Assembly (NCBI GenBank): GCA_963764165.1
Contig: CAVXRD010000002.1
Location: 1,536,001-1,600,000, forward strand
Source: an uncultured Verrucomicrobiae bacterium
Lineage (GTDB): Bacteria > Verrucomicrobiota > Verrucomicrobiia > Limisphaerales > Palsa-1400
Reading direction: 5' to 3'
DNA length: 64,000 nt
Shown here piece after piece: positions 1 to 64,000 of the stretch. The translations under genes were made by a program, and so were the position numbers. The notes under the pieces are model-generated. The model worked only from the letters and a program-made list of their open reading frames with translations, was not told the origin of the DNA and did no database searches. The first letter of the stretch is position 1, and the number at the start of each line of letters is the position of its first letter.

Positions 1-14
1 TCCCGAGATTCGTA

Positions 15-1223
15 TTGACGCGGCTGCGGCAGGAAGATGGCGCGAAATACTTCGGGCCGTTCGCGCACTCGGCTTCCGCGCGCCACACGCTGACGCTGGC
101 GCGGCGGAAATTCAATCTGCGCGGCTGCCGCCCCTTCACGCCGAACGCGGATGATTACAAACATTGCCTCTACGGCCATTTGAAATACTGCACCGCGCCG
201 TGCATCGGGAACATCGCGCTGGAGGATTATCGCCGCCAGGTTTCCGCCGCCTGCGATTTCCTGGACGGCCAGACAGGCGAAATGGAGAAAGACCTGGAAG
301 ATCAAATGAAAAAGGCGGCGCAAGCCGAGGACTTCGAGAAGGCCGCGCAATTCCGCGATGCGCTGGGGGACCTCCGCCGCACCACTCAGAAGACGAAGAA
401 ATTCCCGCGCCTTCCCTACACGCTCCCATTGTCCATTGACCCGGCGAAAGATTTGGCGGAACTCGCCAAGATCCTCGAATTGCCCGCGCCGCCCATGCGC
501 ATCGAGGGATTCGATATTTCCAACATCAGCGGAACTTTCGCCGTGGCGTCGATGGTCAGCTTTCGCGACGGTAAGCCGGATCGCTCGAATTACCGCCGCT
601 TCCGCATGAAAACGGTGGTGGGGCAGGATGATTTTGCGTGCATGGCGGAAACGGTGCGCCGGCGCTACACCCGCGTTTCGCGCGAATCACCGGAATCGCT
701 GCCGGGATTAATTCTTATTGACGGTGGCAAGGGCCAGCTAAATGCCGCCGTGGCTGAACTGACACAGTTAAATCTTGCGCACATTCCCATTATTGGATTG
801 GCAAAGGAATTTGAGGAAATCTACCGTCCCGGCCTTCCCGAACCGCTGCGATTAAGCCACGAACTTGGCGCTCTCAAACTATTGCAGCGTGTGCGCGACG
901 AATCCCATCGTTTCGCCAACACTTACAACGCGCAGCTTCGATTGAAGAAAATTTCGGAAAGCATCCTGGATGAATTTCCAGGCATCGGCCACCAGCGGAA
1001 AACGGCTCTCCTGAAAAAGTTCGGTTCCATCCAGCGATTGCGCATGGCTGCGCTGGAGGACATCGCCACCGTGCCGGGCTTCGGAGGGAAGGCGGCGCAG
1101 GAGTTGAAGAATTTTCTGGAAGCGCGGACGGCCATTCCGGCGAAACCGATCGAAGCCGAAGCCGAAAAACTGGACGAGGATGCCGACACTTTTTTGGACA
1201 ACAACACGGGCGAAGCCAGGTAG
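15..1223 (+). CDS. uvrC: Excinuclease ABC subunit C (5' part lies outside the window)
   Basis: YFGPF, CxAPC, UVR-domain FEKAAQFRD, RIEGFDISN, LIDGGKGQL, RDESHRFA and C-terminal HhH motifs. Confidence 0.95.
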   Translation: MTRLRQEDGAKYFGPFAHSASARHTLTLARRKFNLRGCRPFTPNADDYKHCLYGHLKYCTAPCIGNIALEDYRRQVSAACDFLDGQTGEMEKDLEDQMKKAAQAEDFEKAAQFRDALGDLRRTTQKTKKFPRLPYTLPLSIDPAKDLAELAKILELPAPPMRIEGFDISNISGTFAVASMVSFRDGKPDRSNYRRFRMKTVVGQDDFACMAETVRRRYTRVSRESPESLPGLILIDGGKGQLNAAVAELTQLNLAHIPIIGLAKEFEEIYRPGLPEPLRLSHELGALKLLQRVRDESHRFANTYNAQLRLKKISESILDEFPGIGHQRKTALLKKFGSIQRLRMAALEDIATVPGFGGKAAQELKNFLEARTAIPAKPIEAEAEKLDEDADTFLDNNTGEAR

Positions 1224-1320
1224 GGACGCCTCGCCGAGGCGTCCGGTTGCGTGTGGAAATGTTCGCGGCTCGCGTCGGTATCACGCCTCACCCCGGACGC
1301 CTCGGCGAGGCGTCCCCACC
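1219..1320. repeat. GTAG-type REP doublet (REPIN-like)
   Basis: GGTAGGGACGCCTCGCCGAGGCGTCC plus an inverted copy; same family at 5210 and 35667. Confidence 0.85.
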
Positions 1321-2009
1321 TGGCGGGCGTAGCGCAGGAAAAGCAAATCCCCGCTCCGTTTCATCGAGATCATTTCGAGGCGCGCCGCTTGCGCTAACTT
1401 CGCCACGCCAGCGCCATCCGCCAGCGTGGGAGCGTCGCGACCGCCAAAGATCAGCGGGCAGAGTGTCACGTGAACTTCATCAACCAATCCCGCTTCAAAC
1501 AGCGCGCCGTTGACCTTGCCGCCGCCTTCGCACAGCAGGCGTTTGACGTTCCATTGCGCGCGAAGCCATTTCAGCGCGGCGGCAAAATCGATTTCCGTTT
1601 TGCCGAAAACCCTGACTTCATCCGCCACCGCTTGCAACCGAAGCAAGTTTCGTTTCGCGGCGCGCCCGCTTGTCAAAATAATAATCGGCGAGAAGCGATG
1701 GCGGAAGACTTCCGCCTCGGGATCCAGCGTCCCAGCGCCGCTGACGATGACGCGCAGGTTGTATTCGGCCAGCCCGTTGCGCAACCGCTTGCGGCGGTAT
1801 CTGGCGGGGCCGGGGCCCATGTTGATCTTATCGAGATCAACCGTGCGGGCGCCGGACATGACGGCATCGGCGGAAGCGCGGAGATCGAGCAGCAGTGCGC
1901 GATCTTTGAGACCGCCGAACGGCTCGAATTTCCGGGTGGCCGGGGAAATCTTCCCGTCGGCCGTCATTGCGGCATTGAGATAAACGAAGGGCAGTTCGCG
2001 GCGGTTCAT
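1281..2009 (-). CDS. RibD C-terminal/dihydrofolate-reductase-like protein
   Basis: PFVYLNAAMTADGKI, LRASADAVMSGARTV, LLCEGGG; start ATG overlaps the upstream stop (ATGA). Confidence 0.85.
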   Translation of the reverse strand: MNRRELPFVYLNAAMTADGKISPATRKFEPFGGLKDRALLLDLRASADAVMSGARTVDLDKINMGPGPARYRRKRLRNGLAEYNLRVIVSGAGTLDPEAEVFRHRFSPIIILTSGRAAKRNLLRLQAVADEVRVFGKTEIDFAAALKWLRAQWNVKRLLCEGGGKVNGALFEAGLVDEVHVTLCPLIFGGRDAPTLADGAGVAKLAQAARLEMISMKRSGDLLFLRYARQVGTPRRGVRGEA

Positions 2010-3331
2010 GCGGCCGCGGGCTTTGCGCCGCCAGCCCAAACAGGCGGGTTCTTGAGATGATAAAGCATCTCGCCCGCTTTCGGGACGAGCAAAATTCCTT
2101 TGTCTTCGCGATTGGCAAATTCTTCTGGACGGAGGCTGCGTGGATCGCGGTAGCCGAGATTGATTTTGCGGCAAACTTCCTCGGAAATTCCGGTCGCGAG
2201 CGTGACGCGCGCGCGCGGCGTTTCGATGCCGCTTTCGTATGTCCCGACACCGTAGACGTGCGTGCTGTGCGCCAGCACTCCCCACTGGTAATGCTGAAAG
2301 CGGTCCCACTGTTTGAGGAAATAATCGCGGCAATGATAGCCGATCTCCAGCAGAGCCGCGCCGTGGCTCACGCAAACCTCGGCGATATGCGGCGCGTAAA
2401 TAATAAGTTCGCCGCCATCGGCCAGCACAGGCTCCAATTTGTACATGCACTTTCCGCCCGTCCAAAGTTCGTCGTACATCTCGGGCGCGCAAGACAGAAT
2501 CGTGTGAAAGGCGTGGTCCTTATAAGTGACGTGCAACGCGCGAGAGAGTTCGCTGGCCGCGTCCCACGCCGCCTCCGGCGAACCCGCGTAAATCCCAGCC
2601 ATCCCGTGTCCCTCCGTAACGAGGCAAAAACAAAGTTTTGGAGTCGCCACCATCGCGCCTGCGTGATCAACGACCCGCCGCACCGGCGTCCATTTATTGC
2701 CGATGATCATGGGATTGGTGACGACTGCGCCGAGCCAGTGGAAAAAATTCAAAATGCGCGGCCCGCTCACGCCGGGAAAAAGATATTTGTTCCCGCCGGA
2801 AAAACCGACCACCTCATGCGGAAAAACCGGGCCGGCAATAATAATCTGGTCATACTCGAACACGAGGCGATTGACTTCCACCGGCACGTCCATCGCGAAA
2901 AGCCCGCCTGTCAAATATCCAATCTCGGCGGCGGAAATGTTTCCGATTTCCCGCAGGGCTTCGGGTTTGTCCCAGGCGTGATTGTGGAACGCCACGTCGC
3001 GAAAAGTTGTGCCGCGTTCGTCTTCGGAAATTTCCAGGCGGCGGCAAATGGCCGCTTCGCTCATCGGCTGGTGCGTGCCGAGCGCGATCATGACATCCAA
3101 TTTGCTGACCGCGCCCGCCAAGTGCGCATGCACCGCCTTGAAAACGACGCCAATGGGCGCGCTGCGCGTGTTGTCGGGGACGATCATCAGCACGCGCTTG
3201 TTTCGATACTCGTCGCGAAGACATGAAATCGCCACCACGTCAGCCACCTGGGCGTCCGCGACCTGCCGGTTTTCCGGCTCGCATATCGCCAGCAAGGCAT
3301 GGGCGCTCTTCGTGTTCATCTCACCTATCAA
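2006..3331 (-). CDS. LarA-family (lactate racemase-like) protein
   Basis: IVPDNTRS, IALGTHQPM, PHEVVGFSGGNKYLFPGV motifs. Confidence 0.85.
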   Translation of the reverse strand: MIGEMNTKSAHALLAICEPENRQVADAQVADVVAISCLRDEYRNKRVLMIVPDNTRSAPIGVVFKAVHAHLAGAVSKLDVMIALGTHQPMSEAAICRRLEISEDERGTTFRDVAFHNHAWDKPEALREIGNISAAEIGYLTGGLFAMDVPVEVNRLVFEYDQIIIAGPVFPHEVVGFSGGNKYLFPGVSGPRILNFFHWLGAVVTNPMIIGNKWTPVRRVVDHAGAMVATPKLCFCLVTEGHGMAGIYAGSPEAAWDAASELSRALHVTYKDHAFHTILSCAPEMYDELWTGGKCMYKLEPVLADGGELIIYAPHIAEVCVSHGAALLEIGYHCRDYFLKQWDRFQHYQWGVLAHSTHVYGVGTYESGIETPRARVTLATGISEEVCRKINLGYRDPRSLRPEEFANREDKGILLVPKAGEMLYHLKNPPVWAGGAKPAAA

Positions 3332-3353
3332 TATAACGCCCGGCAGGCGGGAC

Positions 3354-4007
3354 TCAAACCGATTGAGCGCGGAACTTTTTTATGACGGCGACGTATTCGG
3401 CCGCCATCTTCGCCAGCTCATCCCATTTCTGTTCGCGCAAAATTCTTGGTGACACGAGGTTGCTGCCGACACCCAGGGCCGCGCAGCCCACCGCCAGAAA
3501 TTCCGGCGCAGTTTGCAGAGTCACGCCGCTTGTCGGCACAATTTTCAAATGCGGCAGCGGGTTGCGCAAGGCTCGGACGAAGTTTGGCCCTTCGACCGGA
3601 AATAATTTCACCAAATCCGCCCCCGCTTCGTAAGCGACTTGCGCTTCAGTGGGCGTGAATGCGCCCATCACCATCGCGCATCCGCCCGCCTTCGCCACGG
3701 GCACAATCTCGGGGCGCGTGATCGGCGTCACGATAAATTGAGCGCCTGCGTCAATTGTGGCCTGGCACATTTGCGGCGTGATCACCGAGCCGGCGCCCGT
3801 AATGGCCACCGAGGCAAAGCGCTTCGAGGCCTCGCGAATGCAGTCGAGCGCGTTCGGCGTCGTCATGGTGATTTCCAAGGCGGTGATGCCGCCCGCGACC
3901 AGCGCTTCGCAAACGGCCATGATATGTTCGGAACTGTCGGCGCGAATGACGGGAATGATTCCCGGATTCAACAGGCGGGCGAGATTGGAATCGTGAGTGG
4001 TCACCAA
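3354..4007 (-). CDS. eda: KDPG/KHG aldolase
   Basis: IIPVIR, LEITMTTP, GAGSV, TPTEA, VKLFP, PTSGV. Confidence 0.9.
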   Translation of the reverse strand: MVTTHDSNLARLLNPGIIPVIRADSSEHIMAVCEALVAGGITALEITMTTPNALDCIREASKRFASVAITGAGSVITPQMCQATIDAGAQFIVTPITRPEIVPVAKAGGCAMVMGAFTPTEAQVAYEAGADLVKLFPVEGPNFVRALRNPLPHLKIVPTSGVTLQTAPEFLAVGCAALGVGSNLVSPRILREQKWDELAKMAAEYVAVIKKFRAQSV

Positions 4008-4045
4008 AAAAGAATAGATTCACAACCGGGCGCGACAAGCCTAAT

Positions 4046-5908
4046 TTGCGGCCCGTGAATGTGAATGTGCCAAGTCCGCGCGTGTGCCGGTGCATCATCG
4101 TGCTGCTGGCCGTCCTCGCGTGGGGCGCAACTGTCAAATACAAGTTCGTATGGGACGATCAATCCTTCATCACCGACAATGCCGGCATCCGTTCGCTCAA
4201 GAACATTCCGGCGATGTTTTATTCCCGCATTGCCGAGGCATCCATCCCGACGGATTTTCCAAATTTCCGCCCTGTCCGCAACGTGGCTTACGCGCTGCTG
4301 TTTCAAGTGGGCGGCGGGCAAGTGCGAAATTGGATTTTTCACCTGGCGAACATAATTGGCCACGCGGGGGCAGCGTGGTTGTTATTTGAGGTTGCCGCGC
4401 TCCTGTTCGCGAGACTTGGCGAGACCGTGGGCCGCTGGGCCGCTTTGATGGTCGGCGGGGCATTTGCGATCAATCCGGCGGCATCCGAAGTCGTGTGCTG
4501 GGCAAAATCGCTGGACGACATTCTCGCCACGGTTTTCATTCTGGCGTCGATGCGGCAAATCATTTTGTGGCGCGGAGAAAAAGGACGGCTGGCCTTGGCG
4601 CTCGCGTTTTTTTTCCTTGCCTCCTATACCAAGGAGAATGCCGTCGCGTTCGCCGGGTTGGTTTTCTTCGTCTGGCGGTTCGTTCATAAATTAGAGTGGA
4701 AACGCTGCGCGGTAATGACGATGCCTTTCGCCGTGGTTGCAGTTATATATATGACAAACCGCCAGCTCGTGCTGGGGCAGGCGGCGCAATGCGCGCCCAT
4801 CTCGGGCAGCTATGGGCAGACGCTGATTGATACGCTGCCGGCGATCACGATTTATTTCCGGCTGCTGTGGGGAATCCCGCCGTTCCTCATTGATTACACC
4901 AACATGCACGGACACCTCGCCATTGTCTCCGGCAAGGTCCTTATGGGATTGTGCCTGCTGCTCGTTTGGGTGGCTGCGGTGTGGATGGCGTGGCGGCGCG
5001 AAAGGCTTTATCCCGCGCTGCTGGGGCTGTTATGGCTGGGATTTTTCCTGCTGCCGGTTTCCAACTTGATTCCGATGATGCAGTATCTCGCCGAGCGTTT
5101 TCTCTATTTGCCGATGGCGGGATGGCTGCTGGCGGTGGGGGCAGCAGCGGCAGAAGTGACAGCATGGTCCGTGAGGCGAGGCTCCAGTACCGCTGTTTCC
5201 AATGAAGATGGTAGGGACGCCTCGCCGAGGCGTCCGGTTGCGCGTGAAAACTTTTATGGGCCGCACTGTTCAACGACGCCTCACCCCGGACGCCTCGGCG
5301 AGGCGTCCCTACCTTCACAAGACAGTTCATTGGCAGCCTCGCCCTACCATAATTCTGGGATTCGCACGACCTTCGCCATTGCCGCTGTTTTCTTTGCGTT
5401 TTGGCTGTATGAATCTTGGGATCGCGAAACCATCTGGCATGATGAAGTGACTTTGTTTGTTCGCAGCAGCCTCGATAATCCGGGTCATGCGCGCTTGCGC
5501 GAAAATGCGCTGGCATCGATTTTCCGGCTGCCTTCGGTTCACTCCGATTTCGGGATTGATGACCGCACGCGCGAACTTGTGGCCGCGCCCTCCATCCCGC
5601 GCAACGAGGCGGAAGAGATGATTCCCACCCTTCGGCAAGGCCACGAATTGCTGCCGGACGAACCGCGCCTGACTTCGGCGCTTGGCATTGCCTACGCGAT
5701 GGCCGGGCAGATTTCCAATGCGGTGCCGTGTTTCGAGCTGGCCACCAGGCAATCGCCCAAGGAGGCGCGAAGCTGGATTGATTTGGGCTCGGCCTATTTT
5801 GTCGAAAAGAATTTCACGGGCGCGCGACAGGCATGGGGGACTGCCTTGCTATTGGAGCCGACGAACAAAATGGCGCAGGAACATCTTCGTGCGCTTGACA
5901 AGGAATGA
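4046..5908 (+). CDS. TMTC-like membrane glycosyltransferase with C-terminal TPRs; contains an in-frame REP insertion
   Basis: FVWDD, FRPV, EVVCW, TKE and AERFLYLP motifs, many TM segments, TPR tail. Confidence 0.8.
   Translation: MRPVNVNVPSPRVCRCIIVLLAVLAWGATVKYKFVWDDQSFITDNAGIRSLKNIPAMFYSRIAEASIPTDFPNFRPVRNVAYALLFQVGGGQVRNWIFHLANIIGHAGAAWLLFEVAALLFARLGETVGRWAALMVGGAFAINPAASEVVCWAKSLDDILATVFILASMRQIILWRGEKGRLALALAFFFLASYTKENAVAFAGLVFFVWRFVHKLEWKRCAVMTMPFAVVAVIYMTNRQLVLGQAAQCAPISGSYGQTLIDTLPAITIYFRLLWGIPPFLIDYTNMHGHLAIVSGKVLMGLCLLLVWVAAVWMAWRRERLYPALLGLLWLGFFLLPVSNLIPMMQYLAERFLYLPMAGWLLAVGAAAAEVTAWSVRRGSSTAVSNEDGRDASPRRPVARENFYGPHCSTTPHPGRLGEASLPSQDSSLAASPYHNSGIRTTFAIAAVFFAFWLYESWDRETIWHDEVTLFVRSSLDNPGHARLRENALASIFRLPSVHSDFGIDDRTRELVAAPSIPRNEAEEMIPTLRQGHELLPDEPRLTSALGIAYAMAGQISNAVPCFELATRQSPKEARSWIDLGSAYFVEKNFTGARQAWGTALLLEPTNKMAQEHLRALDKE
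5210..5348. repeat. 139-bp REPIN-like element inside a CDS
   Basis: Near-identical reverse-complement copy at 35667-35805. Confidence 0.85.
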
Positions 5909-6446
5909 GCGCCGCCAAAGATGGCCGCGGCATTCCATAAGCGTCAGCCTGACTTCCGTTGAGGCGGAAGTGGACCCGCCTCCGATTGCAAAAACCGAAC
6001 CGCCGCAGAAGGAGATGGCGTCAAGCTCAGCGCCTCCTCCCCCGGCTTCAATGCGCAAGCCCGCGGCGAGTCTTGCCACGACCCAGCGCAAACCCGTGCT
6101 TTCGGCAGTTCAGACCTCAACCGACAAAACACCCATTTTGGATCCCGCCGCCCGAAGGGCATTAAGCTTGGCAGGCAGCGATCCCGATGCGGAGATGTAT
6201 TGGTTGTCCGCTATCAACAATCCGGAGATCCCCGCTGAGGAGCAAAAAGATTTAATCGAGGATCTCAATGAATACGGCATCTCCGACCCGAAGAACCCCA
6301 GCCCGGATGACAGGCCGTTGACTTGGAGCCGAACCGAACTCATCGAAGAAATTGCTCTCGATGCCATGGACGGAATGAATGCCGCCGCCTTAGCGGAGGC
6401 CCACAAGGACCGCATGAATCTCGGTTGCGGCCTTCCACCTGATTGA
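5682..6446 (+). CDS. Hypothetical protein (true start uncertain, probably downstream of 5908)
   Basis: Pro/Ala-rich linker followed by a globular-looking C-terminus. Confidence 0.4.
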   Translation: MALPTRWPGRFPMRCRVSSWPPGNRPRRREAGLIWARPILSKRISRARDRHGGLPCYWSRRTKWRRNIFVRLTRNERRQRWPRHSISVSLTSVEAEVDPPPIAKTEPPQKEMASSSAPPPPASMRKPAASLATTQRKPVLSAVQTSTDKTPILDPAARRALSLAGSDPDAEMYWLSAINNPEIPAEEQKDLIEDLNEYGISDPKNPSPDDRPLTWSRTELIEEIALDAMDGMNAAALAEAHKDRMNLGCGLPPD

Positions 6447-6531
6447 GGCTGCGCAGGGGCGCCCTTGCGCCCATTATAAGTCCATTCCGTGCTTGAATAG
6501 TTCGCCATAGTGAGGCTAACTGGCAAGTAAC

Positions 6532-7494
6532 ATGAGGATAGCCGCAGCCTACTTGACGCTGTTCCTGCTGATGGTGTCCGCCCATGTGGTTAAGGCTAGC
6601 ATTGAGCCGATGACTGTCTACGGCAGCGACTACGTGCGCATTGCCGATTGGTGCCGGGCCAACGCCTGCACCATGAAGTGGGACAAATCCGACGAGATGG
6701 TGGAGGTCTCCGGCACGAATACCCGGGTCAATTTCACCATCGATTCGCGGCGCGCGCAAATCGCGGGCGTGACCGTCTGGATGTCGCTGCCCGTGATCAA
6801 TCGCGGCGGCGTGCCGATGGTGGCGCTGATGGACATTCGTTCGACACTGGCGCCATTGCTCGCCCCGAGAAAAACCACATCGCGCATCCAGACCATCTGC
6901 CTTGACCCCGGCCACGGCGGCCGGGACGGCGGCAAGGCCGAAGGCACCAATTTCGAAAAGAAATACACACTGCTCCTGGCCCAGGAAACGGCCTGCCTTC
7001 TCAAACAACAGGGATTCAAAGTGTTGTTGACCCGCACGAACGACCAGGCCGTGGAGCTGTGTGACAGGCCGCAAATAGCGTCTCGTCGCGGGGCCGATCT
7101 TTTCGTCAGTTTGCACTACAATTCCGCCGAACCCTCCGTGCATGGCGTGGAAGTTTTTTGCCTGACGCCGCCTGGCTCAAATTCCAGCGATGACGGCGGC
7201 GGAAAATCGAGCCGCCCGGCGGAAATGGGCAACCTTACGGATGATCACAACGTCCTGCTTGGCTACCAGGTTCAGCGGAGCATCACGCGCAACCTGCCGC
7301 TGGAGGATTTGGGGGTGAAGCGCTCGCGTTTCGAGGTGCTGCGGATGGCGCGCATCCCCGCCATTCTGGTTGAGGGCGGCTTCCTGTCAAATTCCGAGGA
7401 TGCCAGAAATATAAGCGACACGGAATTTCGCAAAAAGATGGCGCGCGCAATTGTGGACGGCATCATCGCCTACCGTGCCGCCGTGACAAATTAA
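6532..7494 (+). CDS. N-acetylmuramoyl-L-alanine amidase (Amidase_3)
   Basis: Signal peptide, ICLDPGHGG, FVSLHYN, PAILVEGGFLSN. Confidence 0.92.
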   Translation: MRIAAAYLTLFLLMVSAHVVKASIEPMTVYGSDYVRIADWCRANACTMKWDKSDEMVEVSGTNTRVNFTIDSRRAQIAGVTVWMSLPVINRGGVPMVALMDIRSTLAPLLAPRKTTSRIQTICLDPGHGGRDGGKAEGTNFEKKYTLLLAQETACLLKQQGFKVLLTRTNDQAVELCDRPQIASRRGADLFVSLHYNSAEPSVHGVEVFCLTPPGSNSSDDGGGKSSRPAEMGNLTDDHNVLLGYQVQRSITRNLPLEDLGVKRSRFEVLRMARIPAILVEGGFLSNSEDARNISDTEFRKKMARAIVDGIIAYRAAVTN

Positions 7495-8027
7495 TGAGCA
7501 TCGCAACCAAGACAGGCGACGGTGGCGCCACCGGCCTGATGTATAACCGCCGCGTCTCCAAATGCCATCCGCGTGTCGAAGCCTACGGCTCAGTGGATGA
7601 ATTGAACGCCGCCATCGGTATGGCTCGCGCCTCCACCACGGACCCGGCCCAAAATTCCCGGCTGGAGGGCATTCAGAAGGACCTCGTCATCCTCATGGGA
7701 GAATTGGCCACGAAGGCCGAGGATTTGCCGCGCTACGTGAAGGATGGATTTTCCGTCGTGACGAGTGAACTGACGGCGAAGATCGACATCATTGTGCGCG
7801 AGATCGAGGCCCAGAATATTTCCTTCAAAGGCTGGGCCACCCCCGGCGCAAACATGGCCTCCGCCGCGCTCGATGTGGCCCGCACCACCTGCCGACGGGC
7901 GGAGCGCCGGGTCTGCGCGCTTCAGGAAGCCAGCCAGCTTGAGAACAGCGAAATTATTATTTACTTGAACCGGCTCTCCGACGCGCTGTGGCTGATGGCG
8001 AGGCAGGCTGAAAAATTAAATGATTAA
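7494..8027 (+). CDS. PduO-type cob(I)alamin adenosyltransferase
   Basis: IATKTGDGG, AYGSVDELNA, RTTCRRAER, YLNRLSD. Confidence 0.92.
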   Translation: MSIATKTGDGGATGLMYNRRVSKCHPRVEAYGSVDELNAAIGMARASTTDPAQNSRLEGIQKDLVILMGELATKAEDLPRYVKDGFSVVTSELTAKIDIIVREIEAQNISFKGWATPGANMASAALDVARTTCRRAERRVCALQEASQLENSEIIIYLNRLSDALWLMARQAEKLND

Positions 8028-9062
8028 CATCGCATCGCCGTAGCTGAAAAAGCGGTAACGCAGCGCGACAGCTTCCTTGTAGGCGCGCAAAATTCGCTCG
8101 CGCCCCTCCATCCCGCCTGGCGCGGCAAACGCGGAGACGAGCATCAGCAGTGTCGAGCGCGGCAGGTGAAAATTCGTCACCAGCGCATCCACTGTCTTGA
8201 ATTTGCATGGCGGATGGATAAAAATTCTCGTGCGGCCCGCGCCCGGCTGCATCGTGCTTTCCAAGACGCGCAGCGAGGTCGTCCCGCCTGCGAAAACGCG
8301 TCGGCCATTTCGTTTGGCTTCCGCAACCGCGCCGGCTGTTTCCTCGCTTAGAACGAAGCGCTCTTCGTGCATGACGTGGTCTTCAATGTTGTCCGCCTTC
8401 ACCGGCGCGAACGTGCCAAGGCCAACGTGCAGCGTGACGAAACAAACGCGAACTCCGCGCTCGCGAATCCTTCCCAGCAACTCCTCCGTGAAATGCAGAC
8501 CCGCCGTGGGAGCAGCGACAGAACCCGCCGCGCGCGCGTAAACGGTCTGATAGCGCTCCCGATCCGCGAATTCTTCGGCGGGCCGCTCGATGTAAGGCGG
8601 CAGGGGAATTTCGCCGAGACGATCAACTTCCTCCAAAATATCCCGCGGCCCCTCGAATTTCAGCTTGCGATGCCCCTGTCCGTTTACCTCCTCCACGGTG
8701 GCCTCGAATGCCGGACGTTTTGTTTTGTCAAGTATTTGGATTCTTCCTCCGGGTTTGGCGCGGCGGCCCGGGCGCATCATGGCCCACCAGTTGTTCGGCG
8801 CGGTTTCCTCCAGCAGCAGCACTTCATAATGTCCGCCGGTCGCGGGATTCTGGGCTCGCAGGCGGGCCGGGATGACTCGCGAATCGTTGAGAACCAGCAC
8901 ATCGCCGGGCGAAAAGTATTCGAGCAAATCCGCAAAGCGCCGGTGCGCCAGCCCTTCCGCGCGGCGGTTGAACACGAGCAGCCGGGATTGGTCGCGCTGC
9001 GGTTCAGGCGTCTGCGCGATCAATTCGGGCGGCAGTTCGTAATCAAAATCAGCGGAGCGCAT
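8016..9062 (-). CDS. queA: S-adenosylmethionine:tRNA ribosyltransferase-isomerase
   Basis: FDYELPPELIAQ, AAPTAGLHF, TNFHLPRST, YRFFSYGDAM. Confidence 0.97.
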   Translation of the reverse strand: MRSADFDYELPPELIAQTPEPQRDQSRLLVFNRRAEGLAHRRFADLLEYFSPGDVLVLNDSRVIPARLRAQNPATGGHYEVLLLEETAPNNWWAMMRPGRRAKPGGRIQILDKTKRPAFEATVEEVNGQGHRKLKFEGPRDILEEVDRLGEIPLPPYIERPAEEFADRERYQTVYARAAGSVAAPTAGLHFTEELLGRIRERGVRVCFVTLHVGLGTFAPVKADNIEDHVMHEERFVLSEETAGAVAEAKRNGRRVFAGGTTSLRVLESTMQPGAGRTRIFIHPPCKFKTVDALVTNFHLPRSTLLMLVSAFAAPGGMEGRERILRAYKEAVALRYRFFSYGDAMLII

Positions 9063-9148
9063 CGAAGAGGACGTTTATAGCTCTATTCGTTCTATTCGTC
9101 CTATAAAAATTTGCCGAAGACCCGCGGCGCTGGCTCGCTGCAGTGCCC

Positions 9149-10078
9149 TCAGTGGGAGGTTTGCGCCTTGTGATACGTCAGGTTGATCGACCACCAGCAT
9201 TCCTGGAGATCGCAACGGATGGCATTGGCGTTGAGCAGTTCAACGTGGCTGTCGGCGAAAGCGTAATTGGCCTTGTTGTCATGGCGCTGGCAGCCGTATT
9301 GGCCCTCTTGCAAGCGGTTGAAGCCCGGCAAATCCTCCGAGCCCGCGCTGCCGGTGTTGCTGTTCTTGATCCACCAACTGTCGTCGGCCCAATTGCCAGG
9401 CTTCCCGCAGCCGCCATCGCCGTACCAGATCAGTTTGCTTGCGGTGGAAATCTCGGTGGAGCGATGCAGGCCCTCATAATAATCCGGCGTCGGGCGGCCG
9501 AACGGCATGCTGGCGGTTTGCGCGGAGGGATTCGGGTTTCCGTCCACATGAATCCAGTGCGCGCCCGCGACGCCGATGCCGCTCTGGTTCCATTTCTCAT
9601 AATCGCCACCGGCGGCGGACACCATGGGCCCGGCGACGCCAATGCCGGTCTGCGACCAATCCGTGCCCGGGCTCAGGGGAAAGCCGCCATAAGAGGCGTC
9701 GTAGGCGGAAATGCCGTCCGCGTAGACAGCCTCCCGTTCGGCCGGGCAATCGTAAATGTTTTTGCTGTGCGCGATGTATTCCCACAGAATCACCCGGTAG
9801 GTCGTTTCAACCCCGGTCGCGTCAATGGTGGTTTGGAGAGGATTGAGCCAATTGGCATTGTCGAGGGAGTAATTCATCGAGGCCACGGTCAACTCGCGCT
9901 GATTGGATTTGCAAACGGCCGTGCGGCCCGCCTCTTGGGCTTCTCCCAAAACCGGCAGCAGCAACGAGGCGAGAATGGCGATGATGGCGATGACGACGAG
10001 AAGCTCGATCAGAGTAAACCCCCGCATCGGCAAACGGAAAAGCAACGAACCCCTTCCTTTTGTGGGACTGGCCAACAC
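9149..10078 (-). CDS. Prepilin-type N-methylation domain protein with C-terminal H-x9-DG-like motif
   Basis: [39 protein letters not shown]. Confidence 0.85.
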
Positions 10079-10213
10079 ATGCGCATGCTGGCATAATCCG
10101 TTTGTTTGTCAACGGCGCAACGGCAAGCGCCCGACTGGGTCGTGTTACTCCCATTATTCCCGTCAGCCCTATCTTAATGCCGGGAATGGGAATAATAGGA
10201 TGTGTAGGCTGGC

Positions 10214-11194
10214 TTACGCCTTCTTCGCTTTGATCTGGCTTTCGATCCAGTTGTAGGTCTTTTCCAAGCCGACGCGCAATTTAACATTTGGCTCCCAACC
10301 GAGCAGTTTCTTGATCAGCGTGTTGTCGGAATTGCGGCCATTGACTCCTTTCGGAGCTTTCAAATTGTAAGAGCGCTTGAGCTTGATGCCTGCGATGTCT
10401 TCCGCGATGTCCACCAATTGATTGATCGACACCATCTCGCTGCTGCCGAGGTTGATTGGCTCAATGATCTCGCTGGCGGTGATGGCCTGGATGCCGTGCA
10501 GGCAATCGTCGATATACATGAAGCTGCGGGTCTGATGGCCGTCACCCCAAATTTCGATTTCGTGTTTTCCAGACAGCTTGGCCTCGATCACCTTGCGGCA
10601 AATGGCGGCGGGAGCCTTTTCGCGTCCGCCGTCGTAGGTGCCGAACGGCCCGTAGACGTTGTGGAAACGGGCCACGCGCGTGATCATCCCGAAATCTTCG
10701 CGGAAATGGCGGCACATGCGTTCGCTGAAAAGTTTTTCCCAGCCATAGCCGTCTTCGGGCAGCGCGGGATACGCGTCGGATTCCTTGAGGGCGGTGAGGT
10801 TTGGATCAGTCTGTTTCTCGCCGTTGTAAACGCAGGCGGAGGAAGCGTAAAAGAAGCGGTCAACGCCAACCGGCTTGGCAGCCATCAGCAGGTGCGTGTT
10901 GATCAGCACCGAAAGCATGCAAAGCGCGCGGTTGTTCTCGATGAAACCCATGCCACCCATGTCAGCGGCGAGATTGTAAATCGTCTTTGCGCCTTTGACG
11001 GCCTGTTCGCAGGCTTCGATCTTCTGGAGGTCCAGCACCAGGTTTTCGACGTCTGGAAAAACCTGGTACCAATCGCCGACGGGCTTGATGTCCACCGAAC
11101 AAAGATTGGTGAATCCCTGGCGCCTAAGATCAGCAATCAAATGGCCGCCAATGAAGCCGCCACCCCCGCAGACAACGATACGATCAGATTTCAT
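10214..11194 (-). CDS. NAD-dependent sugar epimerase (GDP-mannose 3,5-epimerase-like)
   Basis: GGGGFIG, LAADMGGMGFI, YGWEK, GGREKAPAA. Confidence 0.9.
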   Translation of the reverse strand: MKSDRIVVCGGGGFIGGHLIADLRRQGFTNLCSVDIKPVGDWYQVFPDVENLVLDLQKIEACEQAVKGAKTIYNLAADMGGMGFIENNRALCMLSVLINTHLLMAAKPVGVDRFFYASSACVYNGEKQTDPNLTALKESDAYPALPEDGYGWEKLFSERMCRHFREDFGMITRVARFHNVYGPFGTYDGGREKAPAAICRKVIEAKLSGKHEIEIWGDGHQTRSFMYIDDCLHGIQAITASEIIEPINLGSSEMVSINQLVDIAEDIAGIKLKRSYNLKAPKGVNGRNSDNTLIKKLLGWEPNVKLRVGLEKTYNWIESQIKAKKA

Positions 11195-11245
11195 ATAATA
11201 GAGGGATGACTCTATCTCACAGACAACGAAAATCAATACGATTCG

Positions 11246-12019
11246 TCACTTTTTTAAAGGGAACTTGCCTAATCCTGTGACCTGGCAAAAGACGCGGGCG
11301 ACGAACAGCGGGTTGTTCTTGAGATAGCGTTTCCACAACCGGCGGGGCTCGCAGGAAAGCCGGAAGAGCCATTCCAAGCCAGAACGCTGCATCCACCTCG
11401 GCGCCTGCCGGACACGGCCCGCGTGAAAATCAAAAGCCGCACCCACCCCGAACATCAGCGTGACATCCAGACGCTCGAGGTTTTGGGACATGAATCTCTC
11501 CTGCTTCGGCGTGCTCAGGCCAATCCACATGATGTCGGCCCGCGCGGCGCGCACTTGCTCCTCCAATTGCCGCTGCTCGTCCGGGTAGAGCGGCCGGAAC
11601 GGAGGCTCGTAGATCCCCACCAGTTGCAATTTCGGAAAACGCTGCACGAGTCTGGTTTCCAAATCCTTCGCCGTGCCGTTGGCTCCTCCGTAGAAGAAAT
11701 GCCGCCAGCCGCGCTTTTCCGATTCCTCCATGACTGCGAGCATCAAGTCCGGGCCGTAGACGCGATCCATGGATTTCTTCCCTTGCAGCCGGCCCATCCA
11801 TACGAGCGGCATGCCGTCCGGCGTGCAGAGGAACGCGCGGTTGAGAATCTGGCGGAATTCCGCGTCGGTCTGGGCTTCCGAAACACCGTGAACGCCCGTG
11901 ACGCAGATGTAGCCTTTTCTGCGGGCGGAAATTGCCTCGGCAATTTGCTGAATGGCCAGGTCCATGTTCAAGGGACTGACCGCAACGCCCAGGACATTGA
12001 CAGAATTGGAATCTACCAT
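11246..12019 (-). CDS. WecB/TagA/CpsF-family glycosyltransferase
   Basis: PDGMP, RVYGPDL, GLSTPKQE, GVGAAFDF, GLEWLFRL. Confidence 0.92.
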   Translation of the reverse strand: MVDSNSVNVLGVAVSPLNMDLAIQQIAEAISARRKGYICVTGVHGVSEAQTDAEFRQILNRAFLCTPDGMPLVWMGRLQGKKSMDRVYGPDLMLAVMEESEKRGWRHFFYGGANGTAKDLETRLVQRFPKLQLVGIYEPPFRPLYPDEQRQLEEQVRAARADIMWIGLSTPKQERFMSQNLERLDVTLMFGVGAAFDFHAGRVRQAPRWMQRSGLEWLFRLSCEPRRLWKRYLKNNPLFVARVFCQVTGLGKFPLKK

Positions 12020-12397
12020 GTGAATGAAAAGACCGTGGACACTTCGGCTTACGCCGATGACCGGCGATTCGAGGCAAGCCCCGTCCGCTTAAATCGGATG
12101 TTCGGAAACCGCAGGGGCAATTGCAAGTAAAATGGCGGGAGTAAAATGGTGGCGAGGTGTGAGACCAATTCTTCATGCGGCATTGCCACGAAGCGCCGGA
12201 GGCGCGGCACTGGTGGCCTTCACTCGCGCGCGGGAGGCGCCGCTCCCGACGGAGCTTAAGCATGTTTTCGGATCGTTTCTACAAAGGTTCCGCGCCTGCG
12301 GCGCTTCGGCAGTCGCGAGATTTTCCCGAGCCTTGGCAGTTCTTCCCGCATAGGATCGATTTCCAGATGCCAAGCCGGGGCGCATGTGCCGCAATTC

Positions 12398-12820
12398 CTA
12401 TTTCGCCCGCACCAGGAAAAGCGGAATCTTGGATTTGTGCCGGACCACATGGATGGTGCTGCCGAGAACCAAATCCGCGACGAAACGGTGCCCGTGCATG
12501 GCCATGGCAATCAGGTCACAATGCTCGCGGGCGGAAGTTTTCAGAATTTCCGCCGCCGGGTCTCCCAAGCCCAAATGGACCGAAACTTTCGCCCCGGATT
12601 CGCGCAGTTCCGCCGCCATTTTTTCGAGATAGGAGCGGTCTTTTTTCATTTCCTCGGATTCCACAAGGTTGAGGCGGTCATAATTGCGGGCGGCCCAGCC
12701 GTCGGCCACATGCATCAGGAGCAATTCTGATTTGAAACGCCGGGCAAACTCGGTGATGTGGGGAATAAGGGCATGATCCGCACGGCTGTTGTCCAAAGCG
12801 ACGAGTATCTTCTTATACAT
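12398..12820 (-). CDS. Universal stress protein
   Basis: YKKILVALD, GDPAAEI, DLIAMAMHG...LGS. Confidence 0.9.
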   Translation of the reverse strand: MYKKILVALDNSRADHALIPHITEFARRFKSELLLMHVADGWAARNYDRLNLVESEEMKKDRSYLEKMAAELRESGAKVSVHLGLGDPAAEILKTSAREHCDLIAMAMHGHRFVADLVLGSTIHVVRHKSKIPLFLVRAK

Positions 12821-12915
12821 GACGGTGCCTGAGCCTACCGCTGCCGGCCCGCGGGCTAAAGTTCAAAGTTTGGCGATTTGACCGATGCCGACCTTCAATT
12901 TAGCTTAACGCGCAT

Positions 12916-13635
12916 ATGGCTTGTCGAATGTTTGGCTATGCAGGAAACAGTGAGGCGGATTTGGTCTCGCTCTACGCCGGTCTTAAGCGCGCGTGCGAAA
13001 ATGATCCGGCGCTGCCGGAAATTGCGCCCGGCTGTTCGCGCCACTGTCACGGATGGGGCTACGTCATTCACGCCAGCAACGGACTTTTCCATTACCGCAC
13101 CAAGACGTCGATTTACGAAGACGACGCGGCGCTGCCCACGTTGGAAGGCGATATTCGCGCGATTTTCCACGGGCGTTTCGCCGGCGATCCAACTTTGGAG
13201 GGGCACATTTTTTCGCATCCATACGTGGCCACGACCGATCGCGAAGTGATTTTTCTCGCGCACAATGGCGGCGTCAAACCAGACCAAACGCTGGATCGCA
13301 AGGTGGATACCGAATGGGCCTTGGAGCAGGTGATCCAGGCGGGCGGATTGGAGAAGGCGCTGCCGAAATTGAAAGAGGCCACCGCATCCGCATTGAATTT
13401 GCTCGTTTTGACAATTGATCGCAGCGCCGGGACGCCCTCGAAGATTCATTGCCTGAACTACTTCAAATCGCCGGAAAAAAAAGAGAGGCTCGAATATTAC
13501 GAAATGCTTCTGGCGGCCATGCCGGGAGGCGTCGCGTACGTATCCTCCACGTTTAAGCATTACGCAGAGAAAGTGCATGGCATTGCAATCACCGGGCCGG
13601 CCACTTTCGGCGAACTTTTCACGCTGGAGCCGTGA
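12916..13635 (+). CDS. Class II glutamine amidotransferase-like protein
   Basis: N-terminal CRMFG, HCHGWG, HP, FLAHNG. Confidence 0.7.
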   Translation: MACRMFGYAGNSEADLVSLYAGLKRACENDPALPEIAPGCSRHCHGWGYVIHASNGLFHYRTKTSIYEDDAALPTLEGDIRAIFHGRFAGDPTLEGHIFSHPYVATTDREVIFLAHNGGVKPDQTLDRKVDTEWALEQVIQAGGLEKALPKLKEATASALNLLVLTIDRSAGTPSKIHCLNYFKSPEKKERLEYYEMLLAAMPGGVAYVSSTFKHYAEKVHGIAITGPATFGELFTLEP

Positions 13636-14780
13636 GCGATAAAAATTCTGCGGAGGCGGCGCATCAATCGGAACGCCGGGGAATGCTGTCGTTCATATTG
13701 ACCGTCTGCGGCGTTTTCTTTTCGGGCACCTGGTTTTCCGTTTGGACGTGGGAGCGCTTCTGTGGCTTCACTGGGCCGAAAGCCTGGCTGGCGATTCCGT
13801 ATATTCTGTCGGGAATATTTATTGGCGCCGTCGTCGCCGGGTTGCGCCACTCCAGCTTGCTGCACCGGTGGAGTTATCGCGTTGCCGCCGTCTGGCTCGG
13901 ATTCTTGAATTTCTTTTTGTTCGCGGCTTTTGGGTGCTGGATTGCACTGGGAATCTCGAAGCTCGCCGGGCTCGGCTGGGCGGAACACAACATTGCCGCC
14001 GCTCTTTACGGAGCCGCTGTGGTGGCGGGGATGGCGGGGCTCGCCAACGCGTCGTGGCTTCGCGTGACGCGCCGCACTGCATTGTTGACAAATCTTCCGG
14101 CGGCGTGGCATGGGCGGGACGTTTTGCTGATGACGGATTTGCATTTGGGAAACATGCGCCGCGCCGCCTTTGCGCGAAAGATCGTCAACACGGCCAATTC
14201 GCTAAAACCCCACGCCGTGTTTATTTGCGGTGATTTATTCGACGGGCCGAAAGCCGATTTTGCGGGGCTCGTTGCGCCCGTGCGCGATTTGGCCGCGCCA
14301 GCGGGAATTTTCTACGTCACCGGCAATCACGAGGAATTCAGCGACCGGAACAAATATATTTCAGCCGTTCGGCAAGCCGGGGTTCGCGTGCTGCACAATG
14401 AAAAAGTGACGGTGGAAGGCTTGCAAATCGTCGGCGTCCACGATGGCGAAACGACCGACCCTGAGTATTACAAAGAAATCCTGCGCGGCATCGCGGTGGA
14501 TCGAAAATCGCCGAGCATTTTGCTGGCGCACCGGCCGTCGAATCTTTCGGTGCCGGAGGAGGCGGGAGTCTCGCTGCAAATTTCCGGGCACACGCATAAG
14601 GGCCAGTTCTGGCCGTGGTGCTGGGTGATTTTTTGGGTGCATGGGCCGTTCGCCTACGGGCTGAACATGAAAGGCAATATGGCCGTCATCACCAGCAGCG
14701 GCGCAGGGACGTGGGGGCCGCCCATGCGGTTGGGGACCAGATCTGAAATTGTCCTAATTCGCCTGGAGAAGGCGAATTAG
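13632..14780 (+). CDS. Membrane-anchored metallophosphoesterase
   Basis: TM N-terminus; DLHLG, GDLFD, GNHE, LLAH, SGHTH. Confidence 0.9.
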   Translation: MSDKNSAEAAHQSERRGMLSFILTVCGVFFSGTWFSVWTWERFCGFTGPKAWLAIPYILSGIFIGAVVAGLRHSSLLHRWSYRVAAVWLGFLNFFLFAAFGCWIALGISKLAGLGWAEHNIAAALYGAAVVAGMAGLANASWLRVTRRTALLTNLPAAWHGRDVLLMTDLHLGNMRRAAFARKIVNTANSLKPHAVFICGDLFDGPKADFAGLVAPVRDLAAPAGIFYVTGNHEEFSDRNKYISAVRQAGVRVLHNEKVTVEGLQIVGVHDGETTDPEYYKEILRGIAVDRKSPSILLAHRPSNLSVPEEAGVSLQISGHTHKGQFWPWCWVIFWVHGPFAYGLNMKGNMAVITSSGAGTWGPPMRLGTRSEIVLIRLEKAN

Positions 14781-14796
14781 CCGCAACGACCGCGAA

Positions 14797-15030
14797 CTAT
14801 TCGCCGTTATCGCCGATGGCTTCGACAGGGCAGCCTTCCTTGGCTTCTTTGCATTGCGCTTCTTCGTCAGGGGAACCCGGCTGCTGTTTGACGTAGGAAT
14901 ATCCACCGTCCTCGTTGCGGGTGAAATTGTTGGGGGCAGTCTCGCGACAGAGGTCGCAGTCGATGCACTGGTTGTCCACGTAGTATTTGCCCGTGACGTT
15001 GTCGGGATATTTGTTTGCAATGTCGGCCAT
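14797..15030 (-). CDS. Ferredoxin
   Basis: CIDCDLC and CPVEAI. Confidence 0.9.
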   Translation of the reverse strand: MADIANKYPDNVTGKYYVDNQCIDCDLCRETAPNNFTRNEDGGYSYVKQQPGSPDEEAQCKEAKEGCPVEAIGDNGE

Positions 15031-15189
15031 AAGCTTTTGTTGACCCGAATCTAAAGTAACCCCCCGGCCAAAACAAGTGGGATTTGCGCCGCCCAACACC
15101 AGTTGAATTTTGCCAAAAAAGGCCCAAACTACAGTTGTATTGACGTCCGCCGGACTTAATTCCGCCGGACTTTCGAAAATTGAATTTTT

Positions 15190-16113
15190 ATGAAATTTGT
15201 GCAGGTCGCAAGACGGGTCTCCCTCTTTTTGGTTGTCAACCTCTTGGTGATGCTGACCATCGGGATCATCGTCAATCTCGTGTTCCGCGGGTACGTGAGG
15301 CGGATTGGGGGCTCGCAGAATTTATTCTTTATTTGTTTTGCCTGGGGCATGGGCGGAGCGTTCTTCTCTCTGGCCATTTCCCGGTGGGCGGCGAAGGTGA
15401 CGAAAGGCGTCCGCGTTATCGATCCGAATACCACCGATCCTGATCTGAGCCGGTTGGTGAGAACGGTGCATCAATTGGCCAGAACGGCCGGGCTCTCCAC
15501 CATGCCGGAAGTGGGCGTTTACGATTCACCGGAAGTCAACGCCTTTGCGACCGGGCCGAGCCGTTCACGCTCTTTGGTGGCGGTGTCGGCCGGATTGCTG
15601 GGGCGGATGCGCCAATACGATGTGGAAGGCGTGCTCGGCCACGAGATCGCGCACATTGCCAACGGCGACATGGTCACGATGACGCTGATTCAAGGCGTGG
15701 TGAACTCGTTTGCGTTTTTCCTCTCGTGGATTCTTGCAATGGCGCTCACGCGCAATTCGGATCGCGACGAGGACCGCGGCGGCAATTGGTATATGGAGTG
15801 GATGCTTCGCGATTTGTTCAATATGGTTTTCATGGTTCTCGGTTCGATTGTGGTCATGTGGTTTTCGCGCTGGCGCGAATTTCGGGCGGACGCGGGCGGG
15901 GCGCGATACGCGGGCCGCGACCACATGATTTCGGCGTTGCGAACATTGGAGCAAGTTCATGAAGCTGGGGCGGATTCTTACGGCCCACAGCAACAGCCGG
16001 CGTTTCAGGCGCTGAAGATTTCGGGCAAGAGCGGGGGATTTGCGGCGTTATTCGCGTCGCATCCTCCCTTGGAAGAACGGATCGCCCGCCTCGAGAGCTT
16101 GCGGGGTGTTTAA
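15190..16113 (+). CDS. htpX: Zn-dependent membrane protease HtpX
   Basis: NAFATG, HEIAH, SRWREFRAD, SHPPLEERI. Confidence 0.93.
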   Translation: MKFVQVARRVSLFLVVNLLVMLTIGIIVNLVFRGYVRRIGGSQNLFFICFAWGMGGAFFSLAISRWAAKVTKGVRVIDPNTTDPDLSRLVRTVHQLARTAGLSTMPEVGVYDSPEVNAFATGPSRSRSLVAVSAGLLGRMRQYDVEGVLGHEIAHIANGDMVTMTLIQGVVNSFAFFLSWILAMALTRNSDRDEDRGGNWYMEWMLRDLFNMVFMVLGSIVVMWFSRWREFRADAGGARYAGRDHMISALRTLEQVHEAGADSYGPQQQPAFQALKISGKSGGFAALFASHPPLEERIARLESLRGV

Positions 16114-16121
16114 CAAACTTC

Positions 16122-17150
16122 TTATTGAACGGGAACCTGCCTGAGCCAAAGATCGCTGTGGAGCATTCCCCAGTCGAACGTCTGGCGCTGGCCGAGCGTA
16201 AATCCACATTTTGCCAGCAACGCGTCCGGCGGCGTTAATTGCGATGCGGGCAGCGTGGTCGCCCAGCGAAAAAATACATACATGATTTCCATCACCGCTC
16301 GCGCCCGCCACCGCGCCAGTCCCGCTTCCGGTTCGCGAAAGTCTGACAGCAGCCAGCACGCTTTCGGAGCGGCGGCGGCGGATAATTTCGGCAGCAGCCG
16401 CTCGAGTTGCTCGGGGCGGAAGCAATCGAGGAAGAAATGCGTCGCGATCAAATCATATTCGCCGGGTGGCGGCGTCCATTCCATCGCGTCGGCATGAATA
16501 AAAGTGGCGCGTGATTCTTCCACACCGTTTTGGCGCAACCGCGCCCGCGCCGCTTCGAGCATCCCAACGCTGGAATCAACACAGGTGCAATGAGCGCCCG
16601 GGTGCGCCTTCAGCAATTCCGCGACAAACCCGCCATGCCCCTGGCCAACAATAAGAGCGCGGCGCGGCGACGGAATGGATTGCAAAAAAGCCGCACGGCA
16701 TCGGCGCAATTTTTGCCCGGCCAGCACATCTTCCATCCACCCGTAATGGGGCGCGAGCGGGTCAAAATTGGCACGATGATCGTCGGTCGCACTGTAGCAC
16801 AACCGCCAGCCGAGATACGCCGCCGCGCCACCGCACGCGTAAGCGACGGCGTCCCACGGATCGCCCGTCGTGGGCATGATTTTCGGGCCGATGACCTCGA
16901 ACAAAATCGACCATCCGATGACGTGCCCGACGACCTCGCTCGCTGTGGGTGGACGGTCGTGAGTTCGCAATTTCAGCCATCGATGCGCGAAAAGAAGTGG
17001 CGGCAGTGCGCATGGGATGAGCAAGGTGTCGTTAAACCAATTGTGGAAAAACGCGATGTGCGTGTGCGGCTTGATCAGCCAGCGATTCAACGCATAAAGC
17101 GCGCACGAAAGTAGAAAAATGGGATCGAAAACGTAGCCGAACCGCTTCAC
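16122..17150 (-). CDS. Membrane domain fused to a class I SAM-dependent methyltransferase
   Basis: About four N-terminal TM segments; LIVGQGHG, VDSS, YDLIATHFFLDCF. Confidence 0.7.
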   Translation of the reverse strand: MKRFGYVFDPIFLLSCALYALNRWLIKPHTHIAFFHNWFNDTLLIPCALPPLLFAHRWLKLRTHDRPPTASEVVGHVIGWSILFEVIGPKIMPTTGDPWDAVAYACGGAAAYLGWRLCYSATDDHRANFDPLAPHYGWMEDVLAGQKLRRCRAAFLQSIPSPRRALIVGQGHGGFVAELLKAHPGAHCTCVDSSVGMLEAARARLRQNGVEESRATFIHADAMEWTPPPGEYDLIATHFFLDCFRPEQLERLLPKLSAAAAPKACWLLSDFREPEAGLARWRARAVMEIMYVFFRWATTLPASQLTPPDALLAKCGFTLGQRQTFDWGMLHSDLWLRQVPVQ

Positions 17151-17673
17151 AGCAAAGCGAGGATAATCAGGCCGAAGCCAAATCCCAAAAGCAGCTTCAT
17201 GGCAAAGACTTTTGTAAGTATCACACTGAAGAAAGTAGCGAGTCGCGCCAGCGTTGTCCAGCGCGCAGGCACGCCGCCGAGCCCGCGGCGTGCAATTAAA
17301 GGCGGTGATTCTCGCCTGCATTTAGGTGCGGCTGTGTCGAAGGCCAGCGGCAGCAAGACACAAACAGCCGAAAACGATTTTCTTGCGGCCATTGCGAAAG
17401 ACAGGTCAACGCGCCAATGGTTTCGAAGCGGCTGCGGCGGGTCTCCAACACAGCCGCGCTTGCGAATTCGGCGGCAATCTCAATGGCGTCTCACCCGCCT
17501 TTAATCACCCCAAACCACCGCATGATTGCTTCGCGACAAAATTTGAACAGAAGACCGAGGGCGCGGAGAGGAAAATTGCCACGTGACAGCGGAGATGGAA
17601 ATGACAAATGGAGCCCCGTGAATCCCGCAGAAAAAGATTGAATGCGACGCCCGATCTCGGCAGGATTCTTGCG

Positions 17674-18096
17674 ATGTCAAAACAAGGTTTAGGCCGGGGA
17701 TTAGGCAGTCTCATGGGCCCGCCACTGAACGAGGAAAAAGGCCAAGCGCCCGTCAGTTTGGGAGTGCGCACGCTGATGCGCGAGACAAAGCTGGAAGTTG
17801 CGCCGCCAGAACCCGAGCCAAAGCCCTCCCACCTGCCCGCCCCTCCTTTGCCTCAGGCTCCCGTGCGCGCGCCCGCAACCGCGCCCGTGCCCGCGTCGGC
17901 GGTCGAACCGGCGGCGAGCGTGCCGCAGTGGTATCTTTTGGCGGGAGACCTCTTGCTGGTGGCGATGGCCATAGTGACAATAAGCTTGAGCCCGCGTCCG
18001 ATTTCTTGGCAGCGCGCCGTTTTTTGCGGCACTTTGGTCTTTGTCGCCGCCATTCTTGCCATCGTAGCGTTCCTTTTTCCAGCGCGGAAAAAGTGA
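17674..18096 (+). CDS. Small membrane protein with a ParB-like N-terminal peptide
   Basis: MSKQGLGRGLGSLM, Pro-rich linker, two TM helices. Confidence 0.65.
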   Translation: MSKQGLGRGLGSLMGPPLNEEKGQAPVSLGVRTLMRETKLEVAPPEPEPKPSHLPAPPLPQAPVRAPATAPVPASAVEPAASVPQWYLLAGDLLLVAMAIVTISLSPRPISWQRAVFCGTLVFVAAILAIVAFLFPARKK

Positions 18097-18354
18097 AATT
18101 CTTCACTGTTTTCAGCGAGGCGTCCCACCTTGAACAGATGTTTCATTGTTCCTCCGACGATTTCTGCGGAACAGCCGTCCCAAATGCGATTCCCTTCGGC
18201 TAGGATACTGGGGCGTTCTCCGCGCTCTATTTCGCGATTGTAACGCACATCGGCCCAATTTCTTCCACAAACGGCAGGGGTGAATTCCCAAGCCCTCCAA
18301 TCCGAAACTGCGCAACGTGATTTCACTTCATATAAATAAAACACATAATGCCTA

Positions 18355-18382
18355 TTGACATAATAGAGTATATTGTTAAGGT
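18355..18382 (+). promoter_or_regulatory. Putative sigma70 promoter of the porin gene
   Basis: TTGACA followed after 16 bp by TAAGGT in an AT-rich intergenic region. Confidence 0.35.
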
Positions 18383-18432
18383 TGGTCCAGTTATCGCAAC
18401 AAACAGAACTAAAATAACGGAAGCCTAAAAAT

Positions 18433-19896
18433 ATGAAGAGATGTGTTCCCAATCATAGTCTCCCTCGTTTTCTCGCCACCACGCTCGTTCTTTTCGCCTT
18501 TATGTTGAGCGTCCGGGCCGCTGACAACCCGCCAACGACAGAGGAACTGCTCCAACGCATCAACGCTCTTGAACAGGAACTCAAGGACTTGAAGTCACAA
18601 GTGAGCCAGCAAAAGCAGCCAACGCAGCCTGCGTCCGTCGCCTCAGGCTCGGTTGCAGTGGCCGCTTCGACGAACGAAACTGTCGCGCCAGCAGCGACTG
18701 TCTCCTTTTCAGCCAGTCCGGAAGGGTTTGTTTTCAATTCGGGCGACAGCAACTTCGTCATCGGGTTCCACGGATTGGTGCAGGCGGACAGCCGGACATT
18801 TTTTAAGGACGACCAGGCGAAAGGGAATGACACATTCCTGCTGCGACGGGCGCGCCCAATCGTGTCCGGCACCATTTACCACGACTTTGATTTCTTATTG
18901 ACGCCCGAGTTTGGCGGCAACACCGTGCAAATCCTCGATGCGCAAGTCAACTACAGGTATAATCAGGCGTTGCAATTGCAAATCGGCAAAATGAAGCCGC
19001 CGGTAGGGCTGGAAGCATTGCAGCCGGAAGAATGGACGTTCCTTAATGAGCGCTCCATCGCGACCGACTTGGTGCCGTATCGCGATCTCGGCGCAGAACT
19101 GCACGGAAACTTATTTGGCGGCATCGTCAGTTACGCTGCGGGCGTCTTCAACGGCTCGCCGGACTACCTGACCACCACCACCAACAACGACATCGATAAC
19201 AACAAGAGCCTTGACGCTCGCCTCTTCTTTCAACCTTTCCTGCGCACCTCACACTCGTACCTTCAGGGCCTCGGCGTCGGCGTGGCGGGCACCTACCAAT
19301 TGGACGCCGGCAGCACGAACAGCCCCAACGGAACCGGATTGACCCAAGGTTACGTCACCGACGGCCAGCAGAAATTTTTCACCTATTCGAACAGCGCCGC
19401 CAGCACAGGCATTCACACGCGGCTGACGCCGCAGGCATATTACTATTGGGGCCCGTTTGGTTTGTTGGGCGAATACGTGTTCAACAACGATCACGTCAGC
19501 AACTTCGCGAAAAAAACAACTTCGGCAAACCTTGAGAACACCGGCTGGGAAGTTTCCGCCGGCTACGTGCTGACGGGCGAGAAGGATTCGTATTATGGAG
19601 TAACGCCCGGCCAGCCGTTTTCGCCGCTCAACGGCCGCTGGGGCGCCGTGCAATTGGTGGGGCGCCTGGAGCAGGTCAATATCGACAAAAAAGCCTTCGC
19701 CGGCTACGCCGACCCGACGACATCAGCCCATGAAGCGGAGGCTTGGGCGGTCGGATTGAACTGGTATTTGACCCGCAACGTGCGCGTCAACACGAGTTTC
19801 TCGCGGACGACCTTTGAAGGCGGCAGCGGCCCCAAAGCAACCGTCACCAAGCAGCCTGAAGAAGTCCTCTTTACGCGCTTGCAGTTGGTGTTTTAG
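18433..19896 (+). CDS. OprO/OprP-family porin
   Basis: Signal peptide, coiled coil, FLLRRARP, GLNWYL, terminal Phe. Confidence 0.85.
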   Translation: MKRCVPNHSLPRFLATTLVLFAFMLSVRAADNPPTTEELLQRINALEQELKDLKSQVSQQKQPTQPASVASGSVAVAASTNETVAPAATVSFSASPEGFVFNSGDSNFVIGFHGLVQADSRTFFKDDQAKGNDTFLLRRARPIVSGTIYHDFDFLLTPEFGGNTVQILDAQVNYRYNQALQLQIGKMKPPVGLEALQPEEWTFLNERSIATDLVPYRDLGAELHGNLFGGIVSYAAGVFNGSPDYLTTTTNNDIDNNKSLDARLFFQPFLRTSHSYLQGLGVGVAGTYQLDAGSTNSPNGTGLTQGYVTDGQQKFFTYSNSAASTGIHTRLTPQAYYYWGPFGLLGEYVFNNDHVSNFAKKTTSANLENTGWEVSAGYVLTGEKDSYYGVTPGQPFSPLNGRWGAVQLVGRLEQVNIDKKAFAGYADPTTSAHEAEAWAVGLNWYLTRNVRVNTSFSRTTFEGGSGPKATVTKQPEEVLFTRLQLVF

Positions 19897-19926
19897 GCGG
19901 TCGCGGGGTCCAATCCGAACGAGCCG

Positions 19927-20691
19927 TTGGAAAGGCCTGGGATTTCTCCCGGGGGGCCGGGCCGCATCGCTGTTGGTAACAAGGACGTTCGTTGGGCAGC
20001 ACTGCTCGTCTGGGCAGGCGCGGACCCATTCCGCGTGGCCCCAGACAACCTTGAAGAGTTCTTCCCATTCGAAGCAGAAGAATGCGGGTGGTCAACCGCA
20101 GCTGCGGATGCAGCTTGGGGGCGTGACCCGAAGCTCTTGAAAGTTTTGCATCTCAACCCGACGGCTGAGCAAGCCGTTGCCCTGCTTGATGCGACCAGCT
20201 ACAACCATAACGTCGAACTGTTCAGACAATTGCTTCAGGTCATCCCACGCGAAAAGCTCAATCACAGCAAACGCGATTCGTGCGTCGCACTTGAGCGCTT
20301 GGTCGGCAGCCGGCCGGCTGAAAATATTTTCACTCGAATTCCAAACGAACAGGCGAACGTGGAAAAACTCCAGAGCATTGAACTGTTGCTCGATGCGGGC
20401 GCGCGCTGGAACCCGCCAGAAGAGGAGTTAAAAAGCGATCGACGATCCCTACTGAAACATGACGGGAAGCACATCGTGCAAGTGATCAGGCTGCTCCTCT
20501 ATACGCCAAAGGCAGCGGACGCCTCGCGAGTGCTGGAACTCTGTCGTTCGCAATCAGTGATTGGAAAGATCGCGTTAGTGGATGCCGCACTCGTGACGGA
20601 GCTGAAGCAATTACAGAGGCAAAACCGCGTCAATACCGGGATCCATAAAAACCCGGATACGGTGATTGGTGCTCAGGCGCCGGATGCCTGA
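19927..20691 (+). CDS. Hypothetical protein, probably a 5'-truncated remnant
   Basis: Long ORF with ankyrin-like snippets (LLVWAGADP, LLLDAGARW); no clear start. Confidence 0.45.
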   Translation: MERPGISPGGPGRIAVGNKDVRWAALLVWAGADPFRVAPDNLEEFFPFEAEECGWSTAAADAAWGRDPKLLKVLHLNPTAEQAVALLDATSYNHNVELFRQLLQVIPREKLNHSKRDSCVALERLVGSRPAENIFTRIPNEQANVEKLQSIELLLDAGARWNPPEEELKSDRRSLLKHDGKHIVQVIRLLLYTPKAADASRVLELCRSQSVIGKIALVDAALVTELKQLQRQNRVNTGIHKNPDTVIGAQAPDA

Positions 20692-20927
20692 ATTCGTGTG
20701 GCTTTAATGTCGTAACTTTCGGATACGGACCGCCAACTGGGATTTTTTCGGGATCCAAATTACGAACCGAGTTTGGATCCGGATAATTTTCGGACCAAGG
20801 CGCGAGTCTCTTCGCCTCAGATCGAGCCCAAGCAAGCCACTCCAATTGTTCCGGCGACGGACCGACCGCCGCACCACCGCGCCAATGTTTCTCCACCACA
20901 TCGACAAAAGCGAGAACGCGTTCGCTG
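20630..20927 (-). pseudogene. C-terminal gene fragment joined to the truncated TROVE gene
   Basis: Protein-like WLAWARSEAKRL...YPDP segment directly after the TROVE breakpoint. Confidence 0.35.
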
Positions 20928-21494
20928 GGCGAGGCGGAGTAAGTCGCCGTGCGACCAACCGTCGCGCTGCTGATACTTCACCGCCTGGTGCGCGAGATCG
21001 TCGGCATCACGGTAAATGTACCAGTCGCCCACGGCGTTGCGCAGACCACGGCCCCAGCCGCGCATGGCATTCACGTATTCGGCGAAGTGGAACAGGTGCG
21101 TGCCAATGCGGCAGACCTTGTTCAAGTTCGCAAACGCGTGCGCCTTCGCCTGGGCGTCACCGTGCGTGACGGCGAGCGCCAAGCCGAAGATGGCCGAATC
21201 GTTCTTGGGCGCGCGGCCGGCATCACTGATCTCAACGATGCGGTTCGCAGCGCGAACGCCATCCGCCTTGATGCAACGGATAATCGCGTCGTGGTTCTGT
21301 TTCACGAGATCGCGTTCCGCGATGTAATACGTGCCACCTTCGGCGCCGAGGATCAGGAAACGGTCAAGCCGCGTCCAGTCATCCACTTCCCAGGAAAAGC
21401 CGCCGCCGGAGTTGCGAACCTGGGTCGAACCCGGGATCGGCTGCGACTGAGGCGTAATGCGGCGGTTGAACTGACGTGCGTAATTGATAGCCAT
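20817..21494 (-). pseudogene. rsr: Ro60/TROVE-domain RNA-binding protein, 3'-truncated near 20927
   Basis: NSGGGFSW, RLDRFLILG, GTYY, GRAPK, CRIGTHLF, GWGRGLR, KYQQRDGWSHGDLLRLA, then similarity stops; GGAGG RBS. Confidence 0.88.
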
Positions 21495-21554
21495 GGTGGC
21501 CTCCTTTTGATGTGCGCGCCGCCAACTCCCGGCACGGGTATTCTATCGGTTAAG

Positions 21555-21620
21555 CTGCGGACAAGTTGGTGAACGTGGGGTGGTCATTTGCAGTGATAAC
21601 CCATGTTCTTCGGCCCGCAG
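21555..21620 (-). ncRNA. Y RNA-like (short)
   Basis: Terminal stem CUGCGGGCCGA...CUUGUCCGCAG resembling the Ro60-binding helix; directly upstream of TROVE. Confidence 0.7.
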
Positions 21621-21641
21621 AAGGTGCTTGTGCACTGCAAT

Positions 21642-21895
21642 TTATTTTATTCGCGGAAAAAAGTGGTTCCGCTCTCGGCCATCATAACGGCCTGTTTGCA
21701 TGCAGCATTTCTTGAAAGCTGCGTCCGGATCCGCAGGGACACGGGTCGTTGCGACCGAGCTTCTCGCGAAGCTCTTTGTTCGCATGCACGATTTGGAATC
21801 CTTTCTTGACTCGAGTCTCAGAGGGGAAACCTTTGCGACGTTTGCTGGTGATTTCGAAAAAAAGGCCCGTCATGTTCGTTTGATGTATTTGCCAT
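21642..21895 (-). CDS. SEC-C zinc-finger protein split across reading frames by +1 shifts
   Basis: AAGGAGG RBS before ATG at 21895; [16 protein letters not shown] in one frame, KKCC in the next. Confidence 0.7.
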
Positions 21896-22081
21896 ATTGC
21901 CTCCTTCGTTAGGTGTTGTGGTTGAACATCGCTGCATTCGGCGATGAAAGTCCAATTGGCAGGGCGCGCGGATGGTTTACCTCGACCGACGGATGAGAGT
22001 GCCTGAAAATCGTTGAGGATTTTGGCTTTAGGCGATATGCCGATCTGTGAAAATGTCGCCTCTTGTGCTAATCAGGTTGTT

Positions 22082-22729
22082 ATGAGCGGGAGCCAACTGA
22101 TGGACTGCAGAGGTTTCGACATCGCGGATGCGAGAATGCCTCCTTTTTCTATTCGGACCGGCGAAATGGTAAATCTCCTACTTCCGGAGCATTGGGATGA
22201 GACCGAGTTGGTAAAATTGCTGACCGGGGCATCTCGGCACCCGAATATTTCATTGATGTCAACTGTAACCCTTGCCAACGAGTTAACATCAATCCCGAGC
22301 CATCGCCTTTCATTTTTCGGTCGATGGCGGAAGCAAAGAACTTTTAACAGGCCACTGATGACCTATTTGCAAAGAAAGGGTCTGAAAGAAACCGAAATCA
22401 ACGAAGCGATGCGAAAAACTAAAATGGACCTCTCGCTTCCCCTCAATTGCCTGAGCGGTAACGGCCGCTTGAGGCTTTCTGTAATGGTCGCTTTAAGAAA
22501 TGCGACGCTTGTGATCTTCGCGGACGCCGCGGTGGACTATGAGGGGCAGATGGGCGTCTTTGACGATGTCATCGAGGCCTTGCCTAATCATGGAGCGATT
22601 CACTTGTGTTACCCTGCGTATCGCGGGTTCAGTTCAACGCCCATTCCCCGAGCGGAACGCATACCGCCACATGTTCAGTTTACGAATGAAATTGCAATCA
22701 CACTTGCCCCGACGACGGGGGGTGATTGA
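22082..22729 (+). CDS. Hypothetical protein, degenerate ABC-ATPase-like; opposite strand to the RNA operon
   Basis: CLSGNGRLRL and LVIFAD resemble degenerate signature/Walker B motifs. Confidence 0.45.
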   Translation: MSGSQLMDCRGFDIADARMPPFSIRTGEMVNLLLPEHWDETELVKLLTGASRHPNISLMSTVTLANELTSIPSHRLSFFGRWRKQRTFNRPLMTYLQRKGLKETEINEAMRKTKMDLSLPLNCLSGNGRLRLSVMVALRNATLVIFADAAVDYEGQMGVFDDVIEALPNHGAIHLCYPAYRGFSSTPIPRAERIPPHVQFTNEIAITLAPTTGGD

Positions 22730-22731
22730 AC

Positions 22732-22872
22732 CGACGGATAAAAAACGAACTGGGAGTTTACGTGCTCTACCGCTGAGCTACTCCGGGTGTTAGCACACGG
22801 CCAACGCCAGAGGCTGGACTCGAACCAGCGACCGCGTCCTTATCAAGGATAACCCAATCCTGCGACCCGTCG
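22732..22872 (-). ncRNA. yrlA: YrlA-type tRNA-like Y RNA
   Basis: Closing stem CGACGG/CCGUCG; T arm (GCUGGUUCGAGUCCAGC) precedes D arm (GCUCAGCGGUAGAGC), the permuted order typical of YrlA. Confidence 0.8.
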
Positions 22873-22894
22873 AAAATGTCGGCGCAAATAATCT

Positions 22895-23007
22895 GACGGA
22901 CAAGGAGCGAGTTGGGTCGTCAGCCAGTTGCCTGACTGCGCGGAAGTCGAATCCGCTCATCCTGCAGAACAGGACTTTACCAGATAACCCAATATCATCG
23001 GCCCGTC
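22895..23007 (-). ncRNA. Y RNA-like
   Basis: GACGGGCCGAUG...UUGGGUUAUC...CCAA...CUUGUCCGUC; internal T-arm-like GCGGAUUCGACUUCCGC. Confidence 0.7.
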
Positions 23008-23013
23008 GTAAAT

Positions 23014-23091
23014 TGGACACTCCCGATGGGAATCGAACCCACATTTTCCGACCTAAAGCCGGACGTTCTCTCGCAGTTGAACTACGGGGTG
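23014..23091 (-). tRNA. tRNA-like gene with anticodon TTA (ochre-suppressor-like or degenerate)
   Basis: Cloverleaf; stem TCCGG/TCGGA, loop CTTTAGG; TTCGATT T loop; encoded CCA; bulged acceptor stem. Confidence 0.7.
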
Positions 23092-23095
23092 GTCA

Positions 23096-23223
23096 GATGG
23101 GCAAGTGGCGTGATCGAACGGAGGCACTCCATGCCGGGAATCGAACCCGGACCGCCAAGGCTTTCGCCACGGACGGTACACCCTCCTTATTTGTGGAAGA
23201 TAATCGATCAACTTCGGCCCATC
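23096..23223 (-). ncRNA. Y RNA-like with internal T arm
   Basis: GAUGGGCCGAAG...AUUAUC...CUUGCCCAUC; CCGGGUUCGAUUCCCGG. Confidence 0.7.
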
Positions 23224-23227
23224 AAAA

Positions 23228-23303
23228 TGGTCAGGGCGACGGGATTCGCACCCGCACAGTCCGCGTCACAGGCGGAGATGCTCACTATTACATCACGACC
23301 CTG
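23228..23303 (-). tRNA. tRNA-His(GTG), atypical
   Basis: TCCGC-CTGTGAC-GCGGA; CCA end. Confidence 0.8.
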
Positions 23304-23307
23304 GAAA

Positions 23308-23383
23308 TGGAGCCCCTGGTCGGACTCGCACCGACGTTTACGAGTTTACGAAACTCGCCCTGTTGCTTCTGAGGCACAGGGGC
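23308..23383 (-). tRNA. tRNA-Thr(CGT), atypical
   Basis: CGAGT-TTCGTAA-ACTCG; acceptor GCCCCTG/CAGGGGC; CCA. Confidence 0.85.
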
Positions 23384-23391
23384 TGACAAAA

Positions 23392-23469
23392 TGGTGTCCG
23401 CGGCAGGACTCGCGCCTGCGACCTTCACCTTCGCAAGGTGACGCTCTGATCTAACTGAGCTACGCGGAC
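23392..23469 (-). tRNA. tRNA-Arg(GCG)
   Basis: TCACC-TTGCGAA-GGTGA; acceptor GTCCGCG/CGCGGAC; CCA. Confidence 0.85.
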
Positions 23470-23484
23470 AAATTGATTTGAAAA

Positions 23485-23595
23485 TGGCATCCGTGATCGG
23501 ACTTGCACCGAGTGCTTGCGCACGGCGACCAGTCCGGCTTGAAGGGCCAGTCGCTCGAGGGGTGGCCGTGCGCAAGCACCTTTGCATTCACGGAC
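23485..23595 (-). tRNA. tRNA-Glu(TTC) with two micro-element insertions
   Basis: CTGGC-CCTTCAA-GCCGG; acceptor GTCCGTG/CACGGAT; inserts in the D and variable regions. Confidence 0.7.
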
Positions 23596-23675
23596 GAAAT
23601 CCTCCAGGGAAGAGAACGCGACGTCGCCGCTCGCAGGCGGGCCTTAACGTTGTGCGCTCTCCTCTCTGGTAAAAA

Positions 23676-23750
23676 TGGCCCCTGAGGTCGGTATTGCGCC
23701 AACGTCTCTTCGTCTTCAGCGAAGCGCTAATCTGCCTCAGCTACTCAGGG
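23676..23750 (-). tRNA. tRNA-Phe(GAA), atypical
   Basis: CTTCG-CTGAAGA-CGAAG; acceptor CCCTGAG/CTCAGGG; CCA. Confidence 0.82.
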
Positions 23751-23789
23751 GTGCTTGCGCACGGCCACCATTGCGCACGATCAAGTTTA

Positions 23790-23864
23790 TGGTCGTCCCG
23801 CACGGTAACGCTCCGCGGTCTTCCGGTTATCAGCCGGGCGCTCTTCTTTTGAGCTACGAGAACG
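23790..23864 (-). tRNA. tRNA-Ile(GAT), atypical
   Basis: CCCGG-CTGATAA-CCGGA; D stem GCTC/GAGC; CCA. Confidence 0.8.
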
Positions 23865-24079
23865 TGAAAAGTGATGTCGTGCTCGGCCTTCGCTGAATCA
23901 CGAATCGTTGGTCAATTGAGGTTTAATGCCGAAGCGATTGACCGGCCGAAACACGAGGTTCCACTTCGCAATCGGTCGGATTCGAATGGTTCGGCGCGGC
24001 TTGTAACTTCGCCGGTAGAGAAGGTGGCTCTGGAAACGGTTAACGGGTTTCATGGTATTCCTTTCGTTGATGTTGAATT

Positions 24080-24202
24080 TGGCGGAAGGGTCTTGGCAGA
24101 CGGCCACCGGGTAACGCTCCGACCTCCGGTTTGAGCGGATTCTGTTTTCGGGACAGGCGCAGCCACGTGCTCGCGCACGGCCACAATATCTGCTTGCAGT
24201 CC
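24080..24202 (-). tRNA. tRNA-Ser(CGA), degenerate, with two micro-element insertions
   Basis: CTGT-CCCGAAA-ACAG, long variable arm; two alternative GCCA ends (24094 and 24080). Confidence 0.55.
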
Positions 24203-24248
24203 GCAAAACTGACTTTCAAACGATTTTCTGTCCATTAAGATTTCTGCG

Positions 24249-24369
24249 TGGCGAAGGGGAAGGGTCCGGCTTCCGAAAGGAAGCTTCCAGAGGCCGCGAG
24301 GCTGACCGAGCCCAGGGACTTGGGCACCGTTTGCGGAAATAGGATCAGGCGCAGACAATACCTTCGTCA
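24249..24369 (+). ncRNA. Unknown multi-stem structured element antisense to the tRNA array
   Basis: 9-bp closing stem, two GNRA-capped hairpins; all G-U wobbles work on the + strand. Confidence 0.5.
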
Positions 24370-24398
24370 TAATCGTATCGGGCAAAAAGTTATCGAAT

Positions 24399-24472
24399 TG
24401 GCTGCCAGACTTGGACTCGCACCAAGACAAGCGGCTTAACAGGCCGCCGTGCTACTTTGACACCACCTGGCA
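24399..24472 (-). tRNA. tRNA-Asn(GTT)
   Basis: GCGGC-CTGTTAA-GCCGC; G discriminator; CCA. Confidence 0.85.
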
Positions 24473-24479
24473 AATGCAG

Positions 24480-24617
24480 TGGCGCTGCCGGCAGGATTGA
24501 CTTCCCAAGTCCTGCAAGTCAGGTGCCCACATAAACATGTTCGCTATCGCGAACCGCAGTCTCACCTGCATCGTTCCGCTTAGAAGGCGGATGCCTCGTA
24601 TATTCGACCACGGCAGC
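24480..24617 (-). tRNA. tRNA-Arg(TCT) with a ~62-nt insertion in the T loop
   Basis: TCCGC-CTTCTAA-GCGGA; acceptor GCTGCCG/CGGCAGC; T stem GCAGG/CCTGC split by the insert. Confidence 0.75.
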
Positions 24618-24622
24618 AGAAA

Positions 24623-24714
24623 TGGTCGGAATGGCAGGATTTTCACCTGCTTGGCCGTCTGCAAAGACCCTCCCGGTCCCAGGCCGGGCGCTCTTAAGAC
24701 TGAGCTACATTCCG
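24623..24714 (-). tRNA. tRNA-Pro(TGG) with a micro-element in the variable loop
   Basis: CCCGG-CCTGGGA-CCGGG; acceptor CGGAATG/CATTCCG; CCA. Confidence 0.8.
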
Positions 24715-24721
24715 TGAAGAA

Positions 24722-24797
24722 TGGCGGACCTGAAGGGAGTTGCACCCTCAACCCTCCCGCAGACAACGGGGCGCTCCGCTGATTGAGCTACGAGTCC
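24722..24797 (-). tRNA. tRNA-Asp(GTC), atypical
   Basis: CCCG-TTGTCTG-CGGG; GCCA end. Confidence 0.8.
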
Positions 24798-24806
24798 GAA
24801 ATGAAA

Positions 24807-24896
24807 TGGTGGGAAACGCTGGTAATGCTCCAGTTCGTCACTTCCAGTTTTGTTTTGCGACACCCGATTTACAGTCGGGCAACTGGATCGCTTCCC
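24807..24896 (-). tRNA. tRNA-Tyr(GTA), D arm nearly absent, enlarged variable arm
   Basis: CCCGA-CTGTAAA-TCGGG; acceptor GGGAAGC/GTTTCCC; ACCA. Confidence 0.75.
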
Positions 24897-24904
24897 TTGA
24901 AAAA

Positions 24905-24982
24905 TGGTAGCGGGAGTGGGAGTCAAACCCACCTGAAGAAGTTTATGAGGCTTCTCTCTGTGCGTCGGTCGAGTTTCCCGCA
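24905..24982 (-). tRNA. tRNA with CAT anticodon (Met; unpaired 1:72 as in initiators)
   Basis: Loop CTCATAA; acceptor TGCGGGA/TCCCGCT; ACCA. Confidence 0.72.
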
Positions 24983-24993
24983 ATCAAATAAAA

Positions 24994-25068
24994 TGGTGGA
25001 GTCGGTGGGTAATGCTCCCACATAACCTTGCTTGCAGGGCAAGTGCATTGCTTGTCTGCCACGACCCC
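24994..25068 (-). tRNA. tRNA-Ala(TGC)
   Basis: CTTGC-CCTGCAA-GCAAG; G3-U70 identity pair retained. Confidence 0.85.
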
Positions 25069-25075
25069 CGAAGAT

Positions 25076-25147
25076 TGGCAGGCTGCCTCCGTGCTGCCCG
25101 GAGTGAGCTGAGTTTTGGAGACTCGGCTGCGTGCTGACGCTCAGCCT
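25076..25147 (-). tRNA. tRNA-Trp(CCA), atypical
   Basis: GAGT-CTCCAAA-ACTC; AGGCTG/CAGCCT; GCCA. Confidence 0.75.
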
Positions 25148-25156
25148 GTGAAGAAT

Positions 25157-25230
25157 TGGTGCGGCTGCCGGGAGTTGCACCCGGACAATCGGCCTGGCAG
25201 GACGACATTCTGCTGTTAAATCACAGCCGC
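25157..25230 (-). tRNA. tRNA-Gly(GCC), atypical
   Basis: Loop CTGCCAG; acceptor GCGGCTG/CAGCCGC; CCA. Confidence 0.82.
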
Positions 25231-25575
25231 GGAAAGTAAGAGAGCCAGGAGCATCATTGCGCTCCTGGCTCTTGCCATTTCAATAAAGAACAAACACCTC
25301 TTGCTAGCTTGCGCTACCAACCCGCGGTTTCACGGCGGCTGTTTCGGTGTTTAGAGGCACACCTCCTGGGAAGCCTTTAGATTGTAAAATTCTTTTTTCT
25401 AGGCCTGGCGTAGCTAGCGACGATTGATAGACATGGACCATCGGTGACCAGCTATAGCTCGTCTTCGCTATTTTAAATTTGCTGCCAGAGGACATCATCT
25501 AGATGTCACGCTTTCTATGTTCACAGACTCACTAACCTTTCGTTATTCGCTTTTCATTTCGTCGGTTACGCAGGG

Positions 25576-25610
25576 AAAACAAAAACCCTGCTTACTTTCG
25601 CAAGCAGGGT
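25576..25610 (-). terminator. Intrinsic terminator (attenuator) upstream of the tRNA array
   Basis: ACCCTGCTTGC-GAAA-GTAAGCAGGGT followed by TTTTGTTTT. Confidence 0.85.
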
Positions 25611-25634
25611 GGAGAAAAGGTCTATTTCAGTTCA

Positions 25635-25805
25635 TCACCTGCTTACAGCCAGTCTATCCGGATTGCCTTCGGTTTGTTTCCCGATCGAGGCCAAGGATAG
25701 TCCAAGGCTAAACACATAGCCCTGGTTGCACCGGCTATGACGTGTCGCCTTCGCGACTCGCATTGTCGGCCAATTCGTGGCTGATATGTTTAAGCAAGTT
25801 TTCAT
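25635..25805 (-). CDS. Putative 56-aa attenuator leader peptide
   Basis: MKTCLNISATNWPTMRVAKATRHSRCNQGYVFSLGLSLASIGKQTEGNPDRLAVSR; last codons overlap an antiterminator strand. Confidence 0.65.
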   Translation of the reverse strand: MKTCLNISATNWPTMRVAKATRHSRCNQGYVFSLGLSLASIGKQTEGNPDRLAVSR

Positions 25806-25932
25806 TGAACGTGTAAGACATGTAGCATAGCTCCTAGGTTACACGCAAGTAGTTTTTTAAAGTATTTTCTAGCAATGTCAGATTGAAGTATCCGGATTGA
25901 TTGATGGAATAGGGGCTTTGCTCGCAAAAAAG

Positions 25933-26538
25933 CTAGACCCGCAGATCAAAGGTGATGCCAGTCGGCCCAGCATTGATGACCGTTGTTGCGCCGAGCTGGG
26001 CGCGTTGGCCGGCGCTGGCATGGATATGCCCGCAAACCACTAAGGGCGGCTCCAAGCGCAAAATTGCATCGCGGACTGCCGTGCTGCCGAGGCTCCGACC
26101 CGACGAATCTTCGTCAACAAAGCGTTTCGGCGGCGAATGCGAAACCAGGACGGCCTTGGCCGGACAGGCGGAAAGCAATCGTTCTGCATCTTGCTCCGAA
26201 AAATCCCAACTCCAGCTCCCAAAAGGCGTCACCGGCACTCCGCCACCGAGGCCGAAAAACGTCACGCCATCGATCTCCACGCTCGTCGCCTGCAAAACGT
26301 GCGCGCTCTTCCAGTTCTTACAGGCGGCAACCAACTCTTCGTAAGATTCATTATTGCCCGCGACCAGGACCGCGGGGATGGGAATGTTGGCGAGAACATC
26401 AATGCAGCTCGAAACGTCTCGTCGCACGCTCGCAAAATCGCCAGCGCCAACAACGACATCGGCCCCGCGCGCCAGTTCGACAATCCGGGCCGCAGCCGCT
26501 CTGTCTCGGTGTAGATCGCTGAATAAAAACAGTTTCAT
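25933..26538 (-). CDS. Icc-like metallophosphoesterase
   Basis: FSDLH, GAGDF, AGNNE, VSHSPP, CGHIH, INAG. Confidence 0.88.
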   Translation of the reverse strand: MKLFLFSDLHRDRAAAARIVELARGADVVVGAGDFASVRRDVSSCIDVLANIPIPAVLVAGNNESYEELVAACKNWKSAHVLQATSVEIDGVTFFGLGGGVPVTPFGSWSWDFSEQDAERLLSACPAKAVLVSHSPPKRFVDEDSSGRSLGSTAVRDAILRLEPPLVVCGHIHASAGQRAQLGATTVINAGPTGITFDLRV

Positions 26539-27314
26539 GGAGTTGGGCGTGGGCCGGTTGGATGGGGCTTCCAGTCCAGACGCGCGCGGCAGACCTCTCT
26601 TCCGTCCGACTTTACCAGAGAATGGTTGAACACACCCAAATCGCATTGGTGGGTTCGGAGGACCAGGCTTTCTCCGTCGTGCGTCTCGTTCAAGTAGTTC
26701 ACTTCCAGAACATGTAAGAAGTGGCAGAGATGAAAGTCTGCGGGATATCCGTCCAGCATCCAATCGATGTATCGGCTGCTGTTCACGTGCTGATTTACGT
26801 CGATGTCGGAGTAATGGGCGGTAATTGGCGACTCGCTGTCCCAGGTTTCATTGCCGGCGAGCCTGGCGGCATCTCGCTTGAGCGCGGCGCTGCAGTCCAA
26901 GGCTGCCAGGTTCGGGAGAAGGTGGTGAATGCGCTGCGGCCGTTTTGAGTCGGCGTCGACCACTAACCAGGCGCTCGACCCCGCGGCGAATCGCGTCCCG
27001 GTTTCGGTTGAAAACTCAAACTCTCTCAACGCGAACGCGGACTTAATCCCACGCGGCCATGTCCTCAGAGTCACCCAGTCGCCCCACGTTGGGTATTGCT
27101 GCACCTCGAACAGAAAACGAGCCAATACCCAGAATTTTCCCTGGGCGCGGAGGTGTGTGCAGCCTATACCCAGGGCCTCGGCGTGATTCCAGGCCGCCTC
27201 AAGAAAACACCGACAGAGGCTGGGATTGGACGCCCGACGCGTAGCGTCAGCATCATATGAGCGAATTCGGAGTCGCTCAGTCCACACGGGCGTCCCTGTT
27301 GCGGAAATTGCCAT
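26535..27314 (-). CDS. Acyl-ACP thioesterase
   Basis: IRSYDAD, WVLAR, YSDIDVNQHVNSSRYIDW. Confidence 0.88.
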   Translation of the reverse strand: MAISATGTPVWTERLRIRSYDADATRRASNPSLCRCFLEAAWNHAEALGIGCTHLRAQGKFWVLARFLFEVQQYPTWGDWVTLRTWPRGIKSAFALREFEFSTETGTRFAAGSSAWLVVDADSKRPQRIHHLLPNLAALDCSAALKRDAARLAGNETWDSESPITAHYSDIDVNQHVNSSRYIDWMLDGYPADFHLCHFLHVLEVNYLNETHDGESLVLRTHQCDLGVFNHSLVKSDGREVCRARLDWKPHPTGPRPTP

Positions 27315-27422
27315 GCCTTGAGCTTTGCACGCCGACGGATCCAAATCGAGCTTCGGAGATACCACCGACCGTTGACGCGGTCCGACTCGCCGAGTACCTG
27401 CTAAATCAACGAAAGGCTGGTT

Positions 27423-28241
27423 ATGCAACAGAGAAAACTTGGTCGCCATGGGCCGACGGTGTCAGCCATCGGGCTCGGCTGCATGGGCATGTCAGAATTC
27501 TACGGTCCTCGGGACAACGCCGAGTCTGTCGCGACGATCCATCGGGCGATTGACCTCGGAATTAATTTCCTGGATACGGCCGACGCGTATGGCTGCGGAG
27601 AAAACGAGCGCCTCGTTGGACAGGCCATCAAGGGAAAACGGGATCGCGTCATTCTCGCCACCAAATTTGGCAATGTGCGCGACGCGCAAGGCAAGTTTAT
27701 CGGCGTAAATGGGAAGGCCGAATATGTTCGCCAGGCCTGCGAAGCGAGTTTGAAGCGCCTCGGGGTCGAAGTCATTGATCTCTACTACCAGCATCGCGTT
27801 GATCCGCAGGTCCCAATCGAGGAGACGGTCGGAGCGATGAGTGAGTTGGTTCGTGCGGGCAAAATTCGTTACCTCGGCCTTTCCGAAGCGGCGCCAGTCA
27901 CGATTCGGCGAGCAGTCAAGGTCCATCCGATTACCGCGCTGCAAACGTATTGCCCGGTTTCACGCATGCATGAGCACATCGGCGAGGAAATCGTGACGTG
28001 CGGTCTGATTGTTGAACAACGGATGCACCACCAGGTGACTGGAGAGCCCATGAAATTCCTCACGCTCGCCGACTGGACCGGCATGGTGGAAACCGAGCTA
28101 TTTGCCTCGACGTATCAAACTTATGGCTTGTCGACGGTCCGTTATCCCGTTCTCGAAATCACCGCTCGCGTCGAACCATTTGAAAATGGCCGAGGCTTCA
28201 CTTTGCGCGTGTTGCGTGCCGCAAAGCCGCGAGTTCGATAA
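27423..28241 (+). pseudogene. Chimera: aldo/keto reductase N-half fused in frame to a DNA Pol III alpha (DnaE2-like) C-terminal OB fold
   Basis: GLGCMGMS...DTADAYG...HRVDP...ITALQT, then [21 protein letters not shown]. Confidence 0.7.
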
Positions 28242-28295
28242 GCGCGAATTCCAATCGGCCCTTGCGTTTTCCGCTGGCGCTTGGAATTTGTTACC

Positions 28296-28925
28296 ATGAG
28301 AAAGGCGAACCGGCGCGCATTCTTGAAGGTCATGGCCGCTGGCGCGACGACCGGGGTGGCGGACGCGTTGACGGCTGCCTCGCCTAATCTTGTGAAACCT
28401 GAATCTTTCATACTTTCTGCAAGCGACTGGGTGCCGAACAACCCAACTCTGCCAGTATTGCTCTATCACGGCGTGATGACGGACAAAACCGGCGAAGCGG
28501 CCGCTGCGGAATTTGAGTCCTTGTTCGAGCGGAACGGTTGGCCACCGCAATGGCGCAACGGGGTTTACCCATTTCATCATTACCATTCAACGGCGCATGA
28601 AGTTTTGGCTTTCGTGGGTGGTTCCGCGCGCTTGATGCTCGGGGGCCCAGATGGACGTGAAGTCAAAGTAAAGGCTGGCGATGTCGCCGTGTTGCCGGTC
28701 GGCACCGGCCATTGTCGCATCGAGGCGAGCCCGGATTTCCTTGTCGTCGGCGCATATCCCCCAGGACAGAGTTGGGACATTTGCCGGACCGCCCCGACCT
28801 CGGAAATGATCGAGCGGATGAAGAAGGTGACCTTTCCTCACAGTGACCCTGTCGCTGGTCAATCCGGTCCGTTGACCACCCTTTGGAAAACATGGCTGCA
28901 GCAAAGCTTGGAACGCGAAATATGA
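28296..28925 (+). CDS. Cupin-domain protein (YjlB-like) with Tat-like signal
   Basis: [37 protein letters not shown]. Confidence 0.85.
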
Positions 28926-29089
28926 AGACTGTTTTAATCACGGGAGCAAATCGAGGCATCGGATTCGAAACAGCACACCAACTTGCGTCGCGAGGATTTC
29001 ACGTTGTTGTCGGCGCGCGGTCGGAACAGCAAGGGCAGGAAGCCGTGCGCGCACTTGACAGCGCAGGGAAGGTTTCACTCTTGGTTCTC
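28922..29089 (+). pseudogene. SDR oxidoreductase 5' fragment interrupted by the IS-like element
   Basis: [18 protein letters not shown]; similarity ends at the element edge. Confidence 0.8.
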
Positions 29090-30838
29090 TACGCTCGCCT
29101 CCGCTGCGCCTCAGCCCGATGGGGCCGAGGCACAGCGCGGCAAAGCCGCAACCAAAAATAAGAGGAAAGCGCCGTCCGGTCTGGGTAAGATTGGATGTAT
29201 GCAAAACAAACCGCTTACCCATGACGGCGCTTCCAACTCTTTTGTACACAAACATGCTTCCTCAATTCTAGGAGTTCTTTCGGGCTTTGATCGCCTGCGA
29301 TTGCGCGGGACGCTGCGCCAGTTGTACGGCCCCCAGGTGATGGAGGCCTACTTGAACGCCTGCCACATTCTGATCAAGGATTTCAGCCAGTTGGTCGAAC
29401 GGACCACCAAAGCGGTCAAAGACAAAGCCAGGGCCCTGGCACAAACAGCCGGGCGGCCTTTTCTTTTCGTCCCCTCCAGCCAAACCAGCAAGGAGGAGGT
29501 GGCGCGCAAGATTGCCGCCCGCGATAAAATCACCGAGGGACTGATCGCCATTCTCAATTGCACGGAACCCTGCATGTCCTTTCAAGTCGTCGGAAACCCC
29601 CAAACCAAACACATTGAGGTGAAGGTTCAGCAGCGCAAGTGCAGCCATCTTTATTTCTATTTCGAGCATTCCAAGTTTGGCTTCATGCACCTGCGCCTGC
29701 AAACCTGGTTTCCCTTCCAGATTAATATCTGCCTCAATGGCCGGCATTGGCTGGGAAAGCAGTTGGATCAGGCAGGCATTGCCTATCAAAAGAAGGAGAA
29801 CACCTTTTTGCGGGTGGCCGATATGGGGCGCGCTCAAGGCCTGCTGGACCAGCAACTGCAAACTGACTGGCCCAAGGAGCTGGGCCGGCTGCTCAATGAG
29901 GTTCATCCCCTGCACCGGTCGATTTGCCAGCCGCTGAACCTCAAATACTATTGGAGCGCTTCGGACACCGAATATGCCACCGATGTCATTTTCAAGGAGC
30001 CCGAGAGCCTGGCCCGGCTTTATCCCAGCCTGGTTCACCATGCCATCAGTTCCTTTTCCAGCGCGGACGTGATGAGGTTTTTGGGCCGATACGTTCCCAT
30101 CAGCACGGGCAGGGTGTACGGCCAGTTTGAGGGCGAAATCACCAGCGACACCAAACGGCGGCCGGAGGGCGTGCGGGTCAAGCACAGTCTTAACGGCAAC
30201 TCGATCAAATTTTACGACAAGCAGGGCTCGGTTTTGCGGATCGAAACGACGGTGACGCACCCGGAGGAATTTAAAGTTTATCGCAAACCGGAAGGCCGGC
30301 CCAAGGAGGCCAAACGCTGGCTGACATTGCGCCGGGGGCTGGCCGACCTGAAACGGCGCAAAGAAATCTCTCACCGGGCCAATGAACGTTATTTGCAGGC
30401 GTTGGGATCCGTCAGCGGAACGGTGCCGCTGTTCCAATGGGTTGAAAAATGCTGCAAGCCCCTGCGGCAGGCGGGGCGGCGCTACCGCGCCCTCAATCCT
30501 TGGGCCCCGGAGGACGGACGCCTTTTGGAAATGGTCAGCCAGGGAGAGTACGCCCTCAACGGCTTTCGCAGTCGAGACATTCGGCAGGCCTATTTTCCCA
30601 GCCGGTGCGATGACCGCGAACTCAAACGCAGAATGGGCTGGATTGGACGCCGACTGCGGCTCCTGCGAGCGCATGGCTTGATCGCCAAAGTCAGCGGCAC
30701 CCACCGCTATGTTGTCACCGAGAAAGGGCGCACCACCATTACTGCGCTCTTGACCGCCCGCAAAGCGGACGTGGACAAATTGACCAAACTCGCCGCCTAA
30801 AACTTTGCCAAAAATGAAGAGTTTTCCGAAATAGCACT
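29090..30838 (+). mobile_element. IS-like element without terminal inverted repeats (ends approximate)
   Basis: Single large ORF interrupting the SDR gene; hairpin at the left end. Confidence 0.6.
29199..30800 (+). CDS. Putative transposase (Rep-like core with C-terminal winged helix)
   Basis: GFDRL, HLYFY, QTWFPF, LNGR, IKFYDKQGSVLRIETT, LRAHGLIAKV..THRY. Confidence 0.7.
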   Translation: MQNKPLTHDGASNSFVHKHASSILGVLSGFDRLRLRGTLRQLYGPQVMEAYLNACHILIKDFSQLVERTTKAVKDKARALAQTAGRPFLFVPSSQTSKEEVARKIAARDKITEGLIAILNCTEPCMSFQVVGNPQTKHIEVKVQQRKCSHLYFYFEHSKFGFMHLRLQTWFPFQINICLNGRHWLGKQLDQAGIAYQKKENTFLRVADMGRAQGLLDQQLQTDWPKELGRLLNEVHPLHRSICQPLNLKYYWSASDTEYATDVIFKEPESLARLYPSLVHHAISSFSSADVMRFLGRYVPISTGRVYGQFEGEITSDTKRRPEGVRVKHSLNGNSIKFYDKQGSVLRIETTVTHPEEFKVYRKPEGRPKEAKRWLTLRRGLADLKRRKEISHRANERYLQALGSVSGTVPLFQWVEKCCKPLRQAGRRYRALNPWAPEDGRLLEMVSQGEYALNGFRSRDIRQAYFPSRCDDRELKRRMGWIGRRLRLLRAHGLIAKVSGTHRYVVTEKGRTTITALLTARKADVDKLTKLAA

Positions 30839-31155
30839 ACAGAGAAGAAAAGCAATTTACAGAAAGATTTTTACACCCCCGTGAATGGGTCGGATGAGGC
30901 CAAAATCGGGTTTCTGGGTCTGGTCAGCCAGTAAATCAGGCGTTCGGATGGGAAGAGTCTGGGGTCGAGGCCAACCGGAATGACATCTTTGATTTGTGTG
31001 ATATTTTTCATGCTGGGAGAATATCAGGACTGGTTGGACAAAGGATGGCCAACACCGGAATCGCCTGCAGGATTATCACTTTTTACGAGCGAGTCGGGCG
31101 AACTTTAACTCCCGCAATATTCCAAGCGCTGGCTCGTATATGTGTTTGACCCGGT

Positions 31156-31689
31156 ATGATGCCCCACAAATTGAAGCAAATTGATACAGCGAACTGGCAG
31201 GCTGTCGACAAGGCTCCCGCTGTGTGGATGAAGATTACTGACGCTGGCGAGACTGCAGACGAGTGGATCGCTTTCTTCCAGCGGCCCAAACTGAAGCCCC
31301 AGGTGCCTTCGGATATCGTCCCGCTATTGGAAGTCGCTCGGGGTGCAATGATTTACGGTTGGTTCTATTACCCGCTGCTGACGCTTGGTGCCGAGCAGAC
31401 CTGGCGTGTAATGGACCTGGGGGTGTGCATTCGGTGTCAGCAGCTTGGCATCAAAACGAAACGGACGAACAAAAGTCAGAATCGAGAATTTGACACGAGT
31501 TTCAGCGAGAACATTGATGCTCTTTTCGCTCGTGGTCCAATTCTGAAGCTGGCCAAAAATCGTTGGGATTCCATTCGCGAACTTGGAAACTCAACTTCGC
31601 ATCCGAAGCGCCTGATGATTCTTGACCCAGGCCAGGCGCAGGTGATTCTGGAAACCGCTGTGGAATTGCTCAACGATCTTTTCCAGTGA
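31156..31689 (+). CDS. Hypothetical helical protein (HEPN-like R-x-N..H remnant)
   Basis: YGWFYYPLLT; SIRELGNSTSHP. Confidence 0.5.
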   Translation: MMPHKLKQIDTANWQAVDKAPAVWMKITDAGETADEWIAFFQRPKLKPQVPSDIVPLLEVARGAMIYGWFYYPLLTLGAEQTWRVMDLGVCIRCQQLGIKTKRTNKSQNREFDTSFSENIDALFARGPILKLAKNRWDSIRELGNSTSHPKRLMILDPGQAQVILETAVELLNDLFQ

Positions 31690-31888
31690 CCTAGAGGACC
31701 CGCCTCGCCGCGCATCGTAAAGAGAATTTGAGACGACAGCGAAAAATATCCGATCAGGAAAATCGACCGTGAAAAGATGCATCCCAGACATCGCCAAACA
31801 ACAAAAACATCGTCAGACAACAGTGAATGTGTGGTAACTTTTTGTGGTAAATTGGGGTCTGTTTTTCGTAAGTGCTTGCAAGAGAAAA

Positions 31889-31965
31889 TGGAGCGAGCGA
31901 AGGGATTCGAACCCTCGACACTCACGTTGGCAACGTGATGCTCTACCAGGCTGAGCTACGCTCGC
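31889..31965 (-). tRNA. tRNA-Gly(GCC), canonical
   Basis: TCACG-TTGCCAA-CGTGA, GG in D loop, TTCGAAT T loop, TCCA. Confidence 0.97.
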
Positions 31966-32024
31966 TTCCGTTAACGCCTTCCATCTTCTCCACTCTCCCG
32001 CAAAATTGCAAGCGGGAATATTTT

Positions 32025-32185
32025 AATTTGGAACGACCGAACTCAGGAAAAGAGATCGAAGTCAATTTCACGCGCGTCTTTAATCCGCGTTCACCACGGC
32101 GTATTTGTCCCCTCAATTCACATTAATTCCCGTCGCTTGGAATGCGAATGCGGCCTCTTTTCCTGAGTTCGGCCGTTCCAGATTA
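32025..32185. repeat. Inverted repeat pair of the GGAACGACCGAACTCAGGAAAAGAG family
   Basis: Related copies at 42424-42578 and 53052. Confidence 0.7.
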
Positions 32186-32263
32186 AAACCTTCCCCACCC
32201 CAGCAGGCGTGTGCGGCGAGATTGCGGTTTGAACTTCCCCCGCCCTTGCCCTATAAACAACGT

Positions 32264-33187
32264 GTGTCCAATGACGCCAGCGGATCGGTCAACGCCAGCA
32301 CGCGCTTTTGCGCGGTCTTTGGGCATCCAGTCAAGCATTCGGCCTCGCCAGCCATGCAGAACGCGGGGCTTGCCGCCCTCGGCCTCAATTGGCGCTATCT
32401 GGCGTTCGATGTCCACCCGGATCACTTGCGGCCAGCCATTGAGGGTGCGCGGCGCATGGGATTCATCGGCCTCAATCTGACGGTGCCGCACAAATTGCTG
32501 GCGCTCGACATGGTGGATGTGGTCGATGAACAGGCCAAATCCTGGGGTGCTGTCAATACCATCGTTTTCGAAACGCCCAACGCGGCCGGAAAATGGATTC
32601 CGGTCGGCGCGAGGGATTCGCTGCCGGATGGCGAAGTGCGAAGCCGCGGCTTCAATACCGACGCCGATGCCATCGTCCAGGCGCTCAAAGAGGCATTCGA
32701 CTTGACTGGCTTGCGCGGCAAGTCGGTGCTGGTGCTGGGCGCCGGCGGCGCGGGGCGGGCGGCGGCGCTGCGGCTGGCGCGCGAGAATTTGGAGGCGCTT
32801 TGTTTGGTCAATCGCACGGAATCCAAGGTGGCGGAACTGGCGGCGGAGATTGCGAGGATTTCGCCGGGATTGCCCGTGTTTTCCGGTTATCCGCAAAGGA
32901 CCGTGGACATCGTCATCAACGCCACGTCTCTTGGTCTCAGGGCGGGCGACGCGGCGCCGATTGACATGCAGTGGCTTCATGCGCACCGGCCTAAATTTGT
33001 GTATGACATGATTTACCGCCCAATGGAAACCGGCTTGTTGCGGGCCGGGCGCGATGCCGGTTGCAAGACGGCCAACGGCGCCGGGATGCTTCTCCACCAG
33101 GGGGCGCGCTCTCTGGAGCTGTGGACGGGGCGCCCCGCCCCGGTCGACGTGATGCGCGACGCGCTGCGAAAAAATCTCTACGGATGA
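32264..33187 (+). CDS. aroE: Shikimate dehydrogenase
   Basis: GHPVKHSASP, NLTVPHK, GAVNT, NTDA, LGAGGAG, YDMIY. Confidence 0.95.
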   Translation: MSNDASGSVNASTRFCAVFGHPVKHSASPAMQNAGLAALGLNWRYLAFDVHPDHLRPAIEGARRMGFIGLNLTVPHKLLALDMVDVVDEQAKSWGAVNTIVFETPNAAGKWIPVGARDSLPDGEVRSRGFNTDADAIVQALKEAFDLTGLRGKSVLVLGAGGAGRAAALRLARENLEALCLVNRTESKVAELAAEIARISPGLPVFSGYPQRTVDIVINATSLGLRAGDAAPIDMQWLHAHRPKFVYDMIYRPMETGLLRAGRDAGCKTANGAGMLLHQGARSLELWTGRPAPVDVMRDALRKNLYG

Positions 33188-34317
33188 GCCACATCATCGA
33201 TCCCCAGGCGATGGCGCAGGTGCCGTTTCACTTTTGGACGCTGGTCTTTTTTGTGCTTGGCTGCACGGTGGGAAGTTTTCTCAATGTCTGCATTCACCGG
33301 ATGCCGCGCGGCGAAAGCATCGTGCACCCTCCTTCGCACTGTCCGCACTGCAATTACTCGATTCCATGGTATTTGAATATTCCGCTGGTGACGTGGCTTT
33401 ATCTCGGAGGGCGGTGCGCCAACTGCCGGGCGGAAATTTCAATGCGCTACTTCCTCGTCGAAGCCCTCACGGGCACAGTCTTCGCGCTTTGCTGGCTGAT
33501 GTTTGGCCCCCAATCGGCAGCGGTGGCCGGCGTGTATTGCGTGCTGCTGGCAGGGTTGATCGCGGCGACGTTTATTGACTTTGAGCACTTCATCATCCCG
33601 GACGAAATCACCATTGGCGGAATGGTGGTTGGGCTGCTGCTGGCGTTTTTTGTGCCGGGATCGCACATGAGTTTTCCAGGGTTCGTGCCGTTCACCGTGC
33701 CGGGGCCGTCGATGCGCGCCAGCGTGGTGGGAATGGTGGTGGGAGCGGGGATTGTGTATGCGATCCTGCGCCTGGGAAAATTGCTCTTCGGCCGTTACAA
33801 AATGAATTTTCCGCCCGGCAGCAAAATTCTCTTTACAGAGAGTTGCATCAAAACTCCCAGCGGCGACGTGCCTTACGACGAAGTTTTTTACCGTTCGTCA
33901 GACACAGTTCGAATCACAGCGGAACGCGTGGAAATGGTGGATCGCTGCTATCTGAAAGCGGAGATTCGCTTGCAGGAGAAATTGCTGAAAATTGGGGCGG
34001 ACACGTTCGAGCCGGAGAAGGTCTCTTGCCTTGAAGTCGTGACCGACCAGATGGTCCTGCCACGGGAAGCGATGGGCTTGGGTGACGTCAAGTTTATGGC
34101 GGCCATCGGAGCGTTTCTCGGCTGGCCGGCGGTGGTCTTTTCTTTGGCCATCAGCTCGGTGCTGGGATCGCTGGCCGGCGTGGGGCTGATCCTCATGCGC
34201 CGGCGCGAGTGGTCGGCGCGGATGCCCTACGGGCCTTACATCGCGGCGGCGGCGGTGATCTGGGTTTTTGGCGGGTATCGCTGGATGAAATATCTCGTCG
34301 CCGCGAATTTCCGGTAA
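33184..34317 (+). CDS. pilD: Prepilin peptidase/N-methyltransferase
   Basis: GSFLNVCIHRMP, CPHC, CANC, MGLGDVK, PYGPYI. Confidence 0.93.
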   Translation: MSHIIDPQAMAQVPFHFWTLVFFVLGCTVGSFLNVCIHRMPRGESIVHPPSHCPHCNYSIPWYLNIPLVTWLYLGGRCANCRAEISMRYFLVEALTGTVFALCWLMFGPQSAAVAGVYCVLLAGLIAATFIDFEHFIIPDEITIGGMVVGLLLAFFVPGSHMSFPGFVPFTVPGPSMRASVVGMVVGAGIVYAILRLGKLLFGRYKMNFPPGSKILFTESCIKTPSGDVPYDEVFYRSSDTVRITAERVEMVDRCYLKAEIRLQEKLLKIGADTFEPEKVSCLEVVTDQMVLPREAMGLGDVKFMAAIGAFLGWPAVVFSLAISSVLGSLAGVGLILMRRREWSARMPYGPYIAAAAVIWVFGGYRWMKYLVAANFR

Positions 34318-34327
34318 CCGGCGCGGA

Positions 34328-35611
34328 ATGGAAAACAACACCCAGCGGCGCGCGCAACTCTGGGTGCCGAGCCTTTATTTTTCCTCCGGCGTTCCGTACG
34401 TCATCGTCATGATGGCCTCGGTGGTCATGTACACCAAGCTGGGCTTGTCAAAGACACAGATTTCCCTCTGCACGAGCTGGCTTTCCCTGCCGTGGGTGAT
34501 CAAGCCGATTTGGAGTCCGCTGATTGATTCGCGACGGACGAAGCGCGCCTGGATCGTCAGCATGCAGGTCTGCATTGCCAGCGGGCTGGCGCTGACAGCA
34601 TGGGCGATCACCGCCTCCCATTTTATCGCGTGGTCACTGGCCATGCTGATGCTAATGGCCTTTGCCTCCGCCACGCACGACATCGCGGCGGACGGGTTTT
34701 ACATGCTCAGCATGACGCAGCATCAGCAGGCCATGTGGGTGGGTTTGCGGAGCACCTTTTATCGAATGGCGACGGTGGCGGGGACCGGATTGCTGGTGAT
34801 GCTGGCTGGAAAATTGGAAGATCGGTTTCACGACGTTTCGAAGGCGTGGTCGATTTCGCTTTTTGCGGTGGCGGGCTTGTTTTTTGCGTTCACCCTCTGG
34901 CACGGCTTCATTTTGCCAAGGCCATCTGGCGACGGCCCGGTGGGCGCCGGGCGGAATCTCATGGGCGGATTTCTGGAGACATTTGATGAGTTCTTCCAGA
35001 AACCCGGACTGCCGATGGCGGTGGCGTTTATCCTGCTCTACCGATTTGATGAAGCGCAGGTGGGAAAAGTGTTGCAGCCATTTCTGCTTGACAAGCGGGA
35101 CCACGGCGGATTGGGATTGACGACGTTTCAAGTCGGCTACGTTTACGGCACAGTGGGCATTATTTCGCTCACCTGCGGAGGCATCGTGGGTGGCGTTGCG
35201 GCGGCCCGCTTCGGATTGAAGACGATGCTGCCGATCATGGCAGCCGTCATGTATTTGCCGAAGTCGGTCTTTTTGCTCCTGTCATGGAAGCAGCCCAAGA
35301 GCATTCCGCTGCTGTGCGGCGCGGTGGGATTTGAGCAATTTGGCTACGGGTTCGGGCTCACGGCCTTTCTACTTTACATGCTTTACTTCGCCGATGGCCC
35401 ACGCCGCACCGCGCACTACGCCATCTGCACCGGATTCATGGCGCTGGGGATGATGATCCCCGGCATGTGGAGCGGCTGGCTGGCGGATCATCTGGGCTAT
35501 CACAAATTTTTCGCATGGATTATTCTTTGCGCCATACCGGGGATGACCATGACACTCCTGCTCAAAGTCGATCCGCAATTTGGAAAGAAGAAAGTGGTGA
35601 GAAATGAATAG
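34328..35611 (+). CDS. MFS transporter, AmpG-like
   Basis: LPWVIKPIWSPLID, ASATHDIAADG, ~12 TM. Confidence 0.88.
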   Translation: MENNTQRRAQLWVPSLYFSSGVPYVIVMMASVVMYTKLGLSKTQISLCTSWLSLPWVIKPIWSPLIDSRRTKRAWIVSMQVCIASGLALTAWAITASHFIAWSLAMLMLMAFASATHDIAADGFYMLSMTQHQQAMWVGLRSTFYRMATVAGTGLLVMLAGKLEDRFHDVSKAWSISLFAVAGLFFAFTLWHGFILPRPSGDGPVGAGRNLMGGFLETFDEFFQKPGLPMAVAFILLYRFDEAQVGKVLQPFLLDKRDHGGLGLTTFQVGYVYGTVGIISLTCGGIVGGVAAARFGLKTMLPIMAAVMYLPKSVFLLLSWKQPKSIPLLCGAVGFEQFGYGFGLTAFLLYMLYFADGPRRTAHYAICTGFMALGMMIPGMWSGWLADHLGYHKFFAWIILCAIPGMTMTLLLKVDPQFGKKKVVRNE

Positions 35612-35666
35612 CACCGCAACCTCACAAATGAATTTTTTCGCAGCGTCTCCGCGAAAAGATAAACGT

Positions 35667-35805
35667 GGCAGGGCGAGGCTGCCAACGAACTGTCTTGTGG
35701 AGGTAGGGACGCCTCGCCGAGGCGTCCGGGGCGAGGCGTCGTTGAACGGTGCGGCCCACAAAAACTTTCACGCGCAACCGGGCGCCTCGGCGAGGCGTCC
35801 CTGCC
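35667..35805. repeat. 139-bp REPIN-like element (reverse copy of 5210-5348)
   Basis: Direct sequence match. Confidence 0.85.
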
Positions 35806-35892
35806 TCCAAAGGCGAAATTTGTTCGTCGGAACTTCTCACCGATTCGTTGGCTGGGGCCTCCTGCCGAGCCATTTGCCGAGATTGGTCGGCA

Positions 35893-36107
35893 GCATCCCG
35901 GCAGGGATGGAAGCTCGTAGCCGGTGGTTGAGCGAAGCGCATCCGGAAAAACGCCCAAAATCCTCGGGCATTCTGGAAGGATGCCAGCATGAACTGCGAT
36001 CCCGCCACGCGGCTGTCATCCCTGCCGGGATGAGTTATAATTATCGTTGCGTCTGGTGGTATCGCTTCGCTCAACCACCGGCTGCGAGCTGTGATGCCTC
36101 CGGCATC
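35893..36107. repeat. Second palindromic repeat family
   Basis: CATCCCGGCAGGGATG/CATCCCTGCCGGGATG and AGCCGGTGGTTGAGCGAAGCG/CGCTTCGCTCAACCACCGGCT. Confidence 0.75.
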
Positions 36108-36166
36108 TTTCGCGGAGGTCTTTTCCTGATTTCCTGATTTCCAGATATTTCCTTTATTTATTCCGC

Positions 36167-37750
36167 GTGGAAAATTTAACCCAGAATGTTCAGCACGATC
36201 TCGCGAAATTGGAGCGGGCGCCGCGCGATCTCGAGCGCTGGCAGCGCGCGCAGCAGCAGTTGCTCTCTGGTCGCGGCCCGGCCGCGCTTCCCGTTTATCG
36301 CGAATTGACGCACCGGTATCCCGCGATTCTCAATCTTTGGTTTGAGTTTGGAACGGCGGCGGCGGCGGATTTGGATTTTGAACTCGCGCTCAACGCCTTT
36401 GGCCGCGCGGAAATCCTTTCCGCAGGCAATCCCGCCACACTGGTCATGCTCGGCCAGCAGTTTCACCGGCTGCGGAAAATCGACCGCGCCCGCGCCTGTT
36501 ACGAACGCGCGGTGCAGGCCGATCCGTCGTCGACCCACGCGCGCTTGAGTCTGGCGGCGTGGCTGGAGCGCGAGCGGCGGATCGAGGAAGCGATCGCGCA
36601 AGTGGACGCGTCGCTGTCCCGCAATGCGAAGGATCCGTCGGCTTTGTATTATCGCGCGTTCCTGCTGCAGCGCGCGGGGCAAAACGCCGAGGCGGAAAAA
36701 ATCCTGCGCGATTTGATTCAAGGCGGCCTGTCCGATCCAGGCATTAAAATTTCCAGTCACCATTTGCTCGGCGTGACGCTGGATGAGCAAGGCCAATATG
36801 CCGAGGCGATGGAATGGCTGTTGAAAGCGAAGGCGCTGGTGCGCCAGCACAACAATGTTCTCGCGCTGGAGCAAAGTTACGACAAGGCGGTCCGCAATCG
36901 GCGGGGGCTGCTCGCAAAATTGGCCCCCGCCATGATCCAACGCTGGAAGGAAGAGGCCGCCAGGCTGCCTGGGAAACGCCCGATGGCGTTGCTGGCCGGC
37001 CATCCGCGCAGCGGCACAACGCTGCTGGAACAAATACTTGACGCGCATCCCGCCGTTCGCGCCTTCGATGAATCAGAGGCCTTTGTTTCCGAAATTGCCG
37101 ACAAACTTGCGCCAGCTCCCCCGGGTGCGCTGTTGACCGCGGAGGCGTTGAACGCGCTGCCAAATAATCGCCGCGAGGAATTGCGCCGCCGCTATTTCAA
37201 AAGCCTGTTCCGCGAGCTTGATGGCGAATTAAGCGCTGACCGGCTCCTGCTGGACAAAAATCCCGTGGCGACCGCCTCGCTCCACTTGTGGCTGCGGCTC
37301 TTTCCCGAATCGAAAATCATCATCGCGCTGCGCGACCCGCGCGATGTTGTTCTGAGCTGTTTTTTCCAGAACCTCGCCCTGACGCCGCTCAACGCGAATT
37401 TCCTGAGCCTCGACGGCGCTGTCAAACATTATTCCGACACGATGGATGTGTGGCTGCGCTTGCGGGAACTCGGCGGCTTTGAGTGGGTCGAGACACGCTA
37501 CGAAAATATCGTCGGCGGCACGGAAGCCGAAGGCCGCCGCGTGACGGAATTTCTTGGTTTGGCGTGGAACGAAGCGCAAATCGCCTCGCACGAATCCGCC
37601 CGCAAGAAACTCGTCTTCTCGCCCACTTACAGTGATGTTGCGCAGCCTGTCCATGGGCGGGCTGTTGGGCGGTGGCGGAATTATGCAGGCATGATGGAAG
37701 CGGTGGTGCCGAAGCTTGACGCCTTCGCTCGCTCCCTTGGCTACGAATAA
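36167..37750 (+). CDS. TPR-repeat sulfotransferase
   Basis: TPRs then GHPRSGTTLLEQIL, DKNP, RDPRDV, RYE. Confidence 0.9.
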   Translation: MENLTQNVQHDLAKLERAPRDLERWQRAQQQLLSGRGPAALPVYRELTHRYPAILNLWFEFGTAAAADLDFELALNAFGRAEILSAGNPATLVMLGQQFHRLRKIDRARACYERAVQADPSSTHARLSLAAWLERERRIEEAIAQVDASLSRNAKDPSALYYRAFLLQRAGQNAEAEKILRDLIQGGLSDPGIKISSHHLLGVTLDEQGQYAEAMEWLLKAKALVRQHNNVLALEQSYDKAVRNRRGLLAKLAPAMIQRWKEEAARLPGKRPMALLAGHPRSGTTLLEQILDAHPAVRAFDESEAFVSEIADKLAPAPPGALLTAEALNALPNNRREELRRRYFKSLFRELDGELSADRLLLDKNPVATASLHLWLRLFPESKIIIALRDPRDVVLSCFFQNLALTPLNANFLSLDGAVKHYSDTMDVWLRLRELGGFEWVETRYENIVGGTEAEGRRVTEFLGLAWNEAQIASHESARKKLVFSPTYSDVAQPVHGRAVGRWRNYAGMMEAVVPKLDAFARSLGYE

Positions 37751-37933
37751 TTTGCTTCGGAGTTTTCGGGGGGCGACCGACTGCTGGAAAAGAGAATGCA
37801 TTGAGTTTTTCCCAATCCCATCGGGAGACCTAAAAGACATATACGGCTTTTAGGACCTATGATTTACCATCAAACTTTGCATTTCAAACGACTGCGCCTT
37901 ATTGTGGCGGGATGTGGTAATCGCATTATTGTC

Positions 37934-40828
37934 ATGGCCAAGGAACTCATCAGGATTGGCGGCGCGCGCCAGCATAATCTCAAAAATCTCAGCCTGACCA
38001 TTCCGCGCGATAAATTGGTGGTCCTGACGGGATTGAGCGGATCGGGCAAGTCATCGCTCGCGTTTGACACGATTTACGCCGAGGGTCAGCGCAAATACGT
38101 CGAGTCGCTTTCGGCTTATGCGCGGCAGTTTCTCGATCAGATGGAGAAGCCGGATGTCGATTATATCGAGGGGCTTTCCCCCGCCATTGCCATTGAGCAA
38201 CGCGTTTCCGGCGCGAATCCGCGCTCGATCATCGCCACCACGACCGAAATTTACGATTACCTGCGCCTGCTCTTTGCGCACGTCGGGCAGCCGCATTGCC
38301 CTGAGAGCGGCGAGCCGATCAGCCGCCAGACCACCAGCGATATTGTTGATAATATTCTCAACCTGCCGGCGAAGACGCGGGTTGTTCTGCTGGCCCCGGT
38401 TGTCTCGAAGCAGAAGGGCGAGTTTCGCGATGTCATTGAACGGCTGGCGCGGGAGGGATTTGTCCGGGCGCGGGTCGATGGGGAGTTTGTGGAATTGAGC
38501 GCCAATGTCCGCGTCAAGCTGGATCCGAAACAGCGCCACACCATCGAAGCGGTGGTGGATCGGTTGGTCATCGACGACAAAGTCCGCGTGCGTCTTAGCG
38601 ATTCGGTGGAAACGGCGCTAAAGTGGGGCGACGGGCGGCTGGTTCTCTTGAAGCAATCCGGCGACTTGCCCGCAGGCACAAACGCCTGGGAGGAATCAAT
38701 GCATTCCAACCGCAATTTCAGCCCCGCCACCGGCCAAAGTTACGATCCGCCGACGCCGAAGCATTTTTCGTTTAATTCACCGCTGGGCGCGTGCTCCGTT
38801 TGCCACGGGCTGGGCCAGAAACTTGTATTTGACGAACATTTGATTGTGCCCGACCCGGAGAAATCGCTGGAAAAAGGCGCGGTGCTGCCGTGGCGCCGCG
38901 GGGCGAAGCGCCTGCTGGTTCATTACAAGTCGCTGCTGCGCGGCATGGCCCAGCATTATGGCTTGAGCGTGGAAACGCCGTGGAAGGATTTGCCGGCGGA
39001 TTTTCAAGAGAAGCTTTTGCGCGGCACCGGCGAGGAGGAAATCACGTTCACGTTTTTCCGCGCGGGCAAACCGACGCAGAATAAAAAAACGTTCGAGGGC
39101 ATCATTCCAAATTTGCAGCGCCTCTACGCGGAGAGCGAAAGCGAATTCACCAAGAATCGGCTGACCAGTTTCATGAACCCGCAGCCGTGCGACGCCTGCG
39201 GCGGAAAGCGGCTCAAACCGGAAATGCTCGCCGTCACCCTCGGGGCGTCGATTCCGGGAAGGCTGGTTCCCGGCCACTCGATCATGGATATTTGCGCGCT
39301 TTCCATCGAGCAGGCGGATGAATTTCTTGCGGGGCTTGCGCTGACGGAATTCCAGCAAAAAATTTCCGGCGAACTCATCAAGGAAATCCGCTCGCGCCTC
39401 GGCTTCCTGAAAAACGTCGGGCTCAATTACCTGACGCTGGACCGTGAAAGCGGCACGCTCAGCGGCGGCGAGGCGCAGCGCATCCGGCTGGCCACGCAGA
39501 TTGGGGCCGGGCTGGTAGGCGTGCTTTATATACTTGACGAACCGAGCATCGGATTGCACCAGCGCGATAACGACCGGCTGCTGGCTTCCCTCGAAGGGCT
39601 GCGGAATCTTGGCAATTCCGTCCTCGTGGTCGAGCACGATGAAGACACGATTCGCCGGGCCGATTACGTGCTTGATCTGGGCCCCGGCGCGGGAGTGCGC
39701 GGGGGCGAGTTGGTGGCGTCAGGAACCGTCGCGGACATCGAGGCGAATCCGCGTTCGCTCACCGGTCAATATCTCAAGGGGGAGTTGAAAATCGCCGTTC
39801 CCAAAACGCGCCTCAAGCCTTCGATGGCCTCTGGCTGGCTCGAAGTGATTGGCGCGACGGAGAACAATTTGAAAAACGTCGATGCGCGCATTCCGCTGGG
39901 CGCGTTCACCGTCGTGACTGGCGTTAGCGGATCTGGCAAGAGCACGTTGGTGGATGATATTTTGCGGCGCGCGCTGTTCCGAAAATTTTACGGCTCGAAA
40001 GAGCAGCCGGGAAAGCATCGCCAGATTCGCGGCTTCGAGTCGCTGGACAAAGTAATCGTCATTGACCAGACGCCGATTGGCCGGACGCCGCGGAGCAATC
40101 CCGCCACTTACACGGGGATGTTCAACCAGATTCGCGATCTGTTTGCGAAATTGCCCGCCGCGAAAATTCGCGGCTACGAGGCGGGCCGGTTCAGTTTCAA
40201 TGTCAAAGGCGGGCGCTGTGAGAAATGCCAGGGGGATGGCTTGATCAAAATTGAAATGCATTTTCTGCCGCCGATCTACGTCACTTGCGAAGCGTGCAAC
40301 GGCCGCCGCTACAATCGCGAAACGCTGGAGATCAATTACAAGGGGATGAACATCGCGGACGTGCTGGACATGACGGTGGACGAGGCCGTTACGTTCTTCC
40401 GCGCGGTGCCGAAAATTTACGATCCATGCCTGACCTTGGCGGAAGTGGGCTTGGGCTATGTGCGCCTCGGCCAATCCGGCACCACGTTGAGCGGGGGCGA
40501 GGCCCAGCGCATCAAGCTGGCCGCCGAGTTGAGCCGCAAAGCGACCGGCCACACGCTCTACATATTGGATGAGCCCACGACGGGCTTGCATTTTCACGAC
40601 GTGGCGAAACTTCTCGATGTCTTGTTCAAGCTGCGCAATTCCGGGAACACGCTGCTCATCATCGAGCACAATTTGGATGTCATCAAAACCGCCGATTGGG
40701 TGATCGACCTGGGGCCGGAAGGCGGCGCAGGCGGTGGGCGCATTGTGGCCGAGGGGCCGCCGGAAAAAATTGCCCGAACGCCGGAAAGCCATACCGGGCG
40801 ATACTTGAAGCCGTTGCTAACCGGATAA
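37934..40828 (+). CDS. uvrA: Excinuclease ABC subunit A
   Basis: [19 protein letters not shown], two LSGGEAQR, Zn fingers. Confidence 0.98.
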
Positions 40829-40973
40829 TCGGCCACAGATTGGCACAGACCAACGCAGATTTTCGGAAAGACATTCCTTTGATAGGCATTGGCCATTGAG
40901 CGCAAAAGCGGTGAGTTAAAACCATTTCCGTCATCTTGCATTGCTCCTCCCGTTGACGCATTCTTGATTGACT

Positions 40974-42356
40974 ATGAATGAAGAGTTTCGGACAGAATCC
41001 GATTCCATGGGGCCGATGCATGTTCCCGCCTCCGCCTATTACGGAGCACAGACTGCGCGCGCCGTTGAAAATTTTCCCATCAGCAATCTGCGCTTTTCGC
41101 GCCGGTTTATTCGGGCGCTCGGCCTGATCAAAAAGCACGCCGCGCTCACCAACAAGGATCTCGGCGGGCTCAAGCCGGACGCCGCCGCCGCCATCGTCAG
41201 CGCCGCCCAGGAAGTCGTTGATGGAAAATGGGACAGCCAGTTTGTCATCGATATTTTCCAGACGGGCTCAGGCACCTCGACCAACATGAACGCCAACGAG
41301 GTCATCGCCAATCGCGCCTGCGAATTGATGGGCGGCCAGCGCGGAGGAAAATTGATTCACCCGAACGACCACGTCAATCGCGGCCAATCGAGCAACGACG
41401 CCATCCCCACCGCCATTCATATTGCGGCGATGGAGGGCATCGAGCGCAGCCTGATTCCCGCATTGACGGAATTGCAGCAATCGCTGGAAAAGAAGGCCGC
41501 GGAATTTCATGAAGTGCTGAAGATCGGGCGCACCCATTTGCAGGACGCCACGCCGATTCGCCTCGGCCAGGAATTTGGCGGTTACGCCAGCCAGGTCTCG
41601 CACGGCATCGGGCGGCTTCGCGCCGCGCAAAAGAATCTCGGCGAACTCGCGCTGGGCGGAACGGCTGTCGGCACGGGAATCAACACGGATCCGACATTTG
41701 CGCGGCTCACAATTGAGCGCATCGCGGGCGAAACAGGCTTGAGCATTTGCGAAGCAACCAACCATTTCGAAGCGCAAGGCGGACGGGATGCGCTCGTGGA
41801 GATTTCAGGCGCGTTGAAAACCATCGCGGTCAGCTTGATCAAAATCGCCAACGACGTACGCTTCCTCGGCTCCGGCCCGCGGCTTGGTTTGGGCGAATTG
41901 AAATTGCCCTCGACCCAGCCCGGTTCGTCGATCATGCCCGGCAAAGTGAACCCCGTCATGTGCGAGATGCTGCTGCAGGTTTGCGCGCAAGTGCTCGGGG
42001 CGGATGCCGCGATTACGTTCGGCGGCAGCTTCGGCAATTTTGAATTGAACGTCATGATGCCCGTCATGGCGCACAATCTTCTGCAAGCCATCGAACTGCT
42101 TTCCACAGGAACGCAGGTTTTCGCCCGCCGCTGCATCAATGGCCTCGAAGCGGACCGCGAAAAGTGCAAGGCGAATCTGGAATTGAGCCTGTCGAACTGC
42201 ACCATCCTCGCTCCGGTGATCGGCTATGACAAGGCGGCGAAGATTGCCAAAGTCGCTTACGAATCGAACAAGACCATCCGCCAAGTCGCGCTGGAAATTT
42301 CCGGTTTGGACAAAGCGAAGCTGGACGAATTGCTCGATCCCGCCAAGCAGACTTGA
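40974..42356 (+). CDS. fumC: Class II fumarate hydratase
   Basis: QTGSGTSTNMNANEV, GRTHLQDA, GSSIMPGKVNP. Confidence 0.95.
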   Translation: MNEEFRTESDSMGPMHVPASAYYGAQTARAVENFPISNLRFSRRFIRALGLIKKHAALTNKDLGGLKPDAAAAIVSAAQEVVDGKWDSQFVIDIFQTGSGTSTNMNANEVIANRACELMGGQRGGKLIHPNDHVNRGQSSNDAIPTAIHIAAMEGIERSLIPALTELQQSLEKKAAEFHEVLKIGRTHLQDATPIRLGQEFGGYASQVSHGIGRLRAAQKNLGELALGGTAVGTGINTDPTFARLTIERIAGETGLSICEATNHFEAQGGRDALVEISGALKTIAVSLIKIANDVRFLGSGPRLGLGELKLPSTQPGSSIMPGKVNPVMCEMLLQVCAQVLGADAAITFGGSFGNFELNVMMPVMAHNLLQAIELLSTGTQVFARRCINGLEADREKCKANLELSLSNCTILAPVIGYDKAAKIAKVAYESNKTIRQVALEISGLDKAKLDELLDPAKQT

Positions 42357-42423
42357 TGGCGCGGAGGCGGAGTTTATAGACGATGTTGCTCCGGGGCGGC
42401 TGCGGCAAAAAAGAAAAGGTCTT

Positions 42424-42578
42424 AATCAGGAACGACCGGACGCAGGAAAAGAGGCGGACGTGCCAATCTTATGCCTTTTGTCTCGTTCCATGGCGGCGAC
42501 GAGTGGAATGCATCAAAAAACCCAGAGCGCGCACGATGAATTTAGATCTCCGTTCCTGAGTTCGGTCGTTCCTGATTT
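42424..42578. repeat. Inverted repeat pair (same family as 32025)
   Basis: AATCAGGAACGACCGGACGCAGGAA ... TTCCTGAGTTCGGTCGTTCCTGATT. Confidence 0.7.
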
Positions 42579-42611
42579 ATATTCTGAAGGGTTTTCCACA
42601 TCCTTAGCCGC

Positions 42612-43118
42612 TCACGCGCGGACTTGGGGCGGGATCACCGATGTTTCCAGAGGCCGGATTTCGTCGCCAATCTTGATTTTCCCGGATCGCACGACTTGCG
42701 CGAGAACGCCCTGGCGTCCAAGCGCCATCGCGGCTTGCAATCCTGGGGCGATCAAATCCATTTTCCGGCACGGCGTTCGAGGTTCGCAAAAATACAGCAC
42801 GGCCTCGCCCACCTTTACCTCGCGGCCCATAAGCGCCATGAGATCAATTCCCTTGGTTTCCATGTTGGAGCGCACCACCCCGGCGGGAATTCCTGGCAGC
42901 TTCAACGCCTGGACGTGTTCGGCAATTTGTTCTCGGGCGATGAGCGTCACTTGGCGCTTGCTCGGTTTCCCGTCGCGGCCTTTTTTTCCGAAGACGCGCG
43001 AATCTCCCTCCAAACCCTTCCCTTCCTCTGCGAAAACTTCTGCCACATCCACGAACGGTTCTCCTCCAACCGGTGGATGCAAATGCAAAGATTCAACACG
43101 TCCGATCTGACTTTTCAC
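42612..43118 (-). CDS. MOSC-domain protein
   Basis: GLEGD, RQVTLI, RSN, PCRKM, GKIKIGD. Confidence 0.85.
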   Translation of the reverse strand: MKSQIGRVESLHLHPPVGGEPFVDVAEVFAEEGKGLEGDSRVFGKKGRDGKPSKRQVTLIAREQIAEHVQALKLPGIPAGVVRSNMETKGIDLMALMGREVKVGEAVLYFCEPRTPCRKMDLIAPGLQAAMALGRQGVLAQVVRSGKIKIGDEIRPLETSVIPPQVRA

Positions 43119-43187
43119 GGCGGAAGAATAGCGCGCGGTGATTTGCGAATCGAATCATTTTGATGCCGCGAGGCGCCTGATGGCGTC

Positions 43188-43952
43188 TCACTTTTTCTTG
43201 CCGATATTTATCGCAATCGTTACGCCCGACCGTGGTTCGGGGATGGTGCAGGATTGCTTTCGATATCGTCGCCAGACCCAGCGAGCTGCTGCCTTAATGT
43301 TCGGAACACCCAAATCGTCCAGCGCGCAGGCAAGGTAGAGAACCCAAAACGCCAGCTTGATGTAATTCGAGTGGTACCATGAAATCCAATCACCAACACT
43401 CGAGGCGGCCGAAGCTCCCAAAAGGAAGATGGCCGCCTGCCGAACGATCGGAAGCGCGCAACCCAAAATCCAATCCCAAACCATGTGGAGAATCGAAAAA
43501 TCCGGGATAATGCCCATGAGGAGCGCCGCCACCCACGCGCCAATGGCGTTTCCGATAATGATTCTAAACCAATTTTCCCGCAGATTCTCCAGGATGCGGG
43601 CCGCCCGCTTGCCCACCGAAGCCTCGTGAGTCCGAAGATTGACCCAAAGCGAGTGCGCGAAAAACAGGGCAAATATGCAAATGAGCGGGCCGTTTCCTTC
43701 AATGCGCCACCACTCGTCGTGTGACGGCGAATGATCGCCTTTGGGATTTCCCCATCCACTAAAGCCGGGAGGGGCGGCCGGAATCATATTTCCGGCAAAG
43801 CCGCCCGCAATTCCCAGCGCGACATCGCCTAGGATATAAAATAGCAGGCCGCCGCCAAACGCCTCGAACGCGCTCTCAAAAATGACGCTGAACAGATCCC
43901 GCTTGGGCGCGGATTCCGAATTCGGCGGAGGCGTGCTGGTGGTTTCGGCCAT
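43188..43952 (-). CDS. Hypothetical membrane protein
   Basis: Several hydrophobic segments. Confidence 0.7.
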   Translation of the reverse strand: MAETTSTPPPNSESAPKRDLFSVIFESAFEAFGGGLLFYILGDVALGIAGGFAGNMIPAAPPGFSGWGNPKGDHSPSHDEWWRIEGNGPLICIFALFFAHSLWVNLRTHEASVGKRAARILENLRENWFRIIIGNAIGAWVAALLMGIIPDFSILHMVWDWILGCALPIVRQAAIFLLGASAASSVGDWISWYHSNYIKLAFWVLYLACALDDLGVPNIKAAARWVWRRYRKQSCTIPEPRSGVTIAINIGKKK

Positions 43953-44280
43953 GACAAATCGCTGCCCGATGGTAGCCAATTTCCCCCGCCGGGCCATTAC
44001 AATTATGGAGACGTTTTCGAGCGGGGGACGATAAACCAGGCACTCGAAAACGGACTGGCAGCCGCAGATGGACCCAGGTCAGCGCGGATGAAAAGAAGTT
44101 CGAAAAAAGCGAAACCTAGGCGCCGGCACTTCATCAATTCAACGGGCCGCCATTTGCCAAAGCAAATCGTCCATCAAAAATTTGCGTTGATCTGCGCCCA
44201 TCTGCGGCGTTTTGTCCGGGGGAGGATTAAAAAGGGTGGCGGATGCAGTCCCGCAGGCGGATCGCGGCGGCCGCGTCGCC

Positions 44281-46608
44281 TCACTTATTGGTGTGAACAT
44301 TATTTGTCGCTCCTGGCGGGGCGGGTTTCTCTGCGGCCTGCTCTTTTGCTTTCTCCTGTTCCTTCTCCCTTTCCTTTTCCCTCTCCCGCTCTTTCTCGGC
44401 GGCATCCCATGGAGCCGGTTTTCCGATGGGACCCCATTTTGTGTGCTTGGTCATTTCGTTGAGAAGGCCGACATCCCAAAGGGCCGCAAATATCCAGACC
44501 AGCAGTGCCACGACAATCAGCACCTTCGGCCAAATGGCGGACGCCTCCGCGTAATGATCGTGAATGTCCACCTTGGCCCCCGGCGGCAATTCGGCGATCT
44601 CCGTCAACCGGGTGCCGAACGGAACGTTGATGCGCGCCTTGCTGTTGATGGCCCAGCCGTTGGCGTCAAGTATAGGTCCCAGATTCCGGCGTCGCAATTT
44701 TACGAAGGCCAGCAGCATCGAGGGGCCGGAAATCAGGATCATGATTCCCATGACCAAAAATGGCAGCCGCCAGGCGGGAATTTTTTCAATAAAAGTCAGA
44801 AAGGCCGCCGCGGCCGCCGCGAGGCTTCCCACCGCAACGCTGATCAATGCGACCACGCTCGGATCAAATTTCGATTTGACGGGCGCCGCCCCTGCCGCGG
44901 GGGTGGCCGGATCGGCGGGCGCCGCGGCTGCCGCGGTTGGATTCTGCACCGCGGCGGCAATTGCTTGCGGCGCGGCGGCGTCGGCGGCGGCGGCGCGTTT
45001 CGTCACCTGTTCTTCTATCAGCCGCACAACTTTTTTATAAGGCGACCAGAAGGCTTCGCGCAAACTGATGGGGTTGGGAATGATCTTGGTGATCGTCGCG
45101 TCGTAATCACGCCCTTTGCGGTCGTAGAAAATTCCATTGCGGCCCACCATCAAATTCTGGTCGTCGCCCTGCGAAAACACCGCGACGATGCTCATTTTTT
45201 CAGGGCCGCCCTTCCGTGCGCAATCGGCGTAGGCCAGAAACGCGCCCGCCAATCCCGCCATCTGCGAGTGCCGGTCCGCGTTTTCGACTGTCAAGCAAAG
45301 ATGGCACGCGCGCTGGTCCAGATAGAGCACGCCGACTTGAAAAATCGCGGGGGCTTCGCCGGCGTAAAGATTCTTGAAGTTGACGAAGTTGATGAGCAGC
45401 AGATGCAGGTCGCGGATGTAACGGAGCAATTTCTCAATGTCCGATATCGCCCCCGCCTGCCGTTCGTAGGATTGGTCGACGGCGATCAGCTCGTCAATTT
45501 TGGCGCGGACAGATTCGTCCAGCAGCTCGCGAATGCGATCCTTGCCGAGTTTGGCGACCAGCGCGCCTTCCTGCTTGCTTCGCCAATCGCCGTATCCGCC
45601 GAGCTTGGCTTGCAAGACGGACCAATCCCCCTCCGTCAATAATAATCTGTCTCCCATCAGCGGCTTGATCGCGTCTTCGCGCAGAGCTGAGAGGGCGCTG
45701 GCGTAGGCGGGATTGACTGGGCCCTGCAGCGGCAGCGGCTTGTTTGCGGCAGGTTGGGCCAGCGGAAAACTGGCCAGGGCGGTGGCGTCGCTGTCAATCA
45801 CTCGTTCGGCCACCTCCGCATAATCCTCTTCTTCGCGTCCCACCCACGAAGCGGCTCGCGGATCAAAGGCCGTCCAGCGGCAGCGCGCAAAATAATCGTC
45901 GACCTTCGCCTTGATCGCCTTGACGGCGTCGGCGGCGTCTTCGGTCTTGTCAGCGAGCGGCAGGACGGCGGTGTCGTTTTCGGCCAGGCGATACCACGCG
46001 TCGTAGGCGGCGCACTCCACAAAAAAGGCGTCGCTGCGCTCCTGGTCAATCCCTGGCGCGCCTGAACGGTCCTTCGTCGTCCCCATGCAGCTGGCGATGT
46101 CTTGAATGACGGCGGTGATTCGGCTGTCCTCCGATGACTCGGGCACAATGACGCCATCGCCGTTGAAATACGTGGCGGCGAAAAGTTCCCCCGCATCGGC
46201 CGCTTCGTCGAGCAAAATGGATTCGGCTTCCGGCTTGCCAAGCTGGGCGAGGATGCGGCGGGCGCCCTCGAGAAGTTCAGCGCCCTCGGCGGTCGAATTG
46301 TTGATGGAGGCCAGCGCGAGCGTCTCGCCCCCCGCGATCAACAAGCCCGGATCGTTCAGCATCCCGCAGGCCCAATTCACCGCCGCGAGCAATTCCGGGG
46401 CGCGAATGCGCCCGTTGTGATCGGAGTCAATGAAGGCAGCCGTCTTGGCATCAAACTCGAGGCCGGTGAGCGGGCACGCCAGCGCCACCCACAGCTTCTG
46501 ATCCAACTGGCCCAGGTTTAATAGGTCGTCGCCGGTTTCCAGTTTAACCTGGTCAAACCCGCCCGCCTGAAAAAAACGCCACTGATGTCCTGGAACCTCG
46601 GTTGCCAC
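44281..46608 (-). CDS. Large hypothetical protein with C-terminal TM segments
   Basis: 775-aa ORF with typical coding composition. Confidence 0.8.
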   Translation of the reverse strand: MATEVPGHQWRFFQAGGFDQVKLETGDDLLNLGQLDQKLWVALACPLTGLEFDAKTAAFIDSDHNGRIRAPELLAAVNWACGMLNDPGLLIAGGETLALASINNSTAEGAELLEGARRILAQLGKPEAESILLDEAADAGELFAATYFNGDGVIVPESSEDSRITAVIQDIASCMGTTKDRSGAPGIDQERSDAFFVECAAYDAWYRLAENDTAVLPLADKTEDAADAVKAIKAKVDDYFARCRWTAFDPRAASWVGREEEDYAEVAERVIDSDATALASFPLAQPAANKPLPLQGPVNPAYASALSALREDAIKPLMGDRLLLTEGDWSVLQAKLGGYGDWRSKQEGALVAKLGKDRIRELLDESVRAKIDELIAVDQSYERQAGAISDIEKLLRYIRDLHLLLINFVNFKNLYAGEAPAIFQVGVLYLDQRACHLCLTVENADRHSQMAGLAGAFLAYADCARKGGPEKMSIVAVFSQGDDQNLMVGRNGIFYDRKGRDYDATITKIIPNPISLREAFWSPYKKVVRLIEEQVTKRAAAADAAAPQAIAAAVQNPTAAAAAPADPATPAAGAAPVKSKFDPSVVALISVAVGSLAAAAAAFLTFIEKIPAWRLPFLVMGIMILISGPSMLLAFVKLRRRNLGPILDANGWAINSKARINVPFGTRLTEIAELPPGAKVDIHDHYAEASAIWPKVLIVVALLVWIFAALWDVGLLNEMTKHTKWGPIGKPAPWDAAEKEREREKEREKEQEKAKEQAAEKPAPPGATNNVHTNK

Positions 46609-46616
46609 TCCAAAAC

Positions 46617-47498
46617 CTAAAACTTATAGGCCAGCGCCGCAATGATTTTCAGGTCGTTGCGAAGCCTTCCGGCGGCAGGGTCGTTGACATAACTGTCGCG
46701 CACCACCGTCCGCAGGCTCAGCTTGTTGCCTTTGGTCAATCCAGCGTCAATGCCTGTCTCGAAATTCACGATATAGTTGCCAAAGTTGTCCACCTGCGGC
46801 AAATATTCAATTGTTTCCCACACTTTTGCGTGGGCGCTGAGGGTGTAATGGAACTGCTGGGCAATGCGCAGGGTGGCAAAACTCTCGGTCCTTCCATCAA
46901 GCTGTTCTTTAATGTAACCCGGCCCAACTTCCGCGCTCAGATCCACGATTTTATTAGTGACAAAAAAATAGCCGAGGCCGGGCGCAAGCGTCAGGCGGTA
47001 TTTGATGTCTGCGATGCCGTCGTGGAATCCGTCAATGCGGCCGAAACCGTAGAATCCATTTTCAAAAGTGCGATTATACTGCGCAAATCCGTGCAAAACC
47101 TCGGCCGTTTCCGTGTCCTTGGCCTCGTTGGGCTGCTTTGATTCGCCGTAGAGGCCGTCGGCTTCCAGAGTCAAAGCGTTCTTGAGCCATTTATGCTCGG
47201 TGGTGGCGCTGGCGGAGGCGAGCGTCGTGTCCGTGTTGCCGCGGGCGACCGTAATGCCAAATGCAATCGTGGTTTTCCATGAATTCGTCGGAGTGACGAC
47301 TGCCGGCACCTTTCCCAGCGCATTGGTGGAGGCCGTGTTGGTCGAAGTGGAGGCGGTGGTGCTGGTCTGGGCATGCGAGCAGGCGGCGCCGGCAATAAGA
47401 AGCATTGCGGCCGCCCATTGGGAGACTTTTGTTCTGTTGATCATATTAAGCATTGGCTGAACGCGCGAAAGCGGGCTGCCTCGCGTTATTCTTGACAT
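46617..47498 (-). CDS. DUF481/YdiY-like outer-membrane beta-barrel (start uncertain)
   Basis: Signal peptide, RGNTDT, GLGY, terminal YKF. Confidence 0.8.
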   Translation of the reverse strand: MSRITRGSPLSRVQPMLNMINRTKVSQWAAAMLLIAGAACSHAQTSTTASTSTNTASTNALGKVPAVVTPTNSWKTTIAFGITVARGNTDTTLASASATTEHKWLKNALTLEADGLYGESKQPNEAKDTETAEVLHGFAQYNRTFENGFYGFGRIDGFHDGIADIKYRLTLAPGLGYFFVTNKIVDLSAEVGPGYIKEQLDGRTESFATLRIAQQFHYTLSAHAKVWETIEYLPQVDNFGNYIVNFETGIDAGLTKGNKLSLRTVVRDSYVNDPAAGRLRNDLKIIAALAYKF

Positions 47499-47712
47499 CG
47501 GCCTCCGGCCAGAATTTCCTCAATTGCTGGCCCGGGCCGAGCACGATACGAATTCAAGAACGCACGGGACAAGCAGTTTATTCAACTTTTCTTGATGACG
47601 AATACGGACGCCGCTTTGGTTTCTTGCAAATTATATTCTTAGCGTCAAAAACACAAAGACGGAGCCCGCAAGCAGGCTCCGCCATCCAGCCATCGAAAAG
47701 GCAATGGCGCTT

Positions 47713-48120
47713 CTACGCCATGGCTTCCGCCAATTGCGGCTCTTTTGCGGCTTCCTTCATCATCGGACACTCGGCCATTAATTGCCGGACTTCGACTTTG
47801 ACGCCAAAGGGAAGACCCGGGCATTGCTGGGCGATTGCCACCGCCTCCTCCATGGCGCCGACAGTCAAGAGGAAATATCCGCCGATGGCTTCCTTGGACT
47901 CCGCAAACGGGCCATCCGCAATGACGCGTCCGCCCTTGCCGGAGATGACTTTGCCGCTGCATTCCAGAGGGCTGGCGCCGGCCACCTTGCCGTCCGCTGA
48001 CAACTGGCGAAACCACGCGCCCCAATCGGCGGCGACTTGCTGCGCCTGTTCGGGCGACACGGTTTTATACCAGTCTGTGCCGCGAAACAGGAGCATGAAT
48101 TCATTTCTTTCTGCGTTCAT
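47713..48120 (-). CDS. YCII-related (DGPF) protein
   Basis: DGPFAESKEAIGGY. Confidence 0.9.
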   Translation of the reverse strand: MNAERNEFMLLFRGTDWYKTVSPEQAQQVAADWGAWFRQLSADGKVAGASPLECSGKVISGKGGRVIADGPFAESKEAIGGYFLLTVGAMEEAVAIAQQCPGLPFGVKVEVRQLMAECPMMKEAAKEPQLAEAMA

Positions 48121-48220
48121 ATTATTTGATGCCTTTCTGATTTTGTTTTTTGAGGTTGATCGTCTTCTGCATGCAAGAACGAATGGAAAGTTCGATTTGG
48201 GACAGCGATTTTATTATATT

Positions 48221-48610
48221 TTATTTTGCTTTCGGATTCATTTCCCAGAGCGCAAAGGTATTTTTCTCCGTATCCTGGCAGATGGCAAGATAGCCCATCC
48301 CCGGAACGGCGGTCTTCGGCTTGCAGATGGCGCCGCCAAGCTTTTGCACCTTGGCCATGAATTTCGTCACGGACGGGACGGCAACGTAGTTGGTAATGGT
48401 CTGCGTGGTGTGCATCCGTTTCATCAACCCGCCGTCGGGTGAAGCATCGTCTCCAGCGGTGTCAATGTGATGATACTCCTCCATATGCGGCAGCGGATTG
48501 ATCTCCCAGCCGAACAATTTTCCGTAAAACGCCTTGGCCCGCGCGGTGTCATCCGCCGGAATTTCAAACCAGACAATGCCATGTGCAGTCTTCTTCTTTG
48601 ATGCGCTCAT
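48221..48610 (-). CDS. VOC/glyoxalase-family protein
   Basis: WFEIPADD, FYGKLFGW, DTEKNTFALWE. Confidence 0.9.
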   Translation of the reverse strand: MSASKKKTAHGIVWFEIPADDTARAKAFYGKLFGWEINPLPHMEEYHHIDTAGDDASPDGGLMKRMHTTQTITNYVAVPSVTKFMAKVQKLGGAICKPKTAVPGMGYLAICQDTEKNTFALWEMNPKAK

Positions 48611-48756
48611 TCAGTTTTCTTTCGTTCTTTGTTTAATATCCCTGCCTATAAATATGACGAACGGAAATCGCCAATTTGGACACCTTGCGAACAACTGTCC
48701 GCATCATCATGCAGACGTCTTCGTTAACTTGGCTCCCTCATGTCTAAAATCCTCGT

Positions 48757-50043
48757 TTAACCTGCCCCATGCTCCGCCGCCTCGCATTCCTTCAATCGTT
48801 GGGCGAGCAACATCTGCTCGGACTTCGTCGAAACCAGCTCCAACGCCCTGCGAAAATGCGCAATCGCGTCAGGCCAGTGTTTCAATTGCGATTCAAATTC
48901 GCCAAGAATCGTGTGGAACAGATAATACTCGCCAAGCGATTCGGCGCGGGCCATCGCGCGAATGGCCTCAAGCCCAGCTTGCGGCCCGTGAACTTCCGCC
49001 ACCGCCACCGCGCGATTCAGCGCGACAACAGGGGAGCCATCCATTTCCAATAGCCGGTCATACAGCGCTAGAATCTGCCGCCAATCCGTCGCGGCATAGT
49101 CTCGCGCCATGCAATGGCAGGCGGAAATGCCCGCCTGCAAATGATAGGCGCCGAGTTCCCCGCCGGCCGCCGAGCGCGCCAGATGCGCCATGCCGCCGGC
49201 AATCATGGTTTGATTCCAGCGCGAGCGATCCTGGTCGCGCAGGCGCAGCAGATTTCCCTTCGCATCGACCCGCGCCGCGGCGCGCGATCCATTGAGCAGC
49301 ATCAACGCCAGCAGCGCGTGGGTTCTGGGATGGCTGCCGGCGGGATGTTCCGCGAGCATCCCTGTCAATCGAATCGCCTCCGCGCAAACGTCATCGCGTA
49401 TCAACGCCTCGCCGCCCGATGCCTTGTAACCTTCGTTGAACATCAAATAGAGCGATTGCAAAACGGCGTCCAGCCGCTGGGTCAACTCAGCGCCGCTCGG
49501 GATTTCGAATCGGATATTGGCGTCGTGGATTTTCTGCTTGGCGCGAGTGAGGCGCTTGGCAATGGCGGCATCGGTGGTGAGAAAGGCATGCGCAATTTCC
49601 GTGACGCTGAAACCGCCAAGCGTTTTGAGCGCCAGCGCCACTTGCGCCTCGGGCGGAATCGCCGGATGGCAGCAGACAAACATCATGCGCAGGCGGTCGT
49701 CGGCAATTTCCTGCTCGCGCCCGGACATAATTCCGCCCGAAGGGCTTTCGCTCTCCACCAGCCTCGCAATTTCCGGCTCCTTTTCGCGGAACACTTTTTG
49801 GCGGCGAACGACGTCCAGCGCAAGGTTGCGCGCGACACGCATGAGCCACGCGGAAGGATTTTTGGGAACGCCATAAAACGGCCACGTCTGCAGCGCGCGG
49901 GCCAGCGCCTCCTGCACGACGTCCTCCGCCAGCGCGAGATGCTCGAGGCCAAAAATGCGCGTCAGCGTCGCAACCATTTTGGCCGACTCATGGCGGAAGA
50001 GATGTTCCACCACTTCAAATGTTTCAGATTTCTCGCTGCTCAT
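48757..50043 (-). CDS. ECF sigma factor with long C-terminal extension (ECF42-type)
   Basis: AEDVVQEA, CCHPA, LYLMFNEGY, QDRSRW, SPVVALNRAVA; next to a DGPF gene. Confidence 0.9.
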   Translation of the reverse strand: MSSEKSETFEVVEHLFRHESAKMVATLTRIFGLEHLALAEDVVQEALARALQTWPFYGVPKNPSAWLMRVARNLALDVVRRQKVFREKEPEIARLVESESPSGGIMSGREQEIADDRLRMMFVCCHPAIPPEAQVALALKTLGGFSVTEIAHAFLTTDAAIAKRLTRAKQKIHDANIRFEIPSGAELTQRLDAVLQSLYLMFNEGYKASGGEALIRDDVCAEAIRLTGMLAEHPAGSHPRTHALLALMLLNGSRAAARVDAKGNLLRLRDQDRSRWNQTMIAGGMAHLARSAAGGELGAYHLQAGISACHCMARDYAATDWRQILALYDRLLEMDGSPVVALNRAVAVAEVHGPQAGLEAIRAMARAESLGEYYLFHTILGEFESQLKHWPDAIAHFRRALELVSTKSEQMLLAQRLKECEAAEHGAG

Positions 50044-50216
50044 GGAACCGATGGAATTTCACGCCAGAATTTCCTCAATGCCTTTAACGCATCAAACAAG
50101 TTAGGCAAATCAACATCAGAAAAACACGAGTAAAATAAAAATTTGAAGCCACAGATGCGCATGGATGACTCATGTTTTCGATGAGGGGAACCGGGGCGCC
50201 GAGAGATGACCCGCCT

Positions 50217-51388
50217 TTACTGTGGCTGTTCCGAAGTCTCGATGATCGTGCGAATGGACTTTTTGAAGAGCGCCAATCCTTCATCGAACGCGGCGGAAAT
50301 CGGCATGATTTTGACGCGGCGGATTTTCGTCTTGAAGCGCTTCAAATTTTTCTCAAACGACGGCTCGTCCATTTTGTTGGCCACCACCAGGCGCGGCTTG
50401 TCAAGCAGCGCGGGATCGTAAAGCTCCAGTTCCTTGAGCAACTGCCGATAGTCATCCTCGGCTTTGCGCCCATCTGTGCCCGCCATATCCAGCAGGATGA
50501 TGAGCAATTTGCAGCGCTCGATGTGGCGGAGAAATTGGTGGCCAAGCCCGTGATTCTCGTGCGCCCCCTCGATCAATCCCGGGACATCGCAAACGGTAAG
50601 GCGATAAAAATCCGGATATTCGACGATGCCAATCTGCGGCGTCAGCGTCGTGAAGGGATACGGCGCGACTTTCGGACGCGCCTTGGAAATGGCCGCCAGC
50701 AGCGTTGACTTTCCGGCATTCGGGTACCCGACCAAGCCGACTTGCGCAATGGTGCGAAGCTCGAAGCGGTAATTCCCTTCCGAGCCCGGTTCACCGGGCT
50801 GCGCGAAGCGCGGAGTTTGGCGCCGCGCCGTCGCAAAATTCCTGTTCCCCAATCCGCCGCGACCGCCCTTGCACAACACAAATTGCTGGCCGTCTTCCGT
50901 CAAATCCGCCACCAGCTCGCCCTTCATCATGGGCTGCGGCGCCTGCGGTTCCTCTTCTTCGAGATTAATTTCCGTGGCGCGCTCCAATCCGGCGGTGCGA
51001 ATGATCGGCCGCCGGTGGAGGCGGGAAGAATGCGCGGCGGCTCGTCATCGTCGTCGTCATCATCGCCCTCGGGAGCGGGCGGCGCAGTTACTTCCATGAG
51101 CCATACCAGCGTCCCGCACGGAACCTTTACGATCAAATCTTTGCCGGCGATGCCGTCCATCCCTTTTCCCTTGCCCTGTTCGCCATCTTCGGCAATGAGC
51201 CGGGGATTATAGAATTGGTTGACGAGATTGTTGAGATCGTCGTCAGCTTGGAGAATGACGCTGCCGCCACGCCCGCCGTTGCCGCCGCTCGGGCCACCCT
51301 TGGGCCGAAACGTCTCCCGAAGAAAAGCCACGGCTCCCTTGCCGCCGTGACCCGCCTTGGCATAAATTTTTACTTCATCAACAAACAT
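50217..51388 (-). CDS. obgE: GTPase ObgE, split by a frameshift near 51010
   Basis: MFVDEV..GGPSGGNGGRGG in one frame; GYPNAGKS, PYPFTT, DVPG, NKMD in another. Confidence 0.92.
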
Positions 51389-51529
51389 TCAATCGTTCCA
51401 AAACGGCTCGGCAGGAGCCTCGCCCTACCGCGCCTCACCATTCCCCTCCATGCCGCAAATAAAAAAGGCGAGGCCTTGCAACCTCGCCAGCCCCCGCGCC
51501 CTTTATTCCCGGAGGAAAATTCTCACTAA

Positions 51530-51805
51530 CTAATTAGTGGCAGCTTTTGCTTCCGCTTGAGCTTCCGGCGTCACATTGACGCGGCGGCTCTGCTTGTCGA
51601 ACAGCACGCGGCCGTCGATAAGCGCAAAAAGTGTCCAATCGCGGCCGGTGCCGACATTGTGCCCGGCGATGAACTTGGAGCCGCGCTGGCGGACGAGGAT
51701 GCTGCCGGCGGTGACCAATTGCCCGCCAAATTCCTTGACGCCGAGGCGCTTGCTGACGCTGTCGCGTCCATTGCGAACGCTGCCTTGACCTTTCTTATGT
51801 GCCAT
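51530..51805 (-). CDS. rpmA: 50S ribosomal protein L27
   Basis: [16 protein letters not shown]. Confidence 0.98.
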
Positions 51806-51816
51806 AAAATCTGCTC

Positions 51817-52128
51817 TTAGAGTTTAATTTCCTTGATCTTGATCACCGACAATTCGGCGCGGGACCCGATCTTCTTGTGATAGCCCTTGCGGCGCTTCAT
51901 CTTGAACGCGACTTTCTTTTCGCCGCGAATATGTTCCACCACATCCGCTTCCACGGTGATCTTCGCGAGGGACGCGAGGTCCGACGTGAATTTGCCGTCG
52001 TTGGCGACGAGCAGCACACGTTGGAACGTGAAAGGCTTGCCCGCTTCCGCGGACACACGATCGACTTGGATCGTGTCACCCGCGGTGACGCGATACTGTT
52101 TGCTTCCGGTTTCGATTACAGCGTACAT
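51817..52128 (-). CDS. rplU: 50S ribosomal protein L21
   Basis: [23 protein letters not shown]. Confidence 0.97.
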
Positions 52129-52365
52129 AAGACCAATTTCAAAAAAGGAGCGTTATTCACTCAAATTGCGCCCCTTATGTCAACCCTTTCTTCCACATTT
52201 TGCAGAACTTTCTTCACCAAACCCCATAAATATGCTGATAATCAACATATTACGCGCAATATAGCGTATTCCCGGAGATCCGCAACGGGAGTAATGTAAA
52301 GATTGGGTAAGGATTTCACCCCAAAAGAGCCGATGATCCCCTTACCCGGAACGGTGGAGATAGTT

Positions 52366-52511
52366 TGGGGAGCGCACGTCCCGCCTTGGCGGGATGCCGT
52401 GTTCCGCGCCCTCGCGGAATACATTTGGGCCGGCCCCATCAGTGCGATCCATTTGCCAAGGGCGACTGGCGGGGCGCCAGTCGTCCACACCCGAGGGCGG
52501 GTGTGCTCCCC
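52366..52511. repeat. REP-like palindromic element
   Basis: GGGGAGCGCAC...GTGTGCTCCCC ends with internal hairpins. Confidence 0.6.
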
Positions 52512-53280
52512 GGAAATGAACCGCATCGCTCCGGCCTGGCCGGTCAAATAGTGCCATAACCTCAAAAATCTGGGTGCAATAATCGCGGTAAAAGCAGAGG
52601 GTGCAATAGGGTGCAATAGAGTGAAACGGTTTTTGCCCGGCGAGACCCGGTTGAATGTTCCTCTGCGCACTCATCTTCTCTGCGCGAACGTTCTTTTCCC
52701 TCTGGGGCGACTTCGTAACGGATTCCAATAGTCCGGGGATTAAGCTGCGTGTGTGCGCGGTAAGCGGCCTCGACGATCTGTGCGTGAATTCACTGGCTTT
52801 CATCGTGGCATTAAACGCAATCGCGCGCAGAGGTGCGGAGAACGCAGAGTTTCCTCGCCGAAATGAATCAAATTTGGCGCTGCTGCTCCACCGAAGTCGT
52901 TGAGGAACCCGGAAATTCCGTTGCTGTGGCCCCGATGACCTTCAATATGACCTTGCATATGCATCGTTACACTTTGGCACGGCTGGGGCTGGATGGAAAA
53001 CCTACCAGAGTGTTTTCGGCACGATTTTGGGAGGAAAAATGCGGTGAATTGAATCAGGAACGACCGAACGCAGGAAAAGAGGCCAATGGGGGACTTCAAC
53101 GCAAGGACGCCAAGTCGCAAGGGCACAGGAATTTGGCTGACTCTTGGGAAAGGAGCGCCGCGTGAGGGCACGCGGCCTACAGGGACACCGCCAATTCAAC
53201 ATTGTAGGCCGGGTACCCTTACCCGGCGGTCGGATCGAGGGGGGCATGGGCAAAGCATTGAATATGACTATAATCTCCAA

Positions 53281-53375
53281 AAACCCGCTACACCCGCTAC
53301 ATCGTTGATTATCAACCAGATAAACCGCTACATGGGCGCTACAAACCCGCTACAAACCCGCTACAAACCCGCTAC
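53281..53375. repeat. Imperfect tandem repeat of AACCCGCTACA (seven units)
   Basis: Seen directly. Confidence 0.8.
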
Positions 53376-53606
53376 ATTTCTTCCAAGAGGGTTACAATTG
53401 AATGAAACAATCTATTTTTCATGGCCCCTTCAGGCTGTCGTCGCGGATCCGTTGGCCACTATTCATTCCCCTGAAAACAGCGAGGAATCCCAACATTTAC
53501 TGCAACAAGAGTGCAACAGGTACCTGCAACACTTTCGGCTCCGCAGGTGACCGACGGGGCCAGCCGCCTGATCGTTCCCGCCGCCAATGTGGTGTCAAAT
53601 TCATGT

Positions 53607-56600
53607 CTATTTCCCGAAACGATGGGACAGTTTGTTTGTTTTGGGGGCTGGCTGATACTTGACGGAAAGCGCCTTGTCGCGCTCGCTTTGTGTCCCTCCT
53701 AATTTCTGGTAAGCCTCCGTTGCAAGACTCGCGGCAACGGCTCGTTGAAATTCCGGGTCATTCATAAACCGGGCGACTATCGCCTCATTTTGGTCCATGC
53801 GTTCGAGCATGAGTGTTTCAAGCAGGTTGCTGAATACGAGTGAGAACTTATCCGCCGGATTTGCCTTAGCCGCCTGCTGAAGGCGTGCGTCTCCAACCGC
53901 GATTGCGGTAATTTGATCGAAGAAGAACTGGTCGGCCTGATTAAAATCCGTCCCGAATCGGGAATTCAACAGGTCAATGAGGCGTGAGAGCGCAATTTTC
54001 TCCTCTCGCAAAAGACCGCTTCCTACCTCGCTCGGCCCATCCAATGGTTTGGAATATCCTTCCCTTAAATCAATCGACCCCTCGGCGATTTTCTGGAGTC
54101 GGTAGTATTCCAGTCTCACCTCCTCATCAAATTGGTAGGCGGTGCCACTCGTTCGCTTTGGCAGCTTGGGTGAAAGATGGCGGAGAAAAGTGTAGAGCCG
54201 TTCAAGGTCGGAATCCTGATAGGGAATGATCTGGCTTAGAAATGCGTAGAGATTGCGAAATGCCACCAGCTTCCCGCGCCACAGTTCCGCCTCTTCCTCA
54301 TCGGACTCCAACATTGCGGCAAAACGGTCCACGGACGGATCAAGGGCAGCATTCATGGCCTTGTGGTCGGAAATGCTCTGGCGTTCCTTCGGCTTGAAAT
54401 AAATCTCGCAAAACCTCAGAACTTCTTCGGTAAGATAAATGGCCGACGCATCCAATTCAGCTTTGATTTCGTATAGTCTGGCAGGTTCAACGTCCTCTCC
54501 CATCTGCGCGCCCTCATAAAACTGCTTGAACGCCTCCTGGATTTCCTGGCGGTCATTGACGAAATCCATAACGAACGTTTCCTCCTTGAGCGGATGAATT
54601 CGGTTCAGCCGGGATAGCGTCTGCACGGCCTGAATTCCTGTGAGCCGCTTGTCCAGGTACATCGTGTGCAATAAGGGCTGGTCGAAGCCGGTTTGATATT
54701 TTTCCGCCACCAGCAGAACCTGGTATTCGGTCGTTGAAAATTTCTCCGGCAGTTCCTTTTCTCGGATACCGCAATTCATCCCTTCCTCCGTGTAATTCTT
54801 GTCGGGGAATTTGTCATCAACGACGGTGCCGCTGAAAGCCACCAACGTCTTAATCGGATACCCTTTATCCTTTATATATTGGTCAAAGCTTTGCTTATAC
54901 CGCACCGCTTCCAGACGCGAACCGGTCACCACCATCGCCTTCGCGCGCCCGCCAATCTTATGCCGGGTCGCTCTATTGAAGTGTTCTACCATCACCTGAG
55001 TTTTTTGTGAGATGTTGACCGGGTGCAGTTTCATGAACCGGGCGAGCGCCTTTGCCGCCTTCTTGCGTTCCACGTTGGGATCGTCCTCACACGACTTGAG
55101 CAATTTGAAATACGCGGCGTAAGTCGTGTAATTCTTCAACACATCCATGATGAAGCCCTCCTCAATGGCCTGCCGCATTGTGTAGCGATGGAATGGCTTT
55201 CCATTTCGGCCAAAGACGGCCAGCGTCTTGTGTTTGGGCGTGGCGGTGAATGCGAAAAAGCTCAAATTCGCCTGCCTTCCACGCTTGGCCATGCTGCGGA
55301 AAAGCCCTTCGTAGCCCGCCAATCCTTCCTGTTCGGCCTGCGCTTTTGCCTTCGCCCGGAGTTCTTCGCCGCCCAAGACCTCCTTCAGATCGGTTGCCGT
55401 CTCGCCCGACTGCGAACTGTGAGCCTCGTCAATAATGACCGCACAACGCCGCGTGGGCAGGGCACCGGACGAATTCTCTCCGCGCTCTTCGGCCAGCTTG
55501 AGCAATTGCCGGGAGACGAACGGGAACTTCTGGAGGGTCGTGATGATGATCGGCACGCAATTCTCAAGTGCCTCGGCCAATTGCCGCGAGTTATTGTCCA
55601 CCTTTAGGACGACGCCTTGCTTGTGCTCAAATTGGTAAATGGTGTCCTGCAATTGTTGATCCAGCACCACGCGGTCCGTGACCACGATGACCGTGTCAAA
55701 AACACGCGCATCTCTGGCGTTGTGCAAGGACGCCAGCCGGTGCGCCAGCCAGGCGATGGTGTTGCTCTTGCCGCTCCCGGCCGAATGCTCGACCAGATAA
55801 TTGCATCCGGGCCCTTCGGTTTTGGCGGCGGACTCGATGCCGCGAACGGCTTGCAGTTGGTGATAGCGTGGGAACACCATCGTTTCCCGTTTGACTTTGC
55901 GTCCCTGATCGTCGCGCTTCTCCTCAATTTGCAAATGGATAAACCGCGCCAGCATGTCCAGCAGGCTGTCGCGCTGCAATGACTCCTCCCACAGATAGGC
56001 TGTGCGGTAATTTCTGCCTTGCGGGTCAGGTGGATTTCCTGCGGCGCCCTCTTGGCCTTTGTTGAAAGGCAGAAAATGAGTGGCCGTGCCCGCCAGCCGC
56101 GTCGTCATAAAAACCTGCTCTGTATCCGCGGCAAAATGGACCAGCGTGCGTTTCTTGAAATCAAAAATAAGCTCGCGCGGATCGCGGTCCCGCCGGTATT
56201 GGGCCATGGCGTCCTCAACCGTCTGGCCGGTGAGCGGATTCTTCAATTCGACCGTGGCCAGTGGAATTCCGTTCACACTTAATACAACGTCCAACGACTT
56301 CTCGTTGCGCGTTGAAAAACGAAGCTGGCGCGTGATAGCGACGCGGTTTTTCGCGTATCGTTCCTCCAATTCAGGGTTCAGGCCGTGCGCCGCCTTGAAG
56401 AACGCCACGCGCAACGTTTTGCCGTAGCATTTGAAACCGTGTCGCAAGGTGGCAAGACTGCCATAGGCATCCATCCATTTGCATAGGTCCGTCAGAATTT
56501 GTTCACCGGTTTTTGCACCGTGCAATGCCTCGAGTTTGCCCCACTCCTTTGGCTGCGTCTCGCGAATAAAGCCGAGCGCAACGTCGGGGAAAATCGCGCG

Positions 56601-56699
56601 TTCCCGGTCAAAGCCATCGCGGTTCACAAGAATAAAGCCTTGATCGAGCAAGTGACGCTCGATGGCGATCTCAAAGGCGATTTCGGCGATGCGGCTCAT
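53607..56699 (-). CDS. hsdR: Type I restriction enzyme R subunit
   Basis: D..VNGIP..VELKN, HSAGSGKS, IIDEAHSSQ, FTATPK, TGFDQP. Confidence 0.95.
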   Translation of the reverse strand: MSRIAEIAFEIAIERHLLDQGFILVNRDGFDRERAIFPDVALGFIRETQPKEWGKLEALHGAKTGEQILTDLCKWMDAYGSLATLRHGFKCYGKTLRVAFFKAAHGLNPELEERYAKNRVAITRQLRFSTRNEKSLDVVLSVNGIPLATVELKNPLTGQTVEDAMAQYRRDRDPRELIFDFKKRTLVHFAADTEQVFMTTRLAGTATHFLPFNKGQEGAAGNPPDPQGRNYRTAYLWEESLQRDSLLDMLARFIHLQIEEKRDDQGRKVKRETMVFPRYHQLQAVRGIESAAKTEGPGCNYLVEHSAGSGKSNTIAWLAHRLASLHNARDARVFDTVIVVTDRVVLDQQLQDTIYQFEHKQGVVLKVDNNSRQLAEALENCVPIIITTLQKFPFVSRQLLKLAEERGENSSGALPTRRCAVIIDEAHSSQSGETATDLKEVLGGEELRAKAKAQAEQEGLAGYEGLFRSMAKRGRQANLSFFAFTATPKHKTLAVFGRNGKPFHRYTMRQAIEEGFIMDVLKNYTTYAAYFKLLKSCEDDPNVERKKAAKALARFMKLHPVNISQKTQVMVEHFNRATRHKIGGRAKAMVVTGSRLEAVRYKQSFDQYIKDKGYPIKTLVAFSGTVVDDKFPDKNYTEEGMNCGIREKELPEKFSTTEYQVLLVAEKYQTGFDQPLLHTMYLDKRLTGIQAVQTLSRLNRIHPLKEETFVMDFVNDRQEIQEAFKQFYEGAQMGEDVEPARLYEIKAELDASAIYLTEEVLRFCEIYFKPKERQSISDHKAMNAALDPSVDRFAAMLESDEEEAELWRGKLVAFRNLYAFLSQIIPYQDSDLERLYTFLRHLSPKLPKRTSGTAYQFDEEVRLEYYRLQKIAEGSIDLREGYSKPLDGPSEVGSGLLREEKIALSRLIDLLNSRFGTDFNQADQFFFDQITAIAVGDARLQQAAKANPADKFSLVFSNLLETLMLERMDQNEAIVARFMNDPEFQRAVAASLATEAYQKLGGTQSERDKALSVKYQPAPKTNKLSHRFGK

Positions 56700-57330
56700 A
56701 CGCGAGCGAGACGCTTTCGCAGCCAATAAACCACGACCTGACAAAAGGGCGAAAGCTCATTCTCATCGGATTCACCATTCCAATCGCGCAACCACCTCTC
56801 CAAGGTAACGCGTTTAATCTCCCCTCGCTGGCGCAACGTGCGGAAAAAGCTATCCAGTGTGGCTTTGCGATTGTTTTTCAGAAAGGCGGTGTTGAGGTTC
56901 AGCACCGTCTCTAATTCACTGTTGAATGTCGCGTCATCGGATGCAATTCGACCGTCGCCTTCGTAACGGACGAAACCTTCCACCCTGTGCGCGGGTTCTG
57001 CCGGGTTCTTTGAAAGCAACGCGTTTCCCTTCTTGGTATCACAATGCTGCAGCTTGCTCGGCTGGCCCTCGCCGCCAAGACACGCGCCGAGCAGGTTGGA
57101 ATAGCGCAATTGCTCGCCGGGAAACTCAACTCGACTGTGCCAGTGTTCAATTTTCATTCCGTCCGCTGCCGGGCGAATTCGCGATAGGCAGTAACAGCAA
57201 AGACCGCGCTGCTCCTTTGCAAGTTGGTGGCGCAACGTGTCCTTGCCCCGTAGTTGTCATAATCCGCGTGAGCGGTGAGGCGGTGCTGGGTGAGACTTGC
57301 CGGTTCGGGTCCTTTGTGGATTGTCCTCAT
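56696..57330 (-). CDS. HNH endonuclease (PtuB-like), frameshifted near 57249
   Basis: MRTIHKGPEP..YDNY in one frame; EQRGLCCYC, IEHWH, YSNLLGAC, HCDTKKG in the next. Confidence 0.85.
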
Positions 57331-58616
57331 GCCGTGGATTCCAGAAAACTCATGAGCGACCGTGCCCGCGTGATTTCTGGATCGTCCGGGCCGATTTTTG
57401 CCTCCACCTTAGGCAGCAGGGTTCTTGCAGCCTCGAAATCTTCCCTGTCAATCAATCCAAACAGATTCCGCAGCAATTGTTCGACGGATTCATCTCGGGC
57501 CTTGGCGTCCATCAATTCTTCCAGGACACGGCTCGAATCAATTCCGAACGAACGCAGCGGTGTGGTCACCTGATCGCCATCCAATAGCCGCACTTCTTCC
57601 GGTGTCACTTCGCCGATGACCTGCGGTGAATGGGATGTGCAAACAAATTGGACGCTGGGAAAGGTTTCCTTCAAATCGGTGGCAATGCGCCTCTGCCACT
57701 TCGGGTGCAGATGCACGTCCAGTTCGTCAATCAACACCACGCCTGGCGAATTCCTAAGGACATACATGGGGTTATTCGCTCCCGGCTCCTCCGGTCCATA
57801 CGAATAGGAATTTAGCGCCACAGCCTTGATTGCGATATCGGCCACCATAGCGACCATCATGCGCTGGCCTGCACTCAAATTGTAAAATGGCTGCTCGAAC
57901 CTGCCGATTGAAAGAACAATTTCCTTCAAGTCGCTGTCATACCGTAAATTGTCCGCGTCGGGGATACATTGCAATACCGCGTGTTTGACTGCGCGATAGC
58001 CCGGTCGTTCCTCGCCGCGTTCATTTGTAGCTACAGCCTCGAACAAAAACCATTCGTTCAATTCATGGTCACGGATGGGTGTATCAAGACATTTGCGGTA
58101 AGGGTCAAACTGCTGGGGCTTGCGCTGACTGGTGCGCAAAGCGGGTCGTTTATTGGTTGCCGACCATGCGCGACCTGCGCCGTAGTAGGCCAGTACGGGC
58201 AACAGCGCTCGTTGATGCAATGCGGCCTGAACGGTATCATACACAGCTTTTTCTGCTTCCCTCGCCCCAGCGTTGATCGTGCGCGTTCCACCATCCCGAA
58301 TCATGCGCGTCCAACTCAAATTCTCTTTGCTGCCGATCTTTCCCTCCACGGTAATTTTGGTCGGCAATTGGGGACGAAAATAGGTCCGGTCCCCCGCGCG
58401 CACGGGCGTGAGCCTGATTTCCTCTTCCAGAATGTTGCGCCAGCCCGTCTTCGGTATGCCCTTGTGCCAGATGCCAAGCGCGACAGCCAGCGCATCTAGC
58501 AGACTCGTTTTTCCGGATCCGTTGTCACCCACCAATAACGTGAATTGACGGTGCAACTCAACGGTTGTTTTCTCGAACTTTTTAAAGTTCTCGATCGTCA
58601 GGCGGTCAATTCTCAT
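57327..58616 (-). CDS. ABC/AAA ATPase (PtuA/Septu-like)
   Basis: GDNGSGKT, YYGAGR, LSAGQR, GVVLIDELDVHLHPKWQ, TSHSP. Confidence 0.9.
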   Translation of the reverse strand: MRIDRLTIENFKKFEKTTVELHRQFTLLVGDNGSGKTSLLDALAVALGIWHKGIPKTGWRNILEEEIRLTPVRAGDRTYFRPQLPTKITVEGKIGSKENLSWTRMIRDGGTRTINAGAREAEKAVYDTVQAALHQRALLPVLAYYGAGRAWSATNKRPALRTSQRKPQQFDPYRKCLDTPIRDHELNEWFLFEAVATNERGEERPGYRAVKHAVLQCIPDADNLRYDSDLKEIVLSIGRFEQPFYNLSAGQRMMVAMVADIAIKAVALNSYSYGPEEPGANNPMYVLRNSPGVVLIDELDVHLHPKWQRRIATDLKETFPSVQFVCTSHSPQVIGEVTPEEVRLLDGDQVTTPLRSFGIDSSRVLEELMDAKARDESVEQLLRNLFGLIDREDFEAARTLLPKVEAKIGPDDPEITRARSLMSFLESTA

Positions 58617-59892
58617 GCGCTTCTCCACTCCTACCCGAGACTGCGGCAGATGGCACGGCGATTTTTCCGGTGACCGCCGCAGCAATGAGGGCGGCGCGGC
58701 GCTCTTTCAACAACCCGATTGTCCGCTCAGTGGCCGCGCGCAAGGCATCAATTTTGGCTGTTTGCGCCGTTATGTGGGCGACGATGGCGTGTTGCTCATT
58801 GAGCGGCGGCACGGGCAGCTTGATGGAGAGAAGGTTCTCGGAGTAGATTCGTAGGAATCCAGAAGCGCCCGTCCCAAGACCTTTTGATTCAGACCTGAAC
58901 ACTGCTTGCATAAGAGAGGTTCCGAATAGCTTTACGAAATATTCGCAATTTAACTCGACCAGTTTCCGGATCACTGTGTAGTCGGGACTGACCAAGCCGC
59001 GCTCAGGCGTGATAGAAACAAGTCCGCTTGAGGCCCGCATTTTGTTCACGACAATGTCGTCGCGCTCGGTAAGTTTGAACCCAATCAATTCTTCGGCACG
59101 AGTTTGCTTTTCGGATACGTCGTTATGGCGAATCAGACCAATATTCATTCGCAAGGAAAGCAGTTCCTCTTCACCAGAGGATGTTCGTTCATCAATTTCC
59201 CTGAAAAGCCACTTGGCCTTCTTGACCTCCCAATGCGCCGGAAGTTCACCAAGCCACGCGACGCCGGAATCGCGGAGAGGCGCGGCTGGATGAATGCCGC
59301 GCGTGACGGCGATTGTGATAAGGGCGCGGCGTTTTTCAGCCAGTAATTCCAGCCACCTTTCTTTGGCCGTTACTAATTGATCCAGCCGGGCAGTCTCCCG
59401 ATCCAAATACACCGCAATCGCCCGCTGTTCAGCAAGTGGCGGAAGCGCGATGGAAATATCGCCAAGATCAGAAGAGTTTATTGCCGGATAGCTGACGCCG
59501 ACCGAGCGAGTGACGACTTCACGGAGAAACCGCAACTCGCGCACAGCGTATTTACAAAAGTTGGCATCAAGTTCTCCTTTTCGCGGACGGACCACGGCGA
59601 AGCCCGTCGAGACAATCAGATTGTTCGGCGGATTCTCGATCGCGGCGATGGCCTGGAGGTAAGTGCGAACTGTCGAAATGATAATATCGCCGTGACGAAC
59701 AATTCGGCGTGCCCGGCTCGGTGCTGCTTCAAAGCGGTGGGCCGCGATTTGGTCAATACGACCGGAGGAATCCACGTTGCCAATGTCCACATATTGAAGC
59801 TCAAACTCGGGGTCGGTTTCTTCTGGCAACGCCTCATCGTTAATCGTCGCAGCATATTTGAGACGCCGCAGATTTGAAGAGGCGTTGCTCAT
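58606..59892 (-). CDS. hsdS: Type I restriction-modification specificity subunit
   Basis: Two TRDs with PPLAEQ/PPLNEQ, RDSGVAWLGELP, AAVTGKI. Confidence 0.93.
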   Translation of the reverse strand: MSNASSNLRRLKYAATINDEALPEETDPEFELQYVDIGNVDSSGRIDQIAAHRFEAAPSRARRIVRHGDIIISTVRTYLQAIAAIENPPNNLIVSTGFAVVRPRKGELDANFCKYAVRELRFLREVVTRSVGVSYPAINSSDLGDISIALPPLAEQRAIAVYLDRETARLDQLVTAKERWLELLAEKRRALITIAVTRGIHPAAPLRDSGVAWLGELPAHWEVKKAKWLFREIDERTSSGEEELLSLRMNIGLIRHNDVSEKQTRAEELIGFKLTERDDIVVNKMRASSGLVSITPERGLVSPDYTVIRKLVELNCEYFVKLFGTSLMQAVFRSESKGLGTGASGFLRIYSENLLSIKLPVPPLNEQHAIVAHITAQTAKIDALRAATERTIGLLKERRAALIAAAVTGKIAVPSAAVSGRSGEAHEN

Positions 59893-62010
59893 GCCGTGAC
59901 CTCGGTAAGCAGGCGAAGAATCTCGGACTCCGCCTTTTTCAAATCGATGTCAATAACTGGCAGAGGGCGCGACGGCGTGTAGTCATAGAAGTGTCGATTG
60001 AAATTGATTTCGTATCCCACCTTGTCCTTGCTGCGGTCCATCCACGCATCCGGCACGTGCGGCAGGACTTCGCGGCGGAAATAATCGTCAATGTCTTGTT
60101 TGAGCGGAATGTTCTCGAAATCGCGCAACTCGCTGTCAATCACGTACCGAGTGAACATGCCGTCATGGTCTTCGTCGTAAAAGACGCCGTTGTTCCGCTC
60201 CTGGTCGAAATCATAATCCGAAGTCAATTCCGCAATCCAAACATCCTTTATGACCCGTTTGGCCTCCGGATCTTTGAGGATGAAGAAGCGCCGGAAGAGC
60301 TTTTCCGCGTCGCGCCCGAGCTCGTTGAGTTTCTCAAGATGCGGCGCGATCCTGGGTTCGACGGCGTTCCAATCCTTCCACGCAGCCCGCCCGAACTCGG
60401 CCAGGACGTCGGCGAACCACAAGCTCAACTCTTTCGGCGCGGCCACTTTTTCAGCATCTTTAGCGTGCGCTTCCGCGACGGCCTTGAGCCAGCCGTCTTC
60501 CTCAGCGGCGGCGAGTTCCAGCCGCAGGCGCAATGGGCGGTCGACAGTAACGCGGGTATAACCGAAATCTGCGTTGTCGAAAGTCTTTGTCTGCTCGTCT
60601 TTGCGGAAATTTCCATACAGACGCACGATGTCCGCGATTTGGTCAGGTTCGCCGTCCTTGCCTTCGCCGATTTTGCGGCGCTTGTCGCCGAGGCTGCGGC
60701 GCATGGGGACAAAAAGCTCCCGCGCATCCACCAGTTGAATTTTTCCTTTTCGGCGTTTTTCCTTCCGGTTGGTAACCATCCAGATATAAGTTCCGATGCC
60801 TGTGTTGTAAAACATCTGCTCCGGCAACGCGACGATGGCTTCCAGCCAGTCGTTTTCGATGATCCATTTGCGGATGTCGCTTTCACCGCTGCCCGCCCCG
60901 CCGGTGAAGAGCGGCGAGCCATTGAATACGATGGCAAGGCGCGAGCCATGTTTGTGCTGGTCTGGCTGCACCGGCTCAAATTTATTGACCATGTGTTGCA
61001 GGAAAAGCAGCGCGCCGTCATTCACGCGCGGCAGGCCGGCGCCAAAGCGGCCCGCGAAACCGAGCTTGTCGTGCTCGGCTTCAATTTCCCTGGCCTGCCG
61101 TTTCCAATCCACACCAAAGGGTGGATTGGCGAGAAGGAAGTCAAATTTGTTGTAAGGCGATTCCGTAAACTGATCCGCCGTGAAAATGTCGCCGAAACGG
61201 ATGTTGTCGCTCCCACCGTTTTGATCCACCTGCTTGATGAGCATGTCCGACGCCGCCGTGGCAAAAGCGCGTTTGTTGTAATCCTGGCCAAAAACATAGA
61301 GTCGCGCCTCCGGGTGATGTTCGCGAAGATAATTCTGTGCTTCAGCCAGCATTCCGCCTGTGCCGCAAGCGGGGTCGAGCAGTTTGCGCACGGTGCCGGG
61401 CGTCGCGAGCAGCTTGTCATCATTGATGAAAAGCAGATTCACCATGAGGCGGATGACCTCGCGCGGGGTAAAGTGGTCACCTGCAGTTTCGTTGGCCAGC
61501 TCGTTGAAACGGCGGATGAGGTTTTCAAAAAGCAGCCCCATTTCGAGATTGTCGAGAACGGTCTGGGTGCAAATCCGCATCACAGAATTTTGAGACGACC
61601 AAAAAAAGAATGTTCGCCTCGCGCATCTTTTCGATCTCGTTCTCAAATTCAAAAAACTCGAAGATCGTGCGGACATTTGCCGAAAAGCCTTTTATATAGC
61701 TGACAAGGTGTTTCTCGATGTTGTCTGGATCGCCCTTGAGCCGCTCAAATGTAAGCGGTGAGCGGTTATGAAATCGATTGCCCGCCGCGCGATTCAGGAA
61801 TTTATCGAGCGCGTCGTCGTTTAATTTGCCGCCTTTGCGCTTCTCGAATTCCCGCAGAACCTTTTCCTTTGTCGGCGCCAGCACGCAATCGAAGCGCCTG
61901 AGAACCGTCATAGGCAAAATCACACGCTCATACTGAGGCGGTCGATAGGGGCCGCGCAAAAGGTCCGCAATCTGCCAAATTAAGTTGGACAGGTCGTGAT
62001 GATTCGCCAT
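59889..62010 (-). CDS. hsdM: Type I restriction-modification methyltransferase, frameshifted near 61560
   Basis: IWQIADLLRG, ILPMTVLRRFDC; then FTPREV, DPACGTGG, NPPF, FYNTGI. Confidence 0.93.
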
Positions 62011-62141
62011 TGGCGCACCAGAATATGGGAGCCCAGCCCCCATTCCAACTCCAATTCTGCGTGTGTTTCAACAGGTGTTCGCCGCAAAGGCCAAATTTAT
62101 CTGCGTTGATCTGCGTGAATCTGCGGGCAATTCCTCGTCTA

Positions 62142-63143
62142 TTACTCCGTCAACAATTCCAACAAACTCAGCCCTTTGCTCGATAGCTGCCACCCCGGGC
62201 CGGAGCGGGTGACTAATCGGCGGCAGGGGTTTTTGGTGTATTCGGCTTCGTTGACGGAGAGCAATTGATACTTGGCGTAGCCTTTGAAGGAATTGATGCC
62301 GCGCGGGATGAGTTGGAACGGCAGCCCGTTGAAGTCGAGGGCGATTTCGTAGCCTTCCAGCGCCTCGCCGGGGGGCAGCGCGCCCTGCTTGACCAGCATC
62401 GGATAGCGGTGGAGCCAGGGGAAATTTTTTTGACGCACCAGCACGCGGCAAAGCTCCGTGCGATGCTGAATCCACGAAACCAAGTCAAATGGCGGGCCGG
62501 GTTGGTGTTCGGCCAGCAGGATGAGGCGCGGATCAAGGCCAACCAGGTTTTCGCCGTTGAACAAACCGTGGTCGTCGTGCTCGCCGGGGAAATGCCGCTT
62601 GAAGTAGGCGGTAAAATGGTCGCTGTAAAATAAATTCAGCTCAAAATGGACGTGGGCGCGGTCTTTCGTGATCGGCTGGCGGGTGTTGCTGGTGCGGCCC
62701 ATCGTCGCGATGCGTTCGCCGCTGTGAATTTGCTCGCCGATGCGGAGGCCGTTGCGCACTTCGGACAGGTGCGCGTAGAGGGAGAAAATCTCGATGCCTT
62801 CGATGCGGTGCATCAGCACGATGTATCGCCCGTAATTTGAAAGCGACGGCTTGTCGTTGATGTAGGCCACCACGCCATCCGCCGTGGCCAGGACGGGATC
62901 GATGGGTTCGCCCGCGCCATTGCGCTGGAGGCTGCGGATGTCCAATCCCTCGTGCATCTGCCATCCGTCGGAGCGGACGCAGCCGAAGGTGCCGGAAAGC
63001 CATGTCTTCCCGGGCGTCGGCGCAAAAGCACGATCCTCTCCTCCAAGCTCCAGAACGGCGTGATTAGCCGTCGGAAGCTGAAACGGCTGGGCCACCGCGC
63101 TGGAGGACAGCAGCAGCAGCCCGAGAAAAATCGGACGAATCAT
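62142..63143 (-). CDS. M23-family peptidase
   Basis: HEGLD, YAHL, HVHFE; signal peptide. Confidence 0.9.
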   Translation of the reverse strand: MIRPIFLGLLLLSSSAVAQPFQLPTANHAVLELGGEDRAFAPTPGKTWLSGTFGCVRSDGWQMHEGLDIRSLQRNGAGEPIDPVLATADGVVAYINDKPSLSNYGRYIVLMHRIEGIEIFSLYAHLSEVRNGLRIGEQIHSGERIATMGRTSNTRQPITKDRAHVHFELNLFYSDHFTAYFKRHFPGEHDDHGLFNGENLVGLDPRLILLAEHQPGPPFDLVSWIQHRTELCRVLVRQKNFPWLHRYPMLVKQGALPPGEALEGYEIALDFNGLPFQLIPRGINSFKGYAKYQLLSVNEAEYTKNPCRRLVTRSGPGWQLSSKGLSLLELLTE

Positions 63144-63808
63144 TTAAATGTTTCGAGCGATTTCTCGTAGGCGATGTCGTTTTTCAATCCGCGGACGATC
63201 CGGGCGGTTTCCTCGCGGGTGGCATCCGGGCTGAATCGAAACAAGCCACTTGTGTTCCGTTCCCGGATGAGCACGGCGGCCAGCCAGGCGGACTTCCGGG
63301 GCTGGCCGGGCTGGTCGACACCGGGATCGGCGGGCGGCAGCGGCTCTCGCATCTGCAGGGGCCCGCTGTCGTCATCGGCCGCGGCTTTCTTGGATTTCTT
63401 TGGCTGGTCCGGCGATTTGTAGCCGGCGGGAGGAAATTGCGAGTAAATGACAATGTGGCGACCCTTGTGGAGCGTCGTTACCATTTCCAGCGCCAGCGCG
63501 CCGTGATCGCTCAACCCTAGTTGAATGGCAAACCCGCCGTCCGGCCCCGGCTCATCCACCATCGCCACCTGGCGAATGTCCGCCTCGGTGAGAAACGGTT
63601 CGCTCTCGATGGTGTAAGGATAGTGCTGGCGGGTGACCAGGACATTGCCGGTGCCGGTTTTGTCTGATCGGTTGCCTTCCACGTAAAACCGGAGGGTCGA
63701 TTGCTCCTTTTTTGCGAAGTCGCTGGCCTTGTTCGCGCAGCCGGCGGCGGCTAAGAGTGGCAGCCAGGCCAGATAAATTAGGTTGAATGGGCGAAAATAA
63801 CTCTTCAT
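63140..63808 (-). CDS. Lipoprotein, SecD-head-like domain possible
   Basis: Lipobox AAGC; EPFLTEADI. Confidence 0.6.
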   Translation of the reverse strand: MKSYFRPFNLIYLAWLPLLAAAGCANKASDFAKKEQSTLRFYVEGNRSDKTGTGNVLVTRQHYPYTIESEPFLTEADIRQVAMVDEPGPDGGFAIQLGLSDHGALALEMVTTLHKGRHIVIYSQFPPAGYKSPDQPKKSKKAAADDDSGPLQMREPLPPADPGVDQPGQPRKSAWLAAVLIRERNTSGLFRFSPDATREETARIVRGLKNDIAYEKSLETFK

Positions 63809-63854
63809 ATTCCTTTAACGGACAATTTAAAACAGTAGAGCAAATTAAAAATAT

Positions 63855-63962
63855 ATGGGCAAGCAATATAACAAGGGCGAAAAGAAAAGCCGCCGCGTCG
63901 CATACATCAAACGCAAAAAGGCCGCCTCGAAAAAGAAACCCGCCGCCACCGCGGCAGCCTGA
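63855..63962 (+). CDS. 35-aa highly basic small protein
   Basis: MGKQYNKGEKKSRRVAYIKRKKAASKKKPAATAAA with host-like GC-rich third positions. Confidence 0.55.
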   Translation: MGKQYNKGEKKSRRVAYIKRKKAASKKKPAATAAA

Positions 63963-64000
63963 TCCGCATTTCGCTTCACGGCTCGTCGGCGGACCTGCCA

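Follow-up and report, generated by a model that had tools for sequence, protein, structure and literature searches.

A conserved attenuator-type leader with a putative tRNA-pool-sensing reading frame precedes a tRNA array in Limisphaerales

The tRNA array carried on the minus strand of the 64,000-nucleotide stretch of DNA analyzed here (hereafter, the window) is preceded by a real, conserved leader of the attenuator type, the mechanism of which we infer from sequence. The leader displays the features of a ribosome-mediated attenuator, namely a conserved short open reading frame (uORF1) at its 5′ end, a terminator ahead of the genes, and an exclusive antiterminator overlapping the path of the ribosome. 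Taken together, comparative analyses and modeled folding point to uORF1 and its terminator/antiterminator as a transcription attenuator through which a translating ribosome would sense the whole tRNA pool, a reading to which we assign a probability of roughly 0.75.

Codon and anticodon-class content of uORF1

Recounting of uORF1 (25635..25805, minus strand) agreed with its description in the original prediction: read from 25805 to 25635, the 56-codon frame encodes a peptide containing all 20 amino acids by means of 44 distinct codons, with Arg specified by five different codons, Leu by five different codons and Thr by all four. The most-used codon occurs no more than three times. A hand estimate had placed the expectation for 56 uniform draws at about 37 distinct codons; the computed mean was 36.8 [P(≥44) = 0.0024]. 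The corresponding values were a mean of 36.2 (P = 0.0009) under a base-composition null, and a mean of 39.4 (P = 0.023) under a synonymous null applied to uORF1's own peptide. No other frame reached 44 distinct codons, either among 1,941 GC-matched ATG ORFs of 56-70 codons from the same genome or among 6,537 genome ORFs of similar size.

The codons absent from uORF1 are mostly U/C partners of codons that are present. When NNU and NNC codons were merged, yielding 45 anticodon classes, uORF1 covered 41 of them vs 31.2 ± 2.2 under the null (p≈1e-5), the highest coverage among the 6,537 similar genome ORFs, with a runner-up at 37 classes. The missing classes are CCA, CCY, GAG and GCA; the array of the same genome carries Pro-TGG and Ala-TGC, yet uORF1 is devoid of CCA and GCA. 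All 45 classes are covered by a housekeeping set of 46 tRNA genes located outside the array, a count that takes three CAT genes as Met and Ile-ATA. The proposal that uORF1 samples nearly the whole codon table was thus borne out as far as the excess is concerned and refined as to the sampled unit, the sequence data supporting the anticodon class rather than the codon. uORF1 matched no Pfam or NCBIfam family, and the leader matched no Rfam family at gathering score or at E<=5; nor did any curated covariance model for T-boxes, or for Rfam riboswitches or leaders, match it.

Conservation and distribution of the leader

At the DNA level, the leader was found in 22 of 31 genomes from its family, its own genome included. 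The close loci amounted to 36 distinct ones, of which 33 were complete and three, cut by contig ends, were left out. All 33 complete close homologs keep the start codon, the frame and a stop located just after the antiterminator strand; their indels are in-frame, and the two other frames are closed in every one of them. Within the order, covariance model R1 gave matches, often short and weak ones, in 60 of 151 genomes; at E<=1e-6 it matched none of the 150 other genomes of the phylum sample. Each of the 42 further model matches analyzed carries an ORF of 42-61 codons at the model start; partial matches (L124 and L142-L144) and weak short R1 matches were left out of the leader analysis. Eighty distinct leaders, nearly all from Limisphaerales, were collected in this manner, with ORF lengths of 42-61 codons (56 codons in 47 of them).

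Named records with a close leader belong to Verrucomicrobia, several of them to Limisphaerales. Records titled as other phyla were rejected as an indication of host range, two of them carrying the uORF of same-family genomes and the third being a 3.3-kb contig. Searched as DNA outside the order, the array returned merely single short matches, in 3/400. In viral contigs, none of 105 pattern matches was a uORF1 relative, and the motif of uORF2 (see below) was unmatched. None of the 24 RNA runs listed reached half of the stretch's words, the best share being 0.11; in four RNA runs, contigs from relatives span parts of the leader and array, contigs that lack ends and levels and may hold DNA, and that were therefore given no weight as evidence.

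Promoter-like site, switch segments and terminator

A promoter-like site (TTGCGT, 18 nt, TG-C-TACATG) lies upstream of uORF1 at 25819..25848 (minus strand) and is missed by a strict consensus promoter scan. A -35-like hexamer starts 42-43 nt 5′ of the start codon in 61 of the 80 leaders, and Shine-Dalgarno-like words at -16..-4 were found in 0/80, two observations which together suggest a near-leaderless mRNA with a predicted transcription start about 6-8 nt before the uORF1 ATG.

Segment 1 (codons 3-5; 25791..25799, minus strand), found in both the MFE fold and the consensus fold, is predicted to pair with segment 2, the antiterminator strand, which consists of the last codons and the stop (25636..25646, minus strand) and can pair alternatively with segment 3. 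The last codons had been claimed to be complementary to the 5′ arm of a GAAA-capped, U-tailed terminator about 25 nt downstream. This complementarity was confirmed: GTAAGCAGGTG (25646-25636) is complementary to CACCCTGCTTGC, and the stem of the intrinsic terminator begins at 25610, 24 nt after the uORF1 stop. The terminator (25575..25610, minus strand), ACCCTGCTTGC-GAAA-GTAAGCAGGGT followed by a U tract, comprises segment 3 (25610-25600), the GAAA loop, segment 4 (25595-25585) and the U tract. The distance from stop to stem is 22-34 nt in 79 of the 80 leaders.

Helix 2:3 was 99% paired over 33 sequences, with slid controls at 27-53%, and one of its pairs was changed on both sides in five sequences; the column of this compensated pair covaries within the terminator too. 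In the terminator helix, 100% of cells were paired and two pairs had both sides changed. Helix 1:2, which is predicted to cover the start region once the leader has been made, had 95.8% of cells paired and two pairs changed on both sides, each in one sequence. The check put forward with the original prediction, a conserved uORF with a covarying terminator and antiterminator, thus found the uORF, its stop and the 2:3 and 3:4 pairings to be kept, and compensated changes in the switch helices to be few.

Folding of the switch

uORF1 is strongly structured (z -5.7), and the consensus fold of the leader consists of helix 1:2 (codons 3-5 with the last codons) and the terminator. When the transcript was cut before segment 4, helix 2:3 of the window's leader formed with the ribosomal P site at any tested codon up to 50; with a ribosome mask from codon 52 on, it formed in 0-1 of 33 sequences. 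Being stronger than 1:2 (-16.4 vs -11.5 kcal/mol), 2:3 still won in 26 of the 33 in the absence of a ribosome. Modeled in this way, the leader reproduces the logic that had been proposed, whereby a ribosome at the stop would mask the antiterminator. On the full transcript at equilibrium, the terminator won at every ribosome position (mean 0.84-1.0), implying that the choice between the two states has to be made kinetically; folding of the full leader at equilibrium showed no switching and was rejected as a model of that decision. The outcome of a start-codon knockout is not predictable from these folds.

Class coverage and downstream cargo

The class-coverage metric was chosen after the close homologs had been seen and was fixed before the distant ones were found, so that the later, distant set alone represents a fresh test. 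Leaders were considered array-linked when at least three tRNAs lay within 5 kb downstream and were scored against a composition-matched null; 10 of the 80 leaders, with less than 2.5 kb of downstream sequence, were left unclassified. All 48 array-linked leaders scored above expectation (z >0; mean 2.89; 43 above 1.64), and the excess of codon diversity anticipated at homologous array loci was thus found, in frame. Mean z was 1.59 for leaders followed by one or two tRNAs (n=7) and 0.53 for those with no tRNA downstream, which precede RtcB, MFS or other genes (n=15). Out-of-frame triplets of the array leaders averaged 0.40, and uORF2 at the same loci 0.50 (40 array-linked cases). The excess given the peptide was z 2.01 vs 0.19. 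NNY classes were filled to 15.4/16 vs 13.5, and U/C duplicates were avoided (4.5 vs 5.8), the pattern expected if tRNAs, and not codons, are counted.

Five array-linked leaders sharing 7-18% of codons with each other harbor 35-40 classes (z 1.7-3.4; combined z 5.7); when the best ORF was decayed at random until 30% of its codons remained, 32.1 classes were left. Among leaders less than 30% identical to that of the window, comparison of the five array-linked ones with 15 others gave p=8e-4, and p 0.0014-0.0019 upon removal of two to three outliers. All 20 amino acids are encoded in 39 of the 48 array-linked leaders; CGA, CCA and GAG are missing from 39, 32 and 31 of the 48, respectively. Two array-linked leaders, L113 and L114, are ordinary, with 32 classes each, and 8 of 22 non-array copies still score above z 1.64. 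The non-array copies often occupy long branches and may just be in overall decay. Kin among the leaders are not independent: a tree-based test over well-supported branches retained six independent array/non-array pairs, with 4.4 in the same direction and 0.1 in the opposite one (median p 0.125), and was not significant at three thresholds. Single-copy classes were more conserved than others (0.76 vs 0.61), a difference confounded by position and structure and hence left out of the argument.

The genome of the window itself carries three copies of the leader, located before the array (41 classes), before an RtcB-family ligase gene (33 classes, 56 codons; G000:C1:1408542-1408773, plus strand) and before an MFS transporter gene followed by an ImpB/MucB/SamB-family gene (22 classes, 51 codons; C1:1113941-1114155, minus strand). 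As a whole, the sequence comparisons provide good comparative evidence that tRNA-class coverage is maintained where tRNA arrays follow.

Proposed mechanism and alternative explanations

The comparative tests and the ribosome-mask folding both support the proposal that the leader operates by ribosome-mediated attenuation. Transcription would start a few bases before the ATG, and a single ribosome would trail the polymerase. A ribosome arriving in time at around codon 52 would cover segment 2, allowing the terminator to form and the array to remain off. An earlier hold-up, caused by cleavage, lack of charging or lack of modification of one tRNA type or by a poison of elongation, would leave segment 2 to capture segment 3, and this 2:3 pairing would let the polymerase continue in the direction of the spare tRNAs and Y RNAs. 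Once the leader is finished, helix 1:2 would close it and limit re-initiation, and uORF2 together with the second hairpin may constitute a second gate. With one codon per tRNA, merely a short delay is to be expected unless depletion is severe.

A more specific proposal, to which we give even odds, is that the leader evolved as a checksum on the tRNA pool, with approximately one codon per anticodon class. The loss of almost any tRNA, for instance through the anticodon nuclease of a competitor, a phage or a toxin-antitoxin system, would stall the first ribosome and release replacement tRNAs alongside Y RNA/Ro60 or RtcB repair. Class coverage itself would be under selection, which would be relaxed where other genes follow.

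The leader might instead be a general elongation-speed or antibiotic-sensing attenuator of the whiB7 or toiL type, the varied codons of which provide drug-specific stall contexts with tRNA coverage as a by-product. This we consider unlikely, even though leader paralogs precede MFS transporters and RtcB, toiL stalls ribosomes at different positions for at least five antibiotic classes (PMC12121999), the Anabaena tRNA array is induced on impaired translation (PMC8421152), and structure as strong as that of uORF1 would slow ribosomes. The MFS-linked paralogs, which would be the likeliest drug sensors, have ordinary or low coverage (22, 28 and 26 classes), and the excess is present at the synonymous level and follows wobble classes. 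Antibiotic sensing is not exclusive of a tRNA-pool sensor, as antibiotics would trip the same switch.

Appreciably less probable is that uORF1 inherited its codon richness by chance and has kept it because RNA structure constrains the sequence, the leader in fact responding to a ligand, a protein or the nascent peptide. Minority bases spread over all three uORF1 codon positions (176/163/231) imply weak peptide-level selection and strong nucleotide-level constraint, and are compatible with such an origin, as are the conserved inner helices, the close kinship of most homologs and the non-significant pair test. An accident of this kind does not readily account for an excess that is confined to in-frame triplets and survives the change of more than 80% of codons, or for the retention of frame, length and stop position, and the leader is without a match to any Rfam family. 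Finally, the leader could be an independent gene for a small RNA or peptide, ended by a terminator of its own, and the array could be driven by a separate promoter. This would fit the strong terminator and the second ORF and hairpin found before the tRNAs, but is hardly credible given that the terminator arm has its complement in the last codons and the two change together, that no sigma-70-type promoter was called in 25200-26100 by a strict scan (which misses the upstream site too), and that coverage depends on downstream cargo.

Relation to known systems

In the amino-acid operon attenuators trpL, hisL, thrL and ilvL, four segments engage in 1:2, 2:3 and 3:4 pairing, the position of the ribosome decides termination, and codons are repeated for one to three amino acids. 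The uORF1 leader resembles leaders of the trp/his/thr type in its predicted segment pairing and ribosome-position logic, but differs from them in that repeats are avoided, the ORF is 56 codons long, a Shine-Dalgarno-like word is missing and segment 2 resides in the last codons. It contains no run of codons for the product of the operon, the cargo being tRNA rather than biosynthesis genes.

Closer in its breadth of input is the mycobacterial whiB7 leader, in which a uORF coupled to a Rho-independent terminator/antiterminator senses general translation stress and, more precisely, depletion of the amino acids encoded in the uORF (PMC10274678). The whiB7 uORF of M. smegmatis encodes 19 amino acids, all but Cys, and removal of a codon abolishes the response to the cognate amino acid (PMC10274678). 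The array leaders share with whiB7 a broad amino-acid content and the terminator/antiterminator. whiB7 uORFs, however, are rich in Ala (25-40%), differ from species to species and regulate a transcription factor (PMC10274678), whereas uORF1 contains 5 Ala among 56 codons, array leaders keep synonymous class-level coverage, and tRNAs, RtcB or MFS genes rather than whiB7 lie downstream. Loss of the start codon raises whiB7 expression (PMC10274678); helix 1:2 leaves the corresponding outcome uncertain for uORF1. The toiL leader of the E. coli topAI-yjhQ operon is alike in that many stall positions converge on one output, making it a multipurpose sensor, and differs in relying on translational attenuation coupled to Rho termination, in having been studied with antibiotics and in its toxin-antitoxin cargo (PMC12121999). 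By the features tested, the leader is not a member of the whiB7 or toiL family.

With respect to cargo, the locus is reminiscent of the trn operon of Anabaena and other long arrays of supernumerary tRNAs, which have been listed for Verrucomicrobia as well (PMC8421152, PMC10272220). In Anabaena, translation stress induces the array, which shares its regulation with rtcB, but the regulator is the repressor TrcR; neither of the two main texts contains the word 'attenuation' or 'leader' (PMC8421152, PMC10272220). Mycobacterial polycysteine sORF attenuators likewise place a leaderless short ORF as ribosome sensor at the head of an operon, but respond to one amino acid and control a downstream ribosome-binding site (10.1101/834739). 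The literature searched, with most subscription papers and supplements lying outside it, contains no report of the uORF1 leader or of codon-class-saturated attenuators with tRNA cargo.

Among the literature found, the switching-on of cryptic tRNA arrays is known for the repressor-controlled Anabaena case alone. The uORF1 leader would offer a cis-acting route in which each tRNA class corresponds to one or two recodable codons and, if its inferred function is true, a ready-made one-element reporter of tRNAs that are cleaved or are defective in charging or modification. Selection for maximal diversity of decoding classes within a short ORF would also be unusual, and such ORFs can be scanned for in any genome.

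Elements downstream of the leader

The proposed layout of an attenuator placed before a tRNA array stood, but a third helix had been missed, as had a second ORF and hairpin. The second ORF, uORF2 (25304..25498, minus strand; 64 codons), has a conserved structured 3′ half and no codon-class excess. Its 3′ motif follows 72 of the 80 leaders, with an in-frame ATG ORF of 54-67 codons in 57. In the divergent loci L112, L117, L121, L123, L126, L135 and L137, the motif is shifted by one base from the frame of the usual peptide and may be kept there as RNA rather than as peptide. The 3′ half of uORF2 (25290-25385, minus strand), for which no Rfam match was found, also occurs in three relatives as dispersed copies of approximately 90 nt lacking a leader or a sensible ORF (L173-L176, L178, L180-L182; five in genome G007), which suggests a mobile or independently used RNA element. 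It has the deepest contigs in three of the four RNA runs, these contigs deriving from relatives and possibly holding DNA. The second hairpin (25231..25272, minus strand), with a pyrimidine/U tail, lies just before the first tRNA. Its stem is kept in homologs and its loops are variable; 11 folds revealed no consistent alternative pairing or antiterminator. It is possibly a second terminator or a processing stem, and could still block read-through.

The array proper (22758..25230, minus strand) comprises 9-12 called tRNAs, degenerate ones and two Y-RNA-like elements. The figure of 17 tRNAs given in the original prediction was not upheld: ARAGORN called 9 (12 at relaxed score) and Rfam 11, and the 17 matches to a T-arm pattern include two inside a Y-RNA-like element. 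As in other long tRNA arrays, the extra tRNAs are redundant to the full housekeeping set. The Y RNAs expected downstream are Y-RNA-like matches (23091-23225 and 22758-22837, minus strand) that both fall below Rfam gathering scores (48.8 vs 80 and 32.6 vs 69). Read-through into Ro60, the last of the predicted cargoes, does not apply to a working protein in this genome: the Ro60/TROVE gene (20817..21494, minus strand; PF05731, E 3e-19), located 1.3 kb past the array and beyond an opposite-strand ORF, is truncated, its match ending at residue 211 of a 592-residue relative with no remainder in the assembly. Ro60 is full-length in two relatives (563 and 592 residues).

Many array tRNAs (22826-25180, minus strand) carry G rather than U at T-loop position 55, the loops reading GTGC or GAGC, and several are lengthened or interrupted by inserts (24623-24714, 24500-24620 and 23540-23770, minus strand), among which is a short repeated element between tRNA-like genes. 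A tRNA-like gene at 23019-23091 (minus strand), also present in L008, was assigned the anticodon TTA (stop) by ARAGORN. The array further harbors a 51-codon Arg/Pro-rich ORF (23898-24053, minus strand) that has a strong ribosome-binding site and matches neither Pfam nor NCBIfam. A gene for a small SEC-C motif protein (21682-21873, minus strand) is situated between the array and the Ro60 gene; a SEC-C protein follows RtcB in L091.
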